From: Alphaproteobacteria bacterium
GTDB lineage: Bacteria > Pseudomonadota > Alphaproteobacteria > RF32 > CAG-239
NCBI GenBank assembly: GCA_045611785.1
Contig: JAZKXV010000012.1
Location: 82,916 to 146,915, forward strand
Length of the DNA: 64,000 nucleotides
Direction of reading: 5' to 3'
Position numbers and translations under genes: made by a program. Shown piece after piece: positions 1 through 64,000 of the stretch. Position 1 is the first letter of the stretch. Each line of letters starts with the position of its first letter. Below the pieces are notes generated by a model that saw only the letters and a list, made by a program, of their open reading frames with translations, was not told where the DNA came from and searched no databases.

Positions 1-11
1 AAGTACAGCAA

Positions 12-641
12 ATGCTACGAGAAAGCAAAAAACAAGAATTGATTGATTTGCATATTGCAAAACACGGCATGTATCTTGACTGGGAAAAACAAGTAATTAA
101 TAGCGATTTTGAAACATTCAAATATCATGTTGATTTGCATGAATTTTCCGTAACTGCTCAACAGCATATGTGTGAATTTGCTAATAACGAAAAAATTTCA
201 TACTATATTCAAAAGTATGGTTTATGGTTAGAAGCTCACCCATATCTTGTAACGCACTGCGATGATGATATCTTATATCAGTACATCGACATACATCGCC
301 ATTTCTCCTTAGAAGGAGAAACGGCATTATGCAAAAGAGAAAACCACGATCTCATTATGCACTACATAGACAAGCGTTGTGAAGCATCGTCATTTTCTTT
401 AATCGATGCCTTCTACAAAGCCGGTCGCCTAAATTACATCGAAATTCTGGCTTGCCTAAAAAGAGGTTTTAGCTTAGATGAAATCAGCAAGATGGAGATA
501 AAATTAATGCGAAGTGATCATTATGATGAAATTTTAGAATATATTTCTCATAATAAACCAACTCCAGCAGCCGTAATTGAACTGCTCAAAACAGATCACG
601 AGAAAGCAATATCTCTTTATTTTGAAAAGTGGAATAAATAA
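12..641 (+). CDS. Hypothetical protein, 209 aa. The reading frame stays open to the window edge, so the 5' end may be truncated. It has loosely repeated Y-x-Y-I-(D/Q)-(K/H) segments.
   Basis: Long ORF with no stop upstream in frame. I recognise no motif. A convergent terminator hairpin lies at 651-682. Confidence 0.4.
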   Translation: MLRESKKQELIDLHIAKHGMYLDWEKQVINSDFETFKYHVDLHEFSVTAQQHMCEFANNEKISYYIQKYGLWLEAHPYLVTHCDDDILYQYIDIHRHFSLEGETALCKRENHDLIMHYIDKRCEASSFSLIDAFYKAGRLNYIEILACLKRGFSLDEISKMEIKLMRSDHYDEILEYISHNKPTPAAVIELLKTDHEKAISLYFEKWNK

Positions 642-649
642 TCTTAAGA

Positions 650-682
650 AAAAGCACCTTAATTTAAGGTGCTTTTTCTTTT
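650..682. terminator. Rho-independent terminator between convergent genes.
   Basis: Stem aaagcacctt (651-660), loop aattt, stem aaggtgcttt (666-675), then ttctttt. Confidence 0.6.
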
Positions 683-1430
683 AATAAAAGTTTTTAGTAT
701 CTTTTATCCTCTTGCTGGGTCTTAAATCAACCAACACTCCGTCTTTTAACTGAAGTTGCCTATCCATCTTACCGGCGAGTTCCATATTATGTGTTGCTAT
801 CAATGCGGCCAATCCGGTTTCTTTAACAATATCTAATAATGCCATAAATACATTATCTGATGTATTAGGATCTAAGTTTCCCGTAGGCTCATCAGCAAGC
901 AACAACTTTGGTGTATTTGCTAATGATCTTGCAATTGCAACACGTTGCTGTTCACCTCCTGATAATTCTGTTGGTCTATGATTTAATCTGTCTTTTAAGC
1001 CCATCTTAGACAACAACCACTCTGCTTTTTCTTTTGCAATTGAGTTCTTAACTCCGGCAATAAGTTGCGGAATCATAACATTTTCAAGAGCATCAAAATC
1101 AGACAACAAATTATGATATTGATAAACAAATCCCATATAATCACGTCTGAGGTTGGTTCTTAACCCATCACTTGCTTTAGAACAGTTTTGACCATCAACA
1201 AAAATTTCTCCAGTTGTCGGTCTATCTAACAAGCCTGCAATTTGTAACAATGTAGACTTACCTGATCCGGATGGTCCGATTAATGCTACAACTTCATTTG
1301 AATTAAGCTGTAAATCAAGACCTTTTAAAACTTCTAACTTTTGACTGCCTTGATAATAGTACTTAGTTATTTGCTTTAATTCTAATGTACATATCTTACT
1401 ATTCATAACGTAAAGCCTCCACAGGATCAT
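681..1430 (-). CDS. lolD: Lipoprotein-releasing system ATP-binding protein LolD (ABC ATPase).
   Basis: Walker A GPSGSGKST, ABC signature LSGGEQQRVAIARSL and Walker B LLLADEPTGNLD. It sits immediately downstream of a LolC/E-type permease. Confidence 0.85.
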   Translation of the reverse strand: MILWRLYVMNSKICTLELKQITKYYYQGSQKLEVLKGLDLQLNSNEVVALIGPSGSGKSTLLQIAGLLDRPTTGEIFVDGQNCSKASDGLRTNLRRDYMGFVYQYHNLLSDFDALENVMIPQLIAGVKNSIAKEKAEWLLSKMGLKDRLNHRPTELSGGEQQRVAIARSLANTPKLLLADEPTGNLDPNTSDNVFMALLDIVKETGLAALIATHNMELAGKMDRQLQLKDGVLVDLRPSKRIKDTKNFY

Positions 1431-2661
1431 ACTTTGCAGCTCTGTAAGCCGGATAAATTGTTGCTAAAAATGCAAGCATTAAAGATACGATAGCCACAAC
1501 AGCAACTTCATTAAAGTCTATCTTAGCCGGCAATTTTGATAAGAAGTAAATTTCAGCTGAAAATAACTCTCTGCCAGAAAGCCCTTCTAAGAACTGGCGT
1601 ATACTTTCAATATTTTCGCAAAACAACACTCCTATAAACAAACCGATTAAAGTGCCCACAACACCAATAAATGCACCATCCATAAAGAATATACGCATAA
1701 TCATACCTTTTGTTGCGCCCATTGTACGCAAAACTGCAATATCACGACCTTTGTCTTTAACCAACATTATAAGCCCTGTTATAATATTGAACGCAGCAAC
1801 AATAATGATAAGCGTCAATATTAAAAACATAACATTACGCTCAACATCAATTGCATTAAAAAATGCCGAATTTGTTTGTTTATAATCATACACATAAGCA
1901 TCAATACCAACACTTTGTTCAATCAGAGCCTTAATTTGTGGCATATCAGAATCATTTTTAAGCGTAACATCAATTTGTCCTGCAGATTGAGACATTCCAA
2001 AATATTTTTGAGCAGCTTCCATCGGCATTAAAATATAATTTGCATCATATTCATACATCCCCATGTTAAACACGCCAATAACCTCATAAGACTTCATTCT
2101 TGGAACCGTTCCAAAGGCCGTAACTTTACCGTTAGGTGAAATTAACGTAATTTCATCACCTTCAATAACGCCTAATTTATCTGCAAGCCTATTACCTATA
2201 ATTACTGCATCATCAGAGAAGTTTTCTAGTTTAACCCCCAAAATGCCATTACGCAAAACTTGCTTTTTAAGCAAATCTTCCTTATGAACACCCCTAACCA
2301 TTGCACCTAAAGATGAAGCTCTTGAAGATATCAAAATTTGTTTTTCAATCATAGGAATAGCAACTTCAACTCCTGCAATTTTTTCAATATCACCTACGGC
2401 ATTTTTATAATCAGTAAAAGGAAATCCAGGGGTTGATGCAATCATTATATGACCGTTTATACCCAAAATTCTTGACATTAGCTCGCTTTTAAAACCATTC
2501 ATAACAGACATTACAATGATAAGTGTCGCAACACCTAAAGCAATGCCGGTAAAAGCAAATCCGGTAATAACAGAAATAAACCCTTCTTTTCTTTTTGCTC
2601 TCAAATAGCGTCCGGCTACTAATCTTTCAAATTTTGAAAATATCATATCAAGCATCTCCAC
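1399..2661 (-). CDS. lolC: LolC/LolE-family lipoprotein release permease (FtsX-like, 4 TM, large periplasmic domain).
   Basis: 420 aa. N-terminal TM, then periplasmic domain, then C-terminal FtsX-type 3-TM bundle. Adjacent to lolD. Confidence 0.75.
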   Translation of the reverse strand: MEMLDMIFSKFERLVAGRYLRAKRKEGFISVITGFAFTGIALGVATLIIVMSVMNGFKSELMSRILGINGHIMIASTPGFPFTDYKNAVGDIEKIAGVEVAIPMIEKQILISSRASSLGAMVRGVHKEDLLKKQVLRNGILGVKLENFSDDAVIIGNRLADKLGVIEGDEITLISPNGKVTAFGTVPRMKSYEVIGVFNMGMYEYDANYILMPMEAAQKYFGMSQSAGQIDVTLKNDSDMPQIKALIEQSVGIDAYVYDYKQTNSAFFNAIDVERNVMFLILTLIIIVAAFNIITGLIMLVKDKGRDIAVLRTMGATKGMIMRIFFMDGAFIGVVGTLIGLFIGVLFCENIESIRQFLEGLSGRELFSAEIYFLSKLPAKIDFNEVAVVAIVSLMLAFLATIYPAYRAAKYDPVEALRYE

Positions 2662-2667
2662 TTAGCA

Positions 2668-3807
2668 CTATTTAAATAAGTCTTTAATCTTATCTAAAAA
2701 TGTTTTTATTTCCGGTTGACAATTGTCGTCTTCTGATAAATCTCTAAATTCCTCTAATAATTCTTTTTGACGAGCCGTTAAATTTGTAGGTGTTATCACT
2801 TTCAATATAACATATAAATCGCCTCTTTTGTCAGAATTAATAACGCTCATACCTTCATTTTTAATACGAAGTTTATTACCTGTCTGTGCTCCATTTGTGA
2901 TTTTAACTTCTACCTTTTGACCATCAATACCCGGAATTTCAACCTTACCGCCTAAAGCAGCACATACCATTGAAACAGGAACAGAAGTATACAAATCTTT
3001 ACCTGAACGCTCATATAATTTATGATCTTGGATATTAATAAAAATATACAAGTCGCCTTTTGGACCGCCATTTTTTCCGGCTTGTCCTGCACCGGTAATT
3101 CGCATACGGGTATTATCTTCAACTCCGGCAGGAACCTTAATTTTTAATGCTTTCTCAACTCTAACAGTTCCTTCCCCTCTGCATTCTCTACATTTATCTT
3201 TGATTATGCGTCCCTCACCTCTACATTTAGGACAAACTGTTTCAAACATAAAGAAACCGCCTTGTTGAGTTCTAACTTTACCTGTACCGCGACACATATC
3301 ACAAACTGAAGCTTGTTCACCATTTGCTGTACCATGACCGGAACATTTTTCACACACTTCTGTTGTGCGAACAACTATTTCTTTTTCTACACCTCTAAAG
3401 GCTTCTTCTAAAGTAATCTCCAAGCTATAGCTTAAATCCTCACCTTTTCTTGGGCCATTTCGTGTATTTGAGCGCATGCCACCGCCCATAAAGTCATTAA
3501 ACACATTAGAGAATAAATCTGATAAATCTTCAGCATTAAATCCAAAACCACCACCAAAAGGATTTCCTCCTCCCATAGAATTTTGAAATGCCTGATGTCC
3601 ATATCTATCATATGCAGCACGTTTTTGTTCATCTTTAAGAACTTCATAAGCTTCGTTTATTTCTTTAAATCTTTGTTCAGCTTCCTTATCATCAGGATTT
3701 CTATCCGGATGATATTTCATTGCTAACTTCCTAAAAGAACGCTTAATTTCATCTGCGTTAGCATTTTTATCAACTTCTAAAAGTTCGTAATAATCTCTCT
3801 CACTCAT
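2668..3807 (-). CDS. dnaJ: Molecular chaperone DnaJ (type I).
   Basis: J-domain (DYYELLEV...KYHPDRNP), G/F-rich linker and four CxxCxGxG zinc-finger repeats. Confidence 0.95.
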   Translation of the reverse strand: MSERDYYELLEVDKNANADEIKRSFRKLAMKYHPDRNPDDKEAEQRFKEINEAYEVLKDEQKRAAYDRYGHQAFQNSMGGGNPFGGGFGFNAEDLSDLFSNVFNDFMGGGMRSNTRNGPRKGEDLSYSLEITLEEAFRGVEKEIVVRTTEVCEKCSGHGTANGEQASVCDMCRGTGKVRTQQGGFFMFETVCPKCRGEGRIIKDKCRECRGEGTVRVEKALKIKVPAGVEDNTRMRITGAGQAGKNGGPKGDLYIFINIQDHKLYERSGKDLYTSVPVSMVCAALGGKVEIPGIDGQKVEVKITNGAQTGNKLRIKNEGMSVINSDKRGDLYVILKVITPTNLTARQKELLEEFRDLSEDDNCQPEIKTFLDKIKDLFK

Positions 3808-3824
3808 CTTAGTACCTAATTTTA

Positions 3825-4718
3825 TTAATTATTTTGATTTAACAACTTCGGACTAACCCACATGTTACCTTTTTGTAAAAATTTAGGTAACTCTTTTAAG
3901 GATGATGCACCTGCAGCCTTTGCATGACCGCCACCGCCAAATTTTTCAGCAATTTTTGAAACATCAACATTATCTTTTGCTGTATAAAAAGACAAATTCC
4001 AACAATTTTTCTTATTCATAAAGAAATTTACCATTACATCATAATCTTTAATATTATCCAAAGAATCATAAAACTCTGAATAACCTTGAGGCATATTTGC
4101 ACAAATACATTTATACCCTTCAAATTCGCTTACAAAAGCTTCTGCTCTTACAAGTCTGAAGTTACGATTTCTAATGTATGAAAGTATCGCTTTTCCTTTT
4201 TCAACCATTGAAGCTATATCCATTTTATCTTCAATAAGTTCTTCCCACACTTTATCTGTAGGCTTATTAACCCCTATTGCCTGCATAGCATATTCAAAAG
4301 CTCGAACTCTTTTATCTCTTAAATCAAATATATCATTTAAGCCCAACAACTTAATTCCTAAAGGAGCTTCTTTATTAGGATAAAAATATTCCCAAGTTAA
4401 CAACATAGCTGCCGTTCCAACTCTTCTTAAGCCTTTAATAGGCTCCAAGTTTTCTGTTTTAAGCTTATTTTCATATTGCTCAATAACCGAAATATGATGA
4501 TCAATCCAAACAAAATCTTTTTCTTGACTTAATTTAAACATAAAATCAACCGGCAAAGATATATCACATACTATAATCTTATCATGTTTAATAATTTCAT
4601 CATATGGAATTTCCATATCATGATTTAATCCCATAAGTTCAATTTCAGGGTATATACTTTTCACAATAGCAGCGGAACCTTTTCCATCATGATCAGCAAT
4701 ATGATATATACAAAGCAT
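3825..4718 (-). CDS. DHH/DHHA1-family phosphoesterase (NrnA-like oligoribonuclease/pAp phosphatase).
   Basis: DHH motif (WIDHHIS), DHHA1 GGGGHAKAAG motif and N-terminal D-H-D cluster. Confidence 0.75.
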   Translation of the reverse strand: MLCIYHIADHDGKGSAAIVKSIYPEIELMGLNHDMEIPYDEIIKHDKIIVCDISLPVDFMFKLSQEKDFVWIDHHISVIEQYENKLKTENLEPIKGLRRVGTAAMLLTWEYFYPNKEAPLGIKLLGLNDIFDLRDKRVRAFEYAMQAIGVNKPTDKVWEELIEDKMDIASMVEKGKAILSYIRNRNFRLVRAEAFVSEFEGYKCICANMPQGYSEFYDSLDNIKDYDVMVNFFMNKKNCWNLSFYTAKDNVDVSKIAEKFGGGGHAKAAGASSLKELPKFLQKGNMWVSPKLLNQNN

Positions 4719-4733
4719 TCTTCTTTCCTTTAA

Positions 4734-5531
4734 CTAAAATTCAACCACCATATTATCGTAAGCCGGAAATACATTTTCCGGTGTCAGATTGTTAACCTCA
4801 TCATAATCACATTCTGAAGCCATATGATTTATAACCGTTTTACACGGTTTCATAAGGTTAACATATTCTAATATTTTTTCAAGTCCCATATGATATGGTT
4901 TCTCCCACTTAGAATGAATTATTGTAAGTGGCATTACCATTAATTTAGGGTTTATTTTTATTAATTGCAAACTTTCATCTCCAATTTCCAAACAATCGGC
5001 AACATAAATAAGCTGATTATCGTTAAATATGTATCCATTCGATAAAACCGGATGACCATATAAACTAATTGGAACAATTTTTACACCTTTGACATAAAAA
5101 GGTTCACCATGAAAAACTTCATTACATAATAGACTTGGTCTATAAAGCGGATTATTCGGATTGTTCTTATCTGTTACCAAATATGGAAAACGAGTTTTAA
5201 TTGCATCAATTGTATTAACATTTCCATAAACATCCAAAGGTTTTCCGGATATTCTATTTAAATCTCTTAAATCATCTATACCATGCAAATGATCTGCATG
5301 TGCATGAGTGTATAAAACAGCATCAATATGCTTAATATCATTATCTAATAACTGCCAATGAATATCGGGAGATGTATCAATTAAAAACTTTACGCCATCA
5401 ATTTCAACATATATACTTGTTCTACGACGTCTGTTTTTAGGATTATTCGGATTACAATTGCCCCAACCTGAAGCTAATGATGGAACTCCAGGCGCTGCAC
5501 CACTTCCTAATACGATAAGCTTATTACTCAT
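4734..5531 (-). CDS. MBL-fold metallo-hydrolase (PhnP-like).
   Basis: HxHxDH motif (THAHADHLHG). 265 aa. Confidence 0.75.
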   Translation of the reverse strand: MSNKLIVLGSGAAPGVPSLASGWGNCNPNNPKNRRRRTSIYVEIDGVKFLIDTSPDIHWQLLDNDIKHIDAVLYTHAHADHLHGIDDLRDLNRISGKPLDVYGNVNTIDAIKTRFPYLVTDKNNPNNPLYRPSLLCNEVFHGEPFYVKGVKIVPISLYGHPVLSNGYIFNDNQLIYVADCLEIGDESLQLIKINPKLMVMPLTIIHSKWEKPYHMGLEKILEYVNLMKPCKTVINHMASECDYDEVNNLTPENVFPAYDNMVVEF

Positions 5532-6309
5532 CTTTAATATCTATCCTTCTTGTTTTTGTAAATAGCTCAAAAAAGTTTGATGTAGTTATATCTGATATTT
5601 TATTAAAATCAACACCTTTTATTTCTGCCAAAGCCATTGCCGTATTTATAACATAAGATGGCTCATTTACCTTGCCACGATACGGAACCGGAGCCAAATA
5701 CGGAGTATCTGTTTCAACCAACAATCTATCCAAAGGCACCTTAGAAAAATTTTTCCTTATATCTTGAGCCGAATTGAAAGTTATAATTCCGGAAGCAGAT
5801 ATATACATACCCAAATTCAAAGCAACTTCAGCCAAATCCCAAGATGATGAATAACAATGTATAACACCGCTAAATGGTTTTTCTTTAAATGATGAAGACA
5901 ATATATCCATCATATCATTATCAGATTCCCTATTATGAATAATAATCGGCAAGCCGCTTTGTTGAGCAGCTTTTATCATTTGCTTTAACACTTTAATTTG
6001 TACATCTTTAGGACTAAAATCATAATAATAATCTAATCCGCATTCACCGACAGCCACAACTTTTTCATGTTTTAAATTGTTAAGCACATCATCAGCTGTA
6101 ATATATTCATAATCTTTTGCATCATGAGGATGAACACCACTAACTGTATAAACTCCGTCAAAAGTATTGCAAATGTCCACACCGATATGGATCTCATCAA
6201 ACTTACCACCGGCATTAAGCATAACTTTTACATCTTTATCTTTAGCTCTTTGAATAATATTTGCTAAATCTTCAACTGCATTCAGATGACAATGACTATC
6301 TATCAACAT
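5524..6309 (-). CDS. tatD: TatD-family metal-dependent DNase/hydrolase.
   Basis: N-terminal IDSHCHL motif, conserved E/H/D metal ligands, and the conserved tmk-holB-tatD arrangement. Confidence 0.85.
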   Translation of the reverse strand: MLIDSHCHLNAVEDLANIIQRAKDKDVKVMLNAGGKFDEIHIGVDICNTFDGVYTVSGVHPHDAKDYEYITADDVLNNLKHEKVVAVGECGLDYYYDFSPKDVQIKVLKQMIKAAQQSGLPIIIHNRESDNDMMDILSSSFKEKPFSGVIHCYSSSWDLAEVALNLGMYISASGIITFNSAQDIRKNFSKVPLDRLLVETDTPYLAPVPYRGKVNEPSYVINTAMALAEIKGVDFNKISDITTSNFFELFTKTRRIDIKDE

Positions 6310-6310
6310 A

Positions 6311-7354
6311 CTATAATACCTTACAAATTATATTTATAATATTGATTAAAGCTTGTCTTTTATCCATATTCAGACTAACCGTATCATAAAAAATCTTTCT
6401 GACTTTATCCCAAGCATCTCCAATTTGTTCAATTTTTTCACCGCTAAAGAACATATCTACGATAAATTTCTCAATCAATTCTTGGCACAAATCCCAAACC
6501 TGTTCATCTTTAGATGCTTGCGAAGCTAAATCAAGAGCCTTATCTACATCAAATTCAGACCTTGCAAAAAACAGGTTTTCTAATGTCTGATATAACACAA
6601 GCCCATTATTATCGGCATATTTTATAGCTTTACCGATACTGCCCGAACATATTTTAACCAATTCTTTTATTTGTCCCTCTGAAAGTTCTGGTCTATATCT
6701 GCGCAATAACGAAGCAACATTTTCATTTTCTAACGGCAATAAATTTAGTTTTGCACACCTTGATTTTATGGTTGGTAAAAGCTTATTAGGATTATGAGAA
6801 ATCAATAAAAGCATACTTTTAGCAGGTGGTTCTTCCAAAATTTTCAACAAAGCATTTGCTGCATTTTGGTTCATATCATCGGCACAATCGACAATAACAA
6901 CTCTCCAATTGCCATCAAAAGATTTTTTACTCAAAAACTCATTAACCAACCTAACTTCATCAACTTTAATAACCGAAGATTTTTTAAAACCTTGCATATC
7001 ATTTTCATCTAAGGTTTCACCATCTTTAATTGCTTTGATTATCTTCTTTTTATCTGTTTCAATAAAATCTCTTTCAATAATTTTTAAATCAGGGTGTGAA
7101 TTAGATGCCACCAACTTAAACACCGGATTATTTTCAGTTACATTAATAGAAGTATACTCTTCTTTTTTAGACATATCAGCGCTAAGTAAAAATCGAGCAA
7201 TTTTATATGCAAAAGTTGCTTTACCGATGCCTTCGGGTCCGCTAATCAGCCATGAATTATGTATTTTCCCAGACTTAAAGGCCGATAAAAATACGTTTAA
7301 TGCATCATCGTGACCTATAAGATAGGAATTAAATTGAGGCAATATATTATCCAT
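6311..7354 (-). CDS. holB: DNA polymerase III delta-prime subunit.
   Basis: AAA+ clamp-loader Walker A-like GPEGIGKATFA and position between tmk and tatD. Confidence 0.85.
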   Translation of the reverse strand: MDNILPQFNSYLIGHDDALNVFLSAFKSGKIHNSWLISGPEGIGKATFAYKIARFLLSADMSKKEEYTSINVTENNPVFKLVASNSHPDLKIIERDFIETDKKKIIKAIKDGETLDENDMQGFKKSSVIKVDEVRLVNEFLSKKSFDGNWRVVIVDCADDMNQNAANALLKILEEPPAKSMLLLISHNPNKLLPTIKSRCAKLNLLPLENENVASLLRRYRPELSEGQIKELVKICSGSIGKAIKYADNNGLVLYQTLENLFFARSEFDVDKALDLASQASKDEQVWDLCQELIEKFIVDMFFSGEKIEQIGDAWDKVRKIFYDTVSLNMDKRQALINIINIICKVL

Positions 7355-7357
7355 TTT

Positions 7358-8002
7358 TTATAACCCAAACCTATCGCAAACAACCTTAACAATGTCTTTG
7401 TGTAACTCTTCAATACTTTTATTTGCATCTAAAACAACACATCTATCCGGATTTTCTTTAGCTATCTCTAAATAACCATAACGCAAATTTTCATGCCAAA
7501 TAAGTTCACGATTTTCATTTCTTGTTTCTTTATTAACCATTGTTTCGGCTTTTTTAAATGAACGAGCCAACCCTATTTTAGGGTCAATATCTAACACAAT
7601 AGTCAAATCAGGCTTAAACGTTCCGACTGCAAAATTATACAAAGCGTTGATATCTTCTTTTGATAATCTTTTATTATATGCATAATATTGATAAGCCATT
7701 GTAGAATCTGCAAATCTATCACTTAAAACCCATTGTCCCTGTTCTACGGCTGGCCAAACCTTCTTAACCATATGTATACGTCTGTCGGCAAAAAACAATA
7801 AAGCCTCAGCTTCTGCATCTAGCTTACTAATTTCGCCTTCAATCAGAATACGTCTTAACTCCAGACCGATTTCAGTTCCTCCCGGCTCTTTTGTAAGAAC
7901 GACATCTTTAGTTTTTGACATCAAAAATTCGGCTAACAATTTAATTTGTGTTGACTTGCCGGTACCCTCGCCGCCTTCAAAGGTTATAAATTTTCCAAAC
8001 AT
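7358..8002 (-). CDS. tmk: Thymidylate kinase.
   Basis: P-loop ITFEGGEGTGKST, DRF motif and LID region. Confidence 0.95.
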   Translation of the reverse strand: MFGKFITFEGGEGTGKSTQIKLLAEFLMSKTKDVVLTKEPGGTEIGLELRRILIEGEISKLDAEAEALLFFADRRIHMVKKVWPAVEQGQWVLSDRFADSTMAYQYYAYNKRLSKEDINALYNFAVGTFKPDLTIVLDIDPKIGLARSFKKAETMVNKETRNENRELIWHENLRYGYLEIAKENPDRCVVLDANKSIEELHKDIVKVVCDRFGL

Positions 8003-9162
8003 TATTTATTTCCTAACACCAAATATTTTAAATTAGCCATAAACTTGTTAAACACGCTCATTTGTTCTACATCATTTGCAGCCACTAACGGAAAATCTTT
8101 TTCAAAACCTTCCGGACTTACTAAAGTGACCTTACCAACTTTATCTCCTTTGTTTACAGGAGCTTTAATTGGTTCTTTATAACTAACTCTGAGCTCATAC
8201 TTATTACGTAAGTTTTTCTTAATTGTTTCCACAACATCATCAGAAACCGTTAAATCAAGTATATTGGTTTTACCGTACCAAACTTTGGCTGTTGATAAAA
8301 CATCGCCTTTATTTAAGATTTTATAGTTATCAAATTCTCTAAAACCATAGTTCATAAGTTTTTCAGCTTCTTCTGAACGTTCTTTATTGCTTTTCATTCC
8401 GCCCATAACACTAATTAAACGACGTCCGTTCTTTTTAGCAGAAGCAGTTAAACAAAATCCTGCTTCATCTGTATGTCCTGTTTTTAAGCCATCTGCGGCA
8501 TCCATAGAATATAACAACGGATTTCTGTTACCTTGTTTAATTCCGTTATATGTAAACTCTTTTTGCGAAAACAGATGATAATAATCTTCAAATTCTTCAA
8601 TTATCAGCTTTGCCAACTTAGCTAAATCTTCAACAGACATCTTATGATCAGGATGAGGCCAACCTGTTGAATTTGCAAACATACTGTTGGTTAAACCTAT
8701 TTTTTCAGCTGTTTCAGTCATTAATACAGCAAAATCTTCTTCTGAGCCTGATATATTTTCAGCAACGGTAATACAAGCATCGTTACCTGATTGTATAATT
8801 ATCCCCTTAAGCAAGTCTTCTACTTTTACATCTTCTCCGATCTTTAAAAACATTGTAGAACTTCCACTGGCGGCTCCGCCTTTGCGCCAAGCATTTTCGC
8901 TCACAGTAAAAGTGTCGTCTAAAGAAAGAGAACCGTTTTTAATTTTATCAAAAACAATGTACAATGTCATAAGCTTGCTCATTGATGCAGGAGCTATTTT
9001 TTTATCATGACCTTTTGTATAAATATATGCGCCGGTATCATAATCAACTAAAATAGCATTTTTTGCTGCAGTTTCAAAAGCTACAGCCTTAAATGAAAAC
9101 AAAACACTTAACAATGAACCGGCTATTAACTTAAATTGTATTTTCATTAAATATCTCCTCAA
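8002..9162 (-). CDS. D-alanyl-D-alanine carboxypeptidase (PBP5/6 family, serine-type).
   Basis: Signal peptide, then SxxK (SMSKLMT), SGN and KTG motifs and a C-terminal beta-sandwich domain. Adjacent to rlpA, as in E. coli rlpA-dacA. Confidence 0.9.
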   Translation of the reverse strand: MRRYLMKIQFKLIAGSLLSVLFSFKAVAFETAAKNAILVDYDTGAYIYTKGHDKKIAPASMSKLMTLYIVFDKIKNGSLSLDDTFTVSENAWRKGGAASGSSTMFLKIGEDVKVEDLLKGIIIQSGNDACITVAENISGSEEDFAVLMTETAEKIGLTNSMFANSTGWPHPDHKMSVEDLAKLAKLIIEEFEDYYHLFSQKEFTYNGIKQGNRNPLLYSMDAADGLKTGHTDEAGFCLTASAKKNGRRLISVMGGMKSNKERSEEAEKLMNYGFREFDNYKILNKGDVLSTAKVWYGKTNILDLTVSDDVVETIKKNLRNKYELRVSYKEPIKAPVNKGDKVGKVTLVSPEGFEKDFPLVAANDVEQMSVFNKFMANLKYLVLGNK

Positions 9163-9980
9163 TCTTTTACTATTCTAGCATCATAAACGCCATAATTTCT
9201 AATTTTATTAAGAGCCACTTCAGCCTCTTCCCGATAAGAAAACGGCCCTATTCTTACTCTATAATATGTTGTGCCTGAAACAAACACATCTTTAACATCA
9301 CCTTGCCCAAACTGCCGTAATTTTGCATATAAATTATCAGCTAAATCTTTTTGTGTAAAAGATGCCGCCTGAATGTAATATTGTGTATTTAAGCTGTTTT
9401 CTTGTGAGCTTGATGTTTTCATAACCGATATTTTTGAAACATTTGGCACCGATTGTCCTAAAAGTGCGGCTTTTAATGCCTTACTTTCATCTGCCATAAT
9501 ATCTACTCGCACCTTTGTTATACCTTTTGTTTGATACCCTAACAATTGCGCACCACGTTTTGAAATATCAATAATTCGTTCTTTAGCATATGGGCCTCTA
9601 TCATTTACCCTTAATACCAAAGAACGACCATTTTCTAAGTTTGTAACTCTAACAATTGAAGGCAATGGAAGAGTTCTATGAGCAGCTGTTAATGTATTCA
9701 TATCATAAGTTTCGCCATTGGCAGTTTTTTTAGCATGAAAATCTTCGCCATACCAACTTGCCATACCAACTTCAGAATAAGAATAATCTTCTTTTGGGTA
9801 ATACCACTTACCCATAATTTTATACGGCGTACCAACTTTATATACACCGCCATAATTTTTTATAACAATCGCTTGAGCCTGTGGAGACAAACCACCCAAC
9901 TCGGGTGTTCCTTTTGAAGCACACCCGTACAAAAACACAAGCATCAATAAACTCAATATTCTAATTTTAGTCACTTTCAT
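9159..9980 (-). CDS. rlpA: Septal ring lytic transglycosylase RlpA (DPBB domain plus C-terminal SPOR), lipoprotein.
   Basis: Lipobox LLMLVFLYGC, RlpA double-psi beta-barrel (SWYGEDFHAKKTANGE...RVNDRGPY) and SPOR domain at the C-terminus. Confidence 0.85.
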   Translation of the reverse strand: MKVTKIRILSLLMLVFLYGCASKGTPELGGLSPQAQAIVIKNYGGVYKVGTPYKIMGKWYYPKEDYSYSEVGMASWYGEDFHAKKTANGETYDMNTLTAAHRTLPLPSIVRVTNLENGRSLVLRVNDRGPYAKERIIDISKRGAQLLGYQTKGITKVRVDIMADESKALKAALLGQSVPNVSKISVMKTSSSQENSLNTQYYIQAASFTQKDLADNLYAKLRQFGQGDVKDVFVSGTTYYRVRIGPFSYREEAEVALNKIRNYGVYDARIVKD

Positions 9981-10057
9981 TTATTTCTTTTAATCATTTT
10001 TCCATAAGCTACATTGTTTTTTTATATTCGTCCAGTCTGATTTTAAAGTTGTAAAAC

Positions 10058-28855: not shown

Positions 28856-30661
28856 CTAGCCTGCTAACTCTTCTGCTTTAATCTCAATTTCAAGCCACAA
28901 AAGCTCTTTTTCTTCTTTAAGAGTTTTATATTCTTCCAGCTGTGCCGTAAACTCATCAAACAACTTTGCATCTCTAACATATAGACCTGTATCATTAGAT
29001 AAAATATTTTCTATTTCTGAAATTTTACTATCTAATTCTTCTATTTCGATAGGAAGAACTTCAAGTAATCGTTTATCTTTATAGCTTAACTTATTGATGT
29101 TTTTGGTTTTATCTTCTTTTGTTTGTTGTACGGGCTTAGATTTTTTTACCTCTTTTTCTTCTTTATTTTTTATTTTATCCAACAGCTCCGTATAACTTCC
29201 TACGTGCTCAACAATTGTACCATCTCCTTTCATATACAAAAGAGAAGTAGAAACTTTATCCAAAAAGTCTCTATCATGGCTTACAATTAAAATTGTACCC
29301 TGATACTCATCTAACACTTCTTGTAACAAATCAAGCGTATCCATATCTAAGTCGTTAGTTGGCTCGTCTAACACTAAAAAATTGGAAGTTTTAGCGAGTG
29401 CAACAGCTAACATAAGCCTATTTTTTTCGCCTCCTGAAAGAGCCGACACAGGACACTGAGCTTGATCCGGCTTAAACAAGAAATCTTTCAAATAAGCCAC
29501 CACATGACGATAACGCCCCCTAACCCATATATGATCACCTTCATTACATAAAGTTTTCCATAATGTTTTTTTCGGATCTAAAGTTATTCTATTTTGATCA
29601 AAATAAGCTTCTTCTAAATTTTTACCAATTCTTACAAAACCTTTATCAGGATCAAGTCGCTTAGTTAACAGCTTAATTAATGTTGTTTTACCTGCACCAT
29701 TTGGTCCTACAATACCTATTCTGTTGCCCCTAATTACTTTGATTGAAAAATCTTTAACCAAATCTCTGTTATCGTATGATTTATAGATATTTTTAGCTTC
29801 TATTACAAGTTTTGAACGTAGTTCACCGCTATCCACTTCTAAATTAACAGATCCAATTTGCTTAATTTGTTCTCTGCGCTCTTGTCTTAACTGCTGCAGT
29901 CTGCGTAAACGGCCTTGATTACGTTTACGTCTTGCCGTAACACCTTTATGCAACCATTCTGTTTCTTCTTCAATTTTCTTATTTAAATATTTTTGTTCTA
30001 TAATCTCTTGTTCCAAGATTTTTTCTTGCCATTCATCAAAAAAAGCAAATCCCTTATTATTAGAATGTAACACTCCTCTATCAAGCCAAAAAGTTTGTTT
30101 AGAAACATGATTTAAAAACATTCTATCGTGACTGATGACAATAACCGCACCTTGAAACTTATTTATTACTTCTTCTAATTTTTCAATTGTTTCAATATCT
30201 AAATGGTTAGTAGGCTCATCTAGCAACAACACATCAGGATCAGAAATAAGAGCTTTTGCCAAACTTGCTTTTTTAAGCTCTCCTCCTGATGAATTTGCAG
30301 GATTTTGCCCCTCCAGTATGTTAAAGTGCTTAATTAAGATATCCGCTTTATACTCCTGTTCTGGCGTAATTTTTCTCAATCCGGATAAAACGACTTCCCT
30401 TAAAGAACCATACATAGAATAATCAGCTTCTTGAGGCATATAAGAAATATGTGTTCCAGGTTGAATAAATATTTCGGCATCATCGGGCTCAATTAATCCT
30501 GATATAACTTTTAACAGTGTAGATTTTCCTGATCCGTTTCGACCGACCAAACAAATTTTATCACCGCGACTTATATTCAACTCAACCCCTGTAAAAAGAG
30601 GATTAAGTCCAAAGCTTAAATGAGCATTTTTAATAGTATAAATCGGGGGTTCTACAGCCAT
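28856..30661 (-). CDS. ABC-F family ATPase (Uup/YheS/EttA-like) with C-terminal coiled coil.
   Basis: Two ABC cassettes (GRNGSGKST / GPNGAGKTT, two LSGGE signatures) with no TM domain. Linker rich in R/Q/E. 601 aa. Confidence 0.9.
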
Positions 30662-30791
30662 CTTATTTATTTCCTTTTATCATTACTTTTCAAATAACAC
30701 AGCATTTATTAAAATACAACAATATTTACCTTGAAAGTGGATTATTTTTATTCTAAGATGCAACAAATATGTTTTATAAAGGTATCCTTAA

Positions 30792-31937
30792 ATGAAAAAA
30801 ATAATTTTTTTAATAGCTTTATGTCTTATTCCTTACTTGTCTTATGCTCAAAACTTTGACTTAGCATCAGGCATAACAGAAACTGCTGAAGAAGAGGAAA
30901 CAGATACAAAAAACACTCAAGAACAAGTAGAAAATGATGATGAAAATGACGGCATATTTTCTTTCTTGAACTTTTCATTTATAAAAAAACACACATCTTC
31001 TGCTACTGATGAAACTTCTCAAACGGATCCTTCATCTCCGGAAAAAAAAGAAACACCTTTAGAAAAATTAATCAGACTTGCAAATAGCGGTAACTTAGAA
31101 TCTCAGCTTTCATTAGGTTATATGTATCTATACGGACAAGATGGCGTAAACACTGATTATTCTAAAGCTTTTCAATATTACGAAATGGCAGCAAATCAAA
31201 ACAACCCTATTGCCCTAAACAATTTAGGAAGCCTTTATTTTAACGGCATCGGTACACAAGTCAATTATCAAAAAGCTGCTGAACTGTTTTTTAAAGCCGC
31301 TCAAAATGGTAGCGATGACGCCGCTGTAAACTTAGCATTTATCTATTTAAGCTCTGACAACAATAACGGTCAACACGCAAGTGCCATTGAGTTGTTCAAA
31401 AACGCAGTACAAGTTGGCAACAATACCGCCAAATTTATGTTAGGATACGCATATTATGTTGGCTTTATTGTTGAACAAGATTATCACAAATCCGTAGCTT
31501 TAATTAAAGATGCAGCAAAAGCAAAATTCGATATTGCCCAATATATGCTGGGAATGATGTATAAAGAAGGTCACGGAATTGCTAAAAACTACGGAAATGC
31601 AGTCAAATATTTAAGAGAAGCATCTTTTCAAGGTAACGTAGATGCTATGATGGAATTAGGTAGCATACTTGCTGAAGGAAAAATATATCCCAAAAACCCA
31701 CCACATGCTCATATCTTTTTCAACGTTGCTTCAGTTTATAACGCTCCTCAAGCAGCCGAACGTCGTGATGAAGTAGAAAAAGAACTTCAAATCGAAATTT
31801 TATTGCAAGCGCAAGCATCTGCTGAAAACTTTAAAGAAAAACCATCTGAACTCACAAGTTACATCAGACAAACTTATGGTAAAGATGTAAGAATGTATAT
31901 CAACGAAAATCTAAAACAAATTAAAGGTAAAAAATGA
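30792..31937 (+). CDS. Sel1-repeat (SLR/TPR-like) secreted protein.
   Basis: Signal peptide MKKIIFLIALCLIPYLSYA, acidic linker, then at least 5 Sel1 repeats (for example AQYMLGMMYKEGHGIAKNYGNAVKYLREAS). Confidence 0.85.
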   Translation: MKKIIFLIALCLIPYLSYAQNFDLASGITETAEEEETDTKNTQEQVENDDENDGIFSFLNFSFIKKHTSSATDETSQTDPSSPEKKETPLEKLIRLANSGNLESQLSLGYMYLYGQDGVNTDYSKAFQYYEMAANQNNPIALNNLGSLYFNGIGTQVNYQKAAELFFKAAQNGSDDAAVNLAFIYLSSDNNNGQHASAIELFKNAVQVGNNTAKFMLGYAYYVGFIVEQDYHKSVALIKDAAKAKFDIAQYMLGMMYKEGHGIAKNYGNAVKYLREASFQGNVDAMMELGSILAEGKIYPKNPPHAHIFFNVASVYNAPQAAERRDEVEKELQIEILLQAQASAENFKEKPSELTSYIRQTYGKDVRMYINENLKQIKGKK

Positions 31938-32992
31938 TACAAACAAATAAACAAAACAAAAAATTAGCAAACAAAACTAAAAAAATATTAAAAAAAGCAA
32001 TTTCATGGTCAGGTTTGTTTTTCTTTTTACTTGCCGCTTATATGCTTTATTGCCAATTATCTAAATATCAATTAGATGATATAAAAAATGCCATACTCAG
32101 CATTCCTAACTCAAACCTTTTTTATGCATGTATAGCATCATTTATAGGATACCTGTCCTTGTCATCATATGACTATTTGTCACTAAAGTACATCAAACAC
32201 AAAATCAGTGCTTGGAAATGGGTTTTTGCCGGATTTATCGGATTTAGCGTAAGCAACAATGCCGGTCATGCTATTGTTTCAGGCGGCGCTATCAGATATC
32301 GTTTATATACCAGATGGCGTATCAAAGGAAATGAAATAATTAAAATGGTTACTTTTTCCGGCTTTACATATTTAGTAGCTTGTTTCTTTTTAATCATTAT
32401 CGGTTACGCCATAACCCCTAACCATGTATTTGGCGAAGGTGTTGCATCTAAGTTAACAACAACCATTGTTGCTTTAGGCTCATTAGTCGGTCTTGTTATA
32501 TATTTAGCTGCAAGCGTTTTGTATAAAAAATCCATTGAAATAAAAGGCATAAAATTCAAAATGCCAAACTTAAAGATGTCTCTTGCTCAAGTATTTATCG
32601 GCAGTATTGATATATTGATGGCTTCACTTGTATTATATTTTACTTTAATACACTTTATAGATATTCCGTTTAATACATTTATCGGTGCATACATAATTGC
32701 ACAAATTCTAGGTGTATATAGCCAAGTTCCCGGAGGTTTAGGCGTATTTGAACTTGTTTTCTCTAACATTATACCGGGAGCAGATAACCAAGCTATGTTA
32801 TTTGGAGCATTAGTAGCATATCGCATAATATATTATCTATTGCCTTTACTAATATCTGCAATTGCTTTAATATCCTACGAAGGTTATTTAGGATACAGAC
32901 AAAACGAAATCAAAAAACAACGCAAATTAAGCCGCTTAAAAGATTTTATTACTCAAAAAGCTGAAAGTATTAAACTAAAATCCAAATCTTAA
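31934..32992 (+). CDS. Flippase-like domain membrane protein (lysyl-phosphatidylglycerol synthase TM-region / UPF0104-like).
   Basis: 352 aa, about 8 TM, basic N-terminus. Start overlaps the Sel1 gene stop (ATGA), which suggests translational coupling. Confidence 0.5.
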   Translation: MIQTNKQNKKLANKTKKILKKAISWSGLFFFLLAAYMLYCQLSKYQLDDIKNAILSIPNSNLFYACIASFIGYLSLSSYDYLSLKYIKHKISAWKWVFAGFIGFSVSNNAGHAIVSGGAIRYRLYTRWRIKGNEIIKMVTFSGFTYLVACFFLIIIGYAITPNHVFGEGVASKLTTTIVALGSLVGLVIYLAASVLYKKSIEIKGIKFKMPNLKMSLAQVFIGSIDILMASLVLYFTLIHFIDIPFNTFIGAYIIAQILGVYSQVPGGLGVFELVFSNIIPGADNQAMLFGALVAYRIIYYLLPLLISAIALISYEGYLGYRQNEIKKQRKLSRLKDFITQKAESIKLKSKS

Positions 32993-33009
32993 AAAATATT
33001 GTTTAATTT

Positions 33010-34164
33010 TTAGTCATCTCCAAGAGAACTGCGGCCTAAGTTTATGTGTCTGTTTACATCCATGCATAATATTATACCGAAGCTAGCCATCACGGATAAC
33101 ATAACAGTACCTCCATATGAAATAAGAGGTAAAGGTATACCAACAACTGGTAACAAACCTAAAACCATTGCTATATTAATAAACACATATAAAAAGTAGT
33201 TAGTGTTTAAGCCAATTACCACAAGTTTGGCAAAATAACTTGTGGTGCGAAACGCAAATATATATCCGTATGCAATAATTATTAAATTAAGCAGAATAAT
33301 TAGCACCCCACCCATTAAGCCAAACTCTTCGGAAAGCATAGTAAAAATAAAATCGGTATGTTTTTCCGGTAAAAAGTTTAAATGGCTTTGAGTTCCATTT
33401 AAAAAACCCTTACCGAATACGCCACCTGAACCTAAAGCAATCTTAGATTGAATGATATGATATCCTGTACCCAAAGGGTCACGTTCAGGATCTAGAAATG
33501 TTAACACCCTGTTCTTTTGATATTGATGCAAAAACTGCCAAGCTATCGGAGCCATAACGAGCCCGCTTCCTCCTAACAATGCAAACTTCCACCACTGCAC
33601 ACCCACAACAAAAAATATTGCCATTGTTGTAAACAACAACATCAGCGCAGTACCTAAATCAGGTTGTAATATAATCAAAGCTGCAGGAAACAATGCCATA
33701 ATAGCTGGTGCGATAACACCTTTTACACTCTCTATTTTTTGCAAGTTACAAGCTTGAAAATATTTAGCTAAAACCAGTACAAGCGAAATTTTCATTAACT
33801 CAGATGGTTGCAATTTAAACAGTTTCAAATCTATCCAACGTTGCGCACCCATACCTACATGGCCTTTTATTTCAACGGCAATCAGCAATAGCAAAATTAA
33901 AAAGTACGCTATGTAAGAATATTTCAAATATACCTTAATATCGACAAGAGCCAACATTATCATAATGCAAAAACAAACACAAAACCTTATTGCCTGTTTA
34001 ACTGCCCAAGGACTAAAACTTCCGTTAGCTGCTGAATACAATGCAATAATTCCGATTAATGCTAATAACATTATACAAAACACATAACCGAAATTTAAGT
34101 TAAAAAATTTTTCTTTTAACGAAAGGTTCAATCCTTTAAATCTTTGCTCATAATATCTTGACAT
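33010..34164 (-). CDS. rodA: SEDS-family peptidoglycan glycosyltransferase RodA.
   Basis: FtsW/RodA/SpoVE 10-TM pattern. Immediately downstream of PBP2 (mrdA) in the mreBCD-mrdA-rodA cluster. Confidence 0.9.
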   Translation of the reverse strand: MSRYYEQRFKGLNLSLKEKFFNLNFGYVFCIMLLALIGIIALYSAANGSFSPWAVKQAIRFCVCFCIMIMLALVDIKVYLKYSYIAYFLILLLLIAVEIKGHVGMGAQRWIDLKLFKLQPSELMKISLVLVLAKYFQACNLQKIESVKGVIAPAIMALFPAALIILQPDLGTALMLLFTTMAIFFVVGVQWWKFALLGGSGLVMAPIAWQFLHQYQKNRVLTFLDPERDPLGTGYHIIQSKIALGSGGVFGKGFLNGTQSHLNFLPEKHTDFIFTMLSEEFGLMGGVLIILLNLIIIAYGYIFAFRTTSYFAKLVVIGLNTNYFLYVFINIAMVLGLLPVVGIPLPLISYGGTVMLSVMASFGIILCMDVNRHINLGRSSLGDD

Positions 34165-34176
34165 ACACTTCCCTAT

Positions 34177-35982
34177 TTAAATATTAAGCTCTAATGCTTT
34201 TTTCAAAATCTTTGACGCAATAGGAGCAGCAACTCCTGAACCCGATGAACCATGTTCAACAACCACAGCAACAGCATATTTAGGATTATTATGCGGAGCA
34301 TATCCGACAAATAACGCATGGTTTCTTAAATACCAGGGCAAATCTTCGTCTTTCAAAATTCCACTTTGACGCTCTTTCATACTAATCCTGCGAACTTGTG
34401 TGGTTCCTGTTTTTCCGCTCATTTTAATACCATTTAAATCAAAAGCAGCTGCAACAGCTGTACCTTTTTCACCATTTACTACTTCAAACATGCCCTTTTT
34501 AACAATTTCAATATTACTTTTTGAAATTGGCAGCTTTTTAATTTTTCCTTTTTGATCTAAATCTAACTTTATAAAAGAAGGGCTAACTTCATAACCACCA
34601 TTAGCAACTCTTGATGTCATAACTGCCAATTGCAACGGTGTAACCTGCACATATCCCTGTCCTATACCGGCAATAACAGTTTCTCCTTGCTGCCATTTTT
34701 CGCCATATCTTTTTAATTTCCATTCTTTATTCGGTATAATACCTTTTTGCTCATTTTCAAGCGTAATTCCCGTATAATTACCTAAGCCCAAAATTTCCGC
34801 CATATCTGCAATTTTTTCAATACCAAGCAACAATGCAATTTCATAAAAATAAATATCGCAAGAGTTTTTAAGAGCATTAACAATATTTTGTTCTCCATGC
34901 CCAGAATGTCTCCAACAGTGGAACTTATGGTTTCCCAATTGCATAGAGCCTGAGCAGTAATAACTCTTATTTTCATGAACAACTTTATTTTCCAATGCAG
35001 CTAAAGCTACAACTATTTTAAATGTTGATCCCGGAGAATAACGACCGGCAATAGCTTTATTAATCAACGGATTTTTCTCATTATAAAGAAGTTTATTCCA
35101 TTCTTCGTGTGAAATACCTTTGGTAAACATGTTCGGATCAAATGATGGAACAGATACAAATGCTAAAATTTCGCCACTATGAACATCCATAACAACAGCA
35201 GCACCACTATGTTCTCCAAAAGCATCTTGTGCATATTTTTGCAAATTGCTATCAATTGTTAAATGTAACTCTTTTCCTTCTTTTCCGTTATCTCGTTCAA
35301 TTTCTTTCATAATGCGTCCATATGCATTCACTTCAAGCTTTATGTTTCCGCCTACGCCCCTTAAATCATCTTCAAAAAACTTTTCAAGACCAGATTTACC
35401 AATCTTAAATTCAGGCACCATAAATAACGGATTATTACCTTTTTCTTTTTCATCAACTCTACCCACATACCCTAAAAAGTGCGCTGTTAAATCTCCTAGC
35501 GGATAAAACCTATTTACACCCTCATCGATAATAATTCCAGGCAATGAAGAAGCATTAAGCTGTAACGCCGAAACATCTTCCCAACTAATATTGTCTTTTA
35601 ATTTTATTGGGACAAACTTACGATGATTACTTATTTCTTTCCTGATTTTCTCTTCTTCTTTTGGTGTTATATTAATATGCTTTTTAAATTCAGCTATTGT
35701 ATCATCTATACTAATTGTTTGTTCTGCAATAATCGAAGCAGAAAGGTTTTGTTCATTACCTGCAAGCAACACTCCATTTCTATCAAAAACATTACCTCTA
35801 ACCGGAACCAACATTCGGGTAGAAATACGGTTATCATCAGCCATCGTTTTATATTTAGTAGCTTGTATAACTTGTAAATAATACAATCGACCAACCAAAA
35901 CAAACAGCATGATAAAATTAACAATTGCAATAAATAATGTTCGTGAAAGTAAAACTCTACCTTTATCATTATCTCTATTCAT
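34177..35982 (-). CDS. mrdA: Penicillin-binding protein 2 (elongasome transpeptidase).
   Basis: SxxK (STFK), SxN and KTGT motifs and an N-terminal TM anchor. Start chosen at MNRDNDKG (35982), which avoids overlap with mreD. The tracked ORF extends to 36039. Confidence 0.9.
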   Translation of the reverse strand: MNRDNDKGRVLLSRTLFIAIVNFIMLFVLVGRLYYLQVIQATKYKTMADDNRISTRMLVPVRGNVFDRNGVLLAGNEQNLSASIIAEQTISIDDTIAEFKKHINITPKEEEKIRKEISNHRKFVPIKLKDNISWEDVSALQLNASSLPGIIIDEGVNRFYPLGDLTAHFLGYVGRVDEKEKGNNPLFMVPEFKIGKSGLEKFFEDDLRGVGGNIKLEVNAYGRIMKEIERDNGKEGKELHLTIDSNLQKYAQDAFGEHSGAAVVMDVHSGEILAFVSVPSFDPNMFTKGISHEEWNKLLYNEKNPLINKAIAGRYSPGSTFKIVVALAALENKVVHENKSYYCSGSMQLGNHKFHCWRHSGHGEQNIVNALKNSCDIYFYEIALLLGIEKIADMAEILGLGNYTGITLENEQKGIIPNKEWKLKRYGEKWQQGETVIAGIGQGYVQVTPLQLAVMTSRVANGGYEVSPSFIKLDLDQKGKIKKLPISKSNIEIVKKGMFEVVNGEKGTAVAAAFDLNGIKMSGKTGTTQVRRISMKERQSGILKDEDLPWYLRNHALFVGYAPHNNPKYAVAVVVEHGSSGSGVAAPIASKILKKALELNI

Positions 35983-36505
35983 AGACAACCTCTTCATTTG
36001 CAAGAAGTTTATTTTGAACAAAGATATTGCATCTGGCAACTAACGGATACACCAAAACAGTAGAAATAAAACCTATAAACACCCCTAAAGCTGATAAAAA
36101 GTTGCTATAATAAACGGACATTACAAGCCATTTAGCAAAAAAGCCAATACCTGATATAATTGCAAAACCTATCCAACTGATGATAAAAGGTTTAGTATTT
36201 ACAAAACTACCATATGTTATAGCTAAGACATAAATAAGCACAAATACAAACATATTTATGCCCAATGGTGTTGCCGATAAGCTATCTGCAACAATACCAA
36301 GCATAAAAACAGACATCGGACCAAACAAATCTCTTCTATATAAAGCCCAAAAGTATACACAAATCATACCTATATCTGCTCTTAAAAGCTTTGAAAAAGG
36401 AATATGAATAGGCACATAAGCTACCAAAATAAACAATATTGTGCATAATAAAGGTAACATTTTTTTTAATTGATAGGCAACAATATCTGAAAAAGAATCA
36501 TCCAT
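35975..36505 (-). CDS. mreD: Rod shape-determining protein MreD.
   Basis: 176-aa polytopic membrane protein between mreC and mrdA. Confidence 0.7.
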   Translation of the reverse strand: MDDSFSDIVAYQLKKMLPLLCTILFILVAYVPIHIPFSKLLRADIGMICVYFWALYRRDLFGPMSVFMLGIVADSLSATPLGINMFVFVLIYVLAITYGSFVNTKPFIISWIGFAIISGIGFFAKWLVMSVYYSNFLSALGVFIGFISTVLVYPLVARCNIFVQNKLLANEEVVYE

Positions 36506-36506
36506 T

Positions 36507-37376
36507 TTATTTATCCTTGTTCTCTTTGGATAAGTTTACCACATCTTGATATATGCCATAATCAACAATTTTTAAAAATTCCAAACGTTCAATACTACTT
36601 ATAGTACTGATTTGAATATCATCTTTAGTTATTTTAGTAACTATACCAATAGGTAATCCGACAGGAAACACTCCTGCAACGCCTGATGTTACAATTCTAT
36701 CACCAATTTTTACATCTGCATTTCGGTTCATGTATAAAAGTTTGGGAAATCTGGTATTATCACCTGATAATATTGCTCTTTCACGACTTCTTTCTACAAT
36801 TACCGGAATTTTAGAGCCAATATCAGTTATTAAAATAACTCTTGCATATTTATCCATTACAGATTCTACACGGCCGACAACGCTCCCATTACCAATAGCA
36901 ACCTGATCTTTATATATGGTTTTATTATCGCCGATATAAACTATCAAAGAATGAGAAAAACCATCTCCTTCTTCTGCAACCACCTTTGCCGTAATAAATT
37001 TTGCTTCAGGTAATTGTTCATAATCTAACATATCAGCTAAAATCTTATTTTCTGCCTGAAGCGTACGAACCTTATTTTTCAACATAAGGAGTTCAGAATT
37101 TTCAAGTTTAAGCAATTTATTTTCTTTATAAACATTAGCAATATCAATAACTTGTTCATAACCGCCATATATAAGCTGCCCTGGAAGCTGCATCAGTTTA
37201 ATAATCGGACTTAAAACCGCTGATATTGTTCCACTTGTTTTATCTAAAACAAGCGTATCCGCTTTGCTTAACATCATAAAAGCTAAAGCGGATATAAAAA
37301 CTAAAGCTATTAAAACTTTTCTTATGAAAATTTTAAATTGGCTAAGCTTAAAGAACACTATACGGCGACGTTTCAA
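36507..37376 (-). CDS. mreC: Rod shape-determining protein MreC.
   Basis: N-terminal TM, coiled coil (LQAENKILADML) and C-terminal beta domains. Downstream of mreB. Confidence 0.85.
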   Translation of the reverse strand: MKRRRIVFFKLSQFKIFIRKVLIALVFISALAFMMLSKADTLVLDKTSGTISAVLSPIIKLMQLPGQLIYGGYEQVIDIANVYKENKLLKLENSELLMLKNKVRTLQAENKILADMLDYEQLPEAKFITAKVVAEEGDGFSHSLIVYIGDNKTIYKDQVAIGNGSVVGRVESVMDKYARVILITDIGSKIPVIVERSRERAILSGDNTRFPKLLYMNRNADVKIGDRIVTSGVAGVFPVGLPIGIVTKITKDDIQISTISSIERLEFLKIVDYGIYQDVVNLSKENKDK

Positions 37377-37401
37377 TTATCATCTCCTAAAGCAACGCCT
37401 T

Positions 37402-38445
<1,044 letters not shown>

Positions 38446-38545
38446 TCATCTTCTCCGAAAAAAATTAACCTTTTGATAAGTTTTATTACTTTATGAAAAG
38501 TAAAGCAATATTTTTTTTATGATTTTGCATATCATCAACAAGTTT

Positions 38546-39274
38546 TTAATAAAAACTTATTTTAGATACAGGCTTTTCATAACTAGGGATTTGTCTTGTA
38601 GCAACTGTTTTTTGATACATTCTTCCCAAATATGTTTTTTTACGCCAAGAAAAATGCTCTTTATGTTTTGCATAACTATCAATACTATTTTTCCACAAAC
38701 TTTCTGCAAATGGTTGATATAACCTATTAAACGGTTGAATAATATAGCGAAGCAAGTTCCATTTTGATGGCTTATTATAATCTATGAATATAACTTTTCC
38801 ACCTTCCTCAACACAATTTAATGCATTATTTATAAGCTTTGCACGTGTAATCGGAGGCAACTCATGGAGAAGCATATAACAAATTACAACGTCAAACTTT
38901 TCACTAAATGCTTTGCTGGCATCTTGTACCTGAAAATTTATTTTTTGATAAATCGACTTACTGCGACATCTTTCAAGTTGTTTAGGGTTAACATCTGCAA
39001 TAACATATCTGCCATAAGCACCAATTTTTTCGGAAACTGCTTCAATTTGATATCCGAAAGTACAGCCCATTTGTAAAACAGTGCTGTTTGTACTTATTTC
39101 TTTTACCAAATCATTAACCATATTCGATTGTTGAAACAACGTTAAAAGTGAAACAACACGGTCATCGTCTAAAAAACGTGATATTTTATCGTTATTATAT
39201 ATTTTTCCGTAAATCTCACGAACATATGCAGGCATTTTTACAACCTTCGAATGTTTAACTATATTATATTTCAT
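38546..39274 (-). CDS. Class I SAM-dependent methyltransferase.
   Basis: Motif I VLQMGCTFG and later motifs DVVICYMLLHE. 242 aa. Confidence 0.65.
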   Translation of the reverse strand: MKYNIVKHSKVVKMPAYVREIYGKIYNNDKISRFLDDDRVVSLLTLFQQSNMVNDLVKEISTNSTVLQMGCTFGYQIEAVSEKIGAYGRYVIADVNPKQLERCRSKSIYQKINFQVQDASKAFSEKFDVVICYMLLHELPPITRAKLINNALNCVEEGGKVIFIDYNKPSKWNLLRYIIQPFNRLYQPFAESLWKNSIDSYAKHKEHFSWRKKTYLGRMYQKTVATRQIPSYEKPVSKISFY

Positions 39275-39311
39275 TTCTAATCCCTTAACCTATTGTTACT
39301 AAACAACTTAT

Positions 39312-40058
39312 TTATTGCCAATCACCTGCAAGAGCTTGCCAACATGAAAGTGCCGCTATTGCTGCTGTTTCCGCCCTCAAAATTCTATTACCTAACGACA
39401 CGCCATAAGTATAATCTAATTTTCTTAAATTTTCCAGTTCTTTTTCAGAAAATCCGCCTTCCGGTCCAACTAAAATTGCAACCGGCTCCAAACACCTCTC
39501 CATTTGGACCTTTGCAACCTCAGACTGTAAGGTTTCATCTAAATATATAAGTTTTCGATTTTTATCCCAATTTGATAAAAGTTTTTTCAAATCAATACAA
39601 TTTTCGACAACCGGAACATCTTGTCTGCGACACTGTTCACAAGCCTCAATAACTTGAGTTTTCATTCTTTCAACATTTGGATGCAAATTTGAAGTATATT
39701 CACTTATTATCGGAATAATTTTTTGAACGCCGAGTTCAGTAGCTTTTTCAACCACAAAATCCATATTATTTTTTTTAAGCGGAGCAAATAACAACCAAAT
39801 ATCCGGACTTTTCCTATATTCACAAAACCTACTAACAACCAACAACTCACATTTTTTCTTTTGTATAGTTTTTACTTGAGAACAAAATTCACCATCTCGT
39901 CCGTTAAAAACAAAAACCTCATCACCTTGCTTTAATCTCATAACATTTATCAAGTAGTGCGATTGCTTCTCATCACATTCAACCACATTGCCCACAACAA
40001 GATCTGCATCAATATAAATTCTTATCCGATTCTTTTTACTCAAGTATTTCACCCTCAA
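39312..40058 (-). CDS. rsmE: 16S rRNA (uracil1498-N3)-methyltransferase RsmE.
   Basis: N-terminal PUA-like domain and C-terminal SPOUT knot (GPEGGFSEKE...LGNRILRAETA). Confidence 0.85.
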   Translation of the reverse strand: MRVKYLSKKNRIRIYIDADLVVGNVVECDEKQSHYLINVMRLKQGDEVFVFNGRDGEFCSQVKTIQKKKCELLVVSRFCEYRKSPDIWLLFAPLKKNNMDFVVEKATELGVQKIIPIISEYTSNLHPNVERMKTQVIEACEQCRRQDVPVVENCIDLKKLLSNWDKNRKLIYLDETLQSEVAKVQMERCLEPVAILVGPEGGFSEKELENLRKLDYTYGVSLGNRILRAETAAIAALSCWQALAGDWQ

Positions 40059-40147
40059 AAATCATTGCATAAATTAAAATATTGAGTGTATAATAATAAA
40101 ATATGTGTTAAAGAATAAATAACATTAATTAAATAAACGGAAAAATT

Positions 40148-40804
40148 ATGATTATCACAATTGATGGCCCTGCCGCAGCAGGAAAAGGAACCTTATCTGC
40201 ATATTTAGCTAAACATTATAAATTGGCTTATTTTGACACCGGCATGATTTATCGTGCAGTAGGTTTAGATATGGTTTTAAAAAATCTTGACTTATCTGAC
40301 GAAGACACAGCCGAGCAAATTGCAAAAGAACTTACTTTTGAAAAAATGATGGAACTTTCCAAACATAAAGATTTTCGTTCCGATATCGGAGGAAGTGCTG
40401 CATCAAAAGTTTCTGCCTTACCAAAAGTAAGAAGTGCTCTTTTAAAAATGCAACAAGACTTCGCTCTCTCACCGGTTTTTGCTGACGGGTCTCCTGCTAA
40501 CGGCGTAATTTATGACGGAAGAGATACCGGAACCGTAGTGTGTCCTAATGCAGACATCAAACTTTTTGTTACAGCTTCTTCCGAAGTAAGAGCCAGAAGA
40601 CGTTATAATGAATTTGTAGAAAAAGGCATGGATACAACTTATGAAAAAGTTTTATCCGACATGATTGCTCGAGACAAACGTGACGAACAAAGAGCATCAG
40701 CGCCTCTAAAACCTGCTGATGATGCCATTATAATTGACACATCAAATATGACGGCTCAACAAGAAATTGATAAAGCAATTGAAATTATAGAATCAAAAAA
40801 ATAA
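40148..40804 (+). CDS. cmk: Cytidylate kinase.
   Basis: P-loop ITIDGPAAAGKGT and Cmk-type NMP-binding insert. 218 aa. Confidence 0.9.
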   Translation: MIITIDGPAAAGKGTLSAYLAKHYKLAYFDTGMIYRAVGLDMVLKNLDLSDEDTAEQIAKELTFEKMMELSKHKDFRSDIGGSAASKVSALPKVRSALLKMQQDFALSPVFADGSPANGVIYDGRDTGTVVCPNADIKLFVTASSEVRARRRYNEFVEKGMDTTYEKVLSDMIARDKRDEQRASAPLKPADDAIIIDTSNMTAQQEIDKAIEIIESKK

Positions 40805-40811
40805 TCTTCCA

Positions 40812-40837
40812 CCCCGAAAAAATTTCGGGGTTTTTTA
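40812..40837. terminator. Rho-independent terminator between convergent cmk and tcdA.
   Basis: ccccgaaa-aaa-tttcgggg hairpin followed by a T6 run. Confidence 0.65.
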
Positions 40838-41587
40838 TTCTTTAATTATAAGTTGTTGCATAACATAGTTTGCCATCATAAAACCGAAAATTGCCGTAAT
40901 TGTAGGTAAAGAACCTAAAATTTGCTTTCCGCCATTTTCATTAGGCTGTATGGCTGTTGATAACAAATTGCTTTGTTCATCTGAAAAAACACATTTTACT
41001 TTTTTCAAATCTGTTCCCTGTTTTTTTAAGTTTTGCCTGATGGTTCTTGCCATAGAGCAATTTTGTGTCTGATTAAGAGTTGTAATTTTAATTGCGCTTG
41101 CATCTATTCTTAGCGCCGCCCCCATTGATGATATAAAATTAATATTTCCCTCAACCATAGCTCTAATCAACTTACATTTTTGTTTAATACTATCTATTGC
41201 ATCAATAATATAATCTGGCTTATAAGATAACAGATTCTCAATATTGTCTTCATCTACAAAACAATCTACAATATCAACTATGCAATCAGGATTAATCTGC
41301 TTAACTCTTTCAAGTGCCACATCTGTTTTTTTCCTTCCAACACTAGCCATTGTAGCCAATATTTGACGATTAATATTAGTTTCATCAAAGCTATCAAAAT
41401 CTACCAAAACCAAATGTCCGACACCAACTCTGGCCATAGCCTCAAGTGCATAACCTCCAACAGCGCCCAATCCGATAATCATTACTGTCGAGTTTTTAAT
41501 ATTATTCATTCCTTTTGCGCCGATTAAGGCTTCTGTCCTGACAAATCTCTTATTTTCCATTTTCAACAAACTCCGTTGCGTTAGCAT
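40835..41587 (-). CDS. tcdA: ThiF/MoeB-family E1-like protein, tRNA threonylcarbamoyladenosine dehydratase TcdA-like.
   Basis: Rossmann GLGAVGG motif and ThiF-family core without a rhodanese domain. 250 aa. Confidence 0.75.
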   Translation of the reverse strand: MLTQRSLLKMENKRFVRTEALIGAKGMNNIKNSTVMIIGLGAVGGYALEAMARVGVGHLVLVDFDSFDETNINRQILATMASVGRKKTDVALERVKQINPDCIVDIVDCFVDEDNIENLLSYKPDYIIDAIDSIKQKCKLIRAMVEGNINFISSMGAALRIDASAIKITTLNQTQNCSMARTIRQNLKKQGTDLKKVKCVFSDEQSNLLSTAIQPNENGGKQILGSLPTITAIFGFMMANYVMQQLIIKE

Positions 41588-42269
41588 ACAAACGTTTTAT
41601 TAAAACTTCAAGTTTTTCGTTGCAAATAACAGACAAGCTTTCAATAAAAGCATCTAAATCTTCAACTTGGCTTTGATAAGGTGCATCTGTTTCCAGAAGC
41701 AATCTGTTTATATCAAGAGCCAAAACAAAATCATTTATTTGCTTATTTTTCAAAACCTTTTTATTAAACGCAACATATCCGCCATTATTTAATACTTTTT
41801 TCAATAAATTTGTTCTGGCATTAAAAGAATGAAACACAAATTTTGACGGTAACAATTTCCATACATCATTTAGCCACTCATCAGCCTTAACGGCGTGAAT
41901 AATTAACCCCTTATTATATTTTCTTGCTAAATTTATTTGCGATAAAAAAACATCTTTTTGCGTAGCATAATCGACAGCTTTTAATCGATCAAAACCGCAT
42001 TCTCCAACTAACGATGATGGATATTTACTCAAATAAAACTCTAACTCATTTTGCCAACCAGATTGCACCGCATTTGCATACCATGGATGCAAACCAAACG
42101 AAGGGATTACAATATCTGCATATTTTTCATACAGATTAGCCACCTTTTCCCAATCAGATTGCTTAGCACTAACACAAATACATTTACGTATTTTAGCATT
42201 TTCAAGCATTGATAAAATTTCAGTTTTTTTAAAATCTTGCAAATGTATATGAGTATCGAAATAAACCAT
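41550..42269 (-). CDS. TatD-family hydrolase (second paralog, YjjV/YcfH-like).
   Basis: VYFDTHIHL N-terminal motif and conserved His/Glu/Asp ligands. 239 aa. Confidence 0.75.
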   Translation of the reverse strand: MVYFDTHIHLQDFKKTEILSMLENAKIRKCICVSAKQSDWEKVANLYEKYADIVIPSFGLHPWYANAVQSGWQNELEFYLSKYPSSLVGECGFDRLKAVDYATQKDVFLSQINLARKYNKGLIIHAVKADEWLNDVWKLLPSKFVFHSFNARTNLLKKVLNNGGYVAFNKKVLKNKQINDFVLALDINRLLLETDAPYQSQVEDLDAFIESLSVICNEKLEVLIKRLYANATEFVENGK

Positions 42270-42323
42270 AAAAAAACCTCTCTTTATATATAATAAGAGA
42301 GATTTTATTTTTTACAAGCTAAT

Positions 42324-42986
42324 TTAAATCAGTTTTATAAGTTCTTTTATCATATTATCAGCGCCTTCACACACTTCTTTAATAGATTGAGCCAACATAT
42401 ACGCAGGTGTCGTTACCACCTTATGAATTTCATCAACACACACTCCGATAGCTCCCACATTTTCATGAATTGCGCCGGTTTTAGTTACAGATGCCGCAAC
42501 TTGCTCATCATTACCAATTGTAACCTTAACACCTTCTGATCCCAAAACCTTTGCAATCAAAACCGGAGCTATACACATTGCTCCGATAGGCAATCCTTTT
42601 TTATAACTATCCCAAATAGCTTTTCTGATAGATGTTTCCACCTGACAACTAACTCCGCTAACAGAAAAATCGCACCAATTAATAACGGCACCGATTCCTC
42701 CCGGAAAAACTATTGCATCAAAATCCTCAGGTCTAAACTCGTTCAAACTTTTGATATCTCCTCTGGCAATTCTTGCAGATTCAACCAAAACATTTCTTTC
42801 TTGATCAACTTTTTCGCCTGTTATATGGTTAACAACCATGGCTTGTTTTATATCTGGAGCAAAACATTGATATGTAGAATTAAGACAATCAATTGCAAGC
42901 ATAGCACATGTAGATTCATGAATTTCAGAACCGTCTGCACGACCGCAACCGGAAAGAACTATAGCAAAACGAAAACTTTTTTTCAT
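42324..42986 (-). CDS. elbB: DJ-1/PfpI-family isoprenoid-biosynthesis glyoxalase ElbB.
   Basis: Close in sequence to E. coli ElbB (IVLSGCG..DGSEIHE, CFAPD, TTPAYMLAQ). 220 aa. Confidence 0.85.
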   Translation of the reverse strand: MKKSFRFAIVLSGCGRADGSEIHESTCAMLAIDCLNSTYQCFAPDIKQAMVVNHITGEKVDQERNVLVESARIARGDIKSLNEFRPEDFDAIVFPGGIGAVINWCDFSVSGVSCQVETSIRKAIWDSYKKGLPIGAMCIAPVLIAKVLGSEGVKVTIGNDEQVAASVTKTGAIHENVGAIGVCVDEIHKVVTTPAYMLAQSIKEVCEGADNMIKELIKLI

Positions 42987-43075
42987 ATTTTTTTGTCCTT
43001 TAAAAAATTATAGTTGATTTATAGTATATGCGGAATATAATACTGTCAATTAAGATTTTAAACAGGACATATAAC

Positions 43076-44332
43076 ATGCAACATCAACAAACCATTTTAG
43101 AAAACGGATTAAGAATTATTACTGCCGAGCGTCCGCAAAGCGAAACAGTATCTTTGGGTATATGGGTTAACACAGGCTCTGCTTATGAAACCGAAGATAT
43201 AAACGGAGTATCACATTTTGTAGAGCACATGGTGTTCAAAGGATCTAAAAAAAGAAATTCGATTCAAATTTCTGAAGAAATAGAAAATGTCGGTGGCCAA
43301 AACAATGCATATACATCCAGAGAATTTACAGCCTTTTATGCTAAAATGCTTAAAAACGATGTTGAGTTAGCACTAGACGTTATTGCAGATTTTATCTTAA
43401 ACCCTACATTTCCTCTTGATGAAATGATAAAAGAAAAAGAAGTAGTGGTTCAAGAAATTAAACAATCAATAGATACTCCTGATGATGTTATTTTTGATTA
43501 TTTTCAAGAAACCGCATTTCCTAACCAACCTTTAGGTAGAACAATTTTAGGACCGAAAGAAAATGTCAGAGCTTTTACTCCTGAAATTATACAAGCTTAC
43601 ATGAAAACAAACTATGCAGCAAACAACACTGTAGTTGTTGCTGTTGGTAACGTTAAGCATGAAAACTTTGTAAACATGGTAAAAGCCAGAATGAGTAATT
43701 ATCAAGCACAAACCTCATTTAAAATTGCACAACAAGTATATAGCGGAGGCCATTATCAAGAAGTTCGTCCAATTGAACAAGCTCACGTCTTAATCGGATA
43801 TAAAGGCGTTGAATATAAAAACCCACTATATTATCCTATCAGCATCTTCTCAACAATTTTCGGCGGAGGAATGTCTTCAAGATTGTTCCAAGAAATTCGA
43901 GAAAAAAGAGGTTTGGTGTATAGCGTATACTCATACCATTCTTCCCAAACATCTACAGGATTGTTCGGAATTTATGCAGGAACATCGGCTGACCAATTAA
44001 ACACCCTCATTCCGGTTATTGCCGATGAAATTAAAAAAACTCTAAATGAAAAAGTTACCGATAAAGAATTAAATAGAGCAAAAGTTCAATTAAAAGCAAG
44101 TATGTTAATGGCTCTTGAAAGCTCTTCATCTACAGCTGAAGTAATTGCAAGACAAATGCTTTTACACAACAGGGTTATTCCAACAGAAGAAATTGTTGCA
44201 AAAATTGATAATGTTACCAAAGACGACATATTAAAAGCAGCCCAAACACTCTTCTCATCTAACCCGACATACGCTCTTTTAGGCGACTTAAAAGAATATC
44301 CCGATTATGAAAAACTAAAATCATACTTCTAA
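43076..44332 (+). CDS. M16-family zinc peptidase (pitrilysin / processing-peptidase-like).
   Basis: Inverted zinc motif HFVEHMVFKGS (HxxEH) with downstream Glu ligands. Start chosen at MQHQQT; the tracked ORF starts at 43028. Confidence 0.85.
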   Translation: MQHQQTILENGLRIITAERPQSETVSLGIWVNTGSAYETEDINGVSHFVEHMVFKGSKKRNSIQISEEIENVGGQNNAYTSREFTAFYAKMLKNDVELALDVIADFILNPTFPLDEMIKEKEVVVQEIKQSIDTPDDVIFDYFQETAFPNQPLGRTILGPKENVRAFTPEIIQAYMKTNYAANNTVVVAVGNVKHENFVNMVKARMSNYQAQTSFKIAQQVYSGGHYQEVRPIEQAHVLIGYKGVEYKNPLYYPISIFSTIFGGGMSSRLFQEIREKRGLVYSVYSYHSSQTSTGLFGIYAGTSADQLNTLIPVIADEIKKTLNEKVTDKELNRAKVQLKASMLMALESSSSTAEVIARQMLLHNRVIPTEEIVAKIDNVTKDDILKAAQTLFSSNPTYALLGDLKEYPDYEKLKSYF

Positions 44333-44348
44333 ACGCTTCTTAATAAAA

Positions 44349-44377
44349 GCCACCTAAACAACCGGTGGTTTTTTTAT
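44349..44377 (+). terminator. Rho-independent terminator after the M16 peptidase gene.
   Basis: gccacc...ggtggt hairpin followed by a T7 run. Confidence 0.55.
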
Positions 44378-44490
44378 TTTTTCAATAATGTTACACTAAT
44401 ATTACAATTAAGTGTTAAAAGTTTTTTTACTTGAAAAGATAAAAATAAAGTTTATGATTTAGGTATAACTTAAGTTGCAGGAGAATTATC

Positions 44491-46785
44491 ATGAAAAAAT
44501 TAGGTTTGTTATGCTTAATCTTGAGCGGACTTTACTCAAGCATGTCTGAAGCTCGAGTTTGTTTTTTAGCCGATCCTCGTTGTGGATCAGGATATGATGA
44601 GTTTTCGTTCAGTTGTAAGGATTCCTTAAGACCTGAGTGGATTCATGAAAAAGATTTATTGCCATCAAAAAGTTATGATGAAATATGTAGAGATGATACT
44701 GATGTATATTATATAGATGCTGGTTGCGATACCGAAGAGGGCTGGGTAGATATAAATAACATAGGAAATAAATATGTATGCGCATCTGAAGTGATAGATG
44801 GATGTTGTAATGAAAAAAAATGCTCTTCAAAATATACCACCTGCAGTTCTCCTACTATTGGCGGCGGTGATAAATGTACAGAAACAAATACAAAATATTA
44901 TGTAAATGGTAGCCCTTACAAATATAGCAAATGCGTTTGCGATGAAAATAAATACCCTTATAGCAGTGCAAATTGCAACAGAAGCACACACAACTTAACC
45001 GGCGAAAAATGTGAAGGAGATAACGGCACATTTTGGACTATGTGTAAAAAGAAATGCGATTTCTCAAGTGAAAAATCATGTACAAATTCTGTATCAAACT
45101 CTAAATGCGAAAAAAATAATTCTGATGGATGTTGGTATATATCAGGCTGTATTGATGGATACAAATTACAAAACGGCGTATGTGTAAGCACTTGTACACA
45201 CACAACGCAAGAATCTTGTCAAAAGCAATATACCCACTCTGAATGTAAAGCTGACGACAAAGGATGTTTTGTTCCTTATACTTGCAAATCTTCATATGTT
45301 AACTCTTGCGGTGATAAATACGATTTAACAAACACCGATGGTAACAATTGCGGCGTTTGTACAACTAAAGACTGCTCTAAATATATTGATTGCAGCAAAT
45401 TTGAAGATTTGGTAGGAAAAGGAAAATCTTGTACCAATGCTCAAGGCACCTTTTGGGAAAAATGTGAAGTTCCGGAAAAATGTTATGTGGTTAACACTTC
45501 AGACCCTGCATACACAGCAAATGGAGGAAATTGTGAAATTGTAACAACAGAAGCATCAGCAAAAACATATTTAAACAACGGATATTATGCTGTTGAAACT
45601 TGCCAACCTGTAGATACCAGTGCAAAACCTCTTGTAAGGCTCCACAAATGCGAAAGTTCAACACTTGATTGCTTAGGTAATTATCCTAACGTTTACAATG
45701 CTACTACTGGAGGTTGTTTAAACTCAAATGATGGCAAAGCAAAAACTTGCGGTGGCAAAACATATGCAACTGAATGTAAATGCAACAATAATAATGATGA
45801 AACCTTATGTAGAGTTTTTGAAATTACCGATAGTATCAAACAAGAATACAAAACTAATAGTTATGCTTCAACGAAATATCTAGGAAACACTTATATCTAT
45901 CAAGGAGATATCAAGGAAGGTTGTGAAAACTTTGATAAAAAATATGGATATTTTGCAACATGCTCATCTAACGGCACAAACTATTGCGATAAAAATAGAG
46001 GACCACTTTTCCCTGACTATCCTTATGCTTGTTCGACATCTGAAGTATGTGATGGAAAATCTATAGAATGCGGAGATTACACATATTGTTCTCAAAAATG
46101 TACCGATATTTCAGAAAAAGATCCTTGTGAAAAATATAATACATATTCTCACACAGGAAGTGTGAGTTGCAAAGTAGCAAAAGCTGGCTCTAGTATATCT
46201 TTTTACAGAGAAGTAGGAATTGTTCCTGAAACTAAAAACTCATCTGTTCAATGTGCATATTTCACATCTTGCACCACTTCTGCAAATTGCTCAAAAATTG
46301 GCATTACAGAAAGCGGAATACCAGCAGGATATCAAAGTTGTTACAACGTACCTGATAATGCTAACACACTAACATGTGGCGGTTATTCATATGCAAGCAG
46401 TTGTTGCGAATTCTTATCTAACTGCCAAGTCACAACTGATAAATCCAGACTTGAGAAAAACTTAACCAAAGGATATTATCAAGTTAATGTATCAGGCGTG
46501 GATTCAGGGTGTTACTACTATGCATCATGCACTGCTGACACTAAAGATTGTGCAGGTAACTATGCTCCGGCCAGAGGTGCCGTTGCAAAATCAAATTGTA
46601 GCACGTATGCTCCTGAGGACTACTTCACATGTGGCGGCAAAGAATATGTTAGAGATTGCTTAGCTGAATGTGCATATGATAAAACTGAAGAAGAATGCAG
46701 TGCAATAGGCAAAAAATTTAACCTTAAATGCTACAAAAAAGGTGAAAAGGGTAAAAACGACCTTAAATTAGGTGAATGCGTTTAA
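44491..46785 (+). CDS. Secreted cysteine-rich repeat protein (764 aa).
   Basis: Signal peptide MKKLGLLCLILSGLYSSMSEA. About 12% Cys, arranged in recurring spacing modules (C..GTFW..C, CGG.xY...C.C). Low complexity rich in N/K/T/Y. Own terminators downstream. Confidence 0.7.
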   Translation: MKKLGLLCLILSGLYSSMSEARVCFLADPRCGSGYDEFSFSCKDSLRPEWIHEKDLLPSKSYDEICRDDTDVYYIDAGCDTEEGWVDINNIGNKYVCASEVIDGCCNEKKCSSKYTTCSSPTIGGGDKCTETNTKYYVNGSPYKYSKCVCDENKYPYSSANCNRSTHNLTGEKCEGDNGTFWTMCKKKCDFSSEKSCTNSVSNSKCEKNNSDGCWYISGCIDGYKLQNGVCVSTCTHTTQESCQKQYTHSECKADDKGCFVPYTCKSSYVNSCGDKYDLTNTDGNNCGVCTTKDCSKYIDCSKFEDLVGKGKSCTNAQGTFWEKCEVPEKCYVVNTSDPAYTANGGNCEIVTTEASAKTYLNNGYYAVETCQPVDTSAKPLVRLHKCESSTLDCLGNYPNVYNATTGGCLNSNDGKAKTCGGKTYATECKCNNNNDETLCRVFEITDSIKQEYKTNSYASTKYLGNTYIYQGDIKEGCENFDKKYGYFATCSSNGTNYCDKNRGPLFPDYPYACSTSEVCDGKSIECGDYTYCSQKCTDISEKDPCEKYNTYSHTGSVSCKVAKAGSSISFYREVGIVPETKNSSVQCAYFTSCTTSANCSKIGITESGIPAGYQSCYNVPDNANTLTCGGYSYASSCCEFLSNCQVTTDKSRLEKNLTKGYYQVNVSGVDSGCYYYASCTADTKDCAGNYAPARGAVAKSNCSTYAPEDYFTCGGKEYVRDCLAECAYDKTEEECSAIGKKFNLKCYKKGEKGKNDLKLGECV

Positions 46786-46816
46786 TTCTTAAAATCTATA
46801 ACAACCTCAAAAAGAA

Positions 46817-46848
46817 AGCTCCGGCATAATAATCGGAGCTTTTGTTTG
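46817..46848 (+). terminator. Rho-independent terminator after the Cys-rich protein gene.
   Basis: agctccg-gcataataat-cggagct followed by tttgtttg. Confidence 0.6.
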
Positions 46849-47016
46849 TATATTTGAACAAACACTTGTTACCAAACCAATTAAAAAGTTATGATAAATC
46901 AAATATAAAAACACCTGTTATCAATATAATATATATGTTAATAATAAAAAAAGTGCTTGATTTTATTTTTTTTTATGATATGTTCCTAGTATCTTTCATA
47001 ATAACAACACTTGGAA

Positions 47017-47045
47017 GTGGGGTAAAAACCCCGCTTCTTTTTTTA
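47017..47045 (+). terminator. Terminator/attenuator-like hairpin in the rimP leader.
   Basis: gtgggg-uaaaaa-ccccgc hairpin followed by ttcttttttt, ending 15 nt before the rimP ATG. Confidence 0.45.
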
Positions 47046-47059
47046 GAAAAGAAAAGAAA

Positions 47060-47563
47060 ATGCAAAAGCACCATTTACAAGATATGTTAGAACCAGTTAT
47101 TGACCAGCTCGGATACGAAACGATTCGTATCATAACCATTGGTCAAGTAAATCCTACATTACAGGTTATGATTGATGTTAAAGATTATAGCCGCGAAATT
47201 AATGTAGAAGATTGTGCAAAAGTAAGCCGTGCATTATCTGCCGTATTAGATGAGAATGACCCTATTAAAGATAAATATTCTTTAGAAGTTAGTTCTCCCG
47301 GACTTGATAGACCGCTTACAAAACCTGAACACTTTGCTCGTTTCAAAGATTATGTTATAAAAGTTGAAACAATAAACGAAGTTGAAAAGCGTAAAAGAAT
47401 AAAAGGCTTAAATTTAGGTCTTAACGAAAACAACCACATCCGTATTGATATGGATGGCAAAGAATATGTAGTTGCATTTGATAATATTGCCAAAGCAAAA
47501 ATAGTTATAACTGATGAGCTTTGGGAAAAATATCAAGCAGAGCATGAAATTATCGAACTTTAA
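47060..47563 (+). CDS. rimP: Ribosome maturation factor RimP.
   Basis: 167 aa with RimP fold residues (EVSSPGLDRPL) and the conserved position upstream of nusA. Confidence 0.85.
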   Translation: MQKHHLQDMLEPVIDQLGYETIRIITIGQVNPTLQVMIDVKDYSREINVEDCAKVSRALSAVLDENDPIKDKYSLEVSSPGLDRPLTKPEHFARFKDYVIKVETINEVEKRKRIKGLNLGLNENNHIRIDMDGKEYVVAFDNIAKAKIVITDELWEKYQAEHEIIEL

Positions 47564-47586
47564 TTTTTTAATTAATGAGGAATAAA

Positions 47587-49107
47587 ATGGAAAATCTTGA
47601 AAACATGCCCAGACCGGAAATTGTATTGGTAGCAGACACAGTTGCCAGAGAAAAAAACATTGATAAAGAAGATGTTTTTGTTGCTATGGAAATAGCAATT
47701 CAAAAAGCCGGCCGTTCTCGTTATGGTTTTGAACATGACATTAGAGCAAACATTGACCGTAAAACAGGTGCAATCGCATTATCCAGATACCGTGAAGTTG
47801 TAGCTGATGATGCTGAAATTGAAAATGAAGCTGCTCAATTAAGATTAAAAGATGCAAAATGTTACAATAAGGACATTGAAATAGGCGAGTTTATTATTGA
47901 TCCATTACCACCTATTGATTTTGGACGTATTGCAGCTCAAACAGCAAAACAAGTTATTGTTCAAAAAGTTCGTGATGCTGAACGTAATCGTCAATATGAA
48001 GAATACAAAGAAAAAATCGGCACAATTGTTAACGGAACCGTTAAACGTGCTGAGTTTGGTAACGTAGTATTAGATATTGGTAAAACAGAAGCTATTTTAC
48101 GCCGTGATGAAATTATACCAAGAGAAAAATTCAAAAATGGTGACCGTGTTAGAGCATATGTATTAGACGTAAGACGTGAAAACAGAGGTCCTCAAATTTT
48201 CTTATCTCGCACCTGCCCTGAATTTATGGCAAAATTGTTTACATCTGAAGTTCCTGAAATTTATGATGGCATTGTTCAAATTATGGGCGTTGCACGTGAT
48301 CCCGGTTCTAAAGCAAAAATTGCTGTAAAAGCAAATGACGTAACAATTGATCCTGTTGGTGCATGTGTTGGTTTAAGAGGTATCAGAGTACAAGCTATTG
48401 TAACAGAATTACAAGGCGAAAAAATTGATATCGTACCATACTCTGAAGATAAGGCTCAATATTTAGTAGCTGCTCTTGCTCCTGCTGAAGTAACAAAAGT
48501 AGTTATCGATGAAGAAAATTCTCGTATGGAAGCTGTTGTTCCTCAAGAACAATTCTCAATTGCAATTGGAAGACGTGGTCAAAACGTTAAACTTGCATCA
48601 CAACTTTTAGGTGCAGATATTGACGTATTAACTGAAGAGCAAGAACAAGAACGCAGAGCAAACGAAAACAAAGTTCGTTCAGAACGCTTTATGGAAGCTC
48701 TTGATGTCGATGATATGATTGCTCACTTACTTATTGCTGAAGGTTTCTCTAACATTGATGAAATCGCATTTGTTGATTTGAAAGAATTAGCAGAAATCGA
48801 AGGCTTTGATGAAGATGTTGCAACAGAATTACAAAATCGTGCAAAAGAATTTGTTGAAAAACGCAACAAAGATTTTGCTAAGAAAAGTAAAGACTTAGGC
48901 ATCGATGAAGGCTTAAAAACCATTGATGGATTAGACCAAGATATGATTATTAAATTAGCAGAAAATGAAATCAAAAATCTTGATGATTTAGCTGATTTAG
49001 CTGCTGATGAATTAATTGATATTTTAGGTGAAAATACATTAACACAAGTTGAAGCCAACCGCATCATTATGGCTGCTCGTGAACACTGGTTTGCTGATGA
49101 AGAATAA
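47587..49107 (+). CDS. nusA: Transcription termination/antitermination factor NusA (with C-terminal acidic repeat domains).
   Basis: N-terminal domain, S1 and KH1/KH2 (GACVGLRGIRVQAI; AIGRRGQNVKLASQL) and two C-terminal HhH acidic repeats. Start at MENLEN with GAGGAA SD; the tracked ORF starts at 47575. Confidence 0.95.
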   Translation: MENLENMPRPEIVLVADTVAREKNIDKEDVFVAMEIAIQKAGRSRYGFEHDIRANIDRKTGAIALSRYREVVADDAEIENEAAQLRLKDAKCYNKDIEIGEFIIDPLPPIDFGRIAAQTAKQVIVQKVRDAERNRQYEEYKEKIGTIVNGTVKRAEFGNVVLDIGKTEAILRRDEIIPREKFKNGDRVRAYVLDVRRENRGPQIFLSRTCPEFMAKLFTSEVPEIYDGIVQIMGVARDPGSKAKIAVKANDVTIDPVGACVGLRGIRVQAIVTELQGEKIDIVPYSEDKAQYLVAALAPAEVTKVVIDEENSRMEAVVPQEQFSIAIGRRGQNVKLASQLLGADIDVLTEEQEQERRANENKVRSERFMEALDVDDMIAHLLIAEGFSNIDEIAFVDLKELAEIEGFDEDVATELQNRAKEFVEKRNKDFAKKSKDLGIDEGLKTIDGLDQDMIIKLAENEIKNLDDLADLAADELIDILGENTLTQVEANRIIMAAREHWFADEE

Positions 49108-49116
49108 GAGATAGCA

Positions 49117-49683
49117 ATGGAAAAAGAGACAGACAGAAAGTGTATTGCCACAGGGCAAATTAAACCAAAAGACGAACTGTTAAGGTTTGTTAAAACACCT
49201 GACAATCGTTTAGTACCGGACTTTAATAAAAAGCTTGAAGGCCGCGGACTGTATGTCTCTAATTCTAAAAAAGCATTAAAAACTGCTTTAGATAAAAACT
49301 TATTTATTAAATCAATTCACCTTCATTTAAAAATTGAAGATAATTTTTTAACTATGGTGGAACAACTTTTATATAAGAGAGGTTTGGATTCTATAAATCT
49401 GGCACGCAAGGCTGGCGCACTTGTTACCGGTTTTGAAAAAGTAAAAGAGAAAATTTTAAAAAACAAAGTAGCTTTTCTGATTGAAGCAAATAATGCTGGT
49501 CAGGATGGTGTTCAAAAAATCAGAGCGATATCTGGAAACTTAGAAGTTATAAAATGTTATAACGTTGAAGATTTAGATACAGCAATGAACAAAGTAAATA
49601 CGGTACATGTTGCAGTATTAAAAAGCGACATTGCTAAGATGGTTTATGAAAATTTGAAAAGATATCAAACTTTTCTTGATTAA
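49117..49683 (+). CDS. YlxR(DUF448)-family RNA-binding protein fused to an L7Ae-like domain.
   Basis: RKCIATGQIKPKDELLRFV motif and C-terminal L7Ae-like segment. Canonical position between nusA and infB. Confidence 0.8.
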   Translation: MEKETDRKCIATGQIKPKDELLRFVKTPDNRLVPDFNKKLEGRGLYVSNSKKALKTALDKNLFIKSIHLHLKIEDNFLTMVEQLLYKRGLDSINLARKAGALVTGFEKVKEKILKNKVAFLIEANNAGQDGVQKIRAISGNLEVIKCYNVEDLDTAMNKVNTVHVAVLKSDIAKMVYENLKRYQTFLD

Positions 49684-49701
49684 ATGTGGAGATAAAAACA
49701 T

Positions 49702-52227
49702 ATGACAGATGATAATGCAAAAAACAAATTAACATTATCCGCAAAGTCGACATTAACGCTTAAAAATCCGGCTAAATCCGGAACATCTGATGGAAAAAAG
49801 ATGGTTCAAGTTGAAGTACGTAAAAAACGTACTATTCCAACCAATGGCGAAGTAAAAACATCAAAAGTAGAAATTGATGAAGCAACTGCTCAAAAAATTC
49901 GTTTAATCGCAGAAGCTAAAGAGCATGAAGCCAAACGATTAAAAGAACAAGAAGAAAAAGATGCTGCAAGATTGAAACAACGTGAAGAACAAGAAGCTAA
50001 ACGTTTGCAAGAAGAAAAAGAACTTGCAGAAAAAGAACGTCTTGCTCAAGAAGAACAACGCCAAAAAGAACTTGAATTAAAAAAACAAGAAGAGAAAAAA
50101 GCAAAAGAAGAAGCTAAAGCTCAACAACAAGCTCAAAATGCGCATAAAGCATCTGAAGAAGAAAAACCTCATAATCGAAATAAAAAATCTCGTGATTATG
50201 ACGATGATGACGATGATGACGGATACAAAAAAGATAGAAAATCTCAATCTTCATCTTCTAAAGCTTTAAGCAAAGCTGAAAGTTTTGAACAAGAACGCAA
50301 AAAAATTCAAAAACGTAGTTTTGAATCCCCTCGCCGTAATAATAAAGTCAATCTCAATGCATATATGAGCAATGATGATGACGACGATGATTATGGCTAT
50401 GGAGCACCTCGTCGTAAGTTTAAGAAAAAACGTCCTAAACCGGAAGTTCAAGTAACTACTACTGAAAAAATTATCAAGGAAGTTATCATTCCTGAAGTAA
50501 TAACCGTACAAGAACTTGCAAACCGTATGGCTGAAAAAAGCGCTGAAGTAATTAAAAAACTTATGGCGCTCGGTGTTATGGCAACCATTAACCAACCTAT
50601 TGATGCTGATACAGCTCAAATTGTTGTTGAAGAAATGGGTCATAAATTTAAACGAGTTGCCGACAGCGACGTTGAAGAAGGCTTAACCGGACCGGAAGAT
50701 AATGATCACGAATTATTACCAAGAGCTCCTGTAGTAACTGTTATGGGTCACGTTGACCATGGTAAAACTTCTTTATTAGATGCTTTGCGTGCAACCAATG
50801 TTGTTGCAAAAGAAGCTGGTGGTATCACTCAACACATCGGTGCATACCAAATTGAAGTTTCCGGCGGCCAAAAAATTACATTTATTGATACCCCAGGTCA
50901 CGAAGCGTTTTCAGAAATGCGTGCTCGTGGTGCAAAAGTTACCGATATTGTAGTTTTAGTTGTTGCTGCAAATGATGGTATCATGCCTCAAACAGTTGAA
51001 GCTATCAGACACGCTCAAGCTGCTGAAGTTCCGATTGTTGTTGCAATCAACAAAATTGACTTACCGGCGGCTGATCCGATGAGAGTTAAAACAGAGCTTT
51101 TACAACACGGTATTGCTGTTGAAGAAATGGGCGGTGAATGTTTATGCGCAGAAGTTTCTGCAAAAAAACGTATCAACATTGATGCTTTATTAGAAGCTAT
51201 TTTGTTACAAGCTGAAATCTTAGACTTAAAAGCAAATCCAAATCGTAAAGCAGAAGGTACAGTTATTGAAGCCAAAATGGAAAAAGGCAGAGGTAGTGTT
51301 GCTACCATCTTGGTTCAAGCCGGAACATTACGAGTTGGCGAAGTGTTTATTGCCGGTAAAGAATGGGGACACGTAAGAGCTATGTTTAACGAACATGGTA
51401 AAAAATTACATGAAGCAGGTCCTGCTACCCCAGTGGAAGTTTTAGGTTTACAAGGTACACCTTCTGCCGGTGATAACTTCATTGCTGTAAAAGATGAAGC
51501 ACAAGCTAAAGAAGTTACAAACTATCGTATAAGAAAAGAGCGCGATGCAAAACTCGTTAAGAGTGCAAAATCTGCTATGGAACAAATGCTTGATAAAATT
51601 AAATCAGGTGAAGCTAAACACTTGGCTGTTATTATCAAGGCAGATGTTCAAGGCTCTATTGAAGCAATTGAAGGAACAATCAATAAGTTTTCTAACGATG
51701 AAGTTTCTGTTCAAGTATTGCACTCTGCTGTTGGTCCGATTTCTGAGTCAGACGTTACACTTGCAAAAGCATCTAATGCCTTTATCATAGGCTTTAACGT
51801 TCGTGCAATTCCGCAAGCTCGTGACATGGCTCGTCGTGACGGCATTGATATTCGTTACTACTCAATCATTTACGATGTTGCCGATGATGTTAAGAAAGGT
51901 TTAGAAGGCTTACTTTCACCTGAAATCAGAGAAAAACTCTTGGGTTATGCTGAAATCAGAAACGTATTTAACATTACAGGCGTTGGTAAAGTTGGTGGTT
52001 GTATGGTAACTGAAGGCATTGTTAAACGTGGTGCAAAAGTTAGATTATTACGCGACAACGTTGTAATTCACGATGGGGCTCTTGCTCAGTTAAAACGCTT
52101 CAAGGAAGACGTTAAAGAAGTTAGAGAAGGTTATGAATGTGGTATGAGTTTTGAAAACTACAATGATATTCAAGTAGGTGACTTTATTGAATGTTATGAG
52201 TTAGAAACTATCGCTGCAAAATTATAA
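49702..52227 (+). CDS. infB: Translation initiation factor IF-2.
   Basis: G-domain ([24 protein letters not shown]) and conserved C-terminal domains. Long charged N-terminal region with KE-rich coiled coil and two poly-Asp stretches. Confidence 0.95.
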
Positions 52228-52238
52228 GGAGAATTAAC

Positions 52239-52652
52239 ATGGCTGTTAAAGAACCATCTCAAAGACAACTTCGTGTCGGACAAGAAATAAAAAAAATCAT
52301 TACTTCTGTACTTGAAAGAGGTGACTTAAGAAGTCAAGAAGTAAGAGACGCTATAATTACTGTAACAGAAGTTAGAGTTTCTCCTGATTTAAAATATGCC
52401 ACAGCATACATTATGACATTAAATGGTAAAAACTTAGGTTTAGTGATTGAAATGCTTAATGAAGAAGCTTGGATATTTAAAAAACAAATCGGTGCCAAAT
52501 TACAGTTAAGATACACTCCGGATATCAACTTTAGAGTTGATGATACCTTTACGGAAGTCGATAGGATTGAAAATTTGCTTCGCAACCCAAAAGTTGCACA
52601 AGATTTAGCAAAGCCAAACAATCCTGAAGAAGAAGAAGAAGAAGAAGAATAG
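52239..52652 (+). CDS. rbfA: Ribosome-binding factor A.
   Basis: RbfA KH-like core (RVGQEIKKII...VTEVRVSPDLKYATAY) and a C-terminal E8 tail encoded by (GAA)8. Confidence 0.9.
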   Translation: MAVKEPSQRQLRVGQEIKKIITSVLERGDLRSQEVRDAIITVTEVRVSPDLKYATAYIMTLNGKNLGLVIEMLNEEAWIFKKQIGAKLQLRYTPDINFRVDDTFTEVDRIENLLRNPKVAQDLAKPNNPEEEEEEEE

Positions 52653-52672
52653 TGTATAAGTATAAAACAACA

Positions 52673-52709
52673 AAAAACAGCTCTGAGAATAAACTCAAAG
52701 CTGTTTTTT
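52673..52709. terminator. Bidirectional rho-independent terminator between rbfA and the convergent ORF at 52823-53341.
   Basis: aaaaaacagct...agctgtttttt 11-bp stem with extended imperfect pairing. U-runs on both strands. Confidence 0.6.
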
Positions 52710-52822
52710 GTTATACACTTAGAAACTTGATCTTTATACATGAACCCGCAAAACGGGTCTACAATCGCTCTCACGTTCGCAATGTAAATTTCCGTTTGAT
52801 CCTCTATTCTCTTTATCAAAAC

Positions 52823-53341
52823 TTACCGTATACATATAAAGCTCATCCGGTGAAATATATGGCATCTGATAACCTTTTCGAGTTTTTTTCCTATCTTAAT
52901 AAGGGTATCTTCGATTTTGTCATAACAACTAGCGGTTTTTTTTAACTCATCTGTAGTCATCATAACAATGCTCTCCCCTTCCTTGCAGATAGAAAATAAA
53001 TTTGCAATACGCTTTCTAGCTTTATAACACGATAATCTACGTCCCTGAATATCGTATATGGTAGAGGCGGTAAGATCTCCATATATAAAGTTATCATACG
53101 TATCGATCAACTCCACAACTGCCTTTATCCTCTTACCTTTGATTACAGAGAATGAAAACGTATCTTCTTCATACCAAATCATACCCGATTCTATTTTTGT
53201 AATCTCTGACAACCCGAAAACAGCAGGGCTGTTTTTTTCATTTTGAATCAGAGTTTCCATTTTATTAACCAAGTCCTCATCAGGTGTTGATGTAATCCAA
53301 GACTTTATAACATCTTCTCGTGTTACACCCAAAAGCTCCAT
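52823..53341 (-). CDS. Hypothetical protein (172 aa), compositionally distinct.
   Basis: Clean ORF in the slot where truB normally follows rbfA. Higher GC and codon usage than neighbours. No motif recognised. Confidence 0.5.
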   Translation of the reverse strand: MELLGVTREDVIKSWITSTPDEDLVNKMETLIQNEKNSPAVFGLSEITKIESGMIWYEEDTFSFSVIKGKRIKAVVELIDTYDNFIYGDLTASTIYDIQGRRLSCYKARKRIANLFSICKEGESIVMMTTDELKKTASCYDKIEDTLIKIGKKLEKVIRCHIFHRMSFICIR

Positions 53342-53366
53342 GAGCTCGTTTACGTGATAGCTTGAT

Positions 53367-54197
53367 TTATAAAGAAGATGCCATCTTATAATATTGCATC
53401 GGGGTAATCTCTTCTGCTCTCATTGTTAAGTCAATACCAGTATCTTGGCAAGCTTTTTCAATACCTTGAATAGATTTCAAACTTTGCCTTATCATCTTTC
53501 TGCGCTGTCCGAAAGCCTTCTCTGTTATAAGCTCAACTTTTTCTAAAACTTTTTCATCAGGAGCATTTTCTAAAGGCTGAAACAATAAAACCGTTGACCA
53601 AATTTTAGGCGCCGGAACAAAACATTCAGGATTTATATCAAAAAGTTTCTCAACCTTAGAGCTTAACTGAGCTAAAACAGATATTCTACCATAGTCCTTT
53701 GTCTTAATTGGTGCCATAATTCTTTGAGCAACCTCTTTTTGAAACATTAATGTTAATCCTTTATAGTGTTTCATATTTTTAAGCCAACCAATAAGTAGTG
53801 GAACTGATATATTATAAGGAAGATTACTGACAACTTGCTTATTAGCACCATCAAATTGAGAAAAATCAACTTTTAATGCATCATCATTAATAATTTGCAT
53901 ATTAGTAGAAGTTTCTTCTTTTAACTCATTCATAATCTGAATACATCTATCATCCATTTCGACAACAGTAAGTCTATTAGGCATATTACTTAAAATAGCC
54001 CTTGTAAGACCTCCGGGACCAGGACCTACTTCAAAAACAGTTGCATCACTAAAATTTTTTAGTCCTTGTTTTTCAAGTGACATTCGAATAATTTTATCTG
54101 GGATATTTTGATTAAGCAAAAAATTTTGACCTAAAGACTTTTTTGCTAATAAACCCTTTTGTTCGACAACATCTTTTAGTGATAATCTAAATTCCAT
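53367..54197 (-). CDS. rsmA: 16S rRNA (adenine1518/1519-N6)-dimethyltransferase RsmA/KsgA.
   Basis: SAM motif VFEVGPGPGGLT and catalytic NLPYNIS motif. Downstream of surA as in lptD-surA-pdxA-ksgA clusters. Confidence 0.9.
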   Translation of the reverse strand: MEFRLSLKDVVEQKGLLAKKSLGQNFLLNQNIPDKIIRMSLEKQGLKNFSDATVFEVGPGPGGLTRAILSNMPNRLTVVEMDDRCIQIMNELKEETSTNMQIINDDALKVDFSQFDGANKQVVSNLPYNISVPLLIGWLKNMKHYKGLTLMFQKEVAQRIMAPIKTKDYGRISVLAQLSSKVEKLFDINPECFVPAPKIWSTVLLFQPLENAPDEKVLEKVELITEKAFGQRRKMIRQSLKSIQGIEKACQDTGIDLTMRAEEITPMQYYKMASSL

Positions 54198-54198
54198 T

Positions 54199-55353
54199 TT
54201 AAGCCTTACGATTAATAATTGCCTTATTTCTTAAATCACGAATATATTTTTCCGCAATCTCTTCCATCTTTTTATTTTCAAGCATTTGCCTAATTTCTTC
54301 TTTGTCAATGCTTGGTGCTTTATCCACGCCCGGAATATAAACTTTCTCAAGTTTTAAGATGTAAACATCTTTACCTAAGTTTATTGGATTAGAAACATCT
54401 CCTTCTTTCATCTTTAACAATGCTTGTTCAAGAGGCTCTGCTAATTGTCCTTTATTTATCCAACCTAATTTTCCACCATTTCTAGCACTCATTCCTTCAG
54501 AAAACTGCATTGCATAAAGTTCAAAACGAGGATCTTTTCTCAAATTTTCTACTAAATCTTCAATTCCTTTAGCCTTGCTTCTTGGAATAACAATTTCTGA
54601 AACCAAGAATTTATGATTTTTAATATCTTTTTCAATTGTGCTGATTGCTGCATCAATTTCAGAAGTTGAAACTTGTATATTTTGAGCAGCCTTTTTTCTT
54701 ACCAATCTGGACCAAGCCATTTCAGCCTTCATCTGAGACCTGAACACATCTTCATCTACTTGTGCTTTTTTAAGCATTTGCTTAAGTTGTTGTACAGTTA
54801 TATTATTAGCTTCTGCAAAATTAACCATACCCTTATCCAGCTCTTCTTCAGAAATCTCAACAGCGTTTCTTTGAGCTTCTTGCAACTTAATTTTTTCATC
54901 AATTGTTGCTTGTAAAACTTTTTCCATAACCATACTTTTGGTTTGCTCATTAACTGGAATTTGCGTAGTAGCAACAAAAGCATTGACCCTATCTTGCATA
55001 TCTAGGCTGGTTATTATTTCTCCATTAACTTCAGCAAATATTTTTAAGCTATTTCCAAACAAATTAACAGGTTTTAATGCCTCTTCCCTACGGCGTTTTT
55101 CCTCCTCATAAGCCTTTTGTCGCATAGCTTCTTCATATTCAGCTCGACGTTTCATTTCTTCTTCATAAGCACGTCTTTTCATCTCTTCTTCATAAGCTTG
55201 TTGCATAGGACTACCAGGAGCAAACCTATTAAACATAACAGAGTTTGCTTTTGAAGCTCTTGCTGCGGCATCAATTTGTGAGGCATCCAAACCTTGAGCA
55301 TTACATACTCCGATTCCTAAAACAAGTGCAATTACAGCTATAATTTGTAGCAT
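54199..55353 (-). CDS. surA: SurA-like periplasmic chaperone / parvulin-type PPIase.
   Basis: Signal peptide, N-terminal chaperone domain and one parvulin domain (ARNGGKLGWINKGQLAEPLEQAL). Position between lptD and rsmA. N-terminal charged tandem repeats. Confidence 0.7.
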   Translation of the reverse strand: MLQIIAVIALVLGIGVCNAQGLDASQIDAAARASKANSVMFNRFAPGSPMQQAYEEEMKRRAYEEEMKRRAEYEEAMRQKAYEEEKRRREEALKPVNLFGNSLKIFAEVNGEIITSLDMQDRVNAFVATTQIPVNEQTKSMVMEKVLQATIDEKIKLQEAQRNAVEISEEELDKGMVNFAEANNITVQQLKQMLKKAQVDEDVFRSQMKAEMAWSRLVRKKAAQNIQVSTSEIDAAISTIEKDIKNHKFLVSEIVIPRSKAKGIEDLVENLRKDPRFELYAMQFSEGMSARNGGKLGWINKGQLAEPLEQALLKMKEGDVSNPINLGKDVYILKLEKVYIPGVDKAPSIDKEEIRQMLENKKMEEIAEKYIRDLRNKAIINRKA

Positions 55354-55372
55354 TACATATTCTCCATTTTAA

Positions 55373-57637
55373 TTATGCGCCAACGCCACCCAAGGTTTTA
55401 AGATAAAAATTAAAATTAAACTCATAATCATTATCCAAACTAGGATCATTTGAATTATACTTTTTAATAGTAGTAATAAATTTAAAACATTCATCTTCAT
55501 ATATTAAATTTCCACCATGTTCTAAAGAACCTCCGTTTTCAGCTAAATCTTGTCTGTTGTATACGCTTATTGACCAATCTCGTGTTAATGCGGCATTAAC
55601 AGCTGTATAAAGCTCTTTACGTTCGTCAAACAGCTCTGTAGCATTTGTGTTCTTTTGTAAATATATATATGAAACATACATATTCAACAAGTCTGTACCA
55701 ATTCTTGCCCCAAGCTCACTATATTGTAACTTATAACTATCTTTATCTAAACGAAAACGATAATTTAAATCTAAATAATCGGATGGAGCAGCATATACTC
55801 TACCTACATAATCAGAGAAATGTCCGTCACTTTCAACACTTTGAGAAAACTCACTATCTTTATTAAAATGATATGTCTGCGCAATAAATGCTGAAGTTCT
55901 ACCCATAATATTTCCATAAGAACTCCAATTAACACCATAGCTGATACGGCTTCCTGTATCATTGCGATCATATCCGGAGTAACGATCTAAATCTAGCACA
56001 TTAGTATCATCTAATTCAACGTCTTCACTATCTTCGTTCGGAATTTTACTGGCTTTATTTCCTCCGTTTGGAGCTAATACACCTACAACAATCGGTTCAA
56101 TAATTTGTCTTGATGTTTCTGTTGCTTTAACAAGAGGCAATTTCCATTCAATACCTAACTGTGGAAAAACTCTTAATACATCTCCTTCATAATCTGTTGT
56201 AGTACCAACTTCGGAATAACTGTCGATATAATATGCATCAGATTTAACAGAAGCCACAATTTTATATCTTTCACCAAACGGAGTAATCCAAGGCAAATTC
56301 CAAGAATTTATCATTGTAAGCCTATGAGATAAATTATCTCCTTCATGATAAACAGATGCAAAATTGAATGTATTTTTCCAATATGAACCGATTTTAGATA
56401 CATCGGTTATCATTTCGTATTCAGCCAAAGGAGCAACCAAAGGCTTATTATATTTCATTTTTGCATATTCTGATGCATTATTTTCTCTTAAATCATAACT
56501 TATAAGTTTATAATAAAATGCTTCAATTAAAGCGTAATCTCTATTTTCAAAGCGTTGCAGTTTAACATTAGAAGTTAACCAAGCATTATCTTCTCCCGTT
56601 AAATCAAGCTCTTTTAAATATAAACCATCTGAAGCATAGTTAATATCAGCATCAGCTACCCAATAGTCATTAATTTCATATCTGGTTTTAGCAAAAACAC
56701 TACCTCTATGGTCTAATCTTTCGTCATTATTGTCTTTTAAATATGTACCTTCAACATTAAGATATCCTTTATCAAAATATTGTCGATATTGCCCACCCCA
56801 TACAATATTTTTATCTGTCGTAAAAATCGGTGACAATAATAAATCAGAGTTAGGATTAATATCCCAAAAATATTTCAATTGTAATGTACCGCCTAAATAG
56901 TTGGTACTACCAATACTAGGCATTAAAAAACCTGAACGACGTCTGACCATTGGATCCGGATGTGATAAAAAAGGAGTATACAAAACAGGAACACCTTTAA
57001 TATCTAAAAACGCATCATTATAGTTAATATCTTGGCGTTTTGCATCATGTGTAACTTTACGAGCTCTAATCTGCCATAAAGGTTGTTCAAGGCCTTCACA
57101 AAAATCACACGGAGTATATCGAGCATTTTGCATAATTTTATTATTATTTTCTTTTTTCCTGAATTGCTCAGCCCAAATTTTAGTTTCATCGCTCAATATA
57201 ACCTTAATTTTGTTCATTTCGGCTCTATTCATTTTATCAGCCAAATTAACATTATCTGCAAAAATCTTATGACCGTTTTCTTCTTCCATTCTAACATTGC
57301 CGATAGCAACAATATTATCTGTTAATTGCTCATAAACCAACTTATCTGTATACAATGTCAAATTTGCACGCTTGATAATAACATTACCTTTTGCAATTAA
57401 TGTTTTTTCATTATCATTGCTAATCAGTTCATCGGCCTCAAAATAGATATCCGGTTCTTCTTCAATTTTATCTGTTGAAGGCATAACATCTGTTAAATTA
57501 CGCTTAGGCTCGACATCAAAAAACGGTTTTGTTTCTTCTCTTTTAAGCATTTCACCGGCAATAGGCTCTGTTGCTTTTACGCTACCACAAAGAGCACAAA
57601 AAACCATTATACTAAAAAACATCTTACTGTTACGCAT
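55373..57637 (-). CDS. lptD: LPS-assembly outer-membrane protein LptD.
   Basis: Signal peptide (from MRNSKMFFSIMVFCALCGSVKA), N-terminal LptA-like OstA domain and a large C-terminal beta-barrel. Adjacent to surA. The tracked ORF extends to 57706. Confidence 0.85.
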   Translation of the reverse strand: MRNSKMFFSIMVFCALCGSVKATEPIAGEMLKREETKPFFDVEPKRNLTDVMPSTDKIEEEPDIYFEADELISNDNEKTLIAKGNVIIKRANLTLYTDKLVYEQLTDNIVAIGNVRMEEENGHKIFADNVNLADKMNRAEMNKIKVILSDETKIWAEQFRKKENNNKIMQNARYTPCDFCEGLEQPLWQIRARKVTHDAKRQDINYNDAFLDIKGVPVLYTPFLSHPDPMVRRRSGFLMPSIGSTNYLGGTLQLKYFWDINPNSDLLLSPIFTTDKNIVWGGQYRQYFDKGYLNVEGTYLKDNNDERLDHRGSVFAKTRYEINDYWVADADINYASDGLYLKELDLTGEDNAWLTSNVKLQRFENRDYALIEAFYYKLISYDLRENNASEYAKMKYNKPLVAPLAEYEMITDVSKIGSYWKNTFNFASVYHEGDNLSHRLTMINSWNLPWITPFGERYKIVASVKSDAYYIDSYSEVGTTTDYEGDVLRVFPQLGIEWKLPLVKATETSRQIIEPIVVGVLAPNGGNKASKIPNEDSEDVELDDTNVLDLDRYSGYDRNDTGSRISYGVNWSSYGNIMGRTSAFIAQTYHFNKDSEFSQSVESDGHFSDYVGRVYAAPSDYLDLNYRFRLDKDSYKLQYSELGARIGTDLLNMYVSYIYLQKNTNATELFDERKELYTAVNAALTRDWSISVYNRQDLAENGGSLEHGGNLIYEDECFKFITTIKKYNSNDPSLDNDYEFNFNFYLKTLGGVGA

Positions 57638-58754
57638 AACTAACTGCCTTATTTTTACGACATCTAACCCAAAAAAACGGATTATAAAACAACAACAAAT
57701 AAACACATATAGAAAAAGGAATTAAACAATTTGCATATAAAATTGGCAAAAACAACAAAGAACGGTTAGCTAAGTTTGTAATAATCAAATCCGCACCCTG
57801 AACCAAAATCATAGAGGTGACAGACAAAAAGATAATTTTACTTTGTCCTCTTCTGTTAAAGTTACCAATTAAAAGACCTGTACACGCCAATAAAGCAAAA
57901 ACCAAATTATACCAAGGTGTAATAATGCGTCTATGACCTTCAACTATATATTTTCTTTTGTCCTCTTCACTAAGGTTTTTATCTTTATCAGCATTAATCA
58001 ATTGCCATAATGTTTTTTCTCTTGCTGATGCAGGTTTTATTTTTTTAGCACCCATCACACCAAAATCTACAGAATATCTTTCAAACTGCAAAGAAGAAAA
58101 ATTACCTCCGTGTTTGCTTATTTCTTGTCTTTCTCCTTTAATAAGCAAAATTTTAGGTCCGGTTTCAGTATATACGATTCTACCTTTCTCTGCTGACAAT
58201 GTTACCTTTTTTTCAGGATCTTTTTCATCATGAACCAAAATGCCTGAAACAGAACCATCTTCTTCATGATTTGATATAAACACTGTCATATTATTAAGAG
58301 TGTTAAACTCACCTTCCCTAAACATTAAATGCGATACATTGTTTCTTATTTCCCACTCTAAGTTTCTAAAAGAACTTTCTGCATTAGGTATCGCAACATT
58401 TTGAACATAAACACTAAACAAGGCTAAAAGCACACCGACATACAGTGCAGCTCTGGAGTTTTTCCAAGGGCTTATACCTGCTGCCTGCATAATAACGAGC
58501 TCTCTATCTGCCAACATTCTGTTATATACAAACATTACCGACGCAAAAACAGCAATAGGAGACAATATTGAAAAAAGTCTTGGCATTAAAAGAGATGTCA
58601 ACTCCACAAACAAACTTAATGGTAAACCTTTATTGGTTACCATTTCCACAAATCTCAACGACTGCGTCAACCACAACATTGATAGAAGTGAAAACGCAAC
58701 CAAGAAAAAGCCCACCCAAACTTGGCGGAAAATATATAAGTTTAATTTCTTCAT
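57630..58754 (-). CDS. LptF/LptG-family LPS export permease (YjgP/YjgQ).
   Basis: 6-TM permease with periplasmic beta-jellyroll insert. N-terminus MKKLNLYIFRQ matches LptF/G starts. Directly upstream of lptD. Confidence 0.8.
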   Translation of the reverse strand: MKKLNLYIFRQVWVGFFLVAFSLLSMLWLTQSLRFVEMVTNKGLPLSLFVELTSLLMPRLFSILSPIAVFASVMFVYNRMLADRELVIMQAAGISPWKNSRAALYVGVLLALFSVYVQNVAIPNAESSFRNLEWEIRNNVSHLMFREGEFNTLNNMTVFISNHEEDGSVSGILVHDEKDPEKKVTLSAEKGRIVYTETGPKILLIKGERQEISKHGGNFSSLQFERYSVDFGVMGAKKIKPASAREKTLWQLINADKDKNLSEEDKRKYIVEGHRRIITPWYNLVFALLACTGLLIGNFNRRGQSKIIFLSVTSMILVQGADLIITNLANRSLLFLPILYANCLIPFSICVYLLLFYNPFFWVRCRKNKAVSYA

Positions 58755-58993
58755 GGAGCAAATTATAAACAAATTATTAAAATATTAAACCATATTTTAA
58801 CGATACTTCACAAGTTTATTTCTATTTTTTCTTAAGCCTATGATTTATTAGCATATATTTCAACAAATTTAGCATATTTTTTATGCAATTAAGCACAAAA
58901 TCATCATTATTTGCTTATCTGCAATAAATTTTGCCGTTTTGAGCACAAAAAAAACAACCGACAAATTTATTTCATAACAAAAAAAAGAACGGT

Positions 58994-59548
58994 TTATTTA
59001 CCGCCCTTTGTAACAACGACCATAGCCTCTCTTAATATTCGATCATTAATCATATAACCTTTTTGCAATTCTGCAATAATAGTACCGTTTGGCTTAGTAT
59101 TGTCCTCAACTTCTTGTACAACTTGATGATAATTAGGATCAAAAACTGTATCCATAATTTCCATTGCGCTAACACCAAATTTTTCAAAAACTTTATTAAG
59201 TTCATTTAATGTAAGCTCAACACCTTTTTTTAAAGCTTCGCAATCATCACTTTTAGCATTTTCGGCAGCACTTAATGCTCTCATTAAATTGTCAGCAACA
59301 CCAAGTAAATTTTTTGCAAATGTTGATATTGCATATTTATTATTTTTTTCAATCTCTACTGCACAACGTTTTTTTGTATTTTCAACTTCTGCTAATGCTC
59401 TTAAGTATTCATCTTTAAGTTTTTGATTTTCTTGAACAAGCTGTTCGATTACTGCACCAGTATCTTCTTCTGCTTCTGATACAAGCTCATCAGCCTCTGA
59501 TACAATTTCTTCTATAACTTCTTCATCTAAATTATCTTCTTTTTTCAT
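58994..59548 (-). CDS. grpE: Nucleotide exchange factor GrpE.
   Basis: Acidic N-terminus, long coiled-coil helix and C-terminal beta domain (RALAEVENTKKR, DPNYHQVV). 184 aa. Confidence 0.9.
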   Translation of the reverse strand: MKKEDNLDEEVIEEIVSEADELVSEAEEDTGAVIEQLVQENQKLKDEYLRALAEVENTKKRCAVEIEKNNKYAISTFAKNLLGVADNLMRALSAAENAKSDDCEALKKGVELTLNELNKVFEKFGVSAMEIMDTVFDPNYHQVVQEVEDNTKPNGTIIAELQKGYMINDRILREAMVVVTKGGK

Positions 59549-59590
59549 TTATACCTCTTAAATTATTATGCATAATTAATACATAATATA

Positions 59591-59619
59591 AATCTAGTGT
59601 CTATACATGCACAAGTCAA
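59591..59619 (-). promoter_or_regulatory. Candidate sigma70-type promoter for grpE (minus strand).
   Basis: On the minus strand: TTGACT (59614-59619), 17 nt spacer, TAGATT (59591-59596), then AAGAGG SD before the ATG at 59548. Confidence 0.35.
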
Positions 59620-59702
59620 GAAGATAAATTCTTTTTTGTATTGTCTTTTATAAATATAATGATATAATTTGCCACATATTATTTATTTTAAGGAAAAGAA
59701 AC

Positions 59703-64000: not shown

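Follow-up and report, generated by a model that had tools for sequence, protein, structure and literature searches.

The EGF-like domain is a two-hairpin fold with disulfides between cysteines 1–3, 2–4 and 5–6, recognizable by the patterns C-x-C-x2-[GP]-[FYW]-x4-8-C and C-x-C-x5-G-x2-C, and metallothioneins are small proteins of about 30% cysteine, arranged in dense CxC, CC and CxxC clusters. In Myxococcus, receptors of the TraA type combine a type I signal sequence and an N-terminal domain with tandem cysteine-rich repeats of variable number (PMC3325183).

The gene described here lies in a window of 64 000 nucleotides (the whole stretch of DNA that was analysed) from an alphaproteobacterium of the RF32 lineage. 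What is known of low-GC gut Alphaproteobacteria comes almost entirely from metagenome-assembled genomes, and next to nothing is known of their interactions with the host or with other microbes. The organism is a diderm, with Lol, LptD, SurA and RlpA genes recognizable among the window translations. The coding sequence, including its stop codon, occupies positions 44491–46785 of the + strand (the strand of all features given below) and specifies 764 amino acids, the ORF listing agreeing exactly with the initial annotation; an identical protein is on record as P0001. Its neighbours are also as annotated, an M16 peptidase gene upstream and rimP-nusA-ylxR-infB downstream. Three near-identical strains (L013–L015) with common synteny at the gene all carry the ORF intact and differ by six synonymous and seven nonsynonymous changes (dN/dS of ∼0.29). 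A promoter-like site, TTGAAA-16-TATGAT (44431–44458; a consensus match only), is situated 32 nt upstream of the ATG and, with a score of 10/12, is the top + strand site of the intergenic region in the consensus scan; at the equivalent position relative to their homologues, L017 and L018 share a conserved element, TTGACG...TA(T/C)A(C/A)T. A ribosome-binding site, GCAGGAGA (44477–44484), read directly from the sequence, precedes the ATG by 6 nt. The terminator scan placed an intrinsic-terminator-like hairpin, with an 11 bp stem followed by TTTTGTTTGT, at 46814–46850; the hairpin itself (46814–46843) begins 28 nt past the stop codon and is present in both the minimum-free-energy and the centroid folds of the intergenic RNA. 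Carrying a promoter-like site, a ribosome-binding site and a terminator of its own, the gene would form a stand-alone unit, which supports the earlier description of a separate transcription unit between housekeeping genes.

The same description credited the gene with a double terminator of its own. Two terminator-like hairpins do lie 3′ of the gene and the first can be assigned to it, but the second fits a published element next to rimP. Naville and Gautheret (2010) described the rimP-leader transcription attenuator as a terminator hairpin and U-run situated 4–130 nt ahead of rimP, the 5′ arm being rich in G and the 3′ arm in C, with the stem motif GGGc...gCCC (PMC2965389). Hairpin 2, identified by the terminator scan and RNA folding, is GAAGTGGGG-TAAAAA-CCCCGCTTC followed by T7 (47013–47045, with the hairpin proper at 47013–47038); its T-run stops 14 nt before the rimP ATG at 47060, leaving no space for a promoter between them. 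It thus has the hairpin, U-run and distance from rimP of the published element, as well as the G-rich 5′ and C-rich 3′ arms, and shows no visible antiterminator; it differs in its core, which is GGGG...CCCC. It is probably an attenuator in the leader of rimP-nusA-infB that is separate from the cysteine-rich gene. A permissive scan of the intergenic region against Rfam gave no rimP-leader family among the matches at E ≤ 10; the best match was csRNA (39.9 bits, under the gathering score of 57), and these matches are sub-threshold and terminator-driven.

The protein begins with a signal peptide (amino acids 1–21; 44553 being the last nucleotide of 44491–44553), as had been annotated. The N-terminus, MKKLGLLCLILSGLYSSMSEA followed by RV, has visible n, h and c regions: the n-region is positive, the hydrophobic core is 12 residues long and S-E-A occupies positions −3 to −1, signal peptidase I cleavage being predicted at SEA/RV. 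The pattern A/S-x-A/S followed by (R/K)(V/I)CFL is conserved throughout the family, and such a site before (R/K) fits signal peptidase I. The signal peptide lacks a lipobox, [LVI][ASTVI][GAS]C, because the residue preceding the cysteine is V or I: conserved Cys24 is preceded by A-R-V, and its equivalent in the relatives by (R/K/S)-(V/I). An RlpA-like ORF in the same genome carries a canonical lipobox, L-Y-G-C. The protein would thus be Sec-exported and cut by signal peptidase I after Ala21. It has no Pfam match to an autotransporter or type V translocator β-barrel, its C-terminus being a cysteine-rich module that ends in GECV, and no recognizable outer-membrane anchor or C-terminal sorting tag.

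With 73 cysteines (9.6%, rather than the ∼12% first estimated), the protein is the cysteine outlier of the window, where the median for ORFs of at least 200 residues is 1.1%. These cysteines are spread out, with a typical gap of 6–16 residues; there are two CxC and two CC pairs, and the multiple CxxC-like pairs of the initial annotation reduce to a single CxxC at residues 287–290. Among four full-length homologues that are just 38–40% identical, 56 of the 72 cysteines of the mature chain are invariant, and the other invariant residues are mainly G, Y, D and P. Together with the scarcity of His (0.8%; Met makes up 0.4%), this suggests a structural rather than a catalytic or metal-binding protein. 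Most or all of the 72 cysteines may be structural, likely as disulfides formed in the periplasm. The number of cysteines in the mature chain is even in 45 and odd in 34 family members (p = 0.26; some representatives are fragments), and this parity, not being preferentially even, does not establish full disulfide pairing; an analysis of correlated cysteine loss was confounded by incomplete sequences. No Dsb or thioredoxin gene is present in the 64 kb window. In two species, a gene for an exported TlpA-like thioredoxin directly precedes a homologue.

An exhaustive profile search recovered 98 cluster representatives. About 75 of them share an N-terminal head that comprises a signal peptide, the motif (R/K)(V/I)CFL(A/P)(G/D) and 22 conserved cysteines, and about 25 have just the C-terminal module (the D module) in common, in two to four tandem copies. 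Each of the 22 head positions is kept in 85% or more of the 75 members, which share ∼25–30% identity, and C24, C31, C42, C66 and C79 are present in all 75. The window protein belongs to this family, matching the head HMM with an E value of 3e-34, carrying all 22 cysteines and starting its mature chain with RVCFLAD (residues 22–28); its head spans residues 22–232 (44554–45186). P0112 was the sole addition from a word-indexed search that used the 75-sequence alignment, a scan of a genome collection yielded one locus and a scan of JGI metagenomes revealed no family members. The window protein has no match to a Pfam family at E ≤ 10, nor to NCBIfam, PHROG, PADLOC or PDB sequences, and no relative has any annotation, eukaryotic or other. 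Judged from these searches, such exported, cysteine-rich, modular bacterial proteins form a family of about 100 sequence clusters that is annotated in no database searched.

Structure prediction with AF2 from a five-sequence alignment gave a mean pLDDT of 41, and the Foldseek matches of that model are meaningless. With 97 sequences the prediction improved in the head only, where the means over ten-residue blocks reached 84–98 for residues 41–190 and 91–98 for residues 51–190, so that confident modelling covers only ∼150 of the 764 residues; the C-terminal modules probably aligned too poorly to contribute. The modelled head core is all-β, with long β-hairpins. Foldseek found no PDB match for the head (best E value of 3.2) and nothing at E ≤ 0.001 in the PDB and BFVD, and profiles from the head and tail alignments retrieved nothing meaningful from PDB sequences. 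On the strength of this model, the head would be an all-β fold of cysteine-stapled hairpins without a detectable counterpart among solved structures.

The recurring modules noted in the initial annotation are real, as judged by self-alignment (diagonal and gapped, against 500 shuffles) and by HMM-detected copies. Residues 335–445 align with 632–764 at z = 10.1 and residues 180–232 with 226–275 at z = 5.0, scores that none of the 500 shuffles equalled. The signal is significant only in gapped, co-linear alignments: no single ungapped segment scored above the shuffle null (60 at best, against a null maximum of 68), and a BLASTP self-comparison gave the identity match alone, contained off-diagonal hits having been culled. 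What repeats are whole modules and there is no simple periodicity of cysteines. A tandem pair of ∼43-residue six-cysteine modules (residues 189–231 and 235–275; 45055–45315), the pair aligned at z = 5.0, has the spacing C-x7-C-x8-C-x7-C-x5-C-x2-GY-x6-C and a pLDDT of ∼70–80 in the first AF2 model; the module is repeated many times in P0023, where a regular expression caught three copies. A 2026 preprint describes another motif, the CysRRep pattern Cx6-9Cx5-7Cx8-11Cx7-8CC, which is distinct from those found here.

Two cysteine-stapled hairpin motifs are also present. The first, CEGDNGTFWTMCKKKC (residues 174–189; 45010–45057), came from a motif search and corresponds to AF2 strands 167–176 and 179–187 (pLDDT above 90), and the second, CTNAQGTFWEKCEVPEKC (residues 314–331; 45430–45483), from self-alignment with the first (z = 3.9, with three of 500 shuffles as good), with strands 308–316 and 319–326 in the first AF2 model. 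The general form C-x1-5-G-x1-2-[YFW]-x2-5-C-x0-3-C occurs four times in the protein, against 0.49 expected. An HMM of the D module (∼95–120 residues), built from the tail-only relatives, detected two clear copies, at residues 344–441 (GYY...DCxGNY...TCGGKTY..C.C; 45520–45813; i-E value of 5e-12) and 644–763 (46420–46779; i-E value of 2e-27), the latter ending in the family-conserved C-terminus GKxFxLKC...GEC(V/I); in all, roughly 60 instances of the module came to light. Two further degenerate copies, at residues 457–548 and 581–647 (45859–46431), are possible, their i-E values of ∼1e-3 each being weak and marginal. The motifs as first written need amendment: the supposed C-x2-G-T-F-W-x2-C is C-x4-GTFW-x2-C, in two copies, and C-G-G-x-x-Y-x3-C-x-C occurs once in its exact form, recurring only as two looser variants.

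Relatives with a readable locus all lie among bacterial genes of diderm type, and the base composition of the examined loci, all bacterial, is like that of their flanks. Their neighbours vary by subgroup (M16/rimP, mlaA-mlaC, redoxin, ftsZ or peptidase M3), so that no operon partner indicates a function. An HMM scan of the window and of 16 of the 18 fetched loci (all except L017 and L018) disclosed no extra paralogues. Across the 98 representatives, tails are swapped among arrays of D modules, arrays of six-cysteine modules and non-cysteine segments that look β-helix-like by eye. The window protein would then be a modular chain of a ∼210-residue all-β head, two six-cysteine modules and two to four D modules of ∼95–120 residues, in a family in which the head would stay constant while the remainder is exchanged. 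This constancy of the head and exchange of the tails make it most likely that the protein is a scaffold or binder outside the cytoplasm, resistant to proteases and without enzymatic activity, in which a task common to all members, be it secretion, anchoring or assembly, perhaps falls to the head and binding specificity to the variable tail. The analysis shows the export signal, the modular repeats, the conservation of the cysteines, the membership of the family and the lack of known domains; from these we infer the disulfide bonding, the surface or extracellular location and the binding function alike, and rate a Sec-exported, disulfide-stabilized scaffold or binding protein of this kind at slightly better than an even prospect.

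Several other explanations have to be weighed against it. The protein might be a structural part resident in the periplasm or outer membrane, for example in lipid homeostasis, a pilus or type IV secretion: it lacks a recognizable signal for crossing the outer membrane, family genes lie directly downstream of mlaA-mlaC in six loci, virB10/virB11 are upstream in L001, L002, L009 and L010, and Bundlin/PilS-type pilin genes are near in L009, L010, L011 and L018. Nevertheless, unrelated neighbourhoods surround the window gene and the subgroups P0002, P0016 and P0112, and lengths of 325–1543 residues at the mla loci, with widely varying tails, are more typical of exposed proteins than of components of a machine; we regard this placement as rather unlikely. 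A bolder proposal takes the mature N-terminus, (R/K)(V/I)CFL(A/P)(G/D), for an undescribed sorting or attachment signal that carries a variable-tailed family to the cell surface, with the head as a new disulfide-stapled β-hairpin fold. The motif remains as x-V-x-F-L-P-D in relatives without the cysteine, and the literature offered nothing relevant on it or on cysteine-rich proteins in RF32. Taken as a whole this reading is distinctly unlikely; were it true, the family would be the principal variable surface repertoire of these gut bacteria, and a sorting role for the motif would indicate a new export or anchoring route. A secreted effector (a toxin, bacteriocin or protease inhibitor acting on cells or host enzymes) would suit the modular variability of the family, and disulfide-rich multidomain secreted toxins are known from animals (SCREPs, the secreted cysteine-rich repeat proteins of venoms; PMC6262176). 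Since no examined locus has an adjoining immunity, transporter or processing gene, PADLOC and PHROG gave no match, and the large size and conserved head are atypical of bacteriocins, an effector seems very improbable.

If the cysteines were instead ligands, the protein could serve as a periplasmic thiol buffer or sequester metals in the manner of metallothionein. High cysteine content, the thioredoxin-fold neighbour of one subgroup and the odd cysteine count of many relatives, which implies at least one free thiol, point this way, but the cysteines are dispersed, as described above, rather than clustered, His and Met are scarce, cysteine positions are fixed while the surrounding sequence varies, and the modelled cysteines sit at β-hairpin ends, the usual pattern of disulfide staples. 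With 9.6% cysteine and spread spacing the protein does not resemble metallothionein, and the idea is improbable. The initial annotation likened the protein to eukaryotic extracellular proteins of the EGF, furin or VSP kind and suggested that it could be an adhesin or host-mimicking surface protein; taken as homology, this would make it a mimic with EGF, furin-like or Giardia VSP repeats, perhaps of eukaryotic origin. The cysteine-rich composition is indeed of extracellular type, 35 of 102 relatives contain the EGF_2 pattern compared with two of 102 shuffled sequences, weak cEGF matches were obtained for two of 75 relatives (best E value of 4e-4) and the top Foldseek match of the first, low-confidence model was the EGF-pair protein MSP1 (PDB code 1b9w; E value of 0.54, probability 0.33). 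Many relatives hold the full EGF_2 pattern C-x-C-x2-G-Y-x4-8-C; in the window protein the six-cysteine module at 189–231 ends in C-x2-G-Y-x6-C, a half-motif at residues 220–231, and two short hairpins are predicted within it in the first AF2 model. Against this, its Cys4–Cys5 spacing is five residues rather than one, the PROSITE patterns EGF_1 and EGF_2 are both absent, Pfam gave no match to the EGF family or to VSP, Furin-like or GCC2_GCC3, and neither the protein nor its confidently modelled head has a significant structural match. The single CxxC in 764 residues makes the protein neither VSP-like nor furin-like, and the comparison of eukaryotic with bacterial homologues advised at the outset gave bacterial loci in every case examined, with relatives that carry no annotation. 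The family-level EGF_2/cEGF trace reflects a short conserved motif and not domain homology for the window protein. A resemblance judged from composition alone fails once tested, and a eukaryotic-type mimic is the least probable of these explanations.

The family, with its confidently predicted head, offers a tangible lead on the surface or envelope biology of low-GC gut Alphaproteobacteria and a candidate Pfam domain family; the result is still descriptive. The SCREPs (PMC6262176) are likewise secreted chains of tandem disulfide-rich modules, but they are animal proteins with small knottin-type domains, and Pfam and the PDB detected no relation. TIGR04201 and DUF4215 are the cysteine-rich repeats of the TraA-type receptors. 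The NCBIfam library, which should contain TIGR04201, gave no matches for the window protein or any of the 75 head-bearing members. From the TraA-type receptors the window protein differs in having no PA14 domain, MYXO-CTERM or other C-terminal sorting tag and in a head that is itself cysteine-rich, with a fold without a known match; DUF4215 was matched weakly by one of the 75 members (E value of 1.5e-3). What it shares with those receptors is a diderm host, a signal sequence, an N-terminal domain followed by cysteine-rich repeats, and paralogues or relatives of like layout.

The window protein belongs to a bacterial family of exported cysteine-rich modular proteins that is sizeable and wholly unannotated. 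A word-indexed search of 5.8 billion proteins returned only four homologues and one weak fifth, while an exhaustive search by profile, over 1.84 billion cluster representatives, gave 98 at E ≤ 1e-3, 66 of them at E ≤ 1e-10. Members were drawn from ENA, Logan and NCBI assemblies, the only match in a named genome being a fecal Alphaproteobacteria MAG; JGI metagenomes, scanned by pattern, yielded no family member. The representatives form two groups that overlap. One, of about 75, has in common the head, a cysteine-rich N-terminal region in which the signal peptide is followed at once by (R/K)(V/I)CFL(A/P)(G/D) and in which 22 cysteine positions (residues 24–231) are kept in at least 85% of members at an overall identity of just ∼25–30%. 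Behind the head lie arrays of D modules (repeats of ∼95–120 residues), long arrays of a ∼43-residue six-cysteine module (P0023, 1543 residues) or cysteine-poor segments that look β-helix-like by eye (P0005, P0016, P0112). The other group, of ∼25, has just the C-terminal module in common, in two to four tandem copies with a conserved end, GKxFxxKC...GEC. Among the four full-length homologues (38–40% identity), 56 of the 72 mature cysteines are invariant. No source gives a family protein an informative name; the sole name recorded in the family clusters belongs to a 48-residue cysteine-free cluster member and is irrelevant.

The gene itself (44491–46785, + strand) appears in the ORF listing as claimed, and the first residues of its 764-residue product do form a textbook Sec signal peptide (MKK, a 12-residue hydrophobic core and SEA/RV). 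Six nucleotides upstream is a ribosome-binding site, GGAG; a scan of the upstream intergenic region placed the best-scoring promoter-like site at 44431–44458. Directly after the stop codon of the M16 peptidase gene is a short hairpin (GCCACC/GGTGG, 9-nt loop) followed by a long T-run (44349–44378, + strand), passed over by the terminator scan, which was limited to loops of up to 8 nt; it backs the reading of the cysteine-rich gene as a separate transcription unit. The initial annotation put cysteine at 12%, which is too high, but the actual content (73 residues, 9.6%) is by far the maximum in the window, where ORFs of at least 200 residues have a median of 1.1%. Its GTFW motif occurs twice, spaced C-x4-GTFW-x2-C, the quoted form being approximate only, and its CGGxxY motif three times with differing endings; in place of multiple CxxC-like pairs there is just one CxxC.

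Gapped self-alignment confirmed an internal duplication (residues 335–445 and 632–764; score 106 versus 37 ± 7 in shuffles, z = 10.1, equalled by none of 500 shuffles) and gave a further match between residues 180–232 and 226–275 (z = 5.0). Three co-linear diagonal segments share an offset of ∼294–297 residues; no ungapped single diagonal segment rose above composition-preserving shuffles, and BLAST self-comparison was uninformative because contained hits were culled. An HMM built from the relatives alone located the large module at residues 344–441 (i-E 5e-12) and 644–763 (i-E 2e-27), with marginal further copies at 457–548 and 581–647, and the hairpin motif C-x1-5-G-x1-2-[YFW]-x2-5-C-x0-3-C occurs four times against 0.49 expected. 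Taken together, the duplications, the module copies and the motif enrichment indicate that the protein is truly modular, as first proposed, but without a simple cysteine periodicity.

The window protein belongs to none of the families tested. Pfam and NCBIfam gave no family at E ≤ 10, PHROGs and PADLOC none at E ≤ 0.01 and PDB sequences no match, and profile searches of PDB sequences with the head and tail alignments added nothing meaningful. Over 75 + 27 relatives, Pfam returned just two weak matches to cEGF together with single stray matches, and NCBIfam no match. Family members carry the PROSITE EGF_2 pattern significantly more often than shuffled sequences do (35 of 102 versus 2 of 102), but the window protein lacks it. 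With neither a Pfam match nor this pattern, and with a single CxxC, the suggested likeness to eukaryotic EGF, furin or VSP proteins is unsupported. An AF2 model from five sequences had a mean pLDDT of 41; with a 97-sequence alignment, 10-residue blocks across residues 41–190 averaged 84–98 (91–98 over residues 51–190), the chain outside this core remaining below 50. The core is predicted to be all-β, with long hairpins (60–67/72–79, 122–130/143–150 and 167–176/179–187) each bounded by conserved cysteines in the confident part of the model. For this confidently predicted head domain, the searchable libraries yielded no match.

The genome is low in GC (∼33%) and diderm, with Lol, LptD, SurA, RlpA and MreBCD–PBP2–RodA genes recognisable in the window translations; GC content at family loci lies between 34% and 53%. 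Three near-identical strains (99.4–100% identity per gene) keep the order M16 peptidase gene, cysteine-rich gene, rimP, with the cysteine-rich gene intact (six synonymous and seven non-synonymous changes, dN/dS ∼0.29); its replacements exceed those of its neighbours, yet there is no decay. In six loci (L001, L002, L009, L010, L011 and L012) the family gene lies directly downstream of mlaA–mlaC and encodes proteins of 325, 876, 880 or 1543 residues, with virB10–virB11 and an aminotransferase gene upstream in four (L001, L002, L009 and L010); this looks like one conserved locus at which gene length varies. An exported TlpA/ResA-like thioredoxin-fold gene (WSRxC(G/A)PC) immediately precedes the homologue on the same strand in two species (L017, 6387–6923; L018, 7367–7897; also L006, 1–345), but there the homologue has its own promoter-like element, TTGACG...TA(T/C)A(C/A)T, conserved between the two genes. 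This adjacency is suggestive of disulfide handling, but could simply be gene order that related species have conserved. Further subgroups place the family gene after ftsQAZ or after a peptidase M3 gene, and no conserved operon partner emerges across the family loci examined. An HMM scan of the window and 16 loci (all but L017 and L018) found no second family member.

The double terminator attributed to the gene divides in two. Hairpin 1 (46814–46843, then TTTTGTTTGT) starts 28 nt past its stop codon and is plausibly its terminator. Hairpin 2 (47013–47045, + strand; GAAGTGGGG-TAAAAA-CCCCGCTTC + T7) fits instead, by position, the leader of rimP–nusA–infB: 14 nt separate the end of its T-run from the rimP ATG, a gap that cannot fit a promoter, so that every rimP–nusA–infB transcript passes through it. 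The rimP-leader, proposed to mediate NusA feedback, consists of a terminator whose 5′ arm is G-rich and 3′ arm C-rich, plus a U-run, 4–130 nt before rimP (PMC2965389). Hairpin 2 matches this description in arms, U-run and distance, but the exact GGGc...gCCC core is missing and Rfam gave no match to it as a rimP-leader; it is a likely attenuator of this type. A sub-threshold Rfam match to streptococcal csRNA (46941–47040, + strand; 39.9 bits versus a gathering score of 57, E = 4e-4) spans an AT-rich hairpin and the rimP-proximal terminator, outlining a two-hairpin leader; it is probably a terminator-driven chance match. Downstream, IF2 (49702–52227, + strand) is extended at its N-terminus by a long, highly charged stretch that includes two poly-Asp runs (DDDDDDD), and RbfA (52239–52652, + strand) has a C-terminal run of eight Glu.

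Elsewhere in the window, a 203-residue type IV pilin-like ORF (25475–26086, − strand; N-terminus ...FG followed by RSMVEMLGVLAIVGVLSVGAITGY) has seven cysteines, all in its C-terminal third, and no Pfam match. Its N-terminal half is 41–55% identical to the genes annotated Bundlin/PilS that in L009, L011 and L018 lie a few kilobases from a family member; the same gene occurs in L010. A 1834-residue ORF (12242–17746, + strand) looks effector-like; apart from an M48 peptidase segment (HELGH) at its N-terminus, it has no domain that can be recognised and no annotation. The next gene (17765–18700, + strand) encodes an APH/choline-kinase-like phosphotransferase. Tandem paralogous ORFs of 450 and 549 residues (21135–22487 and 22530–24179, + strand) share nearly identical N-termini (MWPFSKK..EEKRNK.AEQQKKYAQY); neither they nor the next ORF (185 residues, 24237–24794) matched Pfam. 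A Sel1-repeat protein with a signal peptide is encoded at 30792–31937 (+ strand; Pfam Sel1, E = 5e-35), from a family often linked to host association.

The initial annotation's observation is largely right; the protein's function we infer. The family combines an export signal with module duplication and shuffling, and in the alignments cysteine positions are fixed while the surrounding sequence varies. The window protein has no catalytic or metal-cluster signature (His 0.8%, a single CxxC) and neither an autotransporter barrel nor a C-terminal sorting tag; a lipobox is also absent, V or I preceding the cysteine, in contrast to LYGC in the RlpA-like ORF of the same genome. Its cysteines would form disulfides in the periplasm, and the product may be a scaffold or binding protein, rigid and resistant to proteases, in which the constant head might serve secretion, anchoring or assembly and the variable tail confer specificity. 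Complete pairing is unsupported by a parity test across the family (45 even versus 34 odd). The conserved mature N-terminus is the most intriguing feature. Four tail-only relatives (P0072, P0100, P0105 and P0111) retain x-V-x-(F/L)-L-P-D right after the signal peptide with the cysteine replaced (KVWLLPDY, KVTFLPDW, FLYFLPDY and AQFLPDI are the N-termini of relatives lacking it), which argues that the motif is conserved not merely as a disulfide partner. The resemblance to Myxococcus TraA (PMC3325183) and similar bacterial cysteine-repeat surface proteins is one of kind.
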